Shown here in pieces: positions 1 through 64,000 of a DNA stretch of 64,000 nt (the stretch's first letter is position 1; each line of letters starts with the position of its first letter). The notes under the pieces are model-generated. The model was not told where the DNA came from, did no database searches, and saw only the letters and a list, made by a program, of their open reading frames with translations. This DNA comes from Acidobacteriota bacterium (GTDB lineage Bacteria; Acidobacteriota; Vicinamibacteria; Vicinamibacterales; 2-12-FULL-66-21). Location: positions 11,968 to 75,967 of the forward strand of contig JBKPSH010000021.1 in the NCBI GenBank assembly GCA_046734955.1, read 5' to 3'. A program made the position numbers and the translations under genes.

Positions 1-1403
<1,403 letters not shown>

Positions 1404-1409
<6 letters not shown>

Positions 1410-2267
1410 CGCTTGTCCTCCCGCAATCTCCAGCAGTTCCTTGGTGATGTTGCCCTGCCGCAATTTGTTGTATTCCAGCTTGAGGTCCTTGATCAGGTTC
1501 TCTGCGCTGTCGGTGGCGTTCTTCATCGACACCATCCTGGCGCTCTGTTCGCTCGCCTTCGCATTCAGCAGCACGTAATACAGATAGACGTTGAGGTACG
1601 TGTCGACCAGATACGCGAGCAGCGCCTCCGGGCTCGGTTCGAATGTCGGCTCGGCCTCAGACGCCAGCGTGTCTTCCGATTCCGCCCCCGGAACCTGCAG
1701 TCCGACGATCCGTCCGACCGGGAGGAACTCGATCGTCACCGGTTCCTGCGTCAGCGTGTTCACGAACTTCGTCGCAATCAGCTGGACCTGATCGACTTCG
1801 CGTTTCAGGAACATGTCGCGCGCGAGCGAAACAATCGCCCGCGCTTCGGCAAAGGTCGGCGAATCACCGTATGCGAATTCAGCGGCCAGCTGCCGTCCGG
1901 TGCGCGCGACGAACTGCGCCGCTTTGCGTCCGGCGGTGATGAAGACAGTCGTGCGTTGATCGAACTGCGATGCGAGCCGAAAGACGTTCGTGTTCAGCGC
2001 TCCGCACAACCCCTTGTCCGCACCAATCAGCACCACCGCACGTTTGCGAACTTCGCGCGGCTCGAGGAGCGGATGCGTGAATGCGCGCGAGTGGGCCGTC
2101 GCGCTGCGCTGAATGCGATACAGCAGCCGTGCGAATGGCCGTGAATCGAGTGCGGCCTGTTGTGCCTTGCGCATTTTCGACGCGGCGACCATTTGCATCG
2201 CCTTGGTGATCTGCGCGGTGCCGCTGATCGATTTGATCCGGCGTCTGAGATCGCGGGGGCTGTTCAT
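1404..2267 (-). CDS. atpG: F0F1 ATP synthase subunit gamma
   Basis: ORF 1404..2330. The conserved N-terminus MNSPRDLRRRIKSISGTAQITKAMQMVAASKMRKAQ starts at the internal Met (2267). The 21 upstream codons are only a translation of the heptamer repeat. Confidence 0.93.
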
Positions 2268-2284
2268 AAAGGAGTATCGCTTGT

Positions 2285-2382
<98 letters not shown>

Positions 2383-2384
<2 letters not shown>

Positions 2385-3918
2385 ACTTTTTCCACGTCTG
2401 CTTGAATTGATCCGCCGCGCCCTTCACCTCCGCGGTCAGTTCAGGGCTGAGCGCTTTCTGCTCGAGGATCTTTTTCAGCAGCTCGCCCTTCCGCGTGGTC
2501 AGAAAGTCCGTCCACTGCGCTTGAAATTCCTTGATCCGCTCCACCGGCACGTCGTCCACGTAGCCGTTCTGCACCGCCCAGATCACCGCGACCTGGATGT
2601 CGACGGGAATCGGGTTGTATTGCTGCTGCTTGAAGAGCTCGACGATTCGCTTGCCGCGATCGATCTTCCCCTGCGTCGCCGCGTCGAGTTCCGAGCCGAA
2701 CTGCGCGAACGCCGCAAGCTCGCGGAACTGGGCGAGGTCCCCCTTGAGTTGCCCGGCGACCTGCTTCATGGCTTTCAGCTGTGCCGCCGACCCGACGCGC
2801 GAAACGGAAATGCCGACCGAGATCGCTGGTCGCACACCCTGATAGAAGAGATCGGTCTCGAGGAAGATCTGGCCATCGGTGATCGAAATGACGTTGGTGG
2901 GGATGTACGCCGAGACGTCTCCTGCCTGCGTTTCGATGATTGGCAATGCGGTCAACGATCCGTTCCCGAATTGTTCGCCGACCCGCGCCGCGCGCTCGAG
3001 CAACCGGCTGTGCAGGTAGAAGACGTCGCCGGGGTAGGCTTCGCGCCCGGACGGCCGCTTCAACACCAGCGCGACCTGTCGATAGGCGACCGCATGTTTC
3101 GAGAGATCGTCGTAGACAATCAGCGCGTCCATGCCGTTGTCCATGAACCATTCGCCCATGGCGGCACCGGCAAATGGCGCGAGGTACTGACTGGCCGCGG
3201 AATCCGACGCCGGCGAAGACAGGATGATGCTGTAGGGCATCGCGCCTTCCTGTTCGAGCGTGGAAATGATCCGCGCGATCGTCGACTGCTTCTGTCCGAT
3301 CGCCACGTAGATGCAGTACAGTGGTCGATAACTCTTGTCGCCCGCTGCTTCCGCCGCCTTGTTGAGACGCGCCTGGCTGATAATCGTGTCGATACAGATC
3401 GTCGTCTTGCCGGTTGACCGATCGCCGATGATCAGCTCGCGCTGACCGCGGCCGATCGGGATCATCGCGTCGATGGGCATGATTCCCGTTTGAACCGGCT
3501 GACCAATCGGACGGCGCTTGATGATCCCCGGGGCGACCTTCTCGACCGGATAAGACGCGCTGCTCTGGATCGGGCCCTTGCCGTCGAGTGGCTCGCCGAG
3601 GGTATTGACCACGCGGCCGAGCAGCCCTTTGCCAACCGGCACTTGTAGTAAGCGTCCCGTGCCGCGGACTTCGTCACCTTCCTGAAGCTTCGTGTAGTCG
3701 CCGAGAATGATGGCGCCGACTTCCGTCTCGTCGAGGTTCAACGCGAGACCGGTGATGCCGTGACCGAAGTCAAGCATCTCGTTCAGCATCGCATCGCCAA
3801 GGCCTTCAATCTTTGCGACACCATCGCCGATTTCACGGATGACGCCGATGGTGTGTCTGGCGGCCGCCGCCTTCGCGCCCGCGATTTGTTGTTCGATTTC
3901 CCGTAGCAGGTCAACCAT
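2383..3918 (-). CDS. atpA: F0F1 ATP synthase subunit alpha
   Basis: 511-aa ORF with Walker A GDRSTGKT and typical alpha-subunit sequence throughout (…[13 protein letters not shown]…, …[10 protein letters not shown]…). Confidence 0.96.
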
Positions 3919-3925
3919 GTCTGTC

Positions 3926-4318
3926 CTAGAGCTTCGAAGCCAGCGCCGTCAATTTCGCCCGGATGCTGCCGTCGTACACGTCGCTTCCGACTCTGATGCG
4001 GATGCCGCCAATCAGTTCCGGGTTCTCTCCGAACGACATTTCGAGCGTCTCGCCGTACGTACGCGCGAGGCCGCTCTGAACCGCGTGGCGCAGGTTTTCC
4101 GCCAGCGGCGTGGCGCTTTCCACGACGGCTGTATGCCGGTCGCGCTCTATCCGCACCAGCCGCTGGAAGTCTGAGAGGACGCGGAGTGAGCCGCGATGCC
4201 GCGAGCTGGCCAGGGTGCGCGCAACCTGCCGTGTGCGTTCCTCGTTCAACACCCCATCGACGAGACACAGCCGGAACAGCCCTCGCGCCGTGCGTTTAAC
4301 CTTCTTGTTGGTTCGCAT
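3926..4318 (-). CDS. atpH: F0F1 ATP synthase subunit delta (OSCP), short form
   Basis: ORF 3926..4378. C-terminal OSCP-like motif [21 protein letters not shown] and position between atpF and atpA. The start is placed at the internal Met (4318), downstream of the atpF stop at 4344. Confidence 0.8.
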
Positions 4319-4343
4319 CCTGTTCTCTCGGGGTTTACCCTTC

Positions 4344-4889
4344 TCACATCGCGAGTTGCGCGGTGGTCTCCTCGGCAAGGCGACGATGATCTTCCGCGGT
4401 CAAGATCTTGCCTGTCACCGACGCCGTCGTCTGCACGACAAGGCGTCCAACCTCGTGTTTCAACTCGGCGAGCATGCGCGCGTGATCCCGCTCGGTTGCT
4501 TCCCGCGCCCGCGCGAGGATTTGTTCGGCCGATGCCAGCGCCTTCTGCGTCTCTTCGGTCTGCACCCGCGCCGCGGCTTGCCGGGCTTCGTCGATCAGCC
4601 GTTTCCCTTCGTCGCCGGCCCTGGTCAAAACCGCCTGCCGTTCCGATTCAATGCGCGCGAGCTCCGCTTTGATCTTTTCGGCGTTGGCAAGTCCGGCCGC
4701 GATCTGCTGGCGGCGCGCTTCGAGGATTTGCAGGATCGGTTTGTACGCAAACGCGTAAAGGACCCCGCACACGATCGCGAAGCTGATGCTCTGCGAAATC
4801 AGGTGCGGCCAGTCAACGCCAAATGTGCGCGCGATCTCTCCGAGCCGTCCGCCGCTTTCCGCTGCGGTCTGCATCGCAAGAACCAGCAT
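4344..4889 (-). CDS. atpF: F0F1 ATP synthase subunit b
   Basis: 181-aa ORF with one N-terminal TM helix followed by a long charged Ala/Glu/Arg-rich helix. Positioned between atpE and atpH. Confidence 0.88.
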   Translation of the reverse strand: MLVLAMQTAAESGGRLGEIARTFGVDWPHLISQSISFAIVCGVLYAFAYKPILQILEARRQQIAAGLANAEKIKAELARIESERQAVLTRAGDEGKRLIDEARQAAARVQTEETQKALASAEQILARAREATERDHARMLAELKHEVGRLVVQTTASVTGKILTAEDHRRLAEETTAQLAM

Positions 4890-4934
4890 GTTCGCTACTC
4901 CATCCGAGTCTCTTTGGTCCGGCGAGGCCGCCGA

Positions 4935-5123
4935 TCAGCGGACGAGGAACAACGCGTAGAACACGATCGCTTCCGCGAAGGCGATGGCCAGAATCGACTG
5001 GACCATGACCTTTGTCGACGAACCGGGATTGCGTCCCACAGCCGTCGACGCGCCCATGCCGATGAGCCCAACGCCGATCGCCGCACCCAGAGCTGCCAGG
5101 CCCACGTGTAAGCTTCCGGTCAT
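4935..5123 (-). CDS. atpE: F0F1 ATP synthase subunit c
   Basis: 62-aa hairpin proteolipid MTGSLHVGLAALGAAIGVGLIGMGAS...AIAFAEAIVFYALFLVR, with the conserved carboxylate (E) in helix 2. Confidence 0.92.
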   Translation of the reverse strand: MTGSLHVGLAALGAAIGVGLIGMGASTAVGRNPGSSTKVMVQSILAIAFAEAIVFYALFLVR

Positions 5124-5145
5124 CGCCTTATCCTTTCCATATTGA

Positions 5146-5242
5146 TTCCGGGTTCCGTTACCCGGGTTCCGGGATCCGCGATCCGGGATCCGATCCGTGT
5201 TTCATCCGTGTTAATCCGTGGCCCGTGTTCATCCGTGATTAG
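5146..5242. repeat. composite GGATCC-module plus CCGTGTTNAT-module element
   Basis: Sequence is TTCCGGGTTCCGTTACCCGGGTTCCGGGATCCGCGATCCGGGATCCGATCCGTGTTTCATCCGTGTTAATCCGTGGCCCGTGTTCATCCGTG. It is near-identical to the reverse complement of 41741-41814 and fills the atpB-atpE spacer. Confidence 0.9.
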
Positions 5243-6051
5243 TGGCCGTCTGCGACTCCTGGTCGCGGTTCCTCGTGATGGCAAATCAGCAGTGTGAACA
5301 CAGCGGTCAGCAGCATGAAGACCATCGCCTGCACGAGACCGACGAGGAGTTCCATGAAGTAAAACGGGATCGGCAGCAGCCACCCGAGTCCCGGAACCAT
5401 CCGCGACATCGTTTCGAGCATGTTCTCGCCGGCGAAGATGTTGCCGTAAAGCCGGAAACTCAACGAGATCGGGCGAAAGAGAATCGACACGATCTCGAGC
5501 AATCCCGCGGCGAGAAACACCGCCGTCATCAGGACTCGCATCACCCCGGTTGCGTCCCCCTTCATTCCGAAGAGCTCCTTCGCCACACCGCGGACGCCGA
5601 CTTCCTGAAGCGCCCAGACAATCCAGCAGCCGAAAAAGATCAGCGCCATTGCCAGCGTGAGATTGAGATCCGCGTTGGCGCCGCGGAGCAGCGGCTCCTC
5701 GATCACGAAGCCATGCGAAGACTGGTGACCCCATCCGATTGTTCCGACCCCGGGGATCAGGCCGAACCAGTTCGCCGCGAGAATGAAGATGAAGATCGAA
5801 CCGAAGAACCAGAACGTCTTCTTCACGAGGTGCGCGCCGATGATGCTTTCAAGCAGGCCGTAAAGCGATTCGACCAGCCATTCGAGCAGGTTCTGAGCGC
5901 CCGATGGCACCTGGTTCATGCTGCGGGTTGCCAGCCGCGCAAACACGATCAGGCCGAGCGCCACGACCCACGTCACGACCATCGAATTGGTAATCGGGAA
6001 TCCGAACGGCCGTGCGATCTCTACGGCGCTCTGAGACAGACCGTGTTCCAT
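5239..6051 (-). CDS. atpB: F0F1 ATP synthase subunit a
   Basis: ORF 5239..6108, a multi-TM protein with the subunit-a signature region LSFRLYGNIFAGE. The start is probably Met at 6051 (MEHGLSQSAVEI...). Confidence 0.9.
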   Translation of the reverse strand: MEHGLSQSAVEIARPFGFPITNSMVVTWVVALGLIVFARLATRSMNQVPSGAQNLLEWLVESLYGLLESIIGAHLVKKTFWFFGSIFIFILAANWFGLIPGVGTIGWGHQSSHGFVIEEPLLRGANADLNLTLAMALIFFGCWIVWALQEVGVRGVAKELFGMKGDATGVMRVLMTAVFLAAGLLEIVSILFRPISLSFRLYGNIFAGENMLETMSRMVPGLGWLLPIPFYFMELLVGLVQAMVFMLLTAVFTLLICHHEEPRPGVADGH

Positions 6052-6290
6052 GGCGATGAGACGCGGACAGCACGGCTTGTGCCACCAGCGATCAATGGTG
6101 CAAAGCATCGCCGGCCACGGAATCCAATGACGACGCCGGAGCCGTCCGCCACGACCTCCCGGCGGCGCGCTCCGCTATGCCGTAGGTTCTCCGTGATAGC
6201 GGAGATGGACGACCGACGTTGAACCTCGGAGCCTCTGCCAAACCGTTGTCGTAGCTTCGATCTCGCCCGATCGACGGTGGCTGCCGACGC

Positions 6291-6306
6291 TGGTACATGT
6301 GGTGCA
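6291..6306 (+). promoter_or_regulatory. candidate sigma-54 promoter (TGGTAC-N5-GTGCA)
   Basis: The GG and GC dinucleotides have the canonical 10-nt separation. The motif lies 35 nt upstream of ATG 6341 (SD GAAGGGA). The downstream operon ends in a sigma-54 activator gene. Confidence 0.35.
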
Positions 6307-6340
6307 CTGGCCCGGAGGACCTGCTGAAGGGAGCCAGCCA

Positions 6341-6916
6341 ATGAGCCTGCGACATACCACACCGGGGGGACTGGTCTGCGCCACGTTTTTGATTGCCGCC
6401 TCGACGCTCTTTGCGCAGAGTGCGGCGCGCGAGAAATTCACCGCGACCGCTTCGGTCAAGGGCGCGGGAGGCGCGGAGGCCACCGCGCCCGTCACGCTGA
6501 CTGTTGACCACAAGATGTCGCAGGCCGAGTCGGACAAACTGCTCGCCGCCTTCAAGTCCGGCGGTGCCGCCGGATTCCGCAAGGCGCTGACCGGCATCGC
6601 TCCGACCGGTTCGGTCAAGATTGGCGCAGGGAAAGAGACTCCCACACGCGTCACTGTCGAACGTACGACCGACAAGGGCCGGCTCCTGACGATGGTGACC
6701 GACCGTCCTGTGCTGTTCCTCGGGGCCGGCGTTCCAGGCGCAAAGCCAAAAGCTGGCTACGACTTCGCCGTCATCGACCTCGAAATTGACGCAAAGGGCG
6801 CGGGGTCCGGCACGATTGCTCCCGCCGCAAAGGTCGCCGTCAAGGACGGAGCCTTTGTCGTTGAGGACTACGGCGGGGAAGTCGTGCGCCTGACCAAGGT
6901 CGCTCCTTCGAAATAG
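6341..6916 (+). CDS. hypothetical secreted protein
   Basis: ORF 6299..6916. Internal ATG 6341 is preceded by GAAGGGA, and MSLRHTTPGGLVCATFLIAASTLFAQS looks like a signal peptide. I do not recognise a family. The gene lies 18 nt upstream of the sigma-54 activator gene. Confidence 0.7.
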   Translation: MSLRHTTPGGLVCATFLIAASTLFAQSAAREKFTATASVKGAGGAEATAPVTLTVDHKMSQAESDKLLAAFKSGGAAGFRKALTGIAPTGSVKIGAGKETPTRVTVERTTDKGRLLTMVTDRPVLFLGAGVPGAKPKAGYDFAVIDLEIDAKGAGSGTIAPAAKVAVKDGAFVVEDYGGEVVRLTKVAPSK

Positions 6917-6934
6917 CCAACCCGGAGTTCGGCT

Positions 6935-8875
6935 GTGAAACGTGACGGCATCGACACGTCCGTGATCTATCAGCTCGCGCTGGAAGTCTCGCCGAGCGGC
7001 ATCATGGTCGTGGAGCCGGACGGAACGATCGCGATGGTCAACCGCGAGCTCGAGCGCCAGTTTGCCTACTCCCGCGACGAACTGATCGGACGTTCCGTCG
7101 AGATGCTGCTGCCTGAGGCGTCCCGCCTCGCGCTCGGGAACATTCGTGAAGGAGACCTCCGTTCGTCGGGCACAGGCGCGATGGCCCTTACCCAGGAGCT
7201 GCGCGGCCGGCGAAAGGACGGAGATGAAATCGACGTCGAGGTCAGCCTGAGTCCGCTCCCCACCGCCGACGGTTTTGTCCTGCTTGCGTCCATCGTCGAC
7301 GTCACCGAGCGCCGCCACGGCGAGCGCGCCGACGCCGTGTCACTGGAAGAGCAGGTCGAGTTCGAGCGATCGATCGCGGAGTTGTCGGGAAAATTCATCA
7401 ACGTCCCGGTCGATCAGATCGGGGCGACGATTGGTGAAGGTCTCGGTCGCATAGGTGCGCAGCTCGGCATCGATCGGAGTGCGTTCTGTAAGTTCACCTC
7501 TGACGGAACCCTGACCGAAATGACGGCGTGGTCCGCTCCGGGCGGTCCCCCGCTAGACGCAAGCACGACGGAGGCGCGGCAGTTTCCGTGGGGGCTGTCG
7601 CGGATTGCGGCCGGTGAAGTCATTCACTATTCGTCACGCGACGAGATTGCATCAGAGTCCGAACGCGAAAGTTTCCGGTCCCTCGGTGAGACAGCTGTCG
7701 TCCTCCCGCTGACGGTCGGAGGACACGTGAAGGGTGCAGTATGTTTCGCGTCGCTCGTCGAGCGAACGTGGGTCGCTGCCGCTCTACACCGCCTGACGGT
7801 GGTGGCTACGGTTTTTGCACAGGTCGTCGCCCGGCAGGAACGGGAAGAAGCGGCGCGGGCAGCTGCCGCCGAAGCGCAAAGACTCAAGGATCAACTGCAG
7901 GTTGAGAACGTCTACCTCAGACAGGAAGCGCGTGAGCGTCTCGGTATCACTCGGATCGTGGGCCAGAGTGCCGCCCTGCGACGCGTCCTCGACCAGATTC
8001 AGCAAGTGGCGGCAACTGATTCAACCGTGCTCCTGCTTGGCGAAACTGGAACCGGCAAGGAACTGTTCGCGACGCAGATTCACGAACTCGGACCGCGCCG
8101 CCACCGATCGATGGTGCGCGTCAATTGCGCGGCGATTCCGCCTACTCTCATCGAAAGCGAACTGTTCGGCCGTGAAAAGGGGGCGTTCACCGGCGCTCTG
8201 GCCAGGCAGATCGGACGCTTCGAGATGGCCGATCACTCGACCATCTTTCTCGACGAGATCGGCGATCTCCCGCTCGACGTGCAGGTGAAGCTGCTTCGTG
8301 TGCTGGAAGAGCGCACGATCGAACGGCTGGGGAGCCCACAGCCGATCCGCGTCGATGTGCGCATTATCGCTGCCACCCACCGGGATCTCGAACGCCGCGT
8401 CAGCGAAGGTGCGTTCCGCGAAGACCTTTATTACCGTCTGAACGTGTTTCCGATCCCCGTCCCGCCATTACGCGAACGCGCCGAAGATATTCCGCTCCTG
8501 GTGTGGCGCTTCGTCGAGGAATTCTCGAAGGCATTCGGCCGGCGCATCGACAGCATCGACAAGCAAACGCTCGCAGCACTTGGCCAGTATGCATGGCCGG
8601 GCAACATCCGAGAGCTTCGAAACGTGGTCGAACGCGCCATGATCGTCGTGACCGGGCACAAGCTGTCGATCACACCGCCGCACTCTTCACCCGCCGCAAC
8701 CCGGCGCAGCCCGAAACTCGTGGACGTTGAGAAGGAGCACATCCGCGCAGTGCTGGAGGCTACCGCCTGGCGCATTCGCGGGACCGGTGGCGCGGCGGAT
8801 CGGCTCGGCCTCAAACCAACCACGCTCGAGACAAGAATGGCAAAACTTGGATTAAAGCGACCGGGACACGCCTGA
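6935..8875 (+). CDS. sigma-54-dependent transcriptional activator (PAS-GAF-AAA+-HTH)
   Basis: 646-aa ORF with Walker A GETGTGKE, the sigma-54 contact motif GAFTGA and a C-terminal Fis-type HTH (AADRLGLKPTTLETRMAKLGL). The N-terminal region is PAS-like followed by GAF-like. Confidence 0.92.
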   Translation: MKRDGIDTSVIYQLALEVSPSGIMVVEPDGTIAMVNRELERQFAYSRDELIGRSVEMLLPEASRLALGNIREGDLRSSGTGAMALTQELRGRRKDGDEIDVEVSLSPLPTADGFVLLASIVDVTERRHGERADAVSLEEQVEFERSIAELSGKFINVPVDQIGATIGEGLGRIGAQLGIDRSAFCKFTSDGTLTEMTAWSAPGGPPLDASTTEARQFPWGLSRIAAGEVIHYSSRDEIASESERESFRSLGETAVVLPLTVGGHVKGAVCFASLVERTWVAAALHRLTVVATVFAQVVARQEREEAARAAAAEAQRLKDQLQVENVYLRQEARERLGITRIVGQSAALRRVLDQIQQVAATDSTVLLLGETGTGKELFATQIHELGPRRHRSMVRVNCAAIPPTLIESELFGREKGAFTGALARQIGRFEMADHSTIFLDEIGDLPLDVQVKLLRVLEERTIERLGSPQPIRVDVRIIAATHRDLERRVSEGAFREDLYYRLNVFPIPVPPLRERAEDIPLLVWRFVEEFSKAFGRRIDSIDKQTLAALGQYAWPGNIRELRNVVERAMIVVTGHKLSITPPHSSPAATRRSPKLVDVEKEHIRAVLEATAWRIRGTGGAADRLGLKPTTLETRMAKLGLKRPGHA

Positions 8876-9036
8876 TGAAGATGCACCGAAGTCGTACGGG
8901 AGCCTCCGGGATGCCGTGGATCCTCTGGGGTGATGGGGATCCATCGCGGGTTCGCCCATATTCCTATTCGCTCCAAACCGTTCATCTCACAACGCTAAGC
9001 CATGGCGACCAGCTCCTGAATGAGTTGGAACAGGCG

Positions 9037-9378
9037 ATGCTACCCCCGCCCACTATGGTGCGGCTCACCGTCGCGCTCAGTGCTGCGTCTATCCGTGGTG
9101 CCGACGACCTGCTGGAAGCATTTCATTTTCTTGTAGTTGGAACGCGGCTCGAGCGCGGCTGCCTTGGTTGCTCTACGTGGATTGATCCGGATTCAACGGT
9201 GCACTACGTCGAGGAGTGGGCGACCGAAGAGGATATCCGGGCGCGTGTTCGATCGGACCGGTTCACGTCACTTCTCGCGATCGTCGAGTCGGCGAGGGAA
9301 GCCAACGTTCATTTTGATTTCGTCACCAAGACGCGCGGCCTTGAATACGTGGCCGAGGTCCGGAGCGAAAGTGTCTGA
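9037..9378 (+). CDS. ABM (antibiotic biosynthesis monooxygenase-like) domain protein
   Basis: ORF 8875..9378. The domain-like part starts at Met 9037 (MLPPPTMVRLTV...). The pattern ...HYVEEWATEEDIRARVRSDRF... resembles the ferredoxin-like ABM fold. The call is tentative. Confidence 0.5.
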   Translation: MLPPPTMVRLTVALSAASIRGADDLLEAFHFLVVGTRLERGCLGCSTWIDPDSTVHYVEEWATEEDIRARVRSDRFTSLLAIVESAREANVHFDFVTKTRGLEYVAEVRSESV

Positions 9379-9407
9379 CGCGGCGAGTACAGACTCAGGT
9401 AGAAGCT

Positions 9408-10184
9408 ATGAAGAACAAGGAGTACGAAAAGGAACTGCGAAAACTGCAGGTGCGCCTTTGTCACCTTCAAGAATGGGTGAAAGAGGCGGGCCTGCGGGTT
9501 GTCATCCTGTTCGAGGGACGCGACGGAGCCGGAAAGGGTGGCACGATTCGCGCCCTGACGGAGCGACTCAGCCCGCGGACCTTCCGTGTTGTCGCACTTC
9601 CGGCCCCCTCGGATCGCGAGAAGACGCAGGTCTACATGCAGCGATACCTGCAGCAGTTTCCGGCGAGGGGAGAAGTCGTCATCTTCGATCGGAGCTGGTA
9701 TAACCGCGCCGGTGTCGAACACGTCATGGGATTCTGCACGGACAAGCAGCACAAGCGATTCCTGCAGCTCGTTCCGCAGCTCGAGACATTTCTCGTCGAC
9801 GGCGGAACCATCCTTATCAAGATTTGGATGGAAGTGAGCAATCAGGAGCAGAAGCGCCGGTTTGAAGCTCGAATCGAGGATCCGGTGCGGCAGTGGAAGT
9901 TGAGCCCGATGGACCTGCCGTCACGAACCAAGTGGTACGAGTACTCACGCGCGCGCGACCTGATGCTGAAGCACACTGACACGCGCAAGGCCCCCTGGAC
10001 GATTGTCCCATCGGACGATAAGAAGACGGCGCGTCTGAATACGATCGCACATATTCTCGACGCCATTCCGTATAAGAAGGTGTCTCGCAAAAAAGTGAAG
10101 CTGCCTGCCCGGTCGATGAAGCACGCCTATGACGACGCCGTGTCGCTCAAGGGACGACGGTTCGTGAAGGCTCGTTATCAGTGA
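9408..10184 (+). CDS. ppk2: polyphosphate kinase 2
   Basis: 258-aa ORF with the P-loop region ILFEGRDGAGKGGTI and the conserved ...IFDRSWYNRAGVE... and ...WKLSPMD... PPK2 motifs. Confidence 0.9.
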   Translation: MKNKEYEKELRKLQVRLCHLQEWVKEAGLRVVILFEGRDGAGKGGTIRALTERLSPRTFRVVALPAPSDREKTQVYMQRYLQQFPARGEVVIFDRSWYNRAGVEHVMGFCTDKQHKRFLQLVPQLETFLVDGGTILIKIWMEVSNQEQKRRFEARIEDPVRQWKLSPMDLPSRTKWYEYSRARDLMLKHTDTRKAPWTIVPSDDKKTARLNTIAHILDAIPYKKVSRKKVKLPARSMKHAYDDAVSLKGRRFVKARYQ

Positions 10185-10391
10185 GCCGGCCGTTCGGAAT
10201 GAGCTTCTCGAGTCCGCCGGCGTACCCCACGTAACCCACGATCGCCACCGGCTCTCCCCGATTTATTACGCCATCAACCTCGCTGATGTAGCGAGGGGAT
10301 CGATCGTCGGTGACCTTCCACCTCGAAATTACGCTCTCACGACTATAGGATGTAACGCCGGGAGTGTCCTGACATCCGTGAATTTGCTCGC

Positions 10392-12428
10392 ATGAAATAC
10401 CTGACCGTGGCCGCCTGCGCGTTCTTTTTCGTATTCGTGTCGGCGCGCGCGCTGCGCGTGCCGTTCACCTACGATGAAGCGGCCTCCTATATCAGGTACA
10501 TCGATACTACTGTTCCTTCCGTTTTTGATACCAACGCGCTCTCGATCTTCAATTTCGAGGTGGCAACGAACCACTTTCTCAACACGGTCTTGACGAAATT
10601 GGTGCACATCGTTGGCGGTGCCAGTGAACTTGTGCTCCGGATGCCAAACCTGCTGGGGTATGCGCTGTATCTTGGTTTCGCGGTACTGATCCTGCGGCGC
10701 GTGACCAGTCCACTCATCGCTTTCGGCGGATTCCTTCTGTCGAACCTGAATCCATACCTGCTCGACTTCTTCGCCCTTAGTCGGGGATACGGGTTATCTC
10801 TGGGGCTGATGACGGCCTCACTGTTCTTCCTGCTGCAGTTTCTTGAGACATCGTCAGCTGGCCGGCTCGATGCAATCGATCTTTCGCGCGCGTTGACATT
10901 CGCATGCGCAGCGATCATGGCCAACTTCGCGTTGTTGAATGTTTACCTCAGCATGCTTGTCATCGTGATGATCGCCGCCGCCTTGTTCCACAGCCGCGCC
11001 GGGAATCCGCCGGTCCAGCATGCAGTTGCGGATGCGCAGCGTGGACCGCGAGCCGTTCCGTGGTTGCCACTGACGGCGGTAATTTTCATCCCGCTCGTCC
11101 TTTCGCAGGACAGTGGGCTGTCCGGTACGCTCTATCAGCCGGTCATCGTAAGGCTGGCCGGCCTGGACGACAGTGCCTTGAACCACGTCGGAGTTGTCCG
11201 GCTGGATATTCACGGTCGTGAATCCGGCCTTCGCAAGGGGATGGATTCGCACGAGTGGTCATCAAGCGGTCGATCTCACGTCCGCGGGCTGCGAATCGAC
11301 GTGCCGCCCGGAGAGGCGGAGAAGCTCACACGTATCGAAGTCGGGATCGGCACTCGTACGTTCTCGTTCGATTCCCACCCTACTGCGATGTGGAGTGTGC
11401 ATGACGATGGTGGGATCCGGCACTTCGAGTCGCCGCCATCTCTGTCGCTCCGTCGATCGCGCGTTTCCACTTTTCGCTCCGTCATCAACTGGAGTGGCGA
11501 CCGGGTGTATGCAGCTCAACTCGCGATTGCCAGTGCGGTCGCCTTAGGCATTCTTGCGGTTTGTGCCTTGTCGCTGCGGCTCCTCGAGCCGGTCGCAGTG
11601 CGCGCACGACTCGTGAGCCTCCTGGAATGGCGCATCCTTTCATCGTCCGTACTTTGGGTCGCGGTGCTTGCGGGCACGCCGTTGTACCTGCTGAAGCGAA
11701 ATTCCGAGCTCTATTTTGGCGGCACTCGCGGACTGATCGCCGATACGTTCACGTCGGTTGTCGAAGACACGTTCTACGGCAGGAATTACAGCGCCGGTCA
11801 AGTGACGGTCGTATTGGGGTGCATTGGAGGCCTGCTGGCCATCTTCTCCGCGGTGCTCGTCATCTCCTATCGACGCCGGGTACTCTCCACTGTGGGACCG
11901 GCCATTTCATTGCTCGCAATTCTGTCGCTCGTGTCGCTCTTTTTAGTCGCTCAACGATTCCTGTTCGGCACGGTGTACCTCGTTGGCCGCACGGCTTTGT
12001 TGTACATTCCGCTCTTCGCCCTGTTCTTTACGTTTGTGTGCGACGCGTTGGCCGAGTGCGGTCGCTTCGGCAAGACAGTCGCTGCACTGTTAGTGATCGC
12101 CGCCGTCAGCCTGACTTCGTTTCATTTCGCCCACTCCGCGAACCTCAAATACGTTCACGACTGGAAAGACGATGCCAGCACCAGGTCGATGATGGACGAC
12201 GTGCGCCAGTTCGCTTCGAACGGCCCGATGACCATCGGCGTCGAGAGAAGATTCGCGCCGGTAGCTGTCTATTACGCGCATCGAACACGGGCGCCGATCG
12301 AGGTTGTCGTTGCGCCCACCAGCCGCGCAGTGGATTTCCTCTATTTGGACGACGGCGAGGTCCATTCCGGCGACATCGTCAGTCGCTATCCGCTTACGCA
12401 CACTGCCCTTGTACGTATAAGTCGCTGA
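10392..12428 (+). CDS. polytopic membrane protein, possibly a GT-C fold (GT39/ArnT-like) glycosyltransferase
   Basis: 678-aa ORF with many TM segments and an acidic DE motif in the first loop (PFTYDEAASY), as in PMT/ArnT-type enzymes. A soluble insert of about 150 aa sits mid-protein. The family assignment is tentative. Confidence 0.6.
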   Translation: MKYLTVAACAFFFVFVSARALRVPFTYDEAASYIRYIDTTVPSVFDTNALSIFNFEVATNHFLNTVLTKLVHIVGGASELVLRMPNLLGYALYLGFAVLILRRVTSPLIAFGGFLLSNLNPYLLDFFALSRGYGLSLGLMTASLFFLLQFLETSSAGRLDAIDLSRALTFACAAIMANFALLNVYLSMLVIVMIAAALFHSRAGNPPVQHAVADAQRGPRAVPWLPLTAVIFIPLVLSQDSGLSGTLYQPVIVRLAGLDDSALNHVGVVRLDIHGRESGLRKGMDSHEWSSSGRSHVRGLRIDVPPGEAEKLTRIEVGIGTRTFSFDSHPTAMWSVHDDGGIRHFESPPSLSLRRSRVSTFRSVINWSGDRVYAAQLAIASAVALGILAVCALSLRLLEPVAVRARLVSLLEWRILSSSVLWVAVLAGTPLYLLKRNSELYFGGTRGLIADTFTSVVEDTFYGRNYSAGQVTVVLGCIGGLLAIFSAVLVISYRRRVLSTVGPAISLLAILSLVSLFLVAQRFLFGTVYLVGRTALLYIPLFALFFTFVCDALAECGRFGKTVAALLVIAAVSLTSFHFAHSANLKYVHDWKDDASTRSMMDDVRQFASNGPMTIGVERRFAPVAVYYAHRTRAPIEVVVAPTSRAVDFLYLDDGEVHSGDIVSRYPLTHTALVRISR

Positions 12429-12461
12429 TCACTCGCAGGAAAAGGTAAGATAGCCGCCATC

Positions 12462-13052
12462 ATGCGCACCGTGCTTGTTCCAATCATTGCCGTGATCCTT
12501 ATTCAGGCTCCGCAGACGTTCAACCCGGATACCGAGGGGTTCATTCGCAACTGGCTCGTGCTCGCGCCAATCGCAGTGCAGGAGGATTCAGGTGCGACGG
12601 AAATTGAGAAAGACTTTCTCAGCGGCGAAGCCACCATTCAGCCGAAGCCCGGCGACAAGGTGAATGTCGACGGCAAGATCCTGACCTGGACGGCGCACCA
12701 GGCTGCCGATTCCGTCGTTGATTTTCTAAAAGCCTTCGGAGCTGAACGCGGGGAGGACGTCGCGGCGTACGCGGTCGCGTATATCAACGCCGACGATCAG
12801 GTGAAAGCGCGTTTGGCGGTTGGTTCGAACGATCAGTGCAAGGTATGGCTGAATGGGAAACAGGTCATCAAGTTCACCGAAACGCGGACGCTGGACAAAG
12901 ACACCGACAGCGCTGATGTCGTTCTCAACAAGGGCCAGAACGTGCTCGTCTTCAAAGTGATTAACGAGAAGAACAACTGGCAGGGAGCGGCGCGATTCTT
13001 ACAGAACGGCGCTCCGGTGAAGAACATTCGGATCGCAACGACGCCGCAATAA
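12462..13052 (+). CDS. hypothetical secreted protein (beta-rich)
   Basis: 196-aa ORF with a hydrophobic N-terminus MRTVLVPIIAVILIQA and plausible coding composition. I do not recognise a family. Confidence 0.65.
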   Translation: MRTVLVPIIAVILIQAPQTFNPDTEGFIRNWLVLAPIAVQEDSGATEIEKDFLSGEATIQPKPGDKVNVDGKILTWTAHQAADSVVDFLKAFGAERGEDVAAYAVAYINADDQVKARLAVGSNDQCKVWLNGKQVIKFTETRTLDKDTDSADVVLNKGQNVLVFKVINEKNNWQGAARFLQNGAPVKNIRIATTPQ

Positions 13053-13937
13053 CTACGTTCTTGTTCCCTCCGCCGCGGGTTCGAGCGCGATTTCGTCGGT
13101 CGTCACCTTGAAGTGCGCGAGCCGTGCGCGACCGAAAGATGTCGTAATTGCGACATCGGTGGCGTCCAGCCCGGTGGCAATCAATACGCGACCAATACGC
13201 GGTGTGTTGTGCCGCGCGTCGCATGTCCACCATCGGCCGTCCAGGAACACCTCGAACCAGGCGCTGAAATCCATCGGAGAAGGCATTGGCGGGACGCCGA
13301 TGTCTCCAAGGTATCCAGTGACGTAGCGCGCCGGTATGTTGAGAGCCCGGCAAAAGGTGATGGCGAGGTGTTGAAAGTCGCGGCAGACGCCGACGCGTTC
13401 GGTGTAAGCTTCCAGCGCGGTGCGGGTTTGCCGCGCCTGCAGATAGCTGAACGTCAGTTTGTCGTGAACCCAGTCGCAAATCGCTTGGACACGCGTCCAT
13501 CCCCGCGGAACACTGCCAAAAAGCTCGACAGCGGTGTTCGATAACAAGTCGACCTCGCAGAATCGGCTCGGCAGCAGGAACCTCAATACCTCTGACGGCA
13601 GCTCATCCACAAGCATTTCGGCGGCGCCCGGATTGACGGCGTCCGGTTCACCGGAGTCCTCGATGACCGTGGAATTCGAGAGCCTCAGTCTTCCCTCCGG
13701 GGCCACGAACCGCGTGCAGATATTTCCAAACAAATCTTCGTAATCCGAGGTCGCGATCGGCGGTTCAACCTGCATTCTGTCCGGTTCCTGCAGGTCGTGC
13801 CGCCGGCTCGGATGCACGTTGAGCATCGCGACCATCGGCACGGGCGCGTCGATGTCGAACTGGATGTCGTAGCCAAGGCGAATGAGCACGACCTGGAGTC
13901 CCCGTTGCGCACACGGGCGCTGAATGGCTCGCAGCAA
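13053..13937 (-). CDS. transglutaminase-like family protein
   Basis: 294-aa ORF with a Cys-His-Asp core: GVCRDFQHLAITFCRALNIPARYVTGYL ... FSAWFEVFLDGRWWTCDARHN. The exact start is uncertain. The gene is divergent from the Anbu cluster. Confidence 0.85.
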   Translation of the reverse strand: MLRAIQRPCAQRGLQVVLIRLGYDIQFDIDAPVPMVAMLNVHPSRRHDLQEPDRMQVEPPIATSDYEDLFGNICTRFVAPEGRLRLSNSTVIEDSGEPDAVNPGAAEMLVDELPSEVLRFLLPSRFCEVDLLSNTAVELFGSVPRGWTRVQAICDWVHDKLTFSYLQARQTRTALEAYTERVGVCRDFQHLAITFCRALNIPARYVTGYLGDIGVPPMPSPMDFSAWFEVFLDGRWWTCDARHNTPRIGRVLIATGLDATDVAITTSFGRARLAHFKVTTDEIALEPAAEGTRT

Positions 13938-13957
13938 ACAGAGTGCCGGGTCAGCGC

Positions 13958-14020
13958 AACCTTCGCTTCGCCAACGCTACGGCGCTCCACCGGAGCCTTG
14001 GCGAAGGTGGAAGGCGGAAG
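13958..14020. repeat. REP-like GC-rich imperfect palindrome (CGCTACGGCG...AGCCTTGGCGRAGG family)
   Basis: CCTTCGC/TTCGCCAA pairs with TTGGCGAA/GCGAAGG. It shares the core CGCTACGGCG...AGCCTTGGCG.AGG with 22441-22497 and lies in the divergent spacer upstream of Anbu. Confidence 0.75.
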
Positions 14021-14173
14021 CCACGAACCGATCGGCCCGCGCATTGCTTGGCGAATCTGGCACGGCGATCGGACTGTGTCAGATCGATGAGCCAGAAGTG
14101 AATCCTTTTATGCCGCACGCAGATCACGGCGGGTATCATGGGAAGGATCATCTGACCGCCTCGCGAGGATGCT

Positions 14174-14962
14174 GTGACCTACTGCCTGGGAATTGTGACC
14201 GCCGAGGGCCTCGTCATGGCCTCGGATTCGCGTTCGAACGCCGGCTTCGATCAAGTGAACGTCTGCCGCAAGATGTACCGGTTCGCGGAAGAGGGCGAGC
14301 GCGTGTTCGTGATTCTCACGAGCGGCAGCCTGTCAATCAGCCAGTCGATCATGTCGCTGCTGCGCCTCGACTTCGAGAGCGGACGTGGTCTCGCGCAGAC
14401 TCGTTCGCTCTATCAGGCGGCGCGGATTGTCGGCGACTGTGTGCGCCGAGTCTCGGATATCGATCGCGCCGCGCTCGAACGCGACAACTTCTCGTTCAAC
14501 GTCAACCTGCTTCTTGGTGGCCAGGTGCGCGGCGAAGATCCCGGGTTGTACCTCATTTACCCGCAGGGCAATCCGCTGCAGGCGACCGAGGACTCTCCGT
14601 ATCTGCAGCTCGGAGAGTGCAAGTACGGCCGGCCGATCCTCGATCGCGGTATCGACACGCAAACGACGCTGGAAGTGGCGGCGAAGTACGCGTTGCTCTC
14701 GTTCGACGCCACCATTCGATCGAACGTGACGGTCGGGCCGCCCATCGATCTGTTGTTGTACGCGCGCGACTCGCTTCGCATTACCCGTTACCGGCGTCTC
14801 GCAGCGATGGATCCCGATCTCAATCTCATTCACACGTCGTGGGAGCAGTCGCTGCGTCGCGCGGTCGAGCAGTTGCCGGAGATTCGATTCGATACCGAGC
14901 ACCCGGCAACCAACGCGGAGACGATTTACTTCGCGCCCACGTCCGACGTCGGGCAGACCTAA
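14174..14962 (+). CDS. Anbu (ancestral beta-subunit) proteasome-type peptidase
   Basis: 262-aa ORF with a GTG start. The N-terminus M-TYCLGIVTAEGLVMASDSRSNAG places a Thr directly after the initiator, as the Ntn nucleophile. The gene sits in the classic neighbourhood with cpATP-grasp, alpha-E and transglutaminase. Confidence 0.85.
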   Translation: MTYCLGIVTAEGLVMASDSRSNAGFDQVNVCRKMYRFAEEGERVFVILTSGSLSISQSIMSLLRLDFESGRGLAQTRSLYQAARIVGDCVRRVSDIDRAALERDNFSFNVNLLLGGQVRGEDPGLYLIYPQGNPLQATEDSPYLQLGECKYGRPILDRGIDTQTTLEVAAKYALLSFDATIRSNVTVGPPIDLLLYARDSLRITRYRRLAAMDPDLNLIHTSWEQSLRRAVEQLPEIRFDTEHPATNAETIYFAPTSDVGQT

Positions 14963-14990
14963 TTGATTCACTGACGAAGCAGGGGGGCCG

Positions 14991-16451
14991 ATGACTACGT
15001 CCCTCCCTGTCACGCACGATCCGTTTGCCGAATACACGCTGACCGAGGCGTACGACGAGTTGTTCGATGCCAAGGCGCAGCCTCGGCGTCCCTACAAACG
15101 GCTCTACCGGGAGCTGATGAACCTGACACCCGAGGAGCTCGGGCGGAGCAAGCAGAAAGCGGATCTCAGCTTCTTCAACCAGGGCATCACGTTCACCGTC
15201 TACGGACGGAAAGAGGGAACCGAGCGGATCTTCCCGCACGACCTCATCCCGCGCATCATCTCCGGATCCGACTGGGACGTGATCGAACGCGGGCTCACGC
15301 AACGCGTGATCGCCCTCAATCTCTTTTTGAAAGACATCTATCACGAGCGTCACGCGCTTCGCGATCGGATCATTCCCGCAGAAGCGGTCTACAGCTCGCA
15401 TCATTTCCGCCGGCAGATGTCGGCCGTCAAGGTCCCGCGCGATGCCTACGTGAACGTGATGGGCACCGACCTCGTGCGGCTGCCAGACGGCCGATTCACG
15501 GTGCTCGAGGACAACCTGCGTGTTCCGAGCGGCGTCTCGTACATGCTCTCCAGCCGGAAGGTCATGAAACAGATCTTCCCGGCGCTATTTCGACGGTACG
15601 CCGTGCGTCCGATCGAGCAATACAGCCAGGTGCTGCTCTCTACACTTCGATCGCTCGCGCCGGACGGCCGCCGCGATCCGACCGTGGTTCTGCTGACGCC
15701 TGGCGTCTACAACTCGGCGTATTACGAGCACGCATATCTGGCGCGCCAGATGGGAATCGAACTGGTCGAGGGACGCGATCTGGTCGTCCACGACAACTAC
15801 GTCTATATGCGCACGACCAACGGTCTCCAGCGGATCGACGTCATCTATCGGCGTGTCGACGACGATTTTCTCGATCCGCTGGCGTTCCGGGTGGATTCGG
15901 CACTCGGGGCCGCGGGCATCTTCAGCGCCTATCGCGCTGGCAACGTGACGCTGGCCAACGCCCTCGGCACCGGTGTCGCCGACGACAAGGCGATTTACGC
16001 GTACGTGCCGAAATTGATCCGGTATTACCTCAACGAGGATCCGGTGCTCGACCACGTCGAGACCCACTTGATGACCGACGCCGTCGCGCGGCAGCACGTG
16101 TGCGACAACCTGCACAGTTTTGTCGTCAAGGCGGTCGGTGAATCGGGCGGGTACGGCATGCTGATCGGACCCCACAGCACCGATTCGCAGCGCCGCGAAA
16201 TGCGATCGCGAATTCTTGCCGATCCGCGGAACTACATCGCGCAACCGGTGCTGGCGCTGTCGACGGCGCCATGTTTCGTTGACGGCGGGATCCAGCCCCG
16301 GCACGTGGATCTACGGCCGTACGTGCTCTACGGAGAAAAAACCGTCATTGTGCCAGGCGGTCTGACTCGCGTGGCGCTGCGAAAGGGTTCCCTCGTCGTG
16401 AACTCGTCGCAGGGCGGCGGGTCGAAAGACACCTGGGTATTGCAGAACTGA
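14991..16451 (+). CDS. circularly permuted type-2 ATP-grasp protein
   Basis: 486-aa ORF. The sequence resembles the cpATP-grasp family that accompanies alpha-E and transglutaminase genes (…GITFTVYG…, …[17 protein letters not shown]…). Confidence 0.85.
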
Positions 16452-16453
16452 GT

Positions 16454-17389
16454 ATGCTTTCGCGTGTCGCCGACAGTCTCTATTGGATGAGCCGCTACTT
16501 TGAGCGAGCGGACAACTGTGCGCGCGTGATTGACGCCACTCACTCGCTGATGCTCAGTCGAGCGCTCGTCGGTGTCGATGAGGGATGGTTTCGTGCCCTG
16601 GCCTGCATGGGCGTGCCGCCCGACGCGCCTGTCGAAGACCCGCAGGTGACAATGGGACGCCTCGCTGCTGATCCCGGAAACCGATCGTCAATCGTGTCGT
16701 GTGTCGGAGCGGCGCGGGAGAACGCGTCACAGGTTCGCGAAGAGATCAGCGCCGAGATGTGGGAACAGTTGAATCGGCTCTTTCATGAGATCGGCCGCTT
16801 CGAAATCGACCCGGAAGACGACGAGGCGGTCATGCGGCTGGTCGCTACGGTCCGCGAAGGCGCGTATAGCTTCTACGGAGTAACCGAGACCACGATGAGC
16901 CACGGCGAAGGCTGGCGGTTCGTGCAGCTCGGGAAATTCACCGAGCGCGCGTGCGCGGTGTCGCTGCTGCTCGACGCGTACTTCTCGACGGAAACGCGTG
17001 CCGACGACCTGGACTGGGTGGCGCTGCTCGCCAGCTGCGCCGCGTTCGATTCCTACTGCAAGGTGTTCACGGCGGATCTGCAGCCGTCGCGGATTGCGAA
17101 GTTTCTGCTCGTGCATCCGGAGTTCCCGTACTCGGTCCGCTACTCCGTCGAGCGTATGCACGAGTCGCTGGTCTCCATCATCGCGCAGTCGTCGGGACGG
17201 CAACGCGCGCGCATCGAACGAATCATCGGCCGGTTGCACGCGTCGCTGGCCTACACGCCGGTCGCCGAACTGCTGGGCGGCGATCTTCATGCCTTTCTCA
17301 ACGGTGTGCTCGAACAGTGTCGTGCCCTGCACGCCGCCGTGCACGAGACCTACATCGACTATCCGATTGAAGTCGCCTTTCAAAGCTGA
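16454..17389 (+). CDS. alpha-E domain protein
   Basis: 311-aa ORF whose N-terminus MLSRVADSLYWMSRYFERADNCARVID is the hallmark alpha-E start. It begins 3 nt after the ATP-grasp gene. Confidence 0.85.
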   Translation: MLSRVADSLYWMSRYFERADNCARVIDATHSLMLSRALVGVDEGWFRALACMGVPPDAPVEDPQVTMGRLAADPGNRSSIVSCVGAARENASQVREEISAEMWEQLNRLFHEIGRFEIDPEDDEAVMRLVATVREGAYSFYGVTETTMSHGEGWRFVQLGKFTERACAVSLLLDAYFSTETRADDLDWVALLASCAAFDSYCKVFTADLQPSRIAKFLLVHPEFPYSVRYSVERMHESLVSIIAQSSGRQRARIERIIGRLHASLAYTPVAELLGGDLHAFLNGVLEQCRALHAAVHETYIDYPIEVAFQS

Positions 17390-18351
17390 TGTTCTACGCC
17401 ATTCGCCACTTCAGCCGGTACCGGTATACGCGCCCTGTCTGGCAGAGCATGCTGGAAGTGCGGATGCATCCGCGCAGCGAAAACAATCAGCGATGCTTCA
17501 CGTTCCGGTTATCGGTGAATCCTCGGGCGCGCATCTTCTCGTTCGTCGACTATCTCGGAAACCAGGTGCACCATTTCGATTTGCCCTCGCACCATCGCGA
17601 GATCACGATCATTGCCGATTCCCTCGTCAACATCGAGCCGCCAGCGCTGGTGCCCGAATCGCTGCCGTTGGAATCGTGGACCGACCTGCGCCGGATGATC
17701 GACGAGGATGATCACTGGCAGATGCTGATGCCGAGCCACTATGCCCGCGGGTGCCCGCAACTCGACGACCTGGCGCGCGAGCTCCGTGTCCACGACGCCG
17801 CCGGCCGCGATCCACTCACGCTGGTCCGTCACATCAACGACGGCATTCATCGCGGCTTCGATTACGTTCGCAAGAGCACGGCGGTCAATTCACCGATCGA
17901 GGTCAGTCTTTCGTCGCGCCAGGGTGTCTGCCAGGATTTTGCCCACATCATGATCGCACTGGTCCGCGCGCACGGAATCCCGTGCCGGTATGTCAGCGGC
18001 TACCTGTTTCACGACGAGTCATGCCACGACCGCTCCGCGGAAGGGGCGACGCACGCATGGGTCGAGGCGCTCATCCCGCAGGTGGGCTGGGTGGGCTTCG
18101 ATCCGACCAACGACCTGATCGCCGGCAGCCGTCACATCCGGACCGCAATCGGGCGCGACTACGCCGACGTGCCGCCGACCCTGGGGACGATGAAGGGGCG
18201 GACGGAGACGGAGTTACAGGTCCGCGTCCGCGTCACACCCTCGCAGGCGCTCCTTCCTCCCGATCAGGAGTTTGCCGCCGACGAAGAATGGTCGCTGTTC
18301 CTCGAAAGCGACCAGCAGGCGCAGATCCTCTACGAGCAGCAGCAACAATAG
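17389..18351 (+). CDS. transglutaminase family protein (Bact_transglu_N plus transglutaminase core)
   Basis: 320-aa ORF with an ATGA overlap with the alpha-E gene. Core motifs are GVCQDFAHIMIALVRAHGIPCRYVSGYL, HAWVEA and GFDPTN. Confidence 0.9.
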   Translation: MFYAIRHFSRYRYTRPVWQSMLEVRMHPRSENNQRCFTFRLSVNPRARIFSFVDYLGNQVHHFDLPSHHREITIIADSLVNIEPPALVPESLPLESWTDLRRMIDEDDHWQMLMPSHYARGCPQLDDLARELRVHDAAGRDPLTLVRHINDGIHRGFDYVRKSTAVNSPIEVSLSSRQGVCQDFAHIMIALVRAHGIPCRYVSGYLFHDESCHDRSAEGATHAWVEALIPQVGWVGFDPTNDLIAGSRHIRTAIGRDYADVPPTLGTMKGRTETELQVRVRVTPSQALLPPDQEFAADEEWSLFLESDQQAQILYEQQQQ

Positions 18352-18392
18352 CCTGCGGCGGTGTTGCTGCTGGGTGTCAACGATCAATCTTC

Positions 18393-18421
18393 AATGATCA
18401 ATGTTGAATGCATTGATCATT
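18393..18421 (+). terminator. AT-rich hairpin downstream of the Anbu cluster (possible terminator)
   Basis: AATGATCAATG and CATTGATCATT form a perfect 11-bp inverted repeat with a 7-nt loop, 42 nt after the transglutaminase stop. The U-tract is weak (TTTCGTG). Confidence 0.35.
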
Positions 18422-18498
18422 TTCGTGTGGCGCCGCGTCTCATGTTTTGATACAAGAATCACGTTTCCAGACCAGTTTTTCACGCCGGAGGGCGCCGT

Positions 18499-19533
18499 AT
18501 GAACCCGTTCAGATACCGGGCCAGCGTCATTGTTTTCGTCTGCGCGGCGGTGGCCGCTGCACCAGCGTTTGCGCAGACGCAAACCAAGCAGGGACAGGGT
18601 GGCAGCGTCGTCAAGGGCGCGGCCGGTACCGAAGGACGAACCGACGGTGGCAATCTCGAACATTGCGCGGAGCCGATGGGTGCGATGGCTGTCGTCGAAC
18701 CGCAGGACGCGGTGCTCGTGGCGCTCACGCGGTACAACCTGCGATCGCCTGTCGGCCTAATACGCTTGATGATTCAGCAGTCCAACTGCTTCATCGTCAT
18801 CGAACGCGGCGTCGGCATGTCGAACATGATGCAGGAGCGCGCGCTCGCAAGCGGCGGCGAGCTGCGCCAGAACTCGAACATGGGCGGCGGACAAATGGTC
18901 GCGGCTGATTTCGTGCTGACGCCCAACGTCGTGTTCTCCGAGAACAATGCTGGCGGCGTCGGTGGTGCGGTCGGTGGATTGCTTGGACACAAGGCGGCCG
19001 CAGTCGGTGCGGTTGCGGGCGGGTTGAAGTTCAAGGAAGCGCAAACGAGCATGCTCGTGGCCGATGCGCGAAGCGGCGTGCAGGTCGCAGCCGCCGAAGG
19101 CAGCACGAAGAAAGCCGATCTCGCGGCGGGCGGGGCGCTCTTTGGCGGCAGCGCGGGCGGCGCAGTCGGTGGCTACGGCAACACGAACGAAGGCAAGATC
19201 ATCGCCGCAGCCTTGATGGACAACTACAACAAGGTCGTCACCGTCGTGCGCAACGATCCGGCTCTCCAGCGCAACGTTGGCTCTCTGAAACAGGAAGCGG
19301 CAGCCGGCGGGGTGAAGAAGGCCAGTGCGGTATTCGACGAGGGCGACGTGCTCATCCCGAAGATTGCCAACGTGAAGATGATGGCCGACGCCTCGGACAC
19401 GGCGAGGCCGGTCGCGACGCTCGGGCGTGCCGACGAAGTCGTCGTCGTTGGTGCCGTCAAGGACGGCTACGTTCACGTTCAGGGACCGACCGCGAGTGGA
19501 TGGGTCAAGGTCGTCTTGATGCAGAAGCGGTAG
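18499..19533 (+). CDS. secreted CsgG/HfaB-like protein with a C-terminal SH3-like domain (tentative)
   Basis: 344-aa ORF with signal peptide ...AAAPAFAQ. A Gly/Ala-rich central region is flanked by segments resembling CsgG-family lipoproteins. The C-terminal DVLIPKIANVKMMADASDTARPVATLGRADEVVVVGAVKDGYVHV looks SH3b-like. Confidence 0.5.
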   Translation: MNPFRYRASVIVFVCAAVAAAPAFAQTQTKQGQGGSVVKGAAGTEGRTDGGNLEHCAEPMGAMAVVEPQDAVLVALTRYNLRSPVGLIRLMIQQSNCFIVIERGVGMSNMMQERALASGGELRQNSNMGGGQMVAADFVLTPNVVFSENNAGGVGGAVGGLLGHKAAAVGAVAGGLKFKEAQTSMLVADARSGVQVAAAEGSTKKADLAAGGALFGGSAGGAVGGYGNTNEGKIIAAALMDNYNKVVTVVRNDPALQRNVGSLKQEAAAGGVKKASAVFDEGDVLIPKIANVKMMADASDTARPVATLGRADEVVVVGAVKDGYVHVQGPTASGWVKVVLMQKR

Positions 19534-19545
19534 AATCCGCGATTC

Positions 19546-21339
19546 ATGCATCTATCGACGCTCGACTGGCTGATTGTTGCCGCCTCCCTCCTGATTTGCT
19601 TCGGCCCGGCGCTGTTCTTTGCTGACCGGGCCGGACGCAATACATCTGAGTTCTTTGCCTCCGGCCGTGCCGTGCCGTGGTGGCTTGCCGGCCTGTCGAT
19701 GGTTGCGACGACGTTCAGCGCGGACACGCCGAACCTGGTGACCGACATCGTGCGCCGCAATGGCGTTGCCGGGAACTGGGTGTGGTGGGCCTTCGTGTTG
19801 ACCGGTGTGGCGACGGTGTTCTTCTACGCACGACTGTGGCGCCGCTCCGGTGTCCTCACCGATCTTGAATTCTACGAGCTGCGTTACTCAGGCAAGGCGG
19901 CTTCGGCGGTGCGCGGATTCCGCGCGGTCTACCTCGGGTTCTTCTTCAACTGCATGATCATGGCGGCGGTGAATCTTGCGACGTGCAAGATCGCCGGTAT
20001 CCTCTTCGGTCTCGATCGCTGGCAGACACTCCTGCTCGTCGGTGTGCTCAACGTGACCTTTGCCGCATTCTCCGGATTGTGGGGCGTGCTCGTCATCGAC
20101 ATGATCCAGTTCTTCATGAAGATGACGGCCGTGATCGCGGCAGCGTACTTCGCGGTTACATCGACCCAGGTCGGCGGGCTTCACGCACTGGTGACGAAGG
20201 TATCGGCGATACACGGTCCCGGCGGTGTCAACTATTTGAGCTTCCTGCCGGACTTCACCAACAACTGGGATCTCGCCGTCGCAGTGTTCATCATGCCGAT
20301 CGCGGTCCAGTGGTGGGCGGTGTGGTATCCCGGCTCGGAGCCGGGCGGCGGCAGCTACATCGCGCAGCGCATGCTGGCGTCGAAAACGGAGAAGGACGCG
20401 CTCAGCGCCGTTCTCTTCTTCAATGTCGCGCACTACGTCTTCCGGCCCTGGCCGTGGATCCTCGTCGCGCTGTGCTCGCTGATCGTGTATCCCGAACTCT
20501 CGGATATTCAGCGCGCGTTTCCAAGTCTCGAGCCGCGCCTGCTCGGCCACGACATCGCCTATCCGGCCATGCTGACGTTCCTTCCGTCAGGCTTTCTCGG
20601 CCTGATGGTTGGCGGACTGATCGCGGCAAGTTCGTCGACGATCCTCACGCATCTCAACTGGGGTGCATCCTATCTCGTCCACGATTTCTATCGCCGTTTC
20701 GTGAAGACCGATGCCGACGAAGCTCACTACGTGCTCGCCGGTCGCATCGCCACGATTGGCATCTTCGTCGGCGCGGCGGCATCTGTTTATCTGCTCGATA
20801 CCGCCAAGGACGTCTTCGATGTGATTCTGCAGGTGGGCGCCGGCACGGGACTCTTGTATCTCGTGCGCTGGTTCTGGTGGCGCGTGAACGCCTGGTGCGA
20901 GATCATCGCGATGGTGAGTTCGTTCCTCGTCTCGATCAGTCTTCTCGTATTGAAGACGCAAGGTGTTGCGTTCAGCACGCACGTCGCGCTGGTTGTGACC
21001 GTCGCGATTACCACCGTTTGCTGGGTCGCGACGGCATACCTCGGACCTGAAACGGATCGTGACGTGCTGGTCAACTTCTACCGCGCCGTTCATCCGGCCG
21101 GACCTGGCTGGGATCCCATTCGCAAGCTCGCCGGCGCCGTCCCGCAGTCGGTTGCCGATCGCGACAACATCCCGCTGGCGCTACTCGGCTGGGTGGCCGG
21201 GTGCACGGCGATCTGGTCAGCACTCTTCGCGGAAGGCAGCTACCTTTACGGCCGAATGCCGCAAGCCATTCTGCTCACCGTGGTTTTCATCGCATCGAGT
21301 GTTGTGCTCATGTTCGTTGTTAAAAGAACGTGGTCATAA
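19546..21339 (+). CDS. sodium:solute symporter family transporter
   Basis: 597-aa ORF with about 13-14 TM segments and an SSS-like N-terminal region (…FFASGRAVPWWLAGLSMVATTFSADTPNLV…). Confidence 0.85.
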   Translation: MHLSTLDWLIVAASLLICFGPALFFADRAGRNTSEFFASGRAVPWWLAGLSMVATTFSADTPNLVTDIVRRNGVAGNWVWWAFVLTGVATVFFYARLWRRSGVLTDLEFYELRYSGKAASAVRGFRAVYLGFFFNCMIMAAVNLATCKIAGILFGLDRWQTLLLVGVLNVTFAAFSGLWGVLVIDMIQFFMKMTAVIAAAYFAVTSTQVGGLHALVTKVSAIHGPGGVNYLSFLPDFTNNWDLAVAVFIMPIAVQWWAVWYPGSEPGGGSYIAQRMLASKTEKDALSAVLFFNVAHYVFRPWPWILVALCSLIVYPELSDIQRAFPSLEPRLLGHDIAYPAMLTFLPSGFLGLMVGGLIAASSSTILTHLNWGASYLVHDFYRRFVKTDADEAHYVLAGRIATIGIFVGAAASVYLLDTAKDVFDVILQVGAGTGLLYLVRWFWWRVNAWCEIIAMVSSFLVSISLLVLKTQGVAFSTHVALVVTVAITTVCWVATAYLGPETDRDVLVNFYRAVHPAGPGWDPIRKLAGAVPQSVADRDNIPLALLGWVAGCTAIWSALFAEGSYLYGRMPQAILLTVVFIASSVVLMFVVKRTWS

Positions 21340-21405
21340 GATCGGGATCCGTTGTCCGCGATCCGGGATCCGATCGGATCCCGGACCACGCATTACGGGT
21401 CCCGG
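21340..21405. repeat. GGATCC-module repeat element
   Basis: GATCGGGATCCGTTGTCCGCGATCCGGGATCCGATCGGATCCCGGACC... shares about 35 nt with the reverse complement of 41778-41814. It lies between convergent genes. Confidence 0.85.
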
Positions 21406-21409
21406 CATG

Positions 21410-22339
21410 CTAAGGATGCGTGGCTCCGCTCTTCCCGAGTTGATCAATTGCCGCCTTGACGCCGGTGGCCAGCTTCGCAGCCCCGCCGGTGCCGTAGTAG
21501 TGCAGGAAGTACACCGTCGGTGATCCGCCGGTCATGTGATGGTGAATCGCGACCACATTGATGCCGTTGGATCGGAGCGCCTTGAGCACGGGATTGACTT
21601 CGGCGGCCAGCATCGCGACGTCTCCCGCAACCATCGCATCAGCATCTGACCCGGCGAATGCAGCCCACGTGTTCAGGCCCATGCGCGCGTTGATCTTTGC
21701 GCCGTGGTCGACGAGGTTGATGTCCGGGCGTCCGATCGTGATCTTGTAGACCGGCCCTGACTGTTCCCCTTCATGTCCGACGATCTTCGCGAGCGCCGCC
21801 GTGTCCATCGAGGGGACGGCTGGCGACGGTGCGCTCGTCGGCGCAGCCGCCGCTGGCTTGGGAATCAGTGCAAGGGCGGGGGACACGCGCGTGGCGAGGT
21901 CCGCAGCCGTCCCCATACCGTGCACGTGCATATAGAAGATGCGCGGCTGCTCCCAGAAGAAGTGATTGTGGAGCGCCGTCACTTCGAGGCCGTTATCGAG
22001 CAGCGCAGACATGACCGGGTTGACTTCGTCCTCGGTCAGGACGAGATCCCCCATCATCACATCGGTCCCGCCGCTTCCCTTCGTCAGTGCCACCCACCCG
22101 CCGAATCCGAAAGGAGTCGGCGCCGCACGCTGGCCGATGACCACCTTCAAGTCGCCGCGCGGGATGTTCACTTTGAGCACGCCGTCCTTGAAATCGCCGC
22201 TTCGCCCCAGAGCGGTGAGGACGGCCTGGTAATCAGCGGGCGTCTGCGCGAATGTTCGCGTCGATGCGGTGAGGGATGCTGCGACAAGGAATGCGAAAAC
22301 AATCAACCGTTGGAATAACATCGAGGACCTCCCGAACAC
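21410..22339 (-). CDS. DUF1259 (LppY/LpqO-like) secreted protein
   Basis: 309-aa ORF with a GTG start and signal peptide. Two internal repeats each carry the pattern ...ALHNHFF...YMHVHGMG / ...AIHHHMT...FLHYYGTG. Confidence 0.65.
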   Translation of the reverse strand: MFGRSSMLFQRLIVFAFLVAASLTASTRTFAQTPADYQAVLTALGRSGDFKDGVLKVNIPRGDLKVVIGQRAAPTPFGFGGWVALTKGSGGTDVMMGDLVLTEDEVNPVMSALLDNGLEVTALHNHFFWEQPRIFYMHVHGMGTAADLATRVSPALALIPKPAAAAPTSAPSPAVPSMDTAALAKIVGHEGEQSGPVYKITIGRPDINLVDHGAKINARMGLNTWAAFAGSDADAMVAGDVAMLAAEVNPVLKALRSNGINVVAIHHHMTGGSPTVYFLHYYGTGGAAKLATGVKAAIDQLGKSGATHP

Positions 22340-22440
22340 ACGATTCTACGTCCGCGGGCACCGAACCGCCTCAGCCGCTTCACAAACGAACCAAGTAGTC
22401 CTAAGATCTTCGCGCGCAGCGGGATCGCGTGTAGGGCGCG

Positions 22441-22497
22441 GTCTTCCGCCTTCGCGCGGAGCGCTACGGCGGACCGCCGTAGCCTTGGCGGAGGCTG
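22441..22497. repeat. REP-like GC-rich palindrome (same family as 13958-14020)
   Basis: GCTACGGCGG-A-CCGCCGTAGC is a perfect 10-bp palindrome (22463-22483), flanked by CTTCCGCC...GGCGGAGG. Confidence 0.8.
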
Positions 22498-22530
22498 GTT
22501 AGACCCCGCGGTCGCCAGAGGAAAACTCCG

Positions 22531-23040
22531 ATGAATCCAATTCTCTCGGCCGGCATTCTGATCGGGCTTCTGTGCAGCGCGTGGACGTTCATTCTCGGGT
22601 TCACGGGGTTGTACAAAAGTCCCTCGGCAAACGTGGTATTCATCACCGTGGCTATGGCGATCGAAGTCGTGGCGCTGACGTGGGGCCTTCGCCGGACCGC
22701 CGCGGAAGGGCGTGCTTATGGCGGGCAGATTCTCGCCGGCACGATGATGGCAATTGTCGGCGGCGTGATCATCATCTTCTCATCGCTGCTGTTCACGACG
22801 GTGGTTTTCCCAAACTACTTCGTGGAGGTCGAACAGGCCTACCGAAATGCCCTGCAAAGCCAGGGGAAGACCGATGCGGAAATCGCTGCGGCGATTCAAG
22901 CCAGCGCTGCAAGCGCCACACCGATGGCTCAGGCGATGAGCGGATTCATCGGTACGTTCGTGACCGGCATCGTCGCCTCGGCAATCATCGGCATTTTCGT
23001 GCATCGCCGCGGCGGCGCCGTCGGTTTGCCAGCGACATAG
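22531..23040 (+). CDS. small membrane protein, DUF4199-like
   Basis: 169-aa ORF with 4 TM helices and an N-terminus MNPILSAGILIGLLCSAWTFILGFTG typical of DUF4199. The call is tentative. Confidence 0.55.
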   Translation: MNPILSAGILIGLLCSAWTFILGFTGLYKSPSANVVFITVAMAIEVVALTWGLRRTAAEGRAYGGQILAGTMMAIVGGVIIIFSSLLFTTVVFPNYFVEVEQAYRNALQSQGKTDAEIAAAIQASAASATPMAQAMSGFIGTFVTGIVASAIIGIFVHRRGGAVGLPAT

Positions 23041-23087
23041 CCGTGATCGACTGTTACAATCAGTTTCACTCGTGAAGTGTATTCCTT

Positions 23088-23141
23088 CCGTGTTTTTCCG
23101 TGTTCATCCGTGGTCCGTGTTTTTCGTGTTTATCGGTGGTC
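23088..23141. repeat. CCGTGTT-module tandem repeat
   Basis: CCGTGTTTTTCCGTGTTCATCCGTGGTCCGTGTTTTTCGTGTTTATCGGTGG lies directly upstream of the mltB start, in a single orientation. Confidence 0.8.
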
Positions 23142-23142
23142 G

Positions 23143-24162
23143 ATGAGGCGTGTCGCCGGGGTGATGCTCGCAGTCGTCCTGAGCGCCGGTGCGATGGTTG
23201 TTACTGCACAGGACCCTGCTCCCATCGCCGCTGTTCCGCCGCTTCCACCTCCGTTCAGCGAGTGGCTGACCGCGTTCCGCGCCGAAGCTGAGGAACGAGG
23301 CATTCGTTCGGAGATTCTCGATCAAGCGTTCGAGGGTGTTGAACCGGTCGAACAGATTCTCGAACGCGATCGATCGCAGGCCGAGTTCACATTAAATCTC
23401 GAGTCGTACCTCAAACGGCGCTTGACGCCTTCCTTCATTCGAACGGCACAGAAGATGTACGCCGATCGTCGATCGCTGCTGACGAAGATTGGCGAGAAGT
23501 ACGGCGTCAGCCCGCGCGTGGTGGTGGCCGTGTGGGGTCTCGAATCGAATTTTGGACGCTTTGCGGGAGTCCGCCCGACCATTCCGACACTCGCGACGCT
23601 TGCATATGACCAACGACGCAGCGCCATGTTTCGCAACGAGCTGTTCAATGCGCTCGAAATCCTCAACCGCGGCGACATCGAACTCGATCACCTGAAAGGT
23701 TCGTGGGCCGGCGCGTTAGGGCAGCCGCAGTTCATGCCTTCGAGTTACCTGCAATATGCCGAGGACTTCGATGGCGATGGCCGCCGCGACATCTGGACGT
23801 CCGAACCCGATGTGTTTGCGTCAGTAGCGAACTACTTGAAGCAGCACGGATGGACGAAAGGGGAGAGCTGGGGGCGCGAGGTCAAGCTCAGTGGAAAGGC
23901 AGCGGAATCGATGGCCCTGAGGGAAACGGGATGTCGCGCCGAGCGCGCGATGACCCATCCACAGCCGCTCAAGGAGTGGCGCAAAATGGGTGTCAAGACG
24001 ATGAGCGGCGGCCCCCTGCCCGCGGGCACTCGAGAAGCATCGTTGATGCGTGCCGGCAAACGGAGTTTTCTGTTTTACTCCAACTACGACGCAATTCTCG
24101 CTTACAACTGCGCGCACACCTACGCGTTGAGCGTCGCGCTCCTGTCAGACCGTCTCCACTAA
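23143..24162 (+). CDS. mltB: lytic murein transglycosylase (MltB family)
   Basis: ORF 23077..24162. The start is placed at Met 23143 (MRRVAGVMLAVVLSAGA..., a signal peptide), because upstream codons translate a repeat array. Motifs are WGLESNFG and GALGQPQFMPSSY. Confidence 0.85.
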   Translation: MRRVAGVMLAVVLSAGAMVVTAQDPAPIAAVPPLPPPFSEWLTAFRAEAEERGIRSEILDQAFEGVEPVEQILERDRSQAEFTLNLESYLKRRLTPSFIRTAQKMYADRRSLLTKIGEKYGVSPRVVVAVWGLESNFGRFAGVRPTIPTLATLAYDQRRSAMFRNELFNALEILNRGDIELDHLKGSWAGALGQPQFMPSSYLQYAEDFDGDGRRDIWTSEPDVFASVANYLKQHGWTKGESWGREVKLSGKAAESMALRETGCRAERAMTHPQPLKEWRKMGVKTMSGGPLPAGTREASLMRAGKRSFLFYSNYDAILAYNCAHTYALSVALLSDRLH

Positions 24163-24205
24163 AGCTCATCCATGACGCGATCGTATACTGTCGGTCGCTG
24201 TCGAG

Positions 24206-26134
24206 ATGCGCAACTGGGCTTCGCTGATCCTTCTTTTCTTTCTTGCGCTGTCTTCCCCCTCCCCGCTGTCGGCGCAGCCAATTCAGACAGCATCCAATGC
24301 TTGGCAGGATCTCAAGCGACTCAGCATCGAGGAACTCGCGCAGATCGATGTAACCTCTGTCTCTCGACGCTCTGAGAAACTCGCGGAAACGGCCGCCGCC
24401 GTCAGCGTCATCAATCGAGACCAGATCCTTCGCAGCGGCCTGACGACGTTGCCGGAAGTTCTGCGACTGGCCGATGCGATCGACGTCGCGCGCGTGAACT
24501 CGAGCACGTGGGCGACGAGCCTGCGCGGCTTCACCACCAATCCCGCCAATAAGCTGCTGGTCCTGATGGATGGCCGCAGTGTGTATTCGCTGTTGACATC
24601 GGGCACGTTCTGGGATGCCGAGGACACGGTGCTCAACGATGTCGATCGCATTGAAGTGATCCGCGGACCGGGTGGCGCGGTGTGGGGACCAAACGCCGTG
24701 AACGGCGTCGTCAACGTCATCACGAAGAGCGCGGCATCGACGATCGGCGACTACGTATCAGTGGCGGCCGGATCCGATGAGCACGTCTACGCAGTGGGCC
24801 GGCATGGCGGCAGCATGGGTCGTGGTGCCTATCGAATATTTGGCAAGTATCGACAGCACGGCGCACAGGTGCTTACGGATACGGGCGCCAACGCCGGCGA
24901 TCCCGTCCAACTAGGCCAGGCCGGCTTCCGCATGGATTCCTCGCCGGCCGGTGCGACGAGCTGGGTTCTCGAAGGGGAGGCGTATCGCGGTACCGACGGC
25001 TTCTCCGATCGTCCCGATGGTGACCTTGCTGGTGGCAACATGGTCGGCCGCTGGAATCGTATGTTCTCGGATTCGAGCGCATTCCAGGCACAGTTCTATT
25101 ACGACGGCACGTATCGCAACGTCCCGCGTCAGTTTACCGAGCATCGCCACACGTTCGATTTCGACGCGCAGCAACAGATCAAAACCGGCCGCCATGACCT
25201 CGTCTTCGGCGGAGAAATGCGCTTCTCTCGCGGCAAAGATGTCGGAGTTGCAGGTTTCATCTTCGACCCCGAGGTTCGTACCAACTCGCTATTGAGCGCG
25301 AGCGTGCAGGACCAGATCGCGCTCGCTGGGAACACGGTGTTTGTGACGGTTGGATCGCGATTCGATCGCAATGACTACACCGGAATCGAGGTGCAGCCGA
25401 CTGTTCGCGCCCGATGGTCGCTTGACGCGCGGCAGACGCTGTGGGGCGCAGTGTCACGAGCGGTTCGATTGCCAACACGGCTCGATACCGATTTGCGCCT
25501 CATCGATCCCGCGACGTCTCGTATCACATTGACGGGGTCGGAAGGCTTCGAGTCCGAGGAAGTCGTCGCGTATGAGGCCGGGTATCGGATCCGACCGATG
25601 CCGCTGCTGTCGATCGACGTCGCGACATTCGTGAATCGGTACGATCGCCTGCGTAGCACGGAGTTAACGTCTACGCCGCAACCGCTCATCGTGCTGGCCA
25701 ATCTGCTGAACGCCAGCACGAGCGGAATCGAGTTGGCGGGAACGGTGCAAGCGCTTCCTCCGTGGCGTATCCATGGGTCATATTCGTACCTGCACAAAAA
25801 TCTCTCGTTTGACCCCGGCAGCCGCGACGTGTACCGCGGCACGGTTGAAGGGAACGATCCCGCCTACTTGCTGTCACTGCAATCCTGGCTCGACCTTCCC
25901 GGGCACACCGCAGTCGATGCGTTGTTCAGGCGTGTAGGCACTCGCCCGGATCCTGTAGTGCCGGCGTACAGCGAACTGGATCTTCGTCTCGGCTGGATGC
26001 CGAAACCGCAATGGGACGTCTCCGTTGTCGGGCAGAACCTGCTGCACGCGCATCATTCCGAGCTGCTCCCGCCCAATGCTCCGCACTATGACTTTCGCCG
26101 CGGGGTATTCGTGCGCTCACGATGGTATTTCTGA
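24206..26134 (+). CDS. TonB-dependent receptor
   Basis: 642-aa ORF with a signal peptide, a plug region (…LSIEELAQIDVTSVSRRSEKLAETAAAVSVINRDQI…) and a C-terminal aromatic residue (…RSRWYF). Confidence 0.88.
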   Translation: MRNWASLILLFFLALSSPSPLSAQPIQTASNAWQDLKRLSIEELAQIDVTSVSRRSEKLAETAAAVSVINRDQILRSGLTTLPEVLRLADAIDVARVNSSTWATSLRGFTTNPANKLLVLMDGRSVYSLLTSGTFWDAEDTVLNDVDRIEVIRGPGGAVWGPNAVNGVVNVITKSAASTIGDYVSVAAGSDEHVYAVGRHGGSMGRGAYRIFGKYRQHGAQVLTDTGANAGDPVQLGQAGFRMDSSPAGATSWVLEGEAYRGTDGFSDRPDGDLAGGNMVGRWNRMFSDSSAFQAQFYYDGTYRNVPRQFTEHRHTFDFDAQQQIKTGRHDLVFGGEMRFSRGKDVGVAGFIFDPEVRTNSLLSASVQDQIALAGNTVFVTVGSRFDRNDYTGIEVQPTVRARWSLDARQTLWGAVSRAVRLPTRLDTDLRLIDPATSRITLTGSEGFESEEVVAYEAGYRIRPMPLLSIDVATFVNRYDRLRSTELTSTPQPLIVLANLLNASTSGIELAGTVQALPPWRIHGSYSYLHKNLSFDPGSRDVYRGTVEGNDPAYLLSLQSWLDLPGHTAVDALFRRVGTRPDPVVPAYSELDLRLGWMPKPQWDVSVVGQNLLHAHHSELLPPNAPHYDFRRGVFVRSRWYF

Positions 26135-26676
26135 GATCATTCCGGTTGTGCACATTCGTCGCGGCAATCGTCGCCGCGCCGTACGTGACGCGTGCACAGT
26201 CGCCGCAGCCATCGCTCGAAAACGATGTGAGGGCAGCCTTCCTTTACAACTTCACGAAGTTCGTGGAATGGCCTCCGCCGTTGCAAGCGGACGAACCGTT
26301 TCGAGTGTGCGCGCTGGCGGACACGGCCTTTATCGCGGCCCTCGACCGTACGATCGCCGGCGAATCAGTCGGTGGGCGCCCGCTCGTGCGTGCCGAGGCA
26401 CGATCGAGCGACGAAGCCCGACGCTGTGCGATTCTCTACGTGGGAAATGGATACAAAGAGCAGGCGTCGCCGGTGCTCGCGGCGGTCCGCGACCTGCCTG
26501 TGCTAACCGTGGGTGAAGGTCCGACGTTCGTCAAACAAGGCGGCGCGATTGGTTTTCTCCTCGAGAATAACCGCGTCCGGTTCGATATCAGCCAACGGGC
26601 GCTTCAGCGCTCCGGATTAAAAGCCAGTTCCAAGCTCTTACGTGTGGCCCGCAACGTCGAAGGCGGTGCCGCGTGA
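26122..26676 (+). CDS. YfiR family (DUF4154) periplasmic protein
   Basis: 184-aa ORF with a signal peptide and the signature AAFLYNFTKFVEWP. It overlaps the receptor gene by 13 nt. Confidence 0.8.
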   Translation: MVFLRSFRLCTFVAAIVAAPYVTRAQSPQPSLENDVRAAFLYNFTKFVEWPPPLQADEPFRVCALADTAFIAALDRTIAGESVGGRPLVRAEARSSDEARRCAILYVGNGYKEQASPVLAAVRDLPVLTVGEGPTFVKQGGAIGFLLENNRVRFDISQRALQRSGLKASSKLLRVARNVEGGAA

Positions 26677-28631
26677 GAGCCTTCGTCGCTCGGCTGCCGA
26701 TCAAGCAGAAGCTCGTCTTCATGATCATGTCGACGACCATCCCGGTGCTGGTGCTGAGCAGTGTCGGCTATATCAGTCTTGATTACTACAACACCCGAGA
26801 GGCGGTGCACCGTGATCTCGCCGCGCAGGCGGACCTCGTGCTCAAGAGCAGCACGGCGGCGCTGCAATTTCTCGACCCTTCCACAGCGCAGGAGATTCTG
26901 CGCACGTTTACGTCGAACGAGCACGTTCGCCACGCATGCCTCTATGACGCCGCCGGGCGCATTTTTGCAGAATACCTCCCGTCGCCGGCCGGAGCCGAAT
27001 GCCCGACGCCACCTGGCGACGACCGGTACCAGTTTTCCTCGGACGCACTGGTTATCGCCACCTCGCTTGCCGACGAGAGAGGCCGGCGCGCCGGCTCCTT
27101 GTATGTGCTCAGTGATCTTGATGTCCTCAAGACACGCCTCAACGCGCAGCTTGCGATTGTGGCCATCGTCCTGGTGTTGACCACCGCGGTCGCGTTGCTG
27201 ATCGCGTCGCGTGTGCATGCGATCGTGTCGAATCCGATCACCGATCTCGCCGGCACTGCTACAGCGGTGTCGTCCGGCGGGGATTATTCGCTTCGCGCCT
27301 CGCGCGCGACCGACGATGAGCTGGGCGTCCTGGTCGACGCATTCAATCGGATGCTCGAGCGGATTCAGCTTCGCGAGCGCGAGCTTTCGACCGCCAATCA
27401 GGATCTGCGCAACGAAATCACCGAGCGCCGCCGGGCCGAGCTCGAACGCGCCGATCTGCTCATTCGGGAGCGTGAAGCCAATCGCGTCAAAGACGAGTTC
27501 CTGGCGACGCTGTCCCACGAACTTCGAACGCCGTTGAACGCAATCCTCGGATGGACGCGGCTGCTGCGCAGCCAGGCGGTCAAACCCGCGGATGTCGATC
27601 GCGCGCTGGAGAAAGTCGAACGCAATGCGCAGGCCCAGACCAGGTTGGTCGAGGACCTCCTCGAGGTTTCGCGGATCACGACCGGGAAGCTTCGCCTGGA
27701 GGTGAAGCCGCTGGATCTCGCCGCACTCGCGACCACGGCGGTCGAGTCGATTCGGCCGATGGCGGAAGCGCGAGGTGTACGGATCGATCGCCGGTTCGCC
27801 TCCGTGTTTCTGCCCACCGCTGGTGATCCCGATCGCCTGCAACAGGTCATCTGGAATCTTGTTTCAAATGCGGTGAAGTTCACCCCTGCGGGAGGGATCG
27901 TTGTCGTCAGCCTCAATCGTCATGACCAGATCGACGAGTTGATCGTGTCGGACACAGGCGTCGGCATCGAGCCCGCGTTTCTTCCCAATGTCTTCGACAC
28001 GTTCCGGCAAGCGGACGGCACCAGCACGCGCACGCACGGAGGGCTCGGGCTCGGCTTATCGATCGTGAAGCACATCGTCGAATTACATGGAGGCGAAGTG
28101 CGAGCCGAGAGCGACGGCATGAATAAGGGAGCGCGGTTTACCGTACGGCTCCCGGTCCGCAGCGCCGAACGCGTGCGCGAGACTCGGCCCAGTGCTTCTC
28201 AGGCAACGCCGCGATCGCTGGCCGGACTACTCGCCGGCACCACCATCGTCGTTGTCGACGACGATCGCGACACCCGGGAACTCCTGGAGTCGGTGCTCTC
28301 GTCCGCCGGCGCGAAGGTCCATCTCGCCGAGACGGCCGACGAAGGGTTCAGACTGTGTCTGGAAGAATCGCCGGACGCACTCATCACCGATATCGCGATG
28401 CCGGGCAGGGACGGGTACAGCTTGATGCGGCAGCTTCAGAAGGCTCTCGGAAAAGATATGCCCCGCGCGACGATCGCGCTGACGGCATTTGCCGGCGCAC
28501 GCGATCGGCACTTGACGGCGGAAGCCGGGTTCGATCGCCATGTGTCGAAGCCGTTCGACGGACCAACCCTCGTGATGATGCTTCGGGATTTGTTGTCTGT
28601 GGACGATGCTCGGATCGTTGATCGGCCTTGA
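26673..28631 (+). CDS. hybrid sensor histidine kinase / response regulator
   Basis: 652-aa ORF with a GTGA overlap with yfiR. It has a periplasmic sensor plus HAMP, an H-box SHELRTPLNAILGW, G-boxes DTGVGI and GGLGLGLSIVK, and a C-terminal receiver (VVDDDRDTRELL...DIAMPGRDG...KP). Confidence 0.92.
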   Translation: MRAFVARLPIKQKLVFMIMSTTIPVLVLSSVGYISLDYYNTREAVHRDLAAQADLVLKSSTAALQFLDPSTAQEILRTFTSNEHVRHACLYDAAGRIFAEYLPSPAGAECPTPPGDDRYQFSSDALVIATSLADERGRRAGSLYVLSDLDVLKTRLNAQLAIVAIVLVLTTAVALLIASRVHAIVSNPITDLAGTATAVSSGGDYSLRASRATDDELGVLVDAFNRMLERIQLRERELSTANQDLRNEITERRRAELERADLLIREREANRVKDEFLATLSHELRTPLNAILGWTRLLRSQAVKPADVDRALEKVERNAQAQTRLVEDLLEVSRITTGKLRLEVKPLDLAALATTAVESIRPMAEARGVRIDRRFASVFLPTAGDPDRLQQVIWNLVSNAVKFTPAGGIVVVSLNRHDQIDELIVSDTGVGIEPAFLPNVFDTFRQADGTSTRTHGGLGLGLSIVKHIVELHGGEVRAESDGMNKGARFTVRLPVRSAERVRETRPSASQATPRSLAGLLAGTTIVVVDDDRDTRELLESVLSSAGAKVHLAETADEGFRLCLEESPDALITDIAMPGRDGYSLMRQLQKALGKDMPRATIALTAFAGARDRHLTAEAGFDRHVSKPFDGPTLVMMLRDLLSVDDARIVDRP

Positions 28632-28646
28632 ATTTTACGTTGTCTG

Positions 28647-28707
28647 CTTTTCTTTTCCCTTTTCCCTTTTCCCTTTTCCCTTTTACCTTTTACTTTTCCC
28701 TTTCCCC
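28647..28707. repeat. CCCTTTT heptamer tandem array
   Basis: About 8 units of TTTTCCC / TTTTACC lie between the convergent kinase genes, in a single orientation. The array overlaps the last 7 codons of the Ser/Thr kinase. Confidence 0.9.
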
Positions 28708-30185
28708 GCCGGGGTCAGACCAGCGGCGGCGGTGGTAGCGGGCTCAATCAACGAGAGCGAGGCGAGCATGGCCGCCGAAAGGGCCACGAGAACCGCCGCA
28801 ATTGCGTCGTGGTCGCCGGCCATGATCGCGGCCGCGACCAGCAGCGATCCCGCAACCACTGTGTCGAGGACGGCGATTGCCGGAAAGACTCGCGCTCGAT
28901 GTTCCATCAGTGTTTCCGGGTGGACGCGGGAAGCAAAGAACAGATTCAGACGCAGCGCCACCGAGATCGTTGCCACTGTGAGTGACGCGAGAAACAACCT
29001 CGATCCATACGGCCGCCCGACCCAGTGACGGACCGCCCAGAGACATGCGGGTGCCGACGCGTTTAGGAGAGAGACGATGATCTGGTGACCCTGCCACCAC
29101 CAGAAGCTGTCATGCCGCGCGGGAATTGCACTCGAAATTCTCGATCCCTCGAGGGCGCGCAGATCGACGACCAGCGCCTGGGCCGAGGGGTAGCGCTCGG
29201 CAGGAATTCTCCGCATGCACCGCCGGGCGATGCGGTCCAGCCCCGGCAGCGGCAATGCCCGCGAAAGCCCCGGAGTTTTTCCTTCCATCATTTCTGCCAT
29301 CTTCGCAAACACCGACGCGGCATCGGTACCGAACGGATGTTCCCCTGTCGCCAGCTCCCACGCAATTACGCCGAATGCGAAGATATCGGTACGTCCGTCG
29401 ATCTCGGCACCTGGCGTCAATTGTTCCGGCGCCATGTAGCCGGGTGTTCCGAGTAGCGATCCATCCTGAGTGAGCACCGTCGTTTCAGAGCGGGCCGTGA
29501 CACGCGCCAGGCCGAAGTCCAGAATTTTGATCTGTCCATCATCGCGACGAATGATGTTTTCAGGTTTCAGATCGCGGTGGACGATGCCATGCTGGTGCGC
29601 TGATGCGATCGCATCGGCGATGGAAATCAATACCGGAAGCAGTTGTGATGGCGGCAGAGGACCATCACGCAACTCTTCACGCAGCGTTCGACCGCGCACA
29701 AGTTCGGAGATGATGTACAGCTCGCCATTGATTTCTTCGAGATAGTAAATCGTCGCAATCGCGGGATGGGACAATGCCGCAGCCGCTCGCGCCTCACGTG
29801 TGAGCCGTTCGCGGCGCAGCGGGTCGGTTGTGTACTCCGGCGGCAGCGCTTTGAACGCAACCGTGCGGCGCAGTCGCTCGTCTTCGGCGGCATAGACGAC
29901 TCCCATTCCGCCGCGGCCGATTTCCTCGACGATGCGATAGGTGCCGATTCGCTTGCCGACCAGCGAGCCGTCGTCACCAAGGGCAAGCTCGGGGGCGACG
30001 GCCCATGCGGGCTTATCGAGCAATTCAGGCGACTTCTGGTGACTGCTTAATAGTGATTGGACTTCATGCAGCAGCTCAGGGTCGCCTGCTGTGGCGGTCC
30101 GCAGATAGGCTTCCCGCGCCCAAGTGTCCTGTTCGAGTGCGGTGTGGAAAATCTCGTTGACCCGTTGCCAACGCTCCTTATTCAC
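28683..30185 (-). CDS. serine/threonine protein kinase with a C-terminal multi-TM domain
   Basis: 500-aa ORF with a GTG start overlapping the sigma gene stop. Hanks kinase motifs are GRGGMGVVY, HRDLKPEN, DFGLA and GTPGYMAPE. The last codons (GKGKSKR*) are encoded by the CCCTTTT array. Confidence 0.92.
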   Translation of the reverse strand: MNKERWQRVNEIFHTALEQDTWAREAYLRTATAGDPELLHEVQSLLSSHQKSPELLDKPAWAVAPELALGDDGSLVGKRIGTYRIVEEIGRGGMGVVYAAEDERLRRTVAFKALPPEYTTDPLRRERLTREARAAAALSHPAIATIYYLEEINGELYIISELVRGRTLREELRDGPLPPSQLLPVLISIADAIASAHQHGIVHRDLKPENIIRRDDGQIKILDFGLARVTARSETTVLTQDGSLLGTPGYMAPEQLTPGAEIDGRTDIFAFGVIAWELATGEHPFGTDAASVFAKMAEMMEGKTPGLSRALPLPGLDRIARRCMRRIPAERYPSAQALVVDLRALEGSRISSAIPARHDSFWWWQGHQIIVSLLNASAPACLWAVRHWVGRPYGSRLFLASLTVATISVALRLNLFFASRVHPETLMEHRARVFPAIAVLDTVVAGSLLVAAAIMAGDHDAIAAVLVALSAAMLASLSLIEPATTAAAGLTPAGKGKSKR

Positions 30186-30712
30186 GGGTGCGAGTTACCT
30201 TCCAGCTCGCGGGCGAGCCAGGCGGATGCCACCGTCCAGTGACGCTTGACGGTCGCAGGGGAAATCTCCATCGCGTCTGCGGTCTCTTCGACCGTGAGCC
30301 CACCGAAGAACCGCAGCTCGACGAGCCGTGCCTGATCGGGATCGATCGCGGCCAGGCGTTCCAGGGCTTCGTCGAGCGCGAGCAGATCGATCGATTGTTC
30401 GCCGCCAGGCATGAGCCGTTCGTCGAGCGTGACTCGCTGCCGTGCGCCACCGCGCTTCTGCGCGCCGCGCGCACGGGCCCGCTCAATCAGGATTTGCCGC
30501 ATGGAGTGCGCTGCGATGGCGCAGAAGTGCGCCCGGTTCTGCCATCGACCCGGTTTGTCCTTCATCAAGCGGAGATACGCTTCGTGGACGAGGGCGGTGG
30601 GCTGGAGGGTCTGGCCGGGGCGCTCGCGACGCAAGTAGTTCGCCGCGAGCCGCCGCAGCTCCTGATACACAACCGGCAGCAGCGAGTTCACCGACTGCCG
30701 GTCATCTGTCAT
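30182..30712 (-). CDS. ECF-type RNA polymerase sigma factor (kinase-associated type)
   Basis: 176-aa ORF with region 2 ...LQPTALVHEAYLRLM... and region 4 ...RFFGGLTVEETADAMEISPATVKRHW... It is translationally coupled to ppiB upstream (ATGA) and the kinase downstream (GTGA). Confidence 0.88.
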   Translation of the reverse strand: MTDDRQSVNSLLPVVYQELRRLAANYLRRERPGQTLQPTALVHEAYLRLMKDKPGRWQNRAHFCAIAAHSMRQILIERARARGAQKRGGARQRVTLDERLMPGGEQSIDLLALDEALERLAAIDPDQARLVELRFFGGLTVEETADAMEISPATVKRHWTVASAWLARELEGNSHP

Positions 30713-31233
30713 CAGGCAATCCTTTTAATGGTGACGTGATTCATCACGACCGGCTTCACCGGCCGATCCTGAGGGCCCGTCGCCACCGCACCGATGTTCT
30801 TCACGACATCAAGTCCTTCGACCACCTCGCCGAAGACGGTGTGACGATTGTCGAGGTGCGGCGTCGGACCGAGCGTGATAAAGAACTGGCTGCCGTTGGT
30901 ATTCGGGCCGGCGTTGGCCATCGAGAGTATACCTGCGCGATTGTGCCGCAAGGTCGGGTGGAACTCGTCGGCGAAGTTGTAGCCGGGACCGCCGGTCCCG
31001 GTTCCCAATCGATCCCCGCCTTGAATCATGAAGCCGTTGATCACCCGGTGGAAGGTGACACCGTCATAGTAAGCGCCGGTTTGCTTCTTGCCGGTGGCCG
31101 GATCCTTCCACTCCTTCGTCCCTTCCGCAAGGCCGACGAAGTTGGCGACGGTGTTAGGGGCCTCTTTTTCAAACAGGCGAATGGTGAACGAGCCTTGCGT
31201 CGTGTCGAACACCGCGTATGTCCCAGGCTGCAC
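30712..31233 (-). CDS. ppiB: peptidyl-prolyl cis-trans isomerase (cyclophilin type)
   Basis: 173-aa ORF with a GTG start. Motifs are [14 protein letters not shown] and ...[17 protein letters not shown]... Confidence 0.93.
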
Positions 31234-31260
31234 TGGAGTCTCCTTTGATACTGTCCGATG

Positions 31261-31339
31261 CAGTTTCCAGTCTCCGGTTGCCAGTTTCCAGTTCTACACA
31301 CCGCACGACTGGGAACTGGATACTGGGGAACTGGGAACT
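31261..31339. repeat. CAGTTTC-word inverted repeat element
   Basis: The left arm is CAGTTTCCAGTCTCCGGTTGCCAGTTTCCAGTTC, followed by a 13-nt loop, and the right arm is CTGGGAACTGGATACTGGGGAACTGGGAACT. It lies in the divergent ppiB/blaI spacer. Confidence 0.85.
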
Positions 31340-31429
31340 ACGGTCTGCGGCGATTATAGGCCGAGGAAGCCAACAAAAACCGGCGAGGCCGCGTCTAATC
31401 AGCAGTGCCTTCCCCCTGCTGAGCACGTC

Positions 31430-31467
31430 TACGAAAGTTTTCGTTGACACATACGAATGTGTTCGTA
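31430..31467 (+). promoter_or_regulatory. two TACGAA-N4-TTCGTA palindromes bracketing a TTGACA box: candidate BlaI operators and blaI promoter
   Basis: The palindromes are TACGAAAGTTTTCGTT (31430-31445) and TACGAATGTGTTCGTA (31452-31467), with centres 22 nt apart. TTGACA is at 31444-31449, and the blaI ATG is at 31482. Confidence 0.45.
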
Positions 31468-31481
31468 CATAGTCGCCACCT

Positions 31482-31883
31482 ATGAGCAAGCCCCCTCGTC
31501 CCACTGATGCCGAACTCGCGATTCTTCGAGTGCTCTGGCAATACGGCGCCTGCACGGTTCGACAGGTGCACGATGAATTGTCGCGCGAGCGGCCGTCCGC
31601 CTACACCACCGCGCTCAAGATGCTCCAGATCATGACCGAGAAGGGGCTCGTCCGGCGCGACGAAAGCGAGCGCACGCACGTCTATCAGCCCAGGTTGAGC
31701 GAGGAGCAGACGCAACGCCAACTCGTCCGCGACCTTCTGGACCGCGCGTTTGGCGGCTCCGCGTCCAAGCTCGTCATGCAGGCGCTCTCTGCGCGCCGGG
31801 CGACGCAAGAAGAGCTCGGTGAAATCCGAAAACTCATCGAAGCAAGCCGGGAGGGAAGGGAGATCCGCGATGAGCGCGATTGA
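31482..31883 (+). CDS. blaI: BlaI/MecI/CopY family transcriptional repressor
   Basis: 133-aa ORF with a winged-helix N-terminus ...ELAILRVLWQYGACTVRQVHDEL... It lies immediately upstream of, and overlaps, the blaR1-like gene. Confidence 0.9.
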   Translation: MSKPPRPTDAELAILRVLWQYGACTVRQVHDELSRERPSAYTTALKMLQIMTEKGLVRRDESERTHVYQPRLSEEQTQRQLVRDLLDRAFGGSASKLVMQALSARRATQEELGEIRKLIEASREGREIRDERD

Positions 31884-34677
31884 ACAACTGCTGCGCGAGC
31901 CTGCTGCCCAGGCTATTGGCTGGGCGCTTCTCCATTTCATCTGGCAGGGAACGCTGGTCGGAGCGTTGACCGCTCTCGTCGTCGCTTGTCTCCGCAAGGA
32001 CGCGGCCGACGTTCGATACGTTGTCTCCGCAATCGGTCTCTCGTTGATGCTCACCCTTCCGGCGGTTACCGCGGTGCAATTGTGGCGGGCGGCCGCGAAT
32101 CAGCGTTTCGTACCCGTGGCTTCCGGCTTCAGCCGGAAGGACGCGGTTGACTTCCGCCTAAAGGCGGAAGCTACTCCAATGGTGAAAGCTACACCAACGG
32201 CGGAAGCGACAGGCGCAACCGAAATGGGTTCGGCGCCGTCTAGCTCACGACTGGCGGACTCGTTGCGAATCGAGTCGTGGCTCCCGATGCTGGTGTTCGC
32301 CTGGATCTGCGGCGTCCTGATTCTGTCGCTGCGGCTTGTGAGCGGATGGTTGTGGGTGCAGCGGATGAAATCGCATGGCACATCTCCCGTCGAAGATGGG
32401 TGGGATGTCATCGCCGCGCGGCTGTCGCGACGTTTGCACATCGCGCGGACTGTGCGCCTGCTGCGATCGACACTGGTTGAAGTGCCCACGGTGATTGGCT
32501 GGCTCAAGCCCGTCATTCTTCTGCCGGCGAGCGCGCTCTCCGGCTTGAATCCGCATCAACTCGAGGCGATCCTCGCCCACGAATTGGCGCACATCCGGCG
32601 TCACGACTATCTCGTGAATCTGATGCAGACGGTCGTTGAAACATTGCTCTTCTACCATCCAGCCGTATGGTGGCTCTCGCGGCGCATTCGCGCTGAACGC
32701 GAGAACTGCTGCGACGATCTTGCGGTCAACCTGTGTGGCGATCCATTCACTTATGCGCAAGCGCTTGCGGATCTCGAAGGGCTGCGCAGTCCCTCGCGCC
32801 GCTTCGTGATGGCCGCGAACGGCGGATCGCTCGTGCAACGAGTGCGTCGCGTGCTTGGCGCCCCGAGCCACGCAGGGCGCGCTCCCGGCTGGCTTGCCGG
32901 CAGCGCATCCGTGCTCGTGGTGCTGGGTATGACGGTCGGCGCCGCAGGAACCGATGTGTTCCAGGCTGCTCAATCCACCGCGTCGACACCACCCCCCAGT
33001 TCACAGCAGCCAGAAAGGCCCAACGCGGCGACGACCCAGCAGCAGTTGAGGAATGAAGCGCGGGAGATGACCGCTGCTGCACAGCGGATGGCGCACGAGG
33101 CGGAGATGCTTCGCAAATCGGCTGCGGCTGCCAAGGCGCTGCAGGACGCGACGTATCAGGCAACCACGCCATTCCTTGCGGGTCAAACCCTGGAGGCTCG
33201 AGCGTCAGCGCTCACCGAAACCGCACGCAGGATGGCCGCGGACGCGGATTCGAAATTCGCAGCGGCGAGAGCGCAGGATTTGTTTGCCACCACGCGCCCG
33301 GCGCTTTCGGATGATGCCAGTCGCGCGATCGCTGCTTCAGATGCGGCCCGGATCGCGACCACACCAGTCCTTGATCGCTCCCTCGCCGGAGTCACTGCGC
33401 TCGCGTTTGCCTCGTCACAGGCGCACGGAACCTACACCTGGTCGAACAATGGGCAAAAGCTGGAGGTCCGTTACGACGGTGACGTCGAGTTCAGCGACGA
33501 CGATATGGACGTGAAGCGGCTGTCGCCGGGAGGATCACTTCGGATCCGTGATGGCGGGATGATGACGTCGCTCCTCGGCGGCCGCACCGTTGAATTCACG
33601 GCCGACGGTTCAGGCAACATCACACGGCGATTCTGGATCGGATCGTCTGAGCGTCCGTTCGACCCGGAGGGACGCAAGTGGCTATCCTCGGTGCTTCCCC
33701 GGTTCATCAGGCAGACGGGAATCGGTGCGTCGGCGCGCGTTGCCCGTATTCTGAAGGCCAAAGGTCCCGCCGGCGTCCTCGCAGAGATCTCCCTCATTGA
33801 AGGCAGCTGGGCGAAACGAAAGTATTTTACCGAACTGCTGAAGACCGGGTCACTCGACTCCGCGGCGGTCCGTCAGGTTCTCGTGCAGGCAGGCCGCGAG
33901 ATCGATTCTGATTTCGAGTTGGCGTCGCTTCTCAGCGAAAACGCGGGCAGGCTGCTGGTCGACGATGCGTCAGGACAGGCCTATTTCGAGGCGGCTCGAT
34001 CGATCGAGTCTGATTTCGAAATGCGTCGCGTGTTCTCGGCAGTGGTGAAGCAACGAACGCTCTCGCCTGCGCTCCTGGCGTCACTTCTCGCGACCAGCCG
34101 CAACATCGAGTCCGATTTCGAAGAGGCATCATTGCTGATCGACGTGGCGAAACTGCAGCCGCTCGACAACACGACGCGCCCGGCATTTTTCACTGCGCTC
34201 GACACGGTACAAAGCGACTTCGAGCATCGTCGCGTGCTGAGCTCCCTTGGTACGCGCCCGGATCTGCCGCAGGAGACCGTCGCCGCGATGCTGGCATCCG
34301 GTGCGTCAGTCAACTCCGATTTCGAGGCCGCATCCTTCCTCATCCAAATTGCAAAACAGCAACCGATCGAGGGCAACATCCGGGCGCCGTTCTTCAAGGC
34401 CGTCGAATCCATCGACTCCGCGTTTGAACGGGGAAGAGTGTTGAAAGCGGTCGCGGAGCGACCGGACGCCTCTTCGGAAACCATTCTCGCAGTGCTTCAC
34501 GCGACCAAAGGTGTGAGTTCGAATTTCGAAGCATCACAGGTGCTGCTCGCCGTTGCGGCGTCTCATCCAGTGGCTGGTCCTGCGCGTGAGGTGTACATCG
34601 ATGCGGCGGAAAAGCTCGGCGACTTCGAACAGGGTCGTGTGCTCGCGGCGCTGGTGAAGAACGAGAGAAGAAAATAG
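31869..34677 (+). CDS. BlaR1-like M56 family membrane metalloprotease/sensor with a novel C-terminal repeat domain
   Basis: ORF 31750..34677. The start is placed at ATG 31869 (MSAIEQLLREPAAQAIGWALLHFIWQG), which overlaps the blaI stop. The zinc motif is AHELAHIRRHD. The C-terminal ~260 aa consist of about 34-aa SDFE-type repeats. Confidence 0.85.
32120..32170. repeat. REP-like double hairpin embedded in-frame in the blaR1-like CDS
   Basis: CTTCCGGCT-TC-AGCCGGAAG spans 32120-32139 and CTTCCGCC-TAAA-GGCGGAAG spans 32151-32170. The second is identical to 40584-40603. Confidence 0.85.
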
Positions 34678-34679
34678 AA

Positions 34680-34703
34680 ACCGGGAACTGGCAACTGGAA
34701 ACT
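34680..34703. repeat. CAGTTTC-word family, single arm
   Basis: ACCGGGAACTGGCAACTGGAAACTG fills the 26-nt blaR1-ADOP spacer. Confidence 0.7.
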
Positions 34704-37241
34704 GTGATGCTCCGAGACATCCGCCACGCCGCTCGAATGCTGCTCCAGGCCAAGGGTTGGACGACCGTGGTCGTCGTATCGCTCGCCCTCGGCATCGGTG
34801 CCAACACCGCGCTGTTCAGCGCAATCAACGGTCTGCTGCTCAGGACTCTTTCCGTCCGCGATCCCGAGACGCTGGTTCGGCTCCGATGGTCGGGCAAGAA
34901 CGACATGGTGACCAGTTCGAGCGACTATGGTTTCTCCGGCACCGACGAAAACGGGCGCAACATACGCTCCACCTTCTCGTATCCGATGTTCCGTCAGTTC
35001 GTCACCGACAACCGCACGATGACGGATCTTTTCGCGTGCGCGCCATTTGGCCGCGTGAGCGTCGTCGTCGATGGTCAGGCCGACATCGGCAATGCCTTCA
35101 TCTCGACCGGCAATTACTACCGCGTGCTCGGCGTGAACGCTATCCTCGGCCGAACGATTGTGCCCGAAGACGATCAGTCGGACGCGCCACCGGTCGCTGT
35201 ACTAAGCGCCCGCTATTGGCGCTCGCGTTTCGGTAGCGATCCGAAGGCCGTTGGAAAGGTCATCCGAATCAACAACGTGCCCGTCACTGTCGTCGGTGTG
35301 CTCCCGCCCGAGTTCACGGGTATCCAACAGACCGTCCACGATGGATATGACGTCGGAGTGCCGCTCGCGCTGGACGGTCAACTCAGCACCGGGCCTGCGG
35401 AGCAGAGCACGCGCATGAACAAGCCGACCTACTGGTGGCTGCAGGTCATGGGCCGCCTGAAGCCGGGGGCGACCGCGGCACAAGTACATGGGAACCTCGA
35501 AGCGGTGTTCCAGCAGACCGCTCGCGCAGGCCTCAACGAATATCTGACATCGATCTCAGAGAGCGAGCGCGGAACCATGCGCAACCGGAACCGCACCGAG
35601 GTGCCTCGCCTTCGAGTGGATTCCGGCGCCCGCGGTGTGTATGACGTCAATCCCACTGACAAGCGTGCTGTAACCATCCTCAGTGTTGTCGTCATTCTCG
35701 TGTTGCTCATCGTGTGCGCGAACGTCGCGAATCTGCTGCTCTCGCGAGCTACCGCCCGGAGTAAGGAAATCTCGGTCCGGCTTTCTCTTGGTGCGACCCG
35801 GATGCGACTGATTCGGCAGCTGCTGACCGAAAGTCTCTTGCTCGCCTCGCTTGGTGGCGTGCTCGGAGTTATCGTCGGCTACTGGGGACAGCGGCTGCTT
35901 CCAGGACCACCCGGTCAAGCGACGGCGCTCGACTGGCGGATTCTCGCGTTCGTCCTCGCGATCACGGGGCTTACCGGTCTCATCTTTGGGGTGGCCCCGG
36001 CTTTCAGGGCCACGGGTATGAGCGTCAACACGGCGCTCAAAGAGACCAGCCGAAGCGTCGTCGGATCCCGGAGCATGCTGAGTCGATTGCTGCTCATCGT
36101 GCAGGTCGCGATTTCGCTCGTGCTGCTCGTGGGCGCGGGCCTGTTTCTTCGCACGCTGAACAATCTCCGCCACGTCGATGTCGGCTTCAACCCGCAGAAC
36201 CTCGTGCTCTTCCGCGTGAATCCGCAGCTGAATCGCTACGATGAACCGCGCACCCGCAGGCTGTACGACGAACTGGCAGAGAATCTGGCGGCGGCCCCGG
36301 GTATGAAGGCCGTCACGGGATCCAATCCCGCCCTGCTGTCGGGCAGCGTCAACGGTACCGGCATTTACGTCCAAGGCCGAACCTACGCGCCCGACGCAAA
36401 CGTCGATATCAATCGTCTCGTCGTCTTGCCGAACTTTTTCGAGGTCATGGGAATACCGGTCGTGACGGGACGTCGGTTTACGGAACGGGACGACGACAAG
36501 GCACCGAAAGTGGCGATGTTGAACAGCGCCGCGGTGCGGAAGTATTTCCCCGACGAGAATCCCATAGGCCGGCGGTTTGGCTTCAGTCCGGAAGAAAACT
36601 CGACGACGGAAATCGTCGGCATCGTGCGCGACGTGAAGTACAACAGCGTGCGTGACGAAGTCCCGCCCACGATGTACGTGCCGTACCGTCAGACTCGCGG
36701 CGGCGGCGTGATGCTGGAGGTGCGGACTGCTGGCGATCCCGTCACCGCGATGGGCGGCATCCGGGAAGCGGTCCGGCGTATCGATTCAACCCTGCCGATC
36801 ATGGATATGTCGACGCAGATGGAGCAGATCGAACGGCGGTTTCTCCAGGAAAAGCTGTTCGCGCAGGCGAATGCTTTCTTTGGCGGACTCGCGGTGCTGC
36901 TGGCGGCGGTCGGACTCTTCGGGCTGATGTCGTACAGCGTCGCACGGCGCACCAATGAGATCGGCATCCGCATGGCACTAGGCGCTCGAAGTCAGGATGT
37001 GCTGAGACTCGTCATGCGTGAGTCCATGACGCTCGTCATCGTTGGGATCGGGATCGGCCTCGCGGTCGCCCTTGGAGCCAGCCGGCTCGTCAAGACGCTG
37101 CTCTTCGGCCTCGCCCCCACCGATGTCTTCTCGCTGATTGCCGCGATTCTGGTGATGATGGCCGTGTCCGCGTTCGCGGGATACCTGCCCGCACGCCGCG
37201 CATCACGCGTCGATCCGATGGTCGCCTTGCATCAGGAGTGA
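34704..37241 (+). CDS. ADOP-family duplicated MacB/FtsX-type ABC transporter permease
   Basis: 845-aa ORF. The N-terminus MLRDIRHAARMLLQAKGWTTVVVVSLALGIGANTALFS is characteristic of acidobacterial duplicated orphan permeases. There are two FtsX-like TM modules and no adjacent ATPase. Confidence 0.88.
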   Translation: MMLRDIRHAARMLLQAKGWTTVVVVSLALGIGANTALFSAINGLLLRTLSVRDPETLVRLRWSGKNDMVTSSSDYGFSGTDENGRNIRSTFSYPMFRQFVTDNRTMTDLFACAPFGRVSVVVDGQADIGNAFISTGNYYRVLGVNAILGRTIVPEDDQSDAPPVAVLSARYWRSRFGSDPKAVGKVIRINNVPVTVVGVLPPEFTGIQQTVHDGYDVGVPLALDGQLSTGPAEQSTRMNKPTYWWLQVMGRLKPGATAAQVHGNLEAVFQQTARAGLNEYLTSISESERGTMRNRNRTEVPRLRVDSGARGVYDVNPTDKRAVTILSVVVILVLLIVCANVANLLLSRATARSKEISVRLSLGATRMRLIRQLLTESLLLASLGGVLGVIVGYWGQRLLPGPPGQATALDWRILAFVLAITGLTGLIFGVAPAFRATGMSVNTALKETSRSVVGSRSMLSRLLLIVQVAISLVLLVGAGLFLRTLNNLRHVDVGFNPQNLVLFRVNPQLNRYDEPRTRRLYDELAENLAAAPGMKAVTGSNPALLSGSVNGTGIYVQGRTYAPDANVDINRLVVLPNFFEVMGIPVVTGRRFTERDDDKAPKVAMLNSAAVRKYFPDENPIGRRFGFSPEENSTTEIVGIVRDVKYNSVRDEVPPTMYVPYRQTRGGGVMLEVRTAGDPVTAMGGIREAVRRIDSTLPIMDMSTQMEQIERRFLQEKLFAQANAFFGGLAVLLAAVGLFGLMSYSVARRTNEIGIRMALGARSQDVLRLVMRESMTLVIVGIGIGLAVALGASRLVKTLLFGLAPTDVFSLIAAILVMMAVSAFAGYLPARRASRVDPMVALHQE

Positions 37242-37242
37242 A

Positions 37243-37345
37243 CCTGAAATTGCTGATTGCTGAATTCTGATTGCTGAATTCGCCGAACGCGTCCGCGTTC
37301 GGCCTGTTTGTCTTTCAATCAGCAATCAACAATCAGCATTTTCAG
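37243..37345. repeat. TGCTGAT-word inverted tandem-repeat element
   Basis: The left arm CTGAAATTGCTGATTGCTGAATTCTGATTGCTGAATTC and right arm AATCAGCAATCAACAATCAGCATTTTCAG are reverse complements. They lie between convergent genes and enclose a GC hairpin. Confidence 0.9.
37282..37316 (+). terminator. rho-independent terminator nested in the TGCTGAT element
   Basis: GCCGAACGC-GTCC-GCGTTCGGC is a perfect 9-bp stem followed by CTGTTTGTCTTTC. It lies 41 nt after the ADOP permease stop. Confidence 0.7.
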
Positions 37346-37350
37346 ATCCG

Positions 37351-38346
37351 CTATTTTTGTTTGAACCCCGCCGGGATGTCGAGATCGGATGCGGCGACGG
37401 ACGTTTGAACTTCCTGAAATTCGTGCTCGGCCGTGAAGATCGTTGCGCGCGTCGCGTTGGCGTTTTCGTCCTTCTTTGCCATCTTGCGTGCGAGCATGCC
37501 ACCGAGTCCGCCGATTGATTTCGGAGCACTCTCCGACGATTGCTGTGCGGCTTCTTCCTTCGACTTCACGCCTTCGACGGTGGTCGTCGACGCGAGTGGA
37601 GTCCCCTGAAGTTTTGGCGATTCCTTCTGCAGGCGGTCGGCCGCCTGTTTGAACGCCGGATACATCGCGATGATCATCGCCATCTGTTCAGGCGACATGC
37701 CCATCGCGTCCGGACCTTGCAGCTGTCGCCAGTACCTCACATCAAATTCAGCGACTTCCTTCAAGGCAGGAATCTGTGGACCAAGCCACGAGTCGACATT
37801 CATGACCAGCCCACCGCCGTCCTCGAGCGTTTTGCCCTTTTCGCGGACCGTGACGGTCATGATCACTTCACGCGTGTCGTAACCGGCGAGCTGTTTCTTC
37901 TGTCCGGTCTCCTTGACGTTGAAGTCGACCTCATATTCCTTCTGCGGTTTTCCCTTTTCCGGCTGCTTCTCTTCTTTGCCTTGCTCCTGGGACGCCTGCT
38001 TCTCCGCCTTCTCGCGCGCCTCACGCATTTGCTGCCGCAGCTGTTCGAATGTGATGACCTCGTAGGTCTTCTTCTTCATGTCGAGCTTGTAGATCTTTTC
38101 CTCGGACAGGTCGATGATCTCGCCGGTCGTGTCGTTGCTCGTGATCTTGCGATTGCCCTTCACCGCGGTGGTCGAGACGACCCCTTCCTTAGCCGCCTTG
38201 CCGCCGAACAGGTTGAACATCTTCCCGAGCATGCCACCGAGCGATACGTGGGTCTTTTCGCGGGTTTTCACATCCGCCCACGCAGGACTCGCGGTAATGG
38301 CGACAAATGACAACAGAACGGCACAAGAGATCAGTGGACGTCTCAT
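37351..38346 (-). CDS. hypothetical secreted protein
   Basis: ORF 37351..38589. The start is placed at Met 38346 (MRRPLISCAVLLSFVAITASPAWA, a signal peptide). A Lys/Glu-rich central linker is present. I do not recognise a family. Confidence 0.7.
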   Translation of the reverse strand: MRRPLISCAVLLSFVAITASPAWADVKTREKTHVSLGGMLGKMFNLFGGKAAKEGVVSTTAVKGNRKITSNDTTGEIIDLSEEKIYKLDMKKKTYEVITFEQLRQQMREAREKAEKQASQEQGKEEKQPEKGKPQKEYEVDFNVKETGQKKQLAGYDTREVIMTVTVREKGKTLEDGGGLVMNVDSWLGPQIPALKEVAEFDVRYWRQLQGPDAMGMSPEQMAMIIAMYPAFKQAADRLQKESPKLQGTPLASTTTVEGVKSKEEAAQQSSESAPKSIGGLGGMLARKMAKKDENANATRATIFTAEHEFQEVQTSVAASDLDIPAGFKQK

Positions 38347-38436
38347 CAAGGTTCCTCCCGAAGACGTGGGGTAAGATTCGCGCTGGCTCGTCAATTGTAA
38401 CGTGCTAACGCTGCCGTTCTGCCACCGTCCTTCTAA

Positions 38437-39006
38437 ATGGTGGAGGCTGCGACTCTTGACACCCGAGTGGCGTTGACCATGTTTTCGGCGGGGCACGCGT
38501 CGGAGGACGCGCATCTCGTGCGCGCGGCGCGTGCTGGCGACCAGCGGGCGTTTGAGGCGTTGTACGAGCGATATGCGCGGGTCATTCACGGCGTCCTATT
38601 GGCACGGGCGCCCAGGACTGATGTCGAGGACCTGGTTCAAGATGTTTTTCTCTCGGCCTGGAACCGGCTCGATTCGCTGCGCGATCCGGCCGCATTTGGT
38701 GGGTGGCTCTCGATGATTGCCCGTAACCGCGCGACGGATTTTCATCGTCAGGCTATTGATGCCGTGGAACTGCCTGCGGATTTGAGCGCGCCGGAAGCCT
38801 CTTCCAGCCGAGCCGAGGCATTGGCGGTCCTGGATGTGATCCGGCGGCTGCCGGCGGCATATCGTGAGACGCTGGTATTACGGCTGGTCGAAGGCTTGAC
38901 CGGCCCTGAAATCGCGGAACGGACGGGGCTTACACCGGCATCGGTTCGCGTGAATCTGCACCGAGGCATGGCGTTGCTTCGGACGAAATTGGAACCGTCG
39001 ACGTGA
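38437..39006 (+). CDS. ECF-type RNA polymerase sigma factor
   Basis: 189-aa ORF with region 2 ...VQDVFLSAWNRLDSLRD...IARNRATDFHR... and region 4 ...LPAAYRETLVLRLVEGLTGPEIAERTGLTPASVRVNLHRG... The start could instead be Met 38479. Confidence 0.88.
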   Translation: MVEAATLDTRVALTMFSAGHASEDAHLVRAARAGDQRAFEALYERYARVIHGVLLARAPRTDVEDLVQDVFLSAWNRLDSLRDPAAFGGWLSMIARNRATDFHRQAIDAVELPADLSAPEASSSRAEALAVLDVIRRLPAAYRETLVLRLVEGLTGPEIAERTGLTPASVRVNLHRGMALLRTKLEPST

Positions 39007-39010
39007 TCCG

Positions 39011-39062
39011 TGTAGCGCGGCCCTTTAGGACTGCCTGCGGCAGGGCTAAAGCCCTGCGCTAC
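39011..39062. repeat. REP-like palindrome (GTAGCGC...CAGGGCTAAAGCCCTG...GCGCTAC type)
   Basis: The outer stem is GTAGCGC/GCGCTAC and the inner perfect hairpin is CAGGGCT-AA-AGCCCTG (39041-39056). It lies between the ECF sigma and anti-sigma genes. Confidence 0.8.
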
Positions 39063-39085
39063 ATGATGAATTGGCTGCAATTGCA

Positions 39086-40120
39086 ATGAACAGGACTGAA
39101 GAAGAGAAGAACGATTATCTGTGGGACGGCTCGGGAGAGCCGGATCCGGAGATCGTACGTCTCGAGACGCTGCTGGGACGCTTGCGTCATCGCGGTTCGC
39201 CCCCGGAGTTGCCGGCGCGTAAACCCGCGCGATTTCGAATTGTGCCGCTGATCGGCGCGCTGTCTGCGGCAGCAGCGATCCTGCTCATCGCTGGTGCGGG
39301 ATGGTTTGCGACCGTCACACTCCGCCGGGAGTGGACTGTCGAGCGGATTGCTGGGAGTCCAGTCGTCGATGGTGTCCGGTCGCCGAGTGGCACCGATGGA
39401 TCGACGGCTCGCCTGCGTGTCGGTGAATGGCTGGAAACCGACGCCGTGTCGCGCGCGCGCATCAACGTCGGCGAAATCGGACGGGTGGACGTCGAGCCAA
39501 ACACGCGGCTGCAGGCGGTCGAAGCGCGCGGCCGCGAGCATCGGATGTCGCTCGCACGCGGCCTCATTCACGCCCGCATCTGGGCACCGCCGAAATTGTT
39601 TTTCGTGAACACACCGAGCGCGACCGCGGTCGATCTCGGATGCGAGTACACACTCGAGGTCGACGACGGCGGCGCCGGTCTGATCCGCGTCACCCTCGGA
39701 TGGGTGAGCTTCGAAGGCAGTGGCCGCGAATCATTCATTCCTGAGGGCGCAGTCGGTCGGACGCGTCCCGGCGCAGGCCCTGGCACGCCGTACTATGACG
39801 ATGCAGCGGCGGGTTACGGAGAAGCACTCGAGATCCTGGATTTCGATCGGCCGGAGGATCCGCGTCGGGGTGCGGCATTCGACTTCGTACTCTCGTCTGC
39901 TCGTCGCCGTGATGCATTGACGTTGTGGCACCTGTTGTCGCGCGGCACACGTGCCGAACGAGAGCGCGTCTACGATCGATTGGCGGAGCTCGTGCCGCCA
40001 CCAGCCGGAGTGACTCGGGATGCGGTGCTGAAAAAAGATCAGAGCGTTCTCGATCAATGGTGGGATACGCTCGGTCTTGACAGCGCCAACTGGTGGAGGC
40101 TGTGGAAGAAGAAACGGTGA
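39086..40120 (+). CDS. FecR-domain membrane protein, putative anti-sigma factor
   Basis: ORF 39071..40120. It has an N-terminal YLWDGSGEPDPEI motif, a single TM (FRIVPLIGALSAAAAILLIAGAGWF) and a FecR-like beta domain. It follows the ECF sigma gene. Confidence 0.75.
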   Translation: MNRTEEEKNDYLWDGSGEPDPEIVRLETLLGRLRHRGSPPELPARKPARFRIVPLIGALSAAAAILLIAGAGWFATVTLRREWTVERIAGSPVVDGVRSPSGTDGSTARLRVGEWLETDAVSRARINVGEIGRVDVEPNTRLQAVEARGREHRMSLARGLIHARIWAPPKLFFVNTPSATAVDLGCEYTLEVDDGGAGLIRVTLGWVSFEGSGRESFIPEGAVGRTRPGAGPGTPYYDDAAAGYGEALEILDFDRPEDPRRGAAFDFVLSSARRRDALTLWHLLSRGTRAERERVYDRLAELVPPPAGVTRDAVLKKDQSVLDQWWDTLGLDSANWWRLWKKKR

Positions 40121-40620
40121 GCAGGGCGAGCGGCAGAGGACGACTGATCCGTAACGCCGCGCTCATTTTCGCTGGCGGCGCCTGTGCGATCCAGCTGGCG
40201 CGTCCCGCGCGCACCAATCCGCCAACCGATCCTGCCCGCACGCTGACGGCGGTCACGCATGCTCCCGCCCAGATCCAGGACGTGCTCGAGCGCGGTTGCC
40301 GCGATTGCCACTCGCACGATACTCGCTGGCCTTGGTACAGCAGCGTCGCGCCGGTGTCATGGTTCGTCATCAACGACGTCAATAACGGCCGGCGGCACTT
40401 CAACTATTCCGACTGGGCGCAGTACGATCGCGACAAGGTTCCGCAGCTGCTCAAGGACGTCTGCGACCAGACGCGAAAAGGGGAGATGCCGCTGACGTCG
40501 TACTTATGGATGCATCCGGATTCGCGGCTCAGCGATCGTGATGTATCGCTGCTGTGTGATTGGAGCGATGTCGAACGGCGGTCCTTCCGCCTAAAGGCGG
40601 AAGCCACAGGGAATAATTAA
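40117..40620 (+). CDS. haem-binding domain protein
   Basis: ORF 40093..40620. The likely GTG start at 40117 overlaps the upstream stop. The motif is CRDCHSHDTRWPWYSSVAPVSWFVINDVNNGRRHFNYSDW. The last codons (FRLKAEATGNN*) are encoded by a REP-like hairpin. Confidence 0.75.
   Translation: MSRASGRGRLIRNAALIFAGGACAIQLARPARTNPPTDPARTLTAVTHAPAQIQDVLERGCRDCHSHDTRWPWYSSVAPVSWFVINDVNNGRRHFNYSDWAQYDRDKVPQLLKDVCDQTRKGEMPLTSYLWMHPDSRLSDRDVSLLCDWSDVERRSFRLKAEATGNN
40584..40603. repeat. REP-like hairpin CTTCCGCCTAAAGGCGGAAG (identical copy of 32151-32170)
   Basis: It is an 8-bp stem with a 4-nt loop, and it encodes the C-terminal FRLKAEA of the haem-binding domain protein. Confidence 0.85.
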
Positions 40621-40632
40621 TAAAGACCCGCA

Positions 40633-40689
40633 CCACGGATCCCGGATCGCGCACCAACGGATCCCGGATCCCGGTACAATTCACCAATG
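40633..40689. repeat. GGATCC-module repeat plus AATTCACC word
   Basis: CACGGATCCCGGATCGCGCACCAACGGATCCCGGATCCCGG is followed by TACAATTCACCAATG, where the ATG is the RidA-fusion start. Confidence 0.8.
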
Positions 40690-41766
40690 CCTGAAGTTGT
40701 CGAGAGCGGCCAGCTCATATACGTCAGCGGTGTGACTCCAACCGTCCGTGGAGACGTCCCAACTCAAACGCGGAACATTCTGGAGCAAGTGCAGCGATCG
40801 TTGGCGGGTGCGGGCTCGTCGCTCGATCGCGTCGTGTCGGTGCTCGTCTTCATACGCGCGGCGTCTGACTTTGGCGCGATGAACGATGCGTATCGCACTT
40901 TCTGGAAGGGCGCTTTTCCCACGCGGACCACCGTGGTCGTTGATCTTTCGGCACCCGAGACACTCGTCGAAATGTCGCTGGTCGCCGTTGCCGCTGCGGC
41001 CGATCGAACGATCGTCCATCCTCGCGATTGGGTAGAGTCACCCAGTCCTTACAGCTACGCCTTGCAAACCGGCGAGACTGTTTTTCTTTCCGGGCTGGTG
41101 TCACGAAACGGTCGTGACAATTCAGTGGTGACCGGAGACGTCGGACAGCAGACCCGCGTCATTCTCGACAATGCCGGCGAGCTGCTGCACGCGGCGGGAC
41201 TCTCACACGCGAACATTGTGGCATCACGTGTCTACCTTCCAGATGCGGCTTCCTTCGCGGCCATGAACGACGCATATCGCACGTACTTCCCGTCAGCTCC
41301 GCCGGCCCGAGCGACGATCCGTGCGGCGCTCGCGGGCCCGCAGTACTCGGTCGAGATCACCTTCATTGCCTCGTCGTCGTCACGCCACGCAATCACGGAA
41401 GGCCTGCCACCGAACTGGAACCTTCCGCTCAGTCCTGCGGTCGTTGCCGGCGATCGCGCCTACTTGTCAGGAGCACTTGGCAACGACGAGACGAATCGGG
41501 ACAACGCGGCGGCGCAGACGAAGGCGACACTGGAGAAGCTGCGCAAGACGCTCGGGTTCGTCGGTGTTTCACCCAGCGACGTCGATGAGGCCATCGTCTA
41601 CGTCACGGATCCGAAGAACCTATCGGCGATCGATCGCGAATACCGGTCGTTCTTCGGATCGCACAACCCGTCGCGAACGACCATCCGCTGCGGCCTGGTT
41701 GCGCCCGACGGATTGGTCGAGATCCTGCTGACGGCGAGACCACGGATAAACACGAACCACGGATGA
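40687..41766 (+). CDS. triple-domain RidA/YjgF/TdcF family protein (three tandem RidA modules in one chain)
   Basis: 359-aa ORF with three consecutive ~115-125-aa units. Each carries the RidA pattern: ...(L/V)(Y/F)(V/L)SG..., a ...MN(D/E)AYR..F... segment and P.R(T/A)T(V/I). The units span roughly residues 1-103, 104-230 and 231-352. Confidence 0.8.
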   Translation: MPEVVESGQLIYVSGVTPTVRGDVPTQTRNILEQVQRSLAGAGSSLDRVVSVLVFIRAASDFGAMNDAYRTFWKGAFPTRTTVVVDLSAPETLVEMSLVAVAAAADRTIVHPRDWVESPSPYSYALQTGETVFLSGLVSRNGRDNSVVTGDVGQQTRVILDNAGELLHAAGLSHANIVASRVYLPDAASFAAMNDAYRTYFPSAPPARATIRAALAGPQYSVEITFIASSSSRHAITEGLPPNWNLPLSPAVVAGDRAYLSGALGNDETNRDNAAAQTKATLEKLRKTLGFVGVSPSDVDEAIVYVTDPKNLSAIDREYRSFFGSHNPSRTTIRCGLVAPDGLVEILLTARPRINTNHG

Positions 41767-41814
41767 ACACGGATAAACACGGATCGGATCCCGGATCCCG
41801 GACAACGGATCCCG
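41741..41814. repeat. composite CCGTGTTNAT plus GGATCC element (reverse orientation of 5146-5242)
   Basis: Sequence is CACGGATAAACACGAACCACGGATGAACACGGATAAACACGGATCGGATCCCGGATCCCGGACAACGGATCCCG. It spans the RidA-fusion stop and the annotated DUF523 start. Confidence 0.9.
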
Positions 41815-42338
41815 AAGTAAGTCCATTGAGGTTGGGAATCTCGTCGTGCCTTCTTGGGCAGGAAGTCAGGTTTGACGGGGGCCACAAACGCGATTCTTTG
41901 CTGACCGACGATTTGGGCAAGTATGTCGAGTGGGTGCCGGTGTGTCCGGAAGTGGAAGTCGGAATGGGCACGCCACGTGAGCCGCTGCAACTCGTCCGGG
42001 TTGGAGGAACGACGCGGATGATGACGACGAGCACCAGTATGGACTATACCGATCGTATGAATGAATGGGCCAGAGCGCGAGTCGAAATGCTCGCGCGCGA
42101 GAATCTTGACGGCTACGTGTTGAAGAGCAAATCCCCGAGTTGCGGCGCATGGAGCGTCAGCGTGGCGTGTAGCGACGGATCCTCTGCCATCGATGGACGT
42201 GGATTGTTCGCTTCAGTGCTGCTCGAGCGCTTTCCACTGCTACCGGTCGAAGAAGAAGGACGGCTTGCCGATCCCGCCGTTCGCGCGGATTTCATGGAGC
42301 GCGTGCTCGCGTACAAAGGGCGGAAAGATCATGCCTGA
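41763..42338 (+). CDS. DUF523 (TudS/YbbK-like) protein
   Basis: 191-aa ORF with the conserved LGISSCLLGQEVRFDGGHKRD...VPVCPEVEVGMGTPREP. The first ~17 codons are translated repeat element, so the true start may be a TTG near 41826-41832. Confidence 0.8.
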   Translation: MNTDKHGSDPGSRTTDPEVSPLRLGISSCLLGQEVRFDGGHKRDSLLTDDLGKYVEWVPVCPEVEVGMGTPREPLQLVRVGGTTRMMTTSTSMDYTDRMNEWARARVEMLARENLDGYVLKSKSPSCGAWSVSVACSDGSSAIDGRGLFASVLLERFPLLPVEEEGRLADPAVRADFMERVLAYKGRKDHA

Positions 42339-43164
42339 TTCCTTCTCGCCGTTTCGCCGTGTTCGCGTGACGCGCTTCGGCCGTCGCGCCGACGCACCGC
42401 CGGAAGACCTTGCGGCAACGGAAGAACCGCTCGAGGTGCGGCTGCACGGAAAACCATTTGCGGTCATCATGCGCACGCCAGGTTCTGATCGCGAGCTGGC
42501 AGCTGGCTTTCTCCTCTCGGAAGGCGTCATTCACTCGCACGACGATCTCGGAGCGGTGGAACACTGCCGCCACCCCGATCATCCTGACGTGCACAACGTC
42601 GTTGACGTGTACCTCGTCGGTGCGGCAACGAAACGCGTGAAGGAGCACCTCGAGCAGCGGCGAAACATCATGACGTCGTCTTCGTGCGGGTTATGCGGCC
42701 GCGTCACCATCGAGTCACTGCGATGTCAGACGCCGCCGCTGCCGGTTGAAGATCGCATCAGCCCGCGGATCGCGGCGGAACTGCCGCTGCGGTTGAGGAT
42801 CCGGCAAACCGTTTTTGAAGAAACCGGCGGCCTTCATGCGGCAGGACTATTTGCCTTGGACGGTACGTGCCACTCGTCGGCGGAGGACGTCGGCCGGCAC
42901 AACGCCGTCGATAAGGTCGTCGGCGCGATGCTGTTCGAAGAGCGTGTGCCACTTCGGCAATACGCCCTTGCGGTAAGCGGCCGCGCCTCGTTCGAGATCG
43001 TTCAGAAAGCCTGGCTTGCAGGGATCCCGATCGTGTGTGCCGTATCAGCACCGTCCAGCCTTGCGATTGAGCTTGCCGACGAAGCAGGAATCACGCTGCT
43101 CGGATTCGTCCGCGACGGCGGGTTCAACCTCTACACGCACGCCGCGAGAGTCGCGGCGGTGTGA
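42331..43164 (+). CDS. fdhD: formate dehydrogenase accessory sulfurtransferase FdhD
   Basis: ORF 42193..43164. The start is placed at ATG 42331, overlapping the DUF523 stop. Motifs are SSCGLCGRVTIESL and GRHNAVDKVVG. Confidence 0.88.
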   Translation: MPDSFSPFRRVRVTRFGRRADAPPEDLAATEEPLEVRLHGKPFAVIMRTPGSDRELAAGFLLSEGVIHSHDDLGAVEHCRHPDHPDVHNVVDVYLVGAATKRVKEHLEQRRNIMTSSSCGLCGRVTIESLRCQTPPLPVEDRISPRIAAELPLRLRIRQTVFEETGGLHAAGLFALDGTCHSSAEDVGRHNAVDKVVGAMLFEERVPLRQYALAVSGRASFEIVQKAWLAGIPIVCAVSAPSSLAIELADEAGITLLGFVRDGGFNLYTHAARVAAV

Positions 43165-43247
43165 AACGCGCTACCCACTTCGATTCCGATCGCCCAACTC
43201 ATCGGCCAAATACGCGTAATTAACGCCATCACGAGCGGCTCAGCCGG

Positions 43248-43263
43248 TGGCACCCCGGTTGCT
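43248..43263 (+). promoter_or_regulatory. consensus-perfect sigma-54 promoter motif TGGCAC-N5-TTGCT
   Basis: TGGCACCCCGGTTGCT lies in the fdhD-PBP1A spacer, 17 nt upstream of ATG 43280. The leader would be very short, so function is uncertain. Confidence 0.35.
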
Positions 43264-43279
43264 CAAATCATCACTGCGT

Positions 43280-45508
43280 ATGGTGATGAGACGCAGCTTC
43301 GTGTTGACGGCCGTGCTCGCAGTGACGATCGCTGCGTGGTACGCAGGAATCAAGGCCGTCCTCGTCGCTGAGTCGATCGTCGATGAACTCGACCGCGCGG
43401 AGGTCCTGGCGAATCTGGCGCCTCGTCCGCAGACAACGATCGTATACGACCGGTACAATCGACCGGCCTTCACCTTTTTCATAGAACAACGCATTGCTGT
43501 TCCACTCGATCGCGTGTCGCACAACATGGTCGACGCCGTCCTCGCGGTTGAAGATCGCCGCTTCTTCTCGCATCACGGCATGGATCCGGTTCGCATCGCC
43601 GGCGCCGCCTGGAGAAACTTCCGTGCCCGCCGCATCATCGAGGGCGGCAGCACGATTACGCAGCAGCTCGCGCGTGCGTCACTCTCTTCGGAGCGAACCT
43701 ACGACAGGAAGATACGCGAGATCCTGTTGGCGGCGCAGATCGAACAGCGCTATACGAAAGCCCGGATCCTCGAACAGTACTTGAACACGGTCTACCTGGG
43801 CGACGGCTACTACGGCGTGGAGGCCGCATCCCAGGGCTATTTTGGAAAGCCGGCATCCGATCTCGATCCACACGAAGCCGCGCTTCTCGCTGCACTCGTC
43901 AGATCGCCGTCGAGCGATTCTCCATCGATTGCGCCGGCACGCGCACTGAAGCGTCGCAACCTGGTTCTCCGATTGATGTACCGCGAAGGACGGCTGTCCG
44001 ACGAGGGACTCCGAACCGCGAGCAGCATGCCACTGCCGCGAGGCGGACGTCATATCGACGACGCCGCAGCGGCGGCAACTGCGACCAACGGACCGGACTC
44101 CGGCCTGTATTTTCAGGAAGAGGTCCGGCGGCAGCTGTTTGCGTTGTTTGGCGCGGACAGAGTGCTCCGAGGCGGCTTACGTGTGCACTCGACCTACGAT
44201 CCTGAGTTGCAGCGGCAGGCTGAAGCGGCGGTCACTGGCCGAATCGCGGCGATCTCAAAGACTCGTCCGGCGGCACGCGATCTCGAGGCCAGTTTCGTCG
44301 CGATGGATCCAACGACTGGTGATATCCGCGCGCTGGTAGGAGGACGAGACTTCAAGGCCAGCAGCTTCAATCGCGCAACGCAGGCGCATCGCCAGGCCGG
44401 CTCTGCGTTCAAGCCGATCATCTATGCCGCAGCGATTGAGCGCGGTTATTCGCCCGGAACGCTGCTGCACGACCTGGACACGCCAATTGCGGCCGGTGAC
44501 GAGACATGGCTTCCATCCGGGGGCCACGAGGAGCCCGAATACACGCTCCGCGCCGCGCTCAAAACCTCGAGCAATCGAGCGGCCGCCCAACTGCTTCAGC
44601 AGATCGGCGTCAGCGCTGCGGTGTATTACGCGGAGCGGCTCGGCATCGAATCGCAGTTGCCGTTGGTTCCATCGCTGGCGCTCGGCACTGGTGAAGTGAC
44701 GCTGCTCGAGTTGACGACGGCGTATACGGCATTTGCGAATCGTGGAAGTGTCGCGGCGCCTCGATTGATCACGCGGGTTGATGATGGTTCCGGCGCAACG
44801 ATTTTTAGCGCAGCCGAACGTCACACGCAGGCGATCAGTGCGACCACCGCCTATCTGATGTCGAGCATGCTCTCGGACGTGATCTCGAGCGGAACCGGCT
44901 CGTCAGCGCGCTCGGCCGGTTTCAAACTACCGGCTGCCGGCAAAACGGGAACGACCGACAACTACGCCGACGCATGGTTCATCGGGTACACGCCTCACCT
45001 CGTCGCCGGAGTCTGGTTCGGTCTCGATCAACCCGCGCCGATCATGCGCGGCGGGTTCGCCGGGATCGTCGCCGCGCCGGTGTGGGGCCGGTTCATGAAA
45101 GCGGCCACTTCGCACGACAAAGCCGACTGGTATCCAATGCCGCCGGATGTGGAGAAGGTCGCTATCTGCCGGTTGAGCGGCGCGCGAGCGACCGAGGCTT
45201 GCAGACATCAGGGTGAGATGTACACGGTCACCCGCGCCGATGGCTCGGCTCAGTTTGTTCCGACCAACGGCATGTTCGATCAGGATGACGCCGCCACTGT
45301 GCAAGCATCGAATGAGCCGCCAGTGTACGAGGACCTGTTTGCGGTCGGCACCGTGCCGCCTGACATTTGCCCGATTCACAATCCCACCGCACCCGGCGCT
45401 GGTATCGCGTCGGCGGCCCCCCCTGCCGTCGATGCATCTGACATAGTGCTCGAACGTGTGGTTGGCACCGACGGGCTCATGCATGTCGTGATGCGACAGC
45501 GACGTTGA
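43280..45508 (+). CDS. class A penicillin-binding protein (PBP1A family: glycosyltransferase plus transpeptidase)
   Basis: ORF 43247..45508. The GT51 motif is EDRRFFSHHGMDP...GGSTITQQLAR. The transpeptidase motifs are SAFKP, SSN and KTGTT. The start is set at ATG 43280 (MVMRRSFVLTAVLAV) because 43248-43263 looks like a promoter. GTG 43247 remains possible. Confidence 0.9.
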   Translation: MVMRRSFVLTAVLAVTIAAWYAGIKAVLVAESIVDELDRAEVLANLAPRPQTTIVYDRYNRPAFTFFIEQRIAVPLDRVSHNMVDAVLAVEDRRFFSHHGMDPVRIAGAAWRNFRARRIIEGGSTITQQLARASLSSERTYDRKIREILLAAQIEQRYTKARILEQYLNTVYLGDGYYGVEAASQGYFGKPASDLDPHEAALLAALVRSPSSDSPSIAPARALKRRNLVLRLMYREGRLSDEGLRTASSMPLPRGGRHIDDAAAAATATNGPDSGLYFQEEVRRQLFALFGADRVLRGGLRVHSTYDPELQRQAEAAVTGRIAAISKTRPAARDLEASFVAMDPTTGDIRALVGGRDFKASSFNRATQAHRQAGSAFKPIIYAAAIERGYSPGTLLHDLDTPIAAGDETWLPSGGHEEPEYTLRAALKTSSNRAAAQLLQQIGVSAAVYYAERLGIESQLPLVPSLALGTGEVTLLELTTAYTAFANRGSVAAPRLITRVDDGSGATIFSAAERHTQAISATTAYLMSSMLSDVISSGTGSSARSAGFKLPAAGKTGTTDNYADAWFIGYTPHLVAGVWFGLDQPAPIMRGGFAGIVAAPVWGRFMKAATSHDKADWYPMPPDVEKVAICRLSGARATEACRHQGEMYTVTRADGSAQFVPTNGMFDQDDAATVQASNEPPVYEDLFAVGTVPPDICPIHNPTAPGAGIASAAPPAVDASDIVLERVVGTDGLMHVVMRQRR

Positions 45509-45515
45509 ATCCCTT

Positions 45516-45709
45516 ATCACTAATCACTGATCGCGAATCACTAATCCTCGAATCCTCGAATCCTCGAATCCTCGAATCTCGAATCCTCGAATCGTGAATC
45601 CTCGAATCCTCGAATCGTGAATCCTCGAATCCTCGAATCGTGAATCCTTCAATCCTCGAATCGTGAATCCTTCAATCCTAGAATCCTTGAGTCCTGGAAT
45701 CCTTGAAGT
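45516..45709. repeat. left arm of the cassette: 17-nt terminal repeat plus about 22 tandem AATCCTCG / AATCGTG units
   Basis: ATCACTAATCACTGATC (45516-45532) is followed by (AATCCTCG)n with a higher-order 23-nt unit AATCCTCGAATCCTCGAATCGTG. It ends 2 nt before the four-helix-bundle stop. Confidence 0.9.
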
Positions 45710-45711
45710 CG

Positions 45712-46107
45712 TTATTTGGGCAAGCCGTGCGATCCTCGGTCATCCCAGTCCGAGCGCCGAAGGTATTTGATAAAGCCTCCAAGCATCTTGCCGAGCTCCT
45801 CGCCGTTTGTCAGTTGCGGCTTCAACTGGTCCTCTGAGATGTACTTCTTGAAATACGCCTGCTTCAACCGCGTCAGGACTTCGGCGAGCGATGCTTTTGA
45901 ATGGGTCAGAAAGTTTGCAAATGCCCTGTCGGTTCCCTGTTCAAAGCCTTCCACCATATTCGACGTGATCGAGTCATTGGCATTGGAGATCTGTTCGTGT
46001 AAACGTCGATTTGTGCGTAGGCGCGGTGACTCGAGGATTGCATTTACTGCGCTCCAGAACGCTACCGCCTTGTGATAAATGGGCAATTCCTCAATTTTGT
46101 TCGCCAT
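45712..46107 (-). CDS. four-helix-bundle protein (23S rRNA intervening-sequence protein family)
   Basis: ORF 45712..46125, with the probable start at Met 46107. The sequence MANKIEELPIYHKAVAFWSAVNAILE...SNANDSITSNMVEGFEQGTDRAFANFLTHSKASLAEVLTRL matches the family pattern I know (…SI.SNI.EG…F.. FL..A.GS..E…). Confidence 0.8.
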   Translation of the reverse strand: MANKIEELPIYHKAVAFWSAVNAILESPRLRTNRRLHEQISNANDSITSNMVEGFEQGTDRAFANFLTHSKASLAEVLTRLKQAYFKKYISEDQLKPQLTNGEELGKMLGGFIKYLRRSDWDDRGSHGLPK

Positions 46108-46144
46108 GACTGCCACATGGCGCACAGCTCATGCCAGCGAGTTG

Positions 46145-46237
46145 CGATTCAACGATTCGACGATTCAGGGATCAGCGATTCAGGGATGAGCGATTCAGGG
46201 ATTAGCGATTCAGGATGAGTGATCAGTGATTAGTGAT
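46145..46237. repeat. right arm of the cassette: GCGATTCAGGGATNA tandem units plus the 17-nt terminal repeat
   Basis: Four units of about 15 nt, GCGATTCAGGGAT(C/G/T)A, are followed by GATCAGTGATTAGTGAT (46221-46237). That 17-mer is the exact reverse complement of 45516-45532. Confidence 0.9.
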
Positions 46238-46621
46238 TGAGCGAATCGCCAGCGTGAGCGCGAGAACCGCGTTCGCGACATGTCCCGTCCAGCAAATCCG
46301 GCATTGCAGTCCGCGGGAGATGAGGCTCCATCCGAGAAACGCGCTCATCGCAACCGCGGGAAGCGTCATCAGGAACAGCCAGAATGGCGGCCAATCACGA
46401 AGCAACCCGACTGCGAGTACCACATACAGCATCACGCCGAGCAATGCGTTCGGGACACCAAGGAGCGAGGCACGGGGAGTTCGGAAGAGGACCGCGCAGC
46501 CGCCGTGTTCGAGCTGGCAGACTTCCGGACCGGTGAGCCACGCGGGCAGCACGAGGTAGTGGCCGTATAACGCGGCGACCGAGGCTGCCATTCCCGCCGC
46601 CAACGCAATCCAGACAATCAT
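46223..46621 (-). CDS. vitamin K epoxide reductase (VKOR) family membrane protein
   Basis: This is the C-terminal 132 codons of ORF 46223..47224, starting at Met 46621. It has 4 TM helices, loop cysteines CQLEHGGC, the motif LGVPNALLG and a CxxC (CRIC) in the last helix. Confidence 0.7.
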   Translation of the reverse strand: MIVWIALAAGMAASVAALYGHYLVLPAWLTGPEVCQLEHGGCAVLFRTPRASLLGVPNALLGVMLYVVLAVGLLRDWPPFWLFLMTLPAVAMSAFLGWSLISRGLQCRICWTGHVANAVLALTLAIRSITNH

Positions 46622-46635
46622 CTGAGATCGCGTGG

Positions 46636-47478
46636 CTAGAGCCCCGCCCTCCCGGCGCTCTGGCATTTTGGGCACCAGTACGTGAGGCGGGCGTCTCCGC
46701 CCTGTTTGCGAATGCGGATTGGAGTTCCGCAGCGACGACAGGGGAGCCGCGCGCGGCCGTAGACCCACAAGCGATCGCTCGGATCGCCGCGGCCCGTCGT
46801 CCGCCGCAATCCACCATACGTTGTCATCAGCTCGAGCCCTTCCGAGACATTCAGCGTCAGCACTCGGCGGCTCTCCTCGACGATTGACGTCAGGTCGGCT
46901 TCCGTCAGTTCCGCAACCCGCGCAAATGGATTGACGCGGCACATGAACAGGATCTCGGACTTGTAGACGTTGCCGAGTCCGGCGAGGACATGCTGATTGA
47001 GGAGAGCCTCGGCAATGTCCCAGCCCGATCGCTCGCGGAGGTTTGCAATCACCTTCCCTGAGTCGAAGCTGTCGGCCAACACGTCGGGCCCGAGCGTCCG
47101 CAACTCGCGGCTCTTCGTGACCTCTCTTTCCGAGAGGAACTCGGCGACAGGGATGTTGAAAGCAACCGCTTCGAAGTCCGCCGTCGCAATCACCACACGC
47201 ATATCGCGACGCGCGCGCTGCCACTTTTCCCCGCGACGATAGATGTGCCAGCTGCCATTCATGCGCATGTGCGTGCGCAGCACGAGATCGCCGGAAAAGT
47301 GGATCAGAAGATGTTTCCCCGTCGAGTGAACGCGTTCGATGGTGCGTCCGGCAATCGGCGCGTCATCGTTGATACGGTTCAGCGCGGGAAACATCGATTC
47401 AAACGCCGTGACTGGCTTTCCCGCCAGCGCGCGATGGAGTGTGCGTGCGGCGCGGAAGATTGTATCCCCTTCAGGCAT
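46636..47478 (-). CDS. nei: Fpg/Nei family DNA glycosylase (Nei2-like)
   Basis: 280-aa ORF with an N-terminal MPEGDT (catalytic Pro2) and a C-terminal zinc finger CRRCGTPIRIRKQGGDARLTYWCPKCQ. It overlaps the lhr stop by 8 nt. Confidence 0.85.
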   Translation of the reverse strand: MPEGDTIFRAARTLHRALAGKPVTAFESMFPALNRINDDAPIAGRTIERVHSTGKHLLIHFSGDLVLRTHMRMNGSWHIYRRGEKWQRARRDMRVVIATADFEAVAFNIPVAEFLSEREVTKSRELRTLGPDVLADSFDSGKVIANLRERSGWDIAEALLNQHVLAGLGNVYKSEILFMCRVNPFARVAELTEADLTSIVEESRRVLTLNVSEGLELMTTYGGLRRTTGRGDPSDRLWVYGRARLPCRRCGTPIRIRKQGGDARLTYWCPKCQSAGRAGL

Positions 47479-50400
47479 CCTCGTCGTCCTGACCGGTTGA
47501 CGATTGGGCGATCGCGAGGGCCGGGATCTCGGAACCGAATCCGGCGGCGGACCCGACCGTTTTTCGCATCTGGAATCCCATTGCTGATGCGTTGAAACCG
47601 GCGTCGATCAGAAACGGTGCGAGCGGATGATCGGCGGTTGGACTGCCATTGATTTCCGAGATCAGGAGACCGCCCCGCCCATCTTCACCCCGTGCCATCG
47701 CCGCGAGCCGCGCTGCCACTGCTCGGCTCACCACGCTGCGAGCGGGTTCATCCTCCGGCAGGTAAGCGATCAATTGCCGTCCGCCGCGTGCCACGTACCC
47801 CGCGAGCGCGCCATCGACAAGGACTACGAGTGAGCCAACGGTTCGTGTGGGCCCACGCCCCGCACCGGAATCGGTCGCCTCGACGGACGGCCACTTGAGC
47901 ATCGTTCCGTACGGGTTTGCCGGATCGGTCGCCGACAAGACGACGGTATCGGGATCATCGCTGGCGTTCTTGAACGATCGCATCAGTTCGAGGGCGGCCG
48001 GCATTGCAAATTGCATCGCGCCGACGCCGGCGACGAAATATCCGCGCCGGATCCGGCCTGCATCTTCCATGGCTTTCAACACGTCATACACCGCGCTGAA
48101 TCCCCCTTCGATGCCTTCAGCTCCAGCGACCTCTCGCGTGACAACACCGTAGCGAGAGAGGAGTTGTTGAGCGGTTGCCGTCGACCACTCAGTTGGTGAG
48201 ACGTCACCGGTCAGACGATCCGCGGTGAGAGACCAGCGGCCTTCCGATGAAGGGGGGCCGATGCGACGGCTTCGAAAATTCGTGCGCCTTGCTGGTTTGC
48301 GCTGTCGCTTCTCAGCCGGCCTGGTGAAGGCCCGCAGCGCATGGAACGTATCGTTGGTGAGCAATCCTTTCCACACGAGATCCCACAGCGCATCGACGGT
48401 TTCGCCGGGATAGCCACCTCCCGCAGCATCGTGAATCGGCGCAAAGAACGACGCGCCCTCAGACTCGAGGTAGCTCAGGATCGCCCGTTCGCGAGGCGAC
48501 ACTTCAGAATCACTCGGCGGACCGGCCTTCGCAATGCTCCGGCGAGGTCCCGCCGGAGCCGGCGGCGCAGGCGGACGCCACAGGCGACTCATGTGATCGG
48601 TCAGGAACACCGCCAGCCGGCCATCGCGTTCGCCGAGCGGTTCGACGCCGACCCACGTCACTTCGCCGCCGGCGGTCAGGGCATCGAGATCGGCGGGGTT
48701 ATATCCGCGCACGCGCGCCGATAGAATCTCCGACTCAAAAATCGATGCCGGAAGCGGCGCCCCCTGCAGGTTCTCGATTGCATCGAGCAAAGCATCCAGG
48801 CCGAGCCGGGGACGCGATACGCCTTGCCAGCTGGTTAGAAGACGCCCGAACACCGCCGGTTCCACCGGCTCGACTTCCTTGCGAAGACGCGCCAGCGATC
48901 GCCGCCGAATTGATTGCAGCACGTCTGGGTCGCACCACTCGCGTCCGGTTCCCCCGGGCCGAAACTCTCCGTCGAGCAGGCGTCCGGAGTTCGCGAGTGT
49001 TTTCAGCATGGACTCGGCCGTTGTCCGGCCGAGGGCATACCGTTCCGCAAACTCCTGGGTGGCAAAGGGGCCGTGTGTTCGCGCGTAGCGCCTGGCGAGA
49101 TCCTGACTCGCATTTGGCGCCGGCGCGATCAGCGATTCTGGTAGTCCGACGGGGAGTGGGACGCCCAGCGCATCCCGGTAGCGTCCTGCGTACTCGACCG
49201 GGATTACACGCGGCTGTCCGCCGATATTGACCTTGATTGCGCGACGCGCCCGAAGCAGTTCGGCGAGTGCGTCCTTTGCATCGACGCGTGATCGCGCGGC
49301 GACTTCGTCTTCTGTCAAATCGCCGAGTCGCAACAGCAGATCGTGAACACCATCGATCGATCGTGCCTGTTGTTCGTCATCGACGTGCTGCAGCTGCCGC
49401 TCGGCGGTGGCGATCGCACCTGCGTCGAGCAGTTCGCGAAGCTCCACTTCCCCGAGCAGCTCGCGCAGCTGAGACTGATCGATTGCAAGTGCCTGCGCCC
49501 GCCGCTCCGCGAGTGGCGCATCACCGTCGTAAATATAATTCGCGACGTATCCAAACAGCAGCGCGGCTGCAAACGGTGATGGCATGGCCGAATCGACCGT
49601 GGCGGTCCGGATCTCGCGGCGCTCGATGCGCCGGAGCGTTTCGACTAGTGAGGGCATGTCGAAGACGTCGCGCAGGCATTCGCGGTACGCCTCGAGAATC
49701 ATTGGAAACGACCCGTACTGCGCGGCGACGGCAAGGAGATCGGCCGCGCGCTTCCGCTGTTGCCAGAGAGGACTTCGACCTCCAGGACGGCGCTTGGGCA
49801 AGAGGAGCGCACGCGCCGCGGCTTCGCGGAACTTCGCGGCGAAAAGGGCCGTCGCGCCAAGCTGTCGAACGACCAGCGCCTCGACTTCATCCGACGCTGG
49901 AATCATCAGATTCGGATCCGGCGGATCCTCCGTCTCCGGAAACCTCACCACGAACCCGTCATCGGTCCACATCGTCTCGACATCGATGCCGGTTTCCGCG
50001 CGAGCGCGTTCGACAGCCGCCATCGCCCACGGCGCGTGAATTTTTCCGCCGAACGGCGTCAGGACACAGATACGCCAATCGCCCAGTTCGTCGCGGCACC
50101 GCTCGATCAGAATCGTGCGGTCGTCAGGAACCACACCGGCAGCCGATGCTTGATCAGCCAGGTAGCGAATGAGGTTTTCAGCGGCTTGATTATCGAGATC
50201 GTGATGCTGAACGAGGCGCTGAACGGCAGCCGATGCCGGCATATGACGCAGCGTTCGAACGAGCTCACCGATATGTCGTCCGAGTTCCAGCGGTCGGCCG
50301 GGCGCATCGGCCTTCCAGAACGGCATCTTGCCCGGTTCACCCGGAGCAGGGGAGACGAGCACCCGATCGTGCGTGATCTCTTCAATCCTCCAGGTTGAGG

Positions 50401-52222
50401 CGCCGAGGAGGAACGTCTCGCCCACCCGGCTCTCGAACACCATCTCTTCGTCGAGCTCGCCAACGCGCGCGTGTGGACCGCGTTCGCCAACGAGAAACAC
50501 ACCGTACAGGCCGCGATCGGGGATCGTCCCCCCGTTGATGACCGCGACGCGCTTGGCTCCCTCGCGCGCGGTCAGACGGCTTTTCAGCCGATCCCACGTG
50601 AGACGTGGCCGCAGATCCGCGAAGTCATCGGACGGGTACCGTCCCGACAGCATGTCGAGCACGCCGTCGTAAACGGATCGACTGAGTTCGGCAAACGGTG
50701 CGGCGCCGCGAACGGTATCGAACAGCGCGTCAACGCTCCATTCTTCATTTGCGACGATGGCGACGATCTGCTGCGCCAGCACGTCCAGGGGATTTCGAGG
50801 ATAACGGCTCGACTCGACCCGTCCTTCATGCATCGCGCGAGTGACCGCGGCGCACGAGACGAGATCGCCGCGGAATTTTGGCACGATGACTCCGCGACTC
50901 GCCGCGCCGATGGTGTGTCCGGCACGTCCAATCCGCTGCATGCCGCTTGCAACCGACGGGGGAGCTTCGATCTGCACGACCAGATCGATCGCGCCCATGT
51001 CGATTCCGAGTTCAAGCGACGACGTGGCAACGAGCCCGCGGATCTGCCCCGCCTTCAGCCGATCTTCAACCTCGATCCGTTGCGGTCGCGCCAGCGATCC
51101 GTGGTGGGATCGCACCAGCGTCTCGCCGGCCAGCTCGTTCAATGCCGACGCCAGCCGCTCCGCGATTCGCCGGCTATTGACGAAGATCAGCGTGGAACGA
51201 TGAGCACGGACCAGTTCGAGCAGTCGCGGATGAATCGCTGACCAGATCGAGGTTCGTGCCGGGCCTTGCGCCGCCGGACCGCTCGGGATCTCGATCGGCT
51301 GGCCAATCTTCGCCATGTCCTCGACCGGCACTTCGATTCGGAGCTCGAGTCGCTTCTTCTCTGAGGTATCGACGATGGTGACCGGCCGAAAGCGGGTCGA
51401 CGCGCGTTCCGTCGCGAATTCGTCGTGAATGGCCTCATCCGGGTCGGCGATTGGCAAGGGTCTGCGCATGCGTTTGCCCTGTGCGCCTTGCGCCCCTTTC
51501 TTTTTCCCTTCTGGCTTTTCCCTTTTCCCGTGATCCTGTCCCCCCAGAAACCGCGCCACTTCATCCAACGGCCGCTGTGTTGCAGAAAGCCCAATGCGCT
51601 GGATTGCTGCTCGCGTCTCATCATCAGCATCTTCACGTCGCAGCGCTTCAAGCCGCTCCAGCGACAGCGCCAGATGTGCGCCACGTTTGGTTGGGACGAG
51701 CGCGTGAATTTCGTCGACGATCACCGTGTCAATCGAGCGAAGGGTGCGCCGCGCGTTCGAAGTCAGCAGCAGGTAGAGCGATTCGGGCGTGGTGATAAGA
51801 ATGTCCGCAGGTTCGCGCAGGAAGCGCGCGCGCTCGACTGCTGGTGTATCACCGGTGCGAATCGCGACGGCGGGCTGATGAAAGGAGTCGGCTCGCGCGG
51901 TGGCCCGGTTGGCAATACCGGCAATCGGGGCACGCAGGTTTCGCTCGATGTCGACGGCGAGCGCCTTGAGCGGCGAGATGTAGAGAACCCGGCATCGCCG
52001 CTCTTTCGGCGGCACCGGATCGAACATCACGCGATTGATGCACCAAAGGAACGCCGTCAGCGTCTTGCCGCTGCCGGTCGGCGCAAGGATCAGCGTCGAG
52101 TCGCCGTCGGCGATCGCCGGCCAGCCTTGCGCCTGCGGAGGCGTCGGCCGCTCGAACGAATCGCGAAACCACTCCGCGACCGCAGGGTGAAAGAGATCGA
52201 GGACTTCAGCCCGTCTTCCCAC
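47471..52222 (-). CDS. lhr: Lhr-type large ATP-dependent DNA helicase
   Basis: 1583-aa ORF. The N-terminus has LAPTGSGKT (motif I), DEIH (motif II) and SAT. The size and long C-terminal extension are typical of Lhr. Confidence 0.92.
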   Translation of the reverse strand: MGRRAEVLDLFHPAVAEWFRDSFERPTPPQAQGWPAIADGDSTLILAPTGSGKTLTAFLWCINRVMFDPVPPKERRCRVLYISPLKALAVDIERNLRAPIAGIANRATARADSFHQPAVAIRTGDTPAVERARFLREPADILITTPESLYLLLTSNARRTLRSIDTVIVDEIHALVPTKRGAHLALSLERLEALRREDADDETRAAIQRIGLSATQRPLDEVARFLGGQDHGKREKPEGKKKGAQGAQGKRMRRPLPIADPDEAIHDEFATERASTRFRPVTIVDTSEKKRLELRIEVPVEDMAKIGQPIEIPSGPAAQGPARTSIWSAIHPRLLELVRAHRSTLIFVNSRRIAERLASALNELAGETLVRSHHGSLARPQRIEVEDRLKAGQIRGLVATSSLELGIDMGAIDLVVQIEAPPSVASGMQRIGRAGHTIGAASRGVIVPKFRGDLVSCAAVTRAMHEGRVESSRYPRNPLDVLAQQIVAIVANEEWSVDALFDTVRGAAPFAELSRSVYDGVLDMLSGRYPSDDFADLRPRLTWDRLKSRLTAREGAKRVAVINGGTIPDRGLYGVFLVGERGPHARVGELDEEMVFESRVGETFLLGASTWRIEEITHDRVLVSPAPGEPGKMPFWKADAPGRPLELGRHIGELVRTLRHMPASAAVQRLVQHHDLDNQAAENLIRYLADQASAAGVVPDDRTILIERCRDELGDWRICVLTPFGGKIHAPWAMAAVERARAETGIDVETMWTDDGFVVRFPETEDPPDPNLMIPASDEVEALVVRQLGATALFAAKFREAAARALLLPKRRPGGRSPLWQQRKRAADLLAVAAQYGSFPMILEAYRECLRDVFDMPSLVETLRRIERREIRTATVDSAMPSPFAAALLFGYVANYIYDGDAPLAERRAQALAIDQSQLRELLGEVELRELLDAGAIATAERQLQHVDDEQQARSIDGVHDLLLRLGDLTEDEVAARSRVDAKDALAELLRARRAIKVNIGGQPRVIPVEYAGRYRDALGVPLPVGLPESLIAPAPNASQDLARRYARTHGPFATQEFAERYALGRTTAESMLKTLANSGRLLDGEFRPGGTGREWCDPDVLQSIRRRSLARLRKEVEPVEPAVFGRLLTSWQGVSRPRLGLDALLDAIENLQGAPLPASIFESEILSARVRGYNPADLDALTAGGEVTWVGVEPLGERDGRLAVFLTDHMSRLWRPPAPPAPAGPRRSIAKAGPPSDSEVSPRERAILSYLESEGASFFAPIHDAAGGGYPGETVDALWDLVWKGLLTNDTFHALRAFTRPAEKRQRKPARRTNFRSRRIGPPSSEGRWSLTADRLTGDVSPTEWSTATAQQLLSRYGVVTREVAGAEGIEGGFSAVYDVLKAMEDAGRIRRGYFVAGVGAMQFAMPAALELMRSFKNASDDPDTVVLSATDPANPYGTMLKWPSVEATDSGAGRGPTRTVGSLVVLVDGALAGYVARGGRQLIAYLPEDEPARSVVSRAVAARLAAMARGEDGRGGLLISEINGSPTADHPLAPFLIDAGFNASAMGFQMRKTVGSAAGFGSEIPALAIAQSSTGQDDEDA

Positions 52223-52391
52223 CGGCTTATTCTATTTACTTGTTTGACCACTGGCACTTAACGGGGCACAATGGAAGACACTCTTGTGGCCGGGGCGGCG
52301 CAAGCTGCGTCGGCTGTTTTTCGGTTGTCTTCGCCCTTGCCGTTCACCGCACGTGGTGTGGCCGGGGCAGTCAGGAAGCCAGAATTAACTT

Positions 52392-52649
52392 ATGGGTGAT
52401 TCCGGAGAAGGCCTCGTCGACGCAGAAGCGCGAATCCAGGAACAAATTGAAGAGCGGGAAGCTGAGCGGCGGCGCCGCGCCGGCGGCGGGCCGAAGATCG
52501 ATCCCGAGAAGGTCCGCGAACTCGAGTCGCTCCGCCTGGCGAAATCCAATCTCGAGCAGCAGGCTGAAACGACCGAGCATCCCGTACGCAAGCAGCAGAT
52601 CAAGCTCGCCATCGCTGAAATCGACAAACGACTAGCTGCCTACCAGTAA
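52392..52649 (+). CDS. hypothetical small charged (coiled-coil-like) protein
   Basis: 85-aa ORF with Glu/Arg/Lys-rich composition. Its stop lies directly before a hairpin element. No family recognised. Confidence 0.5.
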   Translation: MGDSGEGLVDAEARIQEQIEEREAERRRRAGGGPKIDPEKVRELESLRLAKSNLEQQAETTEHPVRKQQIKLAIAEIDKRLAAYQ

Positions 52650-52719
52650 TTGCTGATTTTCGTTGCTGATTGCTGATTGGGTCCGATCAATCAGCAATCA
52701 GAATTCAGCAATCAGCAAT
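52648..52719. repeat. TGCTGAT-word inverted tandem-repeat element (second copy)
   Basis: AATTGCTGATTTTCGTTGCTGATTGCTGATTGG, a 5-nt loop, then ATCAATCAGCAATCAGAATTCAGCAATCAGCAATT. It fills the spacer between the convergent small ORF and ftsH. Confidence 0.9.
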
Positions 52720-52720
52720 T

Positions 52721-54514
52721 TCAGCGCTGCGCGCCGGATTCTTCGAGCAGCGTTTTGATTTCGTCCGCCTCGAGCGATTCCTGCTCGAGCAGCGCCTCGG
52801 CAAGTGCCCGCATCGGCTCCCTGTTGCGCTCGATCACGTGTCTGGCGTGATCGTATGCGTCCATCACGATCTTACGAATCTCGTCGTCAACCCGCTGAGC
52901 CGTCGCTTCGCTGACTGTATGCGGGCGATCGGTCTGGAATGCGTTCCCGGGCTTCCGATACGCGAGAGGGCCGAGAGCGGACATTCCCCACTCGCATACC
53001 ATGTGCTGCGCGATCTCGGTGGCGCGCTCGATGTCGTTCGACGCGCCGCTCGTCATGTGATTCATGAAGAGTTCCTCGGCGACGCGCCCGCCCATGAGCA
53101 CCGCGACCTGCGTGTCGAGATACCCCTTGGTGTAGGTATGGCGATCGGCTTCAGGCAGCTGCATCGTCACGCCCATCGCGCGACCGCGCGGAATGATCGT
53201 GACTTTATGCAGCGGGTCGGCATTCGGCAGAAGGGCCGCGACGATTGCGTGGCCGGCCTCGTGATACGCGCAGTTGACGCGGTCGAGTTCGCTAAGCGCG
53301 ACCGATCGCCGCTCCACACCCATTAGCACTTTATCGCGTGCTTCGGAAAGATCCGCGTCGGTGACGCGATCGCGGCCGCCGCGCGCCGCGAACAGCGCCG
53401 CCTCGTTGACGACGTTGGCCAGGTCCGCGCCGGAGAAGCCAGGCGTTCCGCGGGCGATGGACCGAAGATTTACCGCCGGGTCCATCGTCACGCGGCGGGT
53501 ATGGACGCGGAGAATCGCTTCGCGCCCCTTCAAGTCAGGATTACCGACCGTAACCTGGCGGTCGAACCGGCCAGGACGGAGGAGCGCCGGGTCGAGAATG
53601 TCCTGCCTGTTCGTGGCGGCGATGACGACGATGCCGACGTGGGACTCGAAACCATCCATCTCGACGAGCAGTTGGTTGAGCGTCTGCTCGCGTTCCTCGT
53701 GACTCAGCGAGTTGCCGCCGCGGCTGCGGCCGACCGCATCGAGCTCGTCGATGAACACAATGCAGGACTTGTGACGGCGCGCATCGCGGAAGAGACGACG
53801 AACGCGCGCGGCGCCGACACCCGCGTACATTTCGACGAAGTCGGACCCGCTCGCGAACAGGAAAGGCACGCCGGCTTCACCGGCAATCGATCGCGCGAGG
53901 AGTGTTTTGCCGGTGCCCGGCGGGCCGACGAGCAGGATGCCTTTCGGTATCCGTCCGCCGATTGACGAAAATCGGTCCGGGTGCCGGAGGAAATCAACGA
54001 TCTCTTTGACTTCATCCTTTGCTTCGTCGACACCGGCGACGTCCTGGAACGTGACGACCGTGTCGCCACGTTCGGCAACGCGAGTCCGGCCCGAGTTTGG
54101 AATCCGGCCGGCGGTCGTCCGATACACTGTGAAGCCAATCAGCGCGAAAAATGCGGCGACCGTCAGGATCATTCCGTAGCTGAGCGCCTGCGGATCCGAA
54201 AGCGGATTTACCTCAACGCGCACGTTGCGTTTGACCAGGTCGTTGATGAACGACGAGTTCGCCGACAGGAACTCTGTCGGCGCGACTGTCTGCAGTGTCT
54301 GTCCGTCGCGTAGCGTCACCTGAATATCGCGCTCGCCGAAGGTCACCTTGGCAACGGCGCCGCGGTCGACCTGCTGGAGGAACTCGGACAGCGCGATCGC
54401 CGCAGGTTCAGGCGCGCGCTTGAGATAGATGGTGGCCGGTACCGCGCACACAGCGAGGATGGCGACAATCGCCACGACCAGAAAACGAGGACGTCGGAAG
54501 CGCGGTGGCAACAC
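52721..54514 (-). CDS. ftsH: ATP-dependent zinc metalloprotease FtsH
   Basis: 597-aa ORF with a GTG start. Motifs are Walker A GPPGTGKT, Walker [12 protein letters not shown] ...[18 protein letters not shown] and zinc site HEAGHA. Confidence 0.96.
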
Positions 54515-54731
54515 GGGTTACATCCGTTTCGCGAAGTGCGGCCGGACCATGACGGATAGAAGCGATCAAAAAGAGAGCATGCGCTTTCTTTGATTGCTCC
54601 ACCTGGATGGCAGGCGGCAGACTGAGTGCTGAAAAAGAAAACACTCCGCTGGGGATTGGAATGTGGTCACATTTTACACCGTCGTACCGGCGAAGTAAAC
54701 GAGCGATCGCTCGGCGCGTGCGCGGAATTGC

Positions 54732-55460
54732 ATGAGACCTCAGCCGCGGACAGCTCATCCGCTGTTGCCCTCGCGCGCCTTCGCATGGCTGGTCCACTGC
54801 TACACCGCGTGCGGCGCGATACTCGCGTTCGCCATGACGATCGCGGTGATTCAGCAGCGGTTCCGGCTCGCGTTTCTGTTGATGGTCGTTGCGACGATCA
54901 TCGATTCGACCGATGGGGCGCTGGCCCGACTGGCGCGGGTGAAGGAAGCGACGCCAGCGTTCGATGGTGGCCGGCTCGACGATATTGTCGACTACCTGAC
55001 GTTTGTGTTCGTGCCGGGCCTGCTCCTTTTTCAGGCCGGCCTGCTGCCCTCCGGATGGGACGCCATTGTCGTCGCGGCAATGCTGCTGAGTAGCGCGTAC
55101 GGATTCTCGGCGGCCGATGCCAAGACGGATGATCACTTCTTCACAGGATTTCCGTCTTACTGGAATATCGCAGCTTTGTATCTTTTTGCCGCCCGCCTGA
55201 CACCAGTCGTGAATGCGATCGTCCTCGTCGCCCTGAGCGCGATGGTGTTCGTACGGATTGGTTACATCTACCCCTCGCGAACCCCGGTTTTGCGCGGCCT
55301 GACCATTGCACTGTGTCTCGTCTGGGGCGTGATAGTGCTCCAGATGATTGTCATGCTGCCTGATGTGCCGCGGCCGCTTCTGCTGGCGTCGCTGTTCTTT
55401 CCGATTTACTACCTTGTGCTTTCACTTGTGCTGAACGGACGGCGGGTCCGCCGGCCGTGA
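54732..55460 (+). CDS. pcs: CDP-alcohol phosphatidyltransferase family protein, probably phosphatidylcholine synthase
   Basis: 242-aa ORF with the motif DSTDGALAR...DDIVDYLTFVFVP, and DDHFFTGFPSYWNIAALYLF, which I associate with Pcs. Confidence 0.65.
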   Translation: MRPQPRTAHPLLPSRAFAWLVHCYTACGAILAFAMTIAVIQQRFRLAFLLMVVATIIDSTDGALARLARVKEATPAFDGGRLDDIVDYLTFVFVPGLLLFQAGLLPSGWDAIVVAAMLLSSAYGFSAADAKTDDHFFTGFPSYWNIAALYLFAARLTPVVNAIVLVALSAMVFVRIGYIYPSRTPVLRGLTIALCLVWGVIVLQMIVMLPDVPRPLLLASLFFPIYYLVLSLVLNGRRVRRP

Positions 55461-57463
55461 AGATTCCTCGCCTCACTCGCGATCGGCTTGCCGGCGCTGT
55501 CTTTGTCACGCTCGTCGTGCTCACGGTGATCTCCGCGACGTGGACGTTGCGACAGGCATGGGGCGTCTACAAACTCCGTCGCGGCGTCGGCGATACGTGG
55601 TTTCTCGCCGCCGACGGACGCCGCTGGTTCCGGATGGACGAACGGCATCAGGATATTCCGCTCGCAGAGATCCCCGCCGACCTGCAGCATGCGTTTGTCG
55701 CCGTCGAGGACCATCGGTTCTACAGGCACATGGGGATCGATCCGATCGCGCTTGGCCGCGCGATCTATCGCGACGTGCGTTCGGGCGGCGCCGTCGAAGG
55801 CGGCAGCACCTTGACGCAGCAGCTCGCGCGCACGCTGTTTCTCTCGAACCAGAAGTCGTACGGACGCAAGATTCGCGAGGCTGCCCTCGCGCTGATGGTC
55901 GATTCGGCGCTCTCGAAGCAGCAGATTCTCGAGCTGTATCTGAATCGCATCTACCTGAGTGGCGGTGTCTACGGCGTCGAAACGATGTCGAAGCATCTCT
56001 TCAACCGGCCGGCAAAGACGCTGAACCTGGCCGAGTGCGCGTTGATCGCCGGTCTCGCGCGCGCCCCCTCGTCTCTCTCGCCGTGGACGAATCTCGACGG
56101 CGCGATCGAACGCAGCCACGTCGTGTTGACGCGCATGCGCGAAGAAGGCTTCATCTCCGACGCGCAGGAGCGAGTGGCGCGCACGACGCGAATCCGCATC
56201 GCCCCATACCCCGGACCGACCGATCCGCGCGGCGGTTACGCCAAGGAATTCCTGCGGCAGCAATTTCGCGACGAGTTTGGCGGCGACCATCCGCCCGACT
56301 GGGAAGTGCGCACCACGTTCATCCCGGAACTGCAGGACATGGCGGAGCGCTCCATCGCCGATGTCCTGCGCCGTTTCAACCAACCGGAGCTTCAGGCGGC
56401 GCTGGTTGCCATCGATCCACAGAGCGGCGACATCCTGGCTCTCGTCGGCGGACGAGATTTTCGTCAATCACAGTTCAACCGCGCCGTACGCAGCCGCCGC
56501 CAGCCTGGATCGGCGTTCAAGCCCTTCCTGTTCGCGGTCGCACTCGACCACGGATACACGCCTGTCACGGTGCTCGATGGTTTGACCAACATTCAGCCAC
56601 AGGGGCCGGACGAATGGGCACCGCGTAACGCCAAGGATGAAATTGCTGACGCGCTGACACTGCGGGCGGCGTTGATCGAGTCGAACAATCGCGCCGCGAC
56701 GTCATTGCAGCAGCGTGTGGGATCGCGTCCAGTCCTGCGGCTGGCATCGACGGCGGGCATGCGCGACCTGCCGGACGTGCCGTCGCTTTCGCTCGGAACC
56801 GGCGAGGTCTCGCCGCTCGACCTCACCGCCGCGTTCGCGATGTTTCCGAACGGCGGATTCGCAGTCAGGCCGAGGGGGATGATTCGCGTCATCGATGCGG
56901 ATGGCACTGCGGTGTACGACAGCGCAGTTCGTAGCGAGCGCGTTATCTCGCCCGAAACCGCATTCCAGATGGTGTCGATGCTCGAAGACGTCATGGATCG
57001 CGGCACGGCGTCGGCGGCGCGAGGCTGGGGCATCCGGTTTCCTTCGGGCGGCAAAACAGGCACCACTGACGACTTCAAGGATGCGTGGTTCGTCGGGTTC
57101 TCGTCATCGTTAGTGGTTGGTGTCTGGGTCGGGTTCGATCAGCCGAAGACGATCGCGCGTGAAGGGTACGGCTCGCGATTCGCCTTGCCGATCTGGACCG
57201 ATTTCATGCGCCGCGCGGTCCAACGCCGGCCGGCGCGTGATTTCGACGTCCCTGCCGGACTCCATGGCGAGCAACTCTGCAGCGTGTCGTACCTTCGCCC
57301 GGTCGAGGAGTGTCCGACGTATATCGAGTATTTCAAGGAAAACGACGACGTGCCGTCGCGCTTGTGCCCGATTCACCGCGGAACGGTGAAGCAGCGTGTT
57401 CGACGGGTGTTCGAAGGGATCCTCTCCGGGCTCGGCCGCAAGATAAGGGGAATCTTTCATTGA
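55457..57463 (+). CDS. class A penicillin-binding protein (second PBP1A-family paralog)
   Basis: 668-aa ORF with a GTG start overlapping the pcs stop. Motifs are EDHRFYRHMGIDP...GGSTLTQQLAR, SAFKP and KTGTTDD. Confidence 0.9.
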   Translation: MKIPRLTRDRLAGAVFVTLVVLTVISATWTLRQAWGVYKLRRGVGDTWFLAADGRRWFRMDERHQDIPLAEIPADLQHAFVAVEDHRFYRHMGIDPIALGRAIYRDVRSGGAVEGGSTLTQQLARTLFLSNQKSYGRKIREAALALMVDSALSKQQILELYLNRIYLSGGVYGVETMSKHLFNRPAKTLNLAECALIAGLARAPSSLSPWTNLDGAIERSHVVLTRMREEGFISDAQERVARTTRIRIAPYPGPTDPRGGYAKEFLRQQFRDEFGGDHPPDWEVRTTFIPELQDMAERSIADVLRRFNQPELQAALVAIDPQSGDILALVGGRDFRQSQFNRAVRSRRQPGSAFKPFLFAVALDHGYTPVTVLDGLTNIQPQGPDEWAPRNAKDEIADALTLRAALIESNNRAATSLQQRVGSRPVLRLASTAGMRDLPDVPSLSLGTGEVSPLDLTAAFAMFPNGGFAVRPRGMIRVIDADGTAVYDSAVRSERVISPETAFQMVSMLEDVMDRGTASAARGWGIRFPSGGKTGTTDDFKDAWFVGFSSSLVVGVWVGFDQPKTIAREGYGSRFALPIWTDFMRRAVQRRPARDFDVPAGLHGEQLCSVSYLRPVEECPTYIEYFKENDDVPSRLCPIHRGTVKQRVRRVFEGILSGLGRKIRGIFH

Positions 57464-57513
57464 ATTTCGCTTTCTTGACAGGGGCGCGAGTCTATTTATA
57501 GCGTTCAAGGATC

Positions 57514-58596
57514 ATGAAGGCTCCTCTTCGCATTCCCGAAAACGGTTCTCTCGATTTTCTTGCTCTCGGCGCGCTGGTTCACCGGCTTGATCCGGGGGTC
57601 GTTCCGTTTCGCAAAGCCCACGCCTGCGCGATTCACGTCAGCGGTGGCGAGTTCAACACGGCAGCGAATCTCGCCGACTGTTTTGGTCTCCGGACCGGCG
57701 TCGCGAGCGCAATGGTCGAGTATCCGATCGGCGAACTGATCGCGCGTCAGGTCCGCTCCATGGGCGTGACGCCGTTCTACAAGATGTTCAAACATGACGG
57801 CGCGTGGGGTCCGAACATGGCCGCCGTCTACAGCGACCGGGGCCACGGCGTGCGCGCCCCGATCGTCTTTTACAACCGCAGCAACGAAGCCGCGGCGCGC
57901 TTGAAGCCCGGTGATTTCGACTGGGCATCGATCTTCGGGTCAGGCGTGCGCTGGTTCCACAGCGGCGGTATCTTCGCGTCGCTGTCCGAAACAACCTCCG
58001 AGCTGATCATCGAGGCGATGGAAGCGGCTCACAAGCACGGCGCCATTGTCTCGTTCGATCTCAATTACCGCGAGAAACTGTGGAGCGCGTCAGGCGGAGC
58101 AACGCGGGCGGTCGCCGTTCTCGAGCGCGTCGTGCAGCATGTCGACGTCCTCGTCGGCAACGAGGAGGATTTGCAGAAGGGACTGGGAATTCCCGGGCCG
58201 GAAGTGGCTGCCACATCGGCGCTCGATCCCAGTACGTTCGTCGGGATGATCGACCGGACACTCCAGAAGTTTCCAAATCTCAAGGTCGTGGCGACGACGC
58301 TGCGCGAAGTGCATTCGACGAGCCGTCACCGATGGAGCGCGGTCGCGTGGATGAACGGCGACACGTTCGTGGCGCCGACCTGCGACATCGATGTCTACGA
58401 TCGTGTCGGCGGCGGCGACGGCTTCGCGTCCGGCCTGGTGTATGGCCTGTTGACGGGAGAAACTCCTGAGGACTCTGTTCGGCTCGGATGGGCCCACGGC
58501 GCACTCATCGCGACGTTCCCTGGCGATACAACGATGGCGACTGTCGATCAGGTGCGGGCTTTCGCGAAAGGAGGATCGGCGCGGATTCAGCGATGA
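57514..58596 (+). CDS. PfkB-family sugar kinase (KdgK-like)
   Basis: 360-aa ORF with AAGGA before the ATG. It has the C-terminal PfkB signature DRVGGGDGFASGLVYG and an N-terminal GGEFNTAANLA-type motif. Confidence 0.85.
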   Translation: MKAPLRIPENGSLDFLALGALVHRLDPGVVPFRKAHACAIHVSGGEFNTAANLADCFGLRTGVASAMVEYPIGELIARQVRSMGVTPFYKMFKHDGAWGPNMAAVYSDRGHGVRAPIVFYNRSNEAAARLKPGDFDWASIFGSGVRWFHSGGIFASLSETTSELIIEAMEAAHKHGAIVSFDLNYREKLWSASGGATRAVAVLERVVQHVDVLVGNEEDLQKGLGIPGPEVAATSALDPSTFVGMIDRTLQKFPNLKVVATTLREVHSTSRHRWSAVAWMNGDTFVAPTCDIDVYDRVGGGDGFASGLVYGLLTGETPEDSVRLGWAHGALIATFPGDTTMATVDQVRAFAKGGSARIQR

Positions 58597-58662
58597 CCGT
58601 CGTTGATTGACCCACGGCCGCGTCTTTGACTTCATCGGCAGCGCGAACACGAGATGTTCCGA

Positions 58663-60699
58663 TTAATCGATACCAAGCGCGGCGAAGATGAACGCGAAGA
58701 TATCGGCGTCTTCTTCGATCGTCTTCGACAACGGTTTCCCCGCGCCGTGACCTGCCTTGGTTTCAATCCGGATCAACACCGGCGCGGAATGTCCCGCAGC
58801 CTGGAGTCGCGCCGCGAATTTTTTTGCCATCCCTGGCGCGACACGATCGTCAGTGTCTGCCGTCGTGATTAGGATTGGCGGATACGATGTGCCGTTGACG
58901 ACGTTGTGAAGAGGTGAATAGCGGTAGAGAAACGGAAACTGTGCGGGATCGTCGGCGGACCCGTACTCCGAAATCCAGAACCGGCCGACGGTGAGGTGGT
59001 GGTAGCGGAGCATATCGGCAACAGGAACGCGGCACAGCACGGCCCCGAACAGGTCGGGACGCTGCACCATCACCGCTGCGGTCAGCAATCCGCCATTGCT
59101 GCCACCCTCAATCGCAATCCGTTTCGGAGTGGTGTAGCCGTTCGCGACCAGCCACTCGGCGGCGGCGATGAAGTCGTCAAACACATTCTGTTTTCGCTCG
59201 AACATGCCGGCTTCGTGCCACGCTTCGCCGTACTCACCGCCACCGCGTAGATTCGGGACCGCGTAAATCCCGTCCTTCTCCAGGAGCACGAAGTTCGACG
59301 GGTCGAATGCCGGTGTCAGGCTGATGTTGAAACCGCCATAGCCGGTGAGCAGCACCGGCCGGTTGCCGTCATTCGGCAGTCCCTTCTTTGATACGAGGAA
59401 CATCGAAATACGCGTGCCGTCCTTCGACGAGTACCAGACCTGCCGGGTCTCGTAATCGTCCGCCTTGGCCTCAATCGCAGTGCGATCGCCGAACGGCGCG
59501 AGCTGGCGGCTGGTGAAGTCGTAGCGATAGTTGACGGCTGGATGCACGAAGGAGGTGAACCCCAAAAACATTTCGCCGTCTTCGGGGCGGCCGCTGACGC
59601 CGGTGAGTGATCCGAGTTCTGGCAACTTGACGTCTCCCGCCGGTTCGCCGGAGAGGGTGAACATCCGCAGCACATCGCTGGCGTGGTGCATATAGGCGGC
59701 GACGATCGTTCGGTGGATCACCGCTGCGGAAGACAACTTGTCCGTGCTTTCCGGCACGACTTCTTCCGGTGCGCGTTCGGGGGCCAGTGGGTCGACCGAG
59801 ATGATTCGCCCCCGCGGCGCGCATTCGTCGGTTCGGAACAAAAGCTGGCCGTGCGCCGACTCGATGAACGCGTAGGCGGCCGAGAACCCCGTGAATACTG
59901 GAAACGGTGTAGCCGCCCTCACGTGGCGATCGATTGCATACACTTCGCTTCGATCGCTCGATCCTTTGAACGCGGTGATGACCACCCAGCGGTCATCGTC
60001 GCTGACCTCCACCCCGAAAACTGTCTCGCGCTCGTTCGGCTTGTCGAAGATCAGTTGGTCGAGCGACTGATCATCACCGAGACGGTGGTAATAGACCTTG
60101 TTGAAATAGTTCTCATCGCCCGGTGCGACGGCGCCCGGTTCGGGAAAGCGAGTGTAGTAGAAGCCGCTGCTGTCTTTGACCCACGCGAGGCTGGCGAACT
60201 TCACCCAGAGCAGTCGATCGGGCAGATCGGTTCCGCTCTCCACGTGTCGAATGAGGATCACCTGCCGATCGCTGCCGCTCGTCGACAATCCATAGACCGC
60301 GAGCTCGCCTGAATCGTCGATCGCCAGAGCGGTCAGCGCGACGGGGCCGTCGGCGCGCATCGCGTTTGGATCAATCAGAACGCGGCCCGGGCCATCGGAC
60401 CCTTCCTGCACGTAGAGCACAGGTTGATCCTGCAGGCCGGTATTGTGCGTGAAGAAATAGTGCCGGCCTCGGCGGGTCGGCACGCTCGTGCGCGGAAAGT
60501 CGTAAAGCCTTGTCAGTCGTGTGACGAGCCCGTCACGAACAGGACCATCGACCACCGACCTCGTCAGCCGGTTCTCTGCCTCGACCCATGCGATGGTTTC
60601 CGTGCTGTCCGGATCTTCGAGCCAGCGATAGGGATCGGCGACGCGAGTGCCATGGTAGTCGTCGAACGTATTCGATTGTCGCGCTACCGGATACTTCAC
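58663..60699 (-). CDS. prolyl oligopeptidase (S9A) family serine peptidase
   Basis: ORF 58663..60981. The start is set at GTG 60699 (VKYPVARQSNTFDDYHGTRVADPYRWLEDPDS), which forms a GTGA overlap with the glk stop. The nucleophile motif is GGSNGGLL. Confidence 0.88.
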   Translation of the reverse strand: MKYPVARQSNTFDDYHGTRVADPYRWLEDPDSTETIAWVEAENRLTRSVVDGPVRDGLVTRLTRLYDFPRTSVPTRRGRHYFFTHNTGLQDQPVLYVQEGSDGPGRVLIDPNAMRADGPVALTALAIDDSGELAVYGLSTSGSDRQVILIRHVESGTDLPDRLLWVKFASLAWVKDSSGFYYTRFPEPGAVAPGDENYFNKVYYHRLGDDQSLDQLIFDKPNERETVFGVEVSDDDRWVVITAFKGSSDRSEVYAIDRHVRAATPFPVFTGFSAAYAFIESAHGQLLFRTDECAPRGRIISVDPLAPERAPEEVVPESTDKLSSAAVIHRTIVAAYMHHASDVLRMFTLSGEPAGDVKLPELGSLTGVSGRPEDGEMFLGFTSFVHPAVNYRYDFTSRQLAPFGDRTAIEAKADDYETRQVWYSSKDGTRISMFLVSKKGLPNDGNRPVLLTGYGGFNISLTPAFDPSNFVLLEKDGIYAVPNLRGGGEYGEAWHEAGMFERKQNVFDDFIAAAEWLVANGYTTPKRIAIEGGSNGGLLTAAVMVQRPDLFGAVLCRVPVADMLRYHHLTVGRFWISEYGSADDPAQFPFLYRYSPLHNVVNGTSYPPILITTADTDDRVAPGMAKKFAARLQAAGHSAPVLIRIETKAGHGAGKPLSKTIEEDADIFAFIFAALGID

Positions 60700-61772
60700 G
60701 CGCCCACCGACATCTGTTGTGCGTGCACGGCGGCGCCGAGGAGGCCCGCATCCGGGTTGAGGATCACGGCGACCGGAATCGTCGCGACGAAATCGGCCAT
60801 CGGTTCCTTCGCGCGGAACGCCTCGAGAAAGATGCCGGACTCGAGCGCGGGAAGAATCTTCGGCGCGATGCCGCCGCCGACGTAGACACCCGCCGTTGCA
60901 ACGGTGCGCAGCGCGATATTCCCCGATTCGGCGCCGTAAACCGCAACGAACATGTCGAGCGCCTCGACGCAGTGCTCGCACGTACGGTCCATTGCAGCGC
61001 GGCTGATGCGCGCGGGCAATTCCGCTGGATCGCTGACGCGACCCACGCCTTCGCAGAGACGCGACGGAAAGACGGATCCCTGCATCTGTGCCCGGTTCGC
61101 GGATTGATGAGAGAACTGGTAGATCGGGACGATTCCTGGCTCCGTGCCGAACGACTGATGCGTGAACTGGTAGACATTGACCAGCCCGGGACCCGAAAGG
61201 ATAGCTTCTACACTCACTCGACCGTAAATCCGCGTGAGCTCGCGCAACAGCTCGAATTCACGGGGCGTACGCGCCGCAAAATCCGCGTGACCTCCCTCTG
61301 ATGCGCTCGGCACGAAGCGTCCGTGTACGTTGAGCAGCATCGCCTCGCCCAGGCCGGTGCCGGCGGCGATCACGGCGGCGTTGCCGTTGGGGTGTGCGAC
61401 TCCGCGCTGAAGTATCGACAGCTCGTCGTCTTCGAGAACCGTGACGCCGTACGCCATCGCTTCAAGATCGTTCAGAACATGTGAGCGGCGAAAGCCAAGG
61501 CGCTCTCTAATCGACTCGCCTTCGACGAGCCATGGCACATTCGTCAGACGCGCGACTTGATCGGTCACCGCACCCGCGACACCAAAAGTTGCTGCGTCGA
61601 CATGCTTCGGTTCGACACTGCGCGATTTGAGAAACGACTCGATCATCGGTTCGAGTCCCGAATAGTCGAGTGTGGTGAATTCTCCGACATCGATCGCAGA
61701 CGGACGATCCGGCCTGGCCGTAAAAAGACCGAGCAACGACTTCGTCCCACCAATATCGCCCGCCAAGAGCAT
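60696..61772 (-). CDS. glk: glucokinase
   Basis: 358-aa ORF with the N-terminus MLLAGDIGGTKSLLGLF and ROK-less Glk-type sequence. It contains a short internal duplication (see findings). Confidence 0.88.
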   Translation of the reverse strand: MLLAGDIGGTKSLLGLFTARPDRPSAIDVGEFTTLDYSGLEPMIESFLKSRSVEPKHVDAATFGVAGAVTDQVARLTNVPWLVEGESIRERLGFRRSHVLNDLEAMAYGVTVLEDDELSILQRGVAHPNGNAAVIAAGTGLGEAMLLNVHGRFVPSASEGGHADFAARTPREFELLRELTRIYGRVSVEAILSGPGLVNVYQFTHQSFGTEPGIVPIYQFSHQSANRAQMQGSVFPSRLCEGVGRVSDPAELPARISRAAMDRTCEHCVEALDMFVAVYGAESGNIALRTVATAGVYVGGGIAPKILPALESGIFLEAFRAKEPMADFVATIPVAVILNPDAGLLGAAVHAQQMSVGA

Positions 61773-61838
61773 GGCAGCACATTCTAATTCACCAATTACT
61801 CTTGACTTTCATCTCAGAGTGGCCGATCTTCGCGATGA

Positions 61839-62708
61839 ATGGGGTCGGTCCCGTCATCGGCGTCGGCTGGCGGTCCCTACGGTGTGCGTGAGATTCGCAG
61901 TCTCTACCCCGTGGTTACCGACAACCACCTTCGGTATCTGGAGAAGTGGGGTCTCGTCCGAAAATCGAACAGGCCCCGCGATCGCCGCGAGTACTCCTTC
62001 GCCGATCTGACAACGATCAAGCAGGTCGCCAACGAGCTCGAGCGTGGTACTCCGTTGCGCGTCGTCCTCCGGTCGATGCTGGCCGAACGGCTGGGACAGC
62101 TCGAGCTTGATTTTGTCGATGCGCACGCCGACAAAAATACGCCGCGTGCGAAAGTCGTCAGCCTCGACGCGCACAAGCCGATCATCAACGCGACGACGCC
62201 GCCTCCGCTGTCGGCATCAGCGATACCTTATGCCGCCGACGATCCGCAGGCGGCACTCGCGTCGAAGTATTTTCTTGACGGCTCCCGCCTGGACGACGGC
62301 GACGAGCGGAACATGGAGCAGGCGGCTGCCGCATATCGGCGGGCTCTGATCGTCGATCCCGACCTCGTGCCGGCACTCGTCAATCTCGCGAACATCCGTT
62401 ACGCGCGCGACGAACTGATCGAGGCGCAGGCGCTGTACGAGCGCGCGATAGGCCTCGACCCTGACTGCTTCGAAGCGCATTTCAATCTCGGCAACATTCA
62501 GCACGACCTCGGTCGTTACGACCGCGCGCTTGGCTGCTACCGTCACGCGGTCGCCCTCAATGGCGGCTACGCGGACGCGCATTTCTATCTGGCTGTTACG
62601 CTGGAAAAGCTCGGACACTCGCCGGAGGCAAAGCCTCACTGGAAGGCGTATCAAGAGCTGGCACCGCGTGGTGAATGGGCAGATCTAGCGAAGGAGTTTC
62701 TTGACTAA
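61839..62708 (+). CDS. MerR-like HTH protein fused to TPR repeats
   Basis: 289-aa ORF. The N-terminal YGVREIRSLYPVVTDNHLRYLEKWGLV resembles a MerR HTH. The C-terminal half has 3-4 TPR units (…AYRRALIVDPDLVPALVNLANI…, …YERAIGLDPDCFEAHFNLGNI…). The exact start is uncertain. Confidence 0.7.
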   Translation: MGSVPSSASAGGPYGVREIRSLYPVVTDNHLRYLEKWGLVRKSNRPRDRREYSFADLTTIKQVANELERGTPLRVVLRSMLAERLGQLELDFVDAHADKNTPRAKVVSLDAHKPIINATTPPPLSASAIPYAADDPQAALASKYFLDGSRLDDGDERNMEQAAAAYRRALIVDPDLVPALVNLANIRYARDELIEAQALYERAIGLDPDCFEAHFNLGNIQHDLGRYDRALGCYRHAVALNGGYADAHFYLAVTLEKLGHSPEAKPHWKAYQELAPRGEWADLAKEFLD

Positions 62709-62808
62709 GGCGATAGGCGTGGCGATCTGGCGGCGCGCGCGAAGGAGCGAGCGCTGGCAGGCGCGGGGGTGGCCCCAGCGCAAAGTAAGAAAAGCTGACT
62801 GGCTGCCC

Positions 62809-63120
62809 TTAGTAAGAAAAGTCTAATCGCTCTCTCTTCTTGGGCGTTCGCCGCAGTTTGTAGAACGAGCAGTCCGGGCACCACGAGTCGGCGACGAACC
62901 CTTCCTTCCCTGCAAACGGCAGCACGTCGCGATGGGTGCAGAACTCGCCGTCCTCTGGTGTCGCGCGCCAGCGGCACGATTTGAATTTCTCCACCGCGGG
63001 TGACCCGACGGCGCCCTCCGCGGGCAGCGTCTGAGGCGCCTCGGCGGCCGGCGCTTCCGCCGGATTGTCGGTCTGCGGCAACGCCGCGGTCGGCGCAAAC
63101 GGATTTGTATCGTCCATCAT
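62809..63120 (-). CDS. hypothetical small Cys-containing protein
   Basis: 103-aa ORF whose ATG overlaps the helicase stop (ATGA). It has four Cys (C..C...CxxC) in the C-terminal half and a Pro/Ala-rich N-terminus. Confidence 0.55.
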   Translation of the reverse strand: MMDDTNPFAPTAALPQTDNPAEAPAAEAPQTLPAEGAVGSPAVEKFKSCRWRATPEDGEFCTHRDVLPFAGKEGFVADSWCPDCSFYKLRRTPKKRERLDFSY

Positions 63121-64000
63121 CCCTGCAATTCGAGGCCAAACGATTTCTGGAGAGCCTGCAGCGCGCGCGTCTCTTCCGGCGCGACCAGCGTCAGCGCGGT
63201 TCCGGTCGCATCTGCTCGGCCAGTTCGTCCAACACGATGCACGTAGGTTTCGCGATTCGACGGCACTTCGTAATTCACGACGTGAGTGATGCCGTCGATG
63301 TCGAGGCCGCGCGCTGCCACATCGGTGGCAACGAGCACGCGATAACTGCCGCTGCGGAACCCTTCGACCGCCTGCGTGCGCTGTTGCTGGGTGCGATCAG
63401 CATGCAGCGCCGCCGCCTTCAAACCAAAAGCGGCAAGCTTCTTCGCGAGGCGCTCCGCGCCGGACTTCGTGCGCACGAACACGAGCACGGGTCCGTCGGT
63501 CCGGCGAAGAAACTTCGCGAGCCATTCTGTCTTCTCGGACGCGGGCACCGATTCGACGGTGTGCGTGATGCTCTTGGCCGGACCACCGGCCGATCCGATC
63601 TGCACGTACTTCGCGTCGCACACGACTTCGTCAGCGAGCTTCATCACCTCTTCCGGCATCGTCGCCGAGAAAAGAAGCGTTTGACGAGCGGCGCAATCCG
63701 GCAGCGTTTGCACGATCCGGCGCACGTCGGGCCAGAAGCCCATGTCCATCATGCGATCGGCTTCGTCGAGCACGAGCGTGTCGAGCTTGTCGAACGAAAC
63801 CGACTTGCTCCGCATGTGATCCATCAGCCGGCCAGGCGTTGCGACAACGATGTCGACACCCGATTTCAGCGCGCGTTCCTGCGGGCCCATGTCCACGCCG
63901 CCGTAGACCGCAATACTCGTGATGTCGGTGTGATAGGTAAACCCTTGAACGTCGTCCTCGATCTGAACGGCGAGCTCCCGAGTCGGCGCAAGAATGAGCA
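63117..64000 (-). CDS. DEAD-box RNA helicase (5' part beyond the window end)
   Basis: The track shows 63117..63896, but the frame stays open to the window edge. Motifs are DEAD (VLDEADRM), SAT and HRVGRTGRA. Confidence 0.9.
   Translation of the reverse strand, partial: LILAPTRELAVQIEDDVQGFTYHTDITSIAVYGGVDMGPQERALKSGVDIVVATPGRLMDHMRSKSVSFDKLDTLVLDEADRMMDMGFWPDVRRIVQTLPDCAARQTLLFSATMPEEVMKLADEVVCDAKYVQIGSAGGPAKSITHTVESVPASEKTEWLAKFLRRTDGPVLVFVRTKSGAERLAKKLAAFGLKAAALHADRTQQQRTQAVEGFRSGSYRVLVATDVAARGLDIDGITHVVNYEVPSNRETYVHRVGRTGRADATGTALTLVAPEETRALQALQKSFGLELQG

Follow-up and report, generated by a model that had tools for sequence, protein, structure and literature searches.

Between the convergent 3' ends of a PBP gene and an lhr-nei-VKOR operon, in a window of 64,000 nucleotides (by which is meant the whole stretch of DNA that was analysed), lies a compact cassette in which a single gene for a four-helix-bundle (4HB) protein is bracketed by long inverted arrays of short tandem repeats. 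The reading favoured here, at a probability of roughly 0.55, is that this cassette is a foldback element of the intervening sequence (IVS) type, mobile over evolutionary time, that took the place of a terminator hairpin. It would consist of a conserved 4HB gene and the gene's own sigma-54-type promoter-like motif, nested between inverted arms of 7-8-nt repeats.

The origin of rRNA IVSs, and the role of their conserved open reading frame (ORF), have been debated since the early 1990s. The 4HB family is large and spans many phyla, and a single genome often carries several members; to our knowledge the family has no known function outside diversity-generating retroelements (DGRs). Tandem arrays of period 7 are a recognized but puzzling feature of bacteria. 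The comparative data described below, from a set of about 100 relatives overall, tie these subjects together.

Organization of the cassette

The cassette starts immediately past the PBP stop codon (Table 1). A first-pass annotation, made from the sequence alone, had described a perfect 17-nt inverted repeat enclosing two imperfectly complementary tandem arrays (about 22 units on the left and four units of ~15 nt on the right), with one gene, of the 4HB family, between them. All of these elements were recovered: the two 17-nt copies are exact reverse complements, TRF resolves the left array at period 8 with 21.2 copies and the right array at period 15 with 3.6 copies, and a repeat search gives an arm-to-arm complementarity of 73-79% over stretches of 52-67 nt. 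Matches to the 17-mer with up to 3 mismatches, sought over the whole window, are confined to the two cassette termini (5 observed versus 0.07 expected). Its perfect 17-nt termini, together with arms 100-200 nt long, give the cassette the terminal inverted repeats of MITE/foldback elements, and the G+C content of the cassette (~50% inside versus ~62% outside) is below that of its surroundings.

Table 1. Coordinates of the cassette, its parts and its flanking genes in the window
Feature	Position	Strand	Details and basis
PBP gene	43247-45508	+	PF00912 + PF00905; stop TGA at 45506-45508
Cassette (putative IVS-type foldback element)	45509-46243		one copy in the window
3' arm (downstream of 4HB gene)	45509-45711	-	TRF, repeat search, MFE pairing with 5' arm
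Terminal heptamers, 3' arm	45508-45546		AATCACT (+ strand) x5.6; TRF
17-nt terminal inverted repeat, left copy	45516-45532		ATCACTAATCACTGATC; perfect
Octamer array, 3' arm	45543-45707		AATCCTCG, period 8, 21.2 copies; TRF
4HB protein gene	45712-46107	-	131 aa; PF05635/TIGR02436 profile matches
Sigma-54-type -24/-12 promoter-like motif	46122-46136	-	TGGCATGAGCTGTGC (GG-N10-GC); sequence motif
5' arm (upstream of 4HB gene)	46144-46243	-	TRF, repeat search, pairing with 3' arm
8/15-nt GATTC-type array, 5' arm	46144-46214		8-nt array at 46144-46213; TRF
Period-15 array within the 8-nt array	46161-46214		3.6 copies; TRF
Terminal heptamers, 5' arm	46200-46238		GATTAGT (+ strand) x5.6; TRF
17-nt inverted repeat, right copy	46221-46237		exact reverse complement of ATCACTAATCACTGATC
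VKOR last codons and stop	46223-46240	-	S-I-T-N-H-*; read from array terminus

Searches for features of other kinds returned little. An Rfam search of 45000-46800 found no rRNA or other family, its sole match being a chance low-complexity miRNA below the gathering score, and the window contains no 23S rRNA gene. Neither sigma-70 promoters nor intrinsic terminators were found in a scan of 45300-46500, the PADLOC defence models gave no match, and no transposase or recombinase lies in the cassette or beside it; we know of no transposase partner for a 4HB cassette.

Long-range pairing of the flanks, on which the first-pass proposal turned, is significant. The minus-strand RNA of 45500-46250 folds at -272.4 kcal/mol, compared with -233.1 +/- 5.8 for shuffled controls (z = -6.8), with 84 base pairs between the 5' and 3' flanks in the MFE structure, and the two arms cofold at -150.7 versus -104.5 +/- 4.4 when one arm is shuffled. 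The complementarity score between the flanks is 77, against self-complementarity scores of 18 and 16, so that each flank holds a single arm. A G:U wobble bias on the sense strand was sought in the arms of 55 loci and is absent (64 transitions in the sense and 85 in the antisense direction, with 190 transversions); since most changes are transversions and the transitions are not skewed toward the sense strand, there is no RNA-strand signal, and selection on the stem at the RNA level lacks support. Within the Vicinamibacterales subfamily, an arm pairs nearly as readily with an arm of another locus as with its own partner, and locus-specific covariation of the arms is accordingly weak (permutation p = 0.02).

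Between the 5' arm and the ATG sits a motif with the form of a sigma-54 promoter (GG-N10-GC, TGGCAC-N5-TTGC-like, at a fixed distance from the gene). In the subfamily, TGGCAYR-N4-NTGC precedes the ATG by 13-15 nt at 16/16 loci, and the window contains only 2 strict matches on both strands (128 kb of sequence); a metagenome scan with the 17-nt promoter string gave 3 real copies among the 120 matches listed. We infer from these features that the motif acts as a promoter and depends on sigma-54, in which case transcription would start near 46110, with a leader of ~3 nt. As the promoter-like motif is internal, the 5' arm would be absent from the gene's own mRNA. The first-pass annotation had also considered an RNase III-processed module that releases the 4HB mRNA from the operon transcript; the conserved motif, lying after the 5' arm, weakens the case that such processing is required.

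The four-helix-bundle protein

The product of the only gene between the arrays exceeds the cut-offs of both family profiles (64.5 bits against 33.8 for PF05635, and 70.2 bits against 24 for TIGR02436). Its AF2 model (pLDDT 89.9) has four helices, at residues 9-32, 34-55, 60-86 and 92-118, and Foldseek matches this model to 2GSC (TM 0.82/0.91), to 2RLD (TM 0.70/0.83) and to 4DWL. The closest solved structures, 2GSC and 2RLD, contain five chains each. The predicted fold resembles those of Xcc0516, BT_0352 and the DGR accessory protein Avd (4DWL, 8UB7), in agreement with the fold relationship to Avd that had been proposed at the outset. Within the motif S-x3-N-x2-E-G, residues S46, N50, E53 and G54 are invariant in the alignment; where the published family motif, GxxRxxxSxxxNxxE (PMC3936711), has R, the window protein has N. 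The protein is basic (pI 9.2).

Judged from its coding sequence, the gene is under purifying selection: dN/dS is 0.04-0.12 in closer pairs and reaches 0.21, with a median over all pairs of 0.12. Recent horizontal transfer of the gene is not supported, its dS being near or modestly below that of its neighbours (0.48 versus 0.68-1.0 in one comparison and 1.24 versus 1.23-1.43 in another).

Filled and empty sites among relatives

Profile matches confirm the neighbours that had been named for the cassette: the PBP gene lies on one side, and the minus-strand genes for VKOR, Nei and Lhr lie on the other; FdhD is a further neighbour. The claim that the right terminus supplies the stop and last codons of VKOR also holds, the ...SITNH* terminus being read from the array. 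Empty PBP/VKOR junctions, which would be expected if the cassette had been inserted, were found among relatives: the junction is filled in the window and in L211, and empty in L212, L216, L217, L228, L230 and L262. L212 is a close relative (Nei 80% and PBP ~80% identical), in which the VKOR stop is followed by 14 nt and the PBP stop; a small native hairpin is present there and arrays are absent. PBP ends in ...VMRQRR* at filled (window, L211) and empty (L212) sites alike, whereas the C-terminus of VKOR reads ...GVRAVSGAI* in the empty L212, ...GLRLNH* in L211 and ...AIRSITNH* in the window. At this single site, comparison of the filled with the empty state indicates that ~35 nt were replaced, native hairpin included, and no target-site duplication was found.

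Close homologues in the Vicinamibacterales repeat the arrangement, with AATC-type arms upstream, GATT-type arms downstream and the promoter-like motif in all 16, which are spread over at least 10 genomic contexts. Like rRNA IVSs, the cassette is sporadically present among close relatives. At the ThyX/Def junction, arrays together with the gene occur in L003, L005, L006, L007 and L291, and arrays alone in L091. Two otherwise identical cassettes are distinguished by one array unit; on such comparisons the arms can be shown to change through unit slippage, and their likeness to each other appears to be maintained at the level of DNA.

The same 17-mer terminates arrays of this type at many Acidobacteriota loci. 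Its recurrence elsewhere had been raised by the first-pass annotation, and it proved to be wide, at the termini of the same array type: in one related metagenome-assembled genome (MAG) the exact 17-mer occurs at 11 loci, versus a single gene-bearing locus, and in the window's own genome one copy (a pair of termini) was found within the available 64 kb. Array-only hairpins are far commoner than gene-bearing ones; the loops of AATC-type foldbacks contain a 4HB gene or are empty, and no remnants of the gene or of the promoter motif were found in array-only loops. The suggestion of a mobile IVS-like element that can insert outside rRNA therefore stands as regards presence and absence at orthologous sites and occurrence in many contexts, whereas the target-site duplication and the mobility enzyme that might have accompanied it were not found.

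The arrangement across the protein family

For 78 diverse members of the 4HB family, drawn from many phyla, the flanks of the gene were compared with those of 133 neighbouring genes and with cross-locus pairs of flanks. The inverted-flank score exceeds the threshold for 63% of the 4HB genes, compared with 6% of the neighbours and 5% of the cross-locus pairs (Mann-Whitney p = 1e-15), and complementarity is greater between than within flanks in 44 of 51 loci. Tandem repeats, mostly of period 7 or 8, are 9-fold enriched in 4HB flanks. The repeat unit varies by locus, differing even between two paralogues 1.3 kb apart (L104), and its sequence does not follow protein similarity. Of 68 4HB genes with co-directional neighbours, 66 share their orientation (p = 2e-17), and 0 of 80 diverse loci lie inside rRNA. 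In this broad set, no sigma-54-like motif was seen by eye. On the strength of these comparisons, PF05635 genes as a rule come packaged within a repeat hairpin, across phyla and in ordinary operons, with the 4HB unit gained and lost between genomes. No published description of a 4HB gene in a tandem-repeat hairpin outside rRNA was found.

Comparison with known systems

The ORF-bearing 23S IVSs (of Coxiella burnetii, Leptospira, Brucella and Haemophilus) have their protein family in common with the cassette. The Coxiella IVS has a sense-oriented S23p ORF and a 28-bp stem whose 5' arm includes 3-4 tandem heptamers, and RNase III cuts it at the first repeat; the number of heptamers varies among strains (PMC4990558). 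The Coxiella ORF is decaying. The likeness in layout to an ORF-bearing rRNA IVS, first remarked on from the size and order of the parts, is borne out by this published element. In both, complementary termini pair into a stem whose loop holds the ORF, the ORF is sense to the host transcript (the 4HB gene being on the strand of lhr-nei-VKOR), the 5' arm holds tandem heptamers of variable number, the G+C content is below that of the host, the distribution is sporadic, and a pre-existing hairpin loop is replaced (rRNA IVSs substitute for tetraloops of rRNA helices). There are also differences. The cassette lies between protein-coding VKOR and PBP rather than in helix 9, 25 or 45 of 23S rRNA, its arms are 100-200 nt of 7-8-nt arrays as opposed to a 28-bp stem, a sigma-54-like promoter motif is part of it, and its gene is under purifying selection. 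An old hypothesis, cited in PMC4990558, holds the rRNA IVS to be mobile and assigns its ORF a part in the movement.

Other repeat-bracketed elements invite comparison. REPtrons consist of a RAYT gene flanked by inverted REPs, and the REP is also present in many gene-less intergenic copies, often at gene ends. The cassette resembles REP/BIME elements and REPtrons in having a single gene bracketed by an inverted repeat with many gene-less copies, and differs in encoding a four-helix bundle without the HUH/Y1 nuclease fold and in having arrays of arbitrary units instead of a conserved palindrome. MITEs and foldback transposons have long terminal inverted repeats made of short tandem units, many gene-less copies and insertion polymorphism, all of which are seen for the cassette; in contrast to them, no target-site duplication was found for it, and the sequence of the arms varies among members of the family.

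Heptamer arrays have been reported with the unit TAACTGA in Beggiatoaceae, Cyanobacteria and Bacteroidetes (PMC4679880), and with GGGAATC in Xanthomonas and GGGGAYT in Nostoc (PMC4692102). Such arrays (including the cyanobacterial STRR-type) are, like those of the cassette, of period 7, intergenic and often in convergent inverted pairs. Most of them are gene-less, and neither paper draws a link to the 4HB family; the Xanthomonas table nevertheless places one array over the start codon of XCC0516 (PMC4692102), which is itself a 4HB protein.

Alternative explanations and proposed mechanism

An incidental juxtaposition, in which a stand-alone 4HB gene happens to lie between two repeat-decorated spacers, had been offered as a caveat from the start, and the premise that this genome often decorates its spacers is sound: at least 10 other arrays occur in the window, gene-less hairpins among them, and in array-dense genomes many genes fall between oppositely oriented arrays. 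Chance placement is nonetheless very improbable here, being contradicted by the single arm in each flank, by the recurrence of the same arrangement in all 16 homologues at different sites, and by the excess of inverted flanks in the family at large (63% versus 6%). Descent from a DGR, with the 4HB gene as its Avd, is scarcely credible. The fold is shared, but the protein scores 17.8 bits with the Avd equivalog model NF033474 (cut-off 80), no adjacent reverse transcriptase accompanies it, and the Avd identity was rejected. DGRs have a reverse transcriptase and a template/variable repeat pair, and the first-pass annotation's statement that the window has neither agrees with what surrounds the cassette: its neighbours (PBP, VKOR, Nei, Lhr and FdhD) have all been identified and none is a reverse transcriptase, none appears in the Pfam-labelled related loci, and the arrays are simple tandem repeats. 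A cis-regulatory role for the arms, as DNA or RNA sites bound by a pentameric 4HB protein (autoregulation) or as the activator region of a sigma-54 promoter, with slippage in copy number tuning expression of the gene, also seems quite unlikely. The upstream array is positioned about where sigma-54 activators bind, ~10 to 115 nt ahead of the promoter-like motif, unit number is polymorphic among otherwise identical cassettes, the structural relatives 2GSC and 2RLD are pentameric, Avd is a nucleic-acid-binding component of the DGR RNP, and the protein is basic; yet a unit that is neither conserved across the family nor tracks protein similarity argues against sequence-specific binding, the broad set shows no sigma-54-like motif by eye, and neither the complementarity of the downstream to the upstream arm nor the array-only copies would be explained.

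It is fairly unlikely that array hairpins arise at gene ends beforehand, as terminator-like foldbacks of host or independent origin, and that the 4HB gene and promoter then move between them by recombination or gene conversion through the arms, which would themselves not be co-mobile. Foldbacks that share these termini but consist of arrays alone are common (11 loci against one bearing the gene in the MAG noted above), the ThyX/Def junction occurs with and without the gene, loops of the AATC type hold the 4HB gene or nothing, subfamily arms from different loci match each other nearly as closely as arms of one locus and so could recombine, and no target-site duplication was found. At the VKOR/PBP junction of other lineages (L218 and L235), moreover, unrelated array hairpins are present, so the arms could be host features older than the gene. 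Against this, the unit differs from locus to locus, even between the L104 paralogues, which excludes family-wide shared pads; the closest empty site, in L212, is entirely without arrays; and no array-only version of the VKOR/PBP junction, with identical termini and AATC arms, was seen in the closest relatives.

If the cassette is instead an IVS-type foldback element, the unit would have replaced, in an ancestor of the lineage, the small native hairpin between the convergent VKOR and PBP stops, and the insertion, by comparison with relatives, would have rewritten the last five VKOR codons. In read-through RNA from lhr-nei-VKOR, the arms would pair into a stem of ~84 bp, which, by analogy with the stem of an rRNA IVS, most likely serves as a duplex for processing or termination. 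RNase III cleavage is known for the Coxiella IVS, and by the same analogy the stem is a probable RNase III substrate. Such a stem would insulate the host genes and substitute for the lost hairpin, and the internal promoter could give the 4HB gene an mRNA of its own with almost no leader. The 23S rRNA IVS would then be the rare case that chanced to be found first.

A bolder extension, speculative and unlikely, would make PF05635 proteins the protein part of a widespread, hitherto unrecognised class of hairpin-seeking foldback elements, of which the 23S IVSs are a special case; these elements, or gene-less derivatives of them, would account for many of the heptamer arrays (STRR, TAACTGA, GGGAATC) found across bacterial phyla, and the protein would act directly on the repeat hairpins, in their binding, maintenance or propagation.

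Implications

Until now, the packaging of an ORF in a hairpin had been described only for insertions in rRNA genes, including those of fastidious pathogens; questions about IVSs become testable in Xanthomonas campestris (XCC0516), Bacteroides (BT_0352), Flavobacteria and Nostoc. There are consequences for annotation as well, for as the junction sequences indicate, the arms of the cassette give neighbouring genes stop codons and C-terminal residues. As a separate observation, the ATG within the TGGCATG motif is sometimes annotated as the start of the 4HB gene.

Anatomy of the cassette

The four-helix-bundle (4HB) gene of the window is enclosed by arms that the first-pass annotation had described as ending in a perfect 17-nt inverted repeat and as containing imperfectly complementary tandem arrays, and everything described there is present. 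Near-matches to the 17-mer across the whole window are confined to the two cassette termini (5 matches versus 0.07 expected), and Tandem Repeats Finder recovered a symmetric layout of arrays. The arms are 73-79% complementary across 52-67 nt. When the minus-strand RNA of 45500-46250 was folded, an energy of -272.4 kcal/mol was obtained versus -233.1 +/- 5.8 for shuffled controls (z = -6.8), with 84 base pairs joining both flanks; an arm-arm cofold reached -150.7, versus -104.5 +/- 4.4 when one arm was shuffled. The G+C content of the cassette is approximately 50%, down from approximately 62%.

The cassette lies between a plus-strand class-A PBP gene and the minus-strand genes lhr-nei-VKOR, and the final codons and stop of VKOR (SITNH*, window 46223-46240) are indeed encoded by the array terminus, as had been proposed. 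Host reading frames frequently end in this way (...I-T/P-N/D-H-stop, also at related loci L027, L045, L061, L065, L074, L091 and L112), with the AATCACT array terminus as the coding source; stop codons occur in all frames within the arrays, and the C-termini of adjoining genes are rewritten.

Coordinates of the cassette and of other array structures (window positions unless a related locus is named)
Feature	Coordinates	Strand	Description
Terminal inverted repeat (17 nt), left	45516-45532		ATCACTAATCACTGATC
Terminal inverted repeat (17 nt), right	46221-46237		exact reverse complement of ATCACTAATCACTGATC
Outermost heptamers, left	45508-45546		AATCACT x5.6
Outermost heptamers, right	46200-46238		GATTAGT x5.6
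Inner octamer-type array, left	45543-45707		AATCCTCG x21.2
Inner array, right	46144-46214		8/15-nt GATTC array
4HB gene	45712-46107	minus	clear PF05635 and TIGR02436 member
Second strict sigma-54-like match	6070-6084	minus	TGGCACAAGCCGTGC
VKOR/PBP junction hairpin, other Acidobacteriota	L218 4700-4850		AAACTTC/GAAGTTT arrays
VKOR/PBP junction hairpin, other Acidobacteriota	L235 4740-4860		CAGCTCT/AGCTGAC arrays
Gene-less hairpin of inverted heptamer arrays	2285-2384		CAGTTTC/AACTGGC
Gene-less hairpin of inverted heptamer arrays	31261-31339		CAGTTTC/ACTGGGA
Gene-less hairpin of inverted heptamer arrays	37249-37338		ATTGCTG/CAATCAG
Gene-less hairpin of inverted heptamer arrays	52663-52725		TTGCTGA/CAATCAG
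Second array family	5146-5237; 23086-23141; 40629-40674; 41739-41814		GGATCCC heptamers, CACGGATAAA decamers
Short-unit array at gene end	1369-1406		AATTCACC x4.8
Short-unit array at gene end	28652-28707		CTTTTCC x8
Short-unit array at gene end	18377-18410		TCAATGA x3.9

The AF2 model of the encoded protein (pLDDT 89.9) contains four helices and superposes on Xcc0516 (2GSC, TM 0.82/0.91), BT_0352 (2RLD) and Avd (4DWL). This agrees with the suggested fold shared with Avd, but the protein does not pass the Avd equivalog model. Its sequence is under purifying selection (dN/dS 0.04-0.12 for closer pairs). As a matter of speculation, a basic 4HB pentamer might bind the repeat hairpins.

Inverted arrays across the 4HB family

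A pattern scan yielded 80 diverse 4HB loci from Bacteroidota, Nitrospirota, Planctomycetota, Cloacimonadota, Chloroflexota, Proteobacteria, Patescibacteria and other phyla, none of which (0 of 80) is located in rRNA. For each gene, the 250-nt upstream flank was aligned with the reverse-complemented 250-nt downstream flank. Of 78 4HB loci, 63% exceeded an inverted-flank score that 6% of 133 neighbouring genes at the same loci and 5% of pairs taken across loci reached (Mann-Whitney p = 1e-15); the earlier caveat that the association of 4HB genes with repeats could be incidental does not survive this comparison. In 44 of 51 loci the flanks were more complementary to each other than either was to itself, and the 4HB gene therefore sits inside one hairpin, not between two.

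Tandem repeats are enriched 9-fold in these flanks (2.30 versus 0.25 per kb), with periods of 7 (58 arrays), 8 (20 arrays) and doubles thereof. The repeat units are locus-specific (GGTTTCT, TATTGAG, CCAGATG, AGTGATG, TTGGATT, GGGATAA and others), and are distinct even at two paralogues 1.3 kb apart. On Nostoc and Riemerella replicons, genes annotated by RefSeq as four helix bundle protein are arranged in the same way. Where the neighbours are co-directional, the 4HB gene is co-oriented with them in 66 of 68 cases (p = 2e-17 versus random insertion).

Related loci assign the window to Vicinamibacterales (phylum Acidobacteriota). Sixteen homologues (47-94% identity; L001-L012, L291, L294, L295 and L323/L382), spread over at least 10 genomic contexts, were compared. 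AATC-type arrays opening with AATCACT-like heptamers lie 5' of the gene and complementary GATT-type arrays, with GATTAGTGAT-like heptamers last, lie 3' of it; at L012 the unit is GTCGCT/AGCGAC instead, with the inverted layout unchanged. Past the upstream arm, every homologue locus also carries TGGCAYR-N4-NTGC (GG-N10-GC), whose end lies 13-15 nt ahead of the ATG, and the strict pattern has only two matches in the whole window on both strands. A simple hairpin is ruled out for this motif because its last base is variable. The motif carries the signature of a sigma-54 -24/-12 promoter, and its predicted activity as such would produce a leader of about 3 nt. The sole other strict match in the window sits 19 nt 5' of an ATG opening MEHGLSQSAVEIARPFGFPITNSM..., where the leader would again be very short. 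Gene callers take the ATG within the TGGCATG motif as a start codon (L294 3001, L295 3001), resulting in gene models of 142-143 residues versus a protein of about 131.

Gain, loss and change at orthologous junctions

An empty PBP/VKOR junction was found in a close relative, the SMAG_U15588 MAG (Nei 80%, VKOR 85% and PBP approximately 80% identical to the window), where 14 nt separate the stop codons of VKOR and PBP, arrays are absent and a small native hairpin (GTGGCGCGATCT-AAA-GATCGCGGCCAC) occupies the site; the 4HB cassette of that MAG is at another site (L001). The window and L211 carry the cassette in the exact place of this hairpin, with the PBP stop kept, the last five VKOR codons replaced and no target-site duplication visible between filled and empty sites. 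The junction is also empty in 5 more distant relatives, and in 4 others it holds unrelated array structures, which in L218 and L235 are clear inverted hairpins. Foldbacks unrelated to the cassette, either array hairpins or a long palindrome, are seen at this junction in L220 (4820-5150) and L223 (3740-3830) as well as in L218 and L235. Foldback structures evidently concentrate at this convergent junction.

At a second convergent junction (ThyX/Def), arrays and gene are present in 5 genomes, and in L091 the arrays form a hairpin without the gene, around a loop of about 20 nt. Two cassettes, L291 and L292 (3396-3615), are identical over 1050 nt without substitutions and differ by one extra 15-nt unit, from which we conclude that arrays change by slippage. 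Unit number likewise differs between same-site, same-protein cassettes in L323 versus L382 and L001 versus L302. For the 4HB gene, dS values are close to those of the adjacent genes or modestly lower, and its relocation is thus old rather than a recent transfer.

A proposed IVS-type element and its main rival

The comparative evidence, including the insertion polymorphism found where a native hairpin lies, supports the proposal of an IVS-like mobile element outside rRNA, and we infer that the unit behaves as a foldback element of the IVS type, settling at sites occupied by hairpins. When transcribed by read-through, the long imperfect stem, probably a target of RNase III, would serve as a double-stranded structure for processing or termination and keep the host genes insulated, and in the Vicinamibacterales subfamily the gene would be expressed from an internal sigma-54-type promoter. 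The arm mismatches are devoid of sense-strand G:U bias and the promoter-like motif is positioned inward of the 5' arm, both of which speak against a role in RNA alone; DNA is therefore the more likely level at which the arms are kept alike.

The main rival to co-mobility of arrays and gene, which fits the present data too, is that the arrays came first and that the 4HB gene then moved between them via recombination through the arms. Gene-less foldbacks that share the cassette termini, with the 17-mer recurring at their ends, are common (11 loci in one MAG), and a search of their loops recovered no remnant of the 4HB gene or the promoter motif.

The likeness to an ORF-containing rRNA IVS had been proposed from the layout. 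In the Coxiella 23S IVS, the terminal stem measures 28 bp, tandem GACAGAT heptamers (3-4, varying with the strain) lie upstream of the S23p start, RNase III cuts at the first of them, the ORF is sense-oriented and the G+C content is below that of the host (PMC4990558); tetraloops of rRNA helices are also replaced by IVSs. All of this has its counterpart in the window cassette, except for the location in rRNA and the cleavage demonstrated in Coxiella. The ORF-bearing rRNA IVS, a known kind of element, is in this way extended to ordinary intergenic sites.

Catalogues of heptamer arrays, some of them convergent inverted pairs, exist without an explanation for Xanthomonas, Nostoc, Beggiatoaceae, Cyanobacteria and Bacteroidetes (PMC4692102, PMC4679880); the Xanthomonas supplementary table lists, without comment by its authors, a GGGAATC x4 array that covers the start codon of XCC0516, whose 4HB product has been crystallised. 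PF05635 genes have been noted within cas operons (PMC3936711). Full-text literature searches yielded no description of 4HB genes within inverted arrays, and the family-wide link with inverted short-unit tandem arrays is revealed here.

Arrays and foldbacks without a 4HB gene

Several gene-less hairpins and short-unit arrays at gene ends occur elsewhere in the window. The hairpin at 37249-37338, between convergent genes, encloses a GC-rich stem and a T-run and is terminator-like. The GGATCCC family is found at 4 gene boundaries in both orientations, and two direct copies bracket an L-PSP-domain gene (40687-41766). In a MAG labelled Ruminococcus bromii (CAVEMF01; L015, L018, L022, L024, L040, L042, L092, L119), AGTGATC/GATCACT array elements with a conserved core (CAGGGCGCATTTG...) crowd the contigs, look MITE-like and fill many intergenic spacers, for example in L022.
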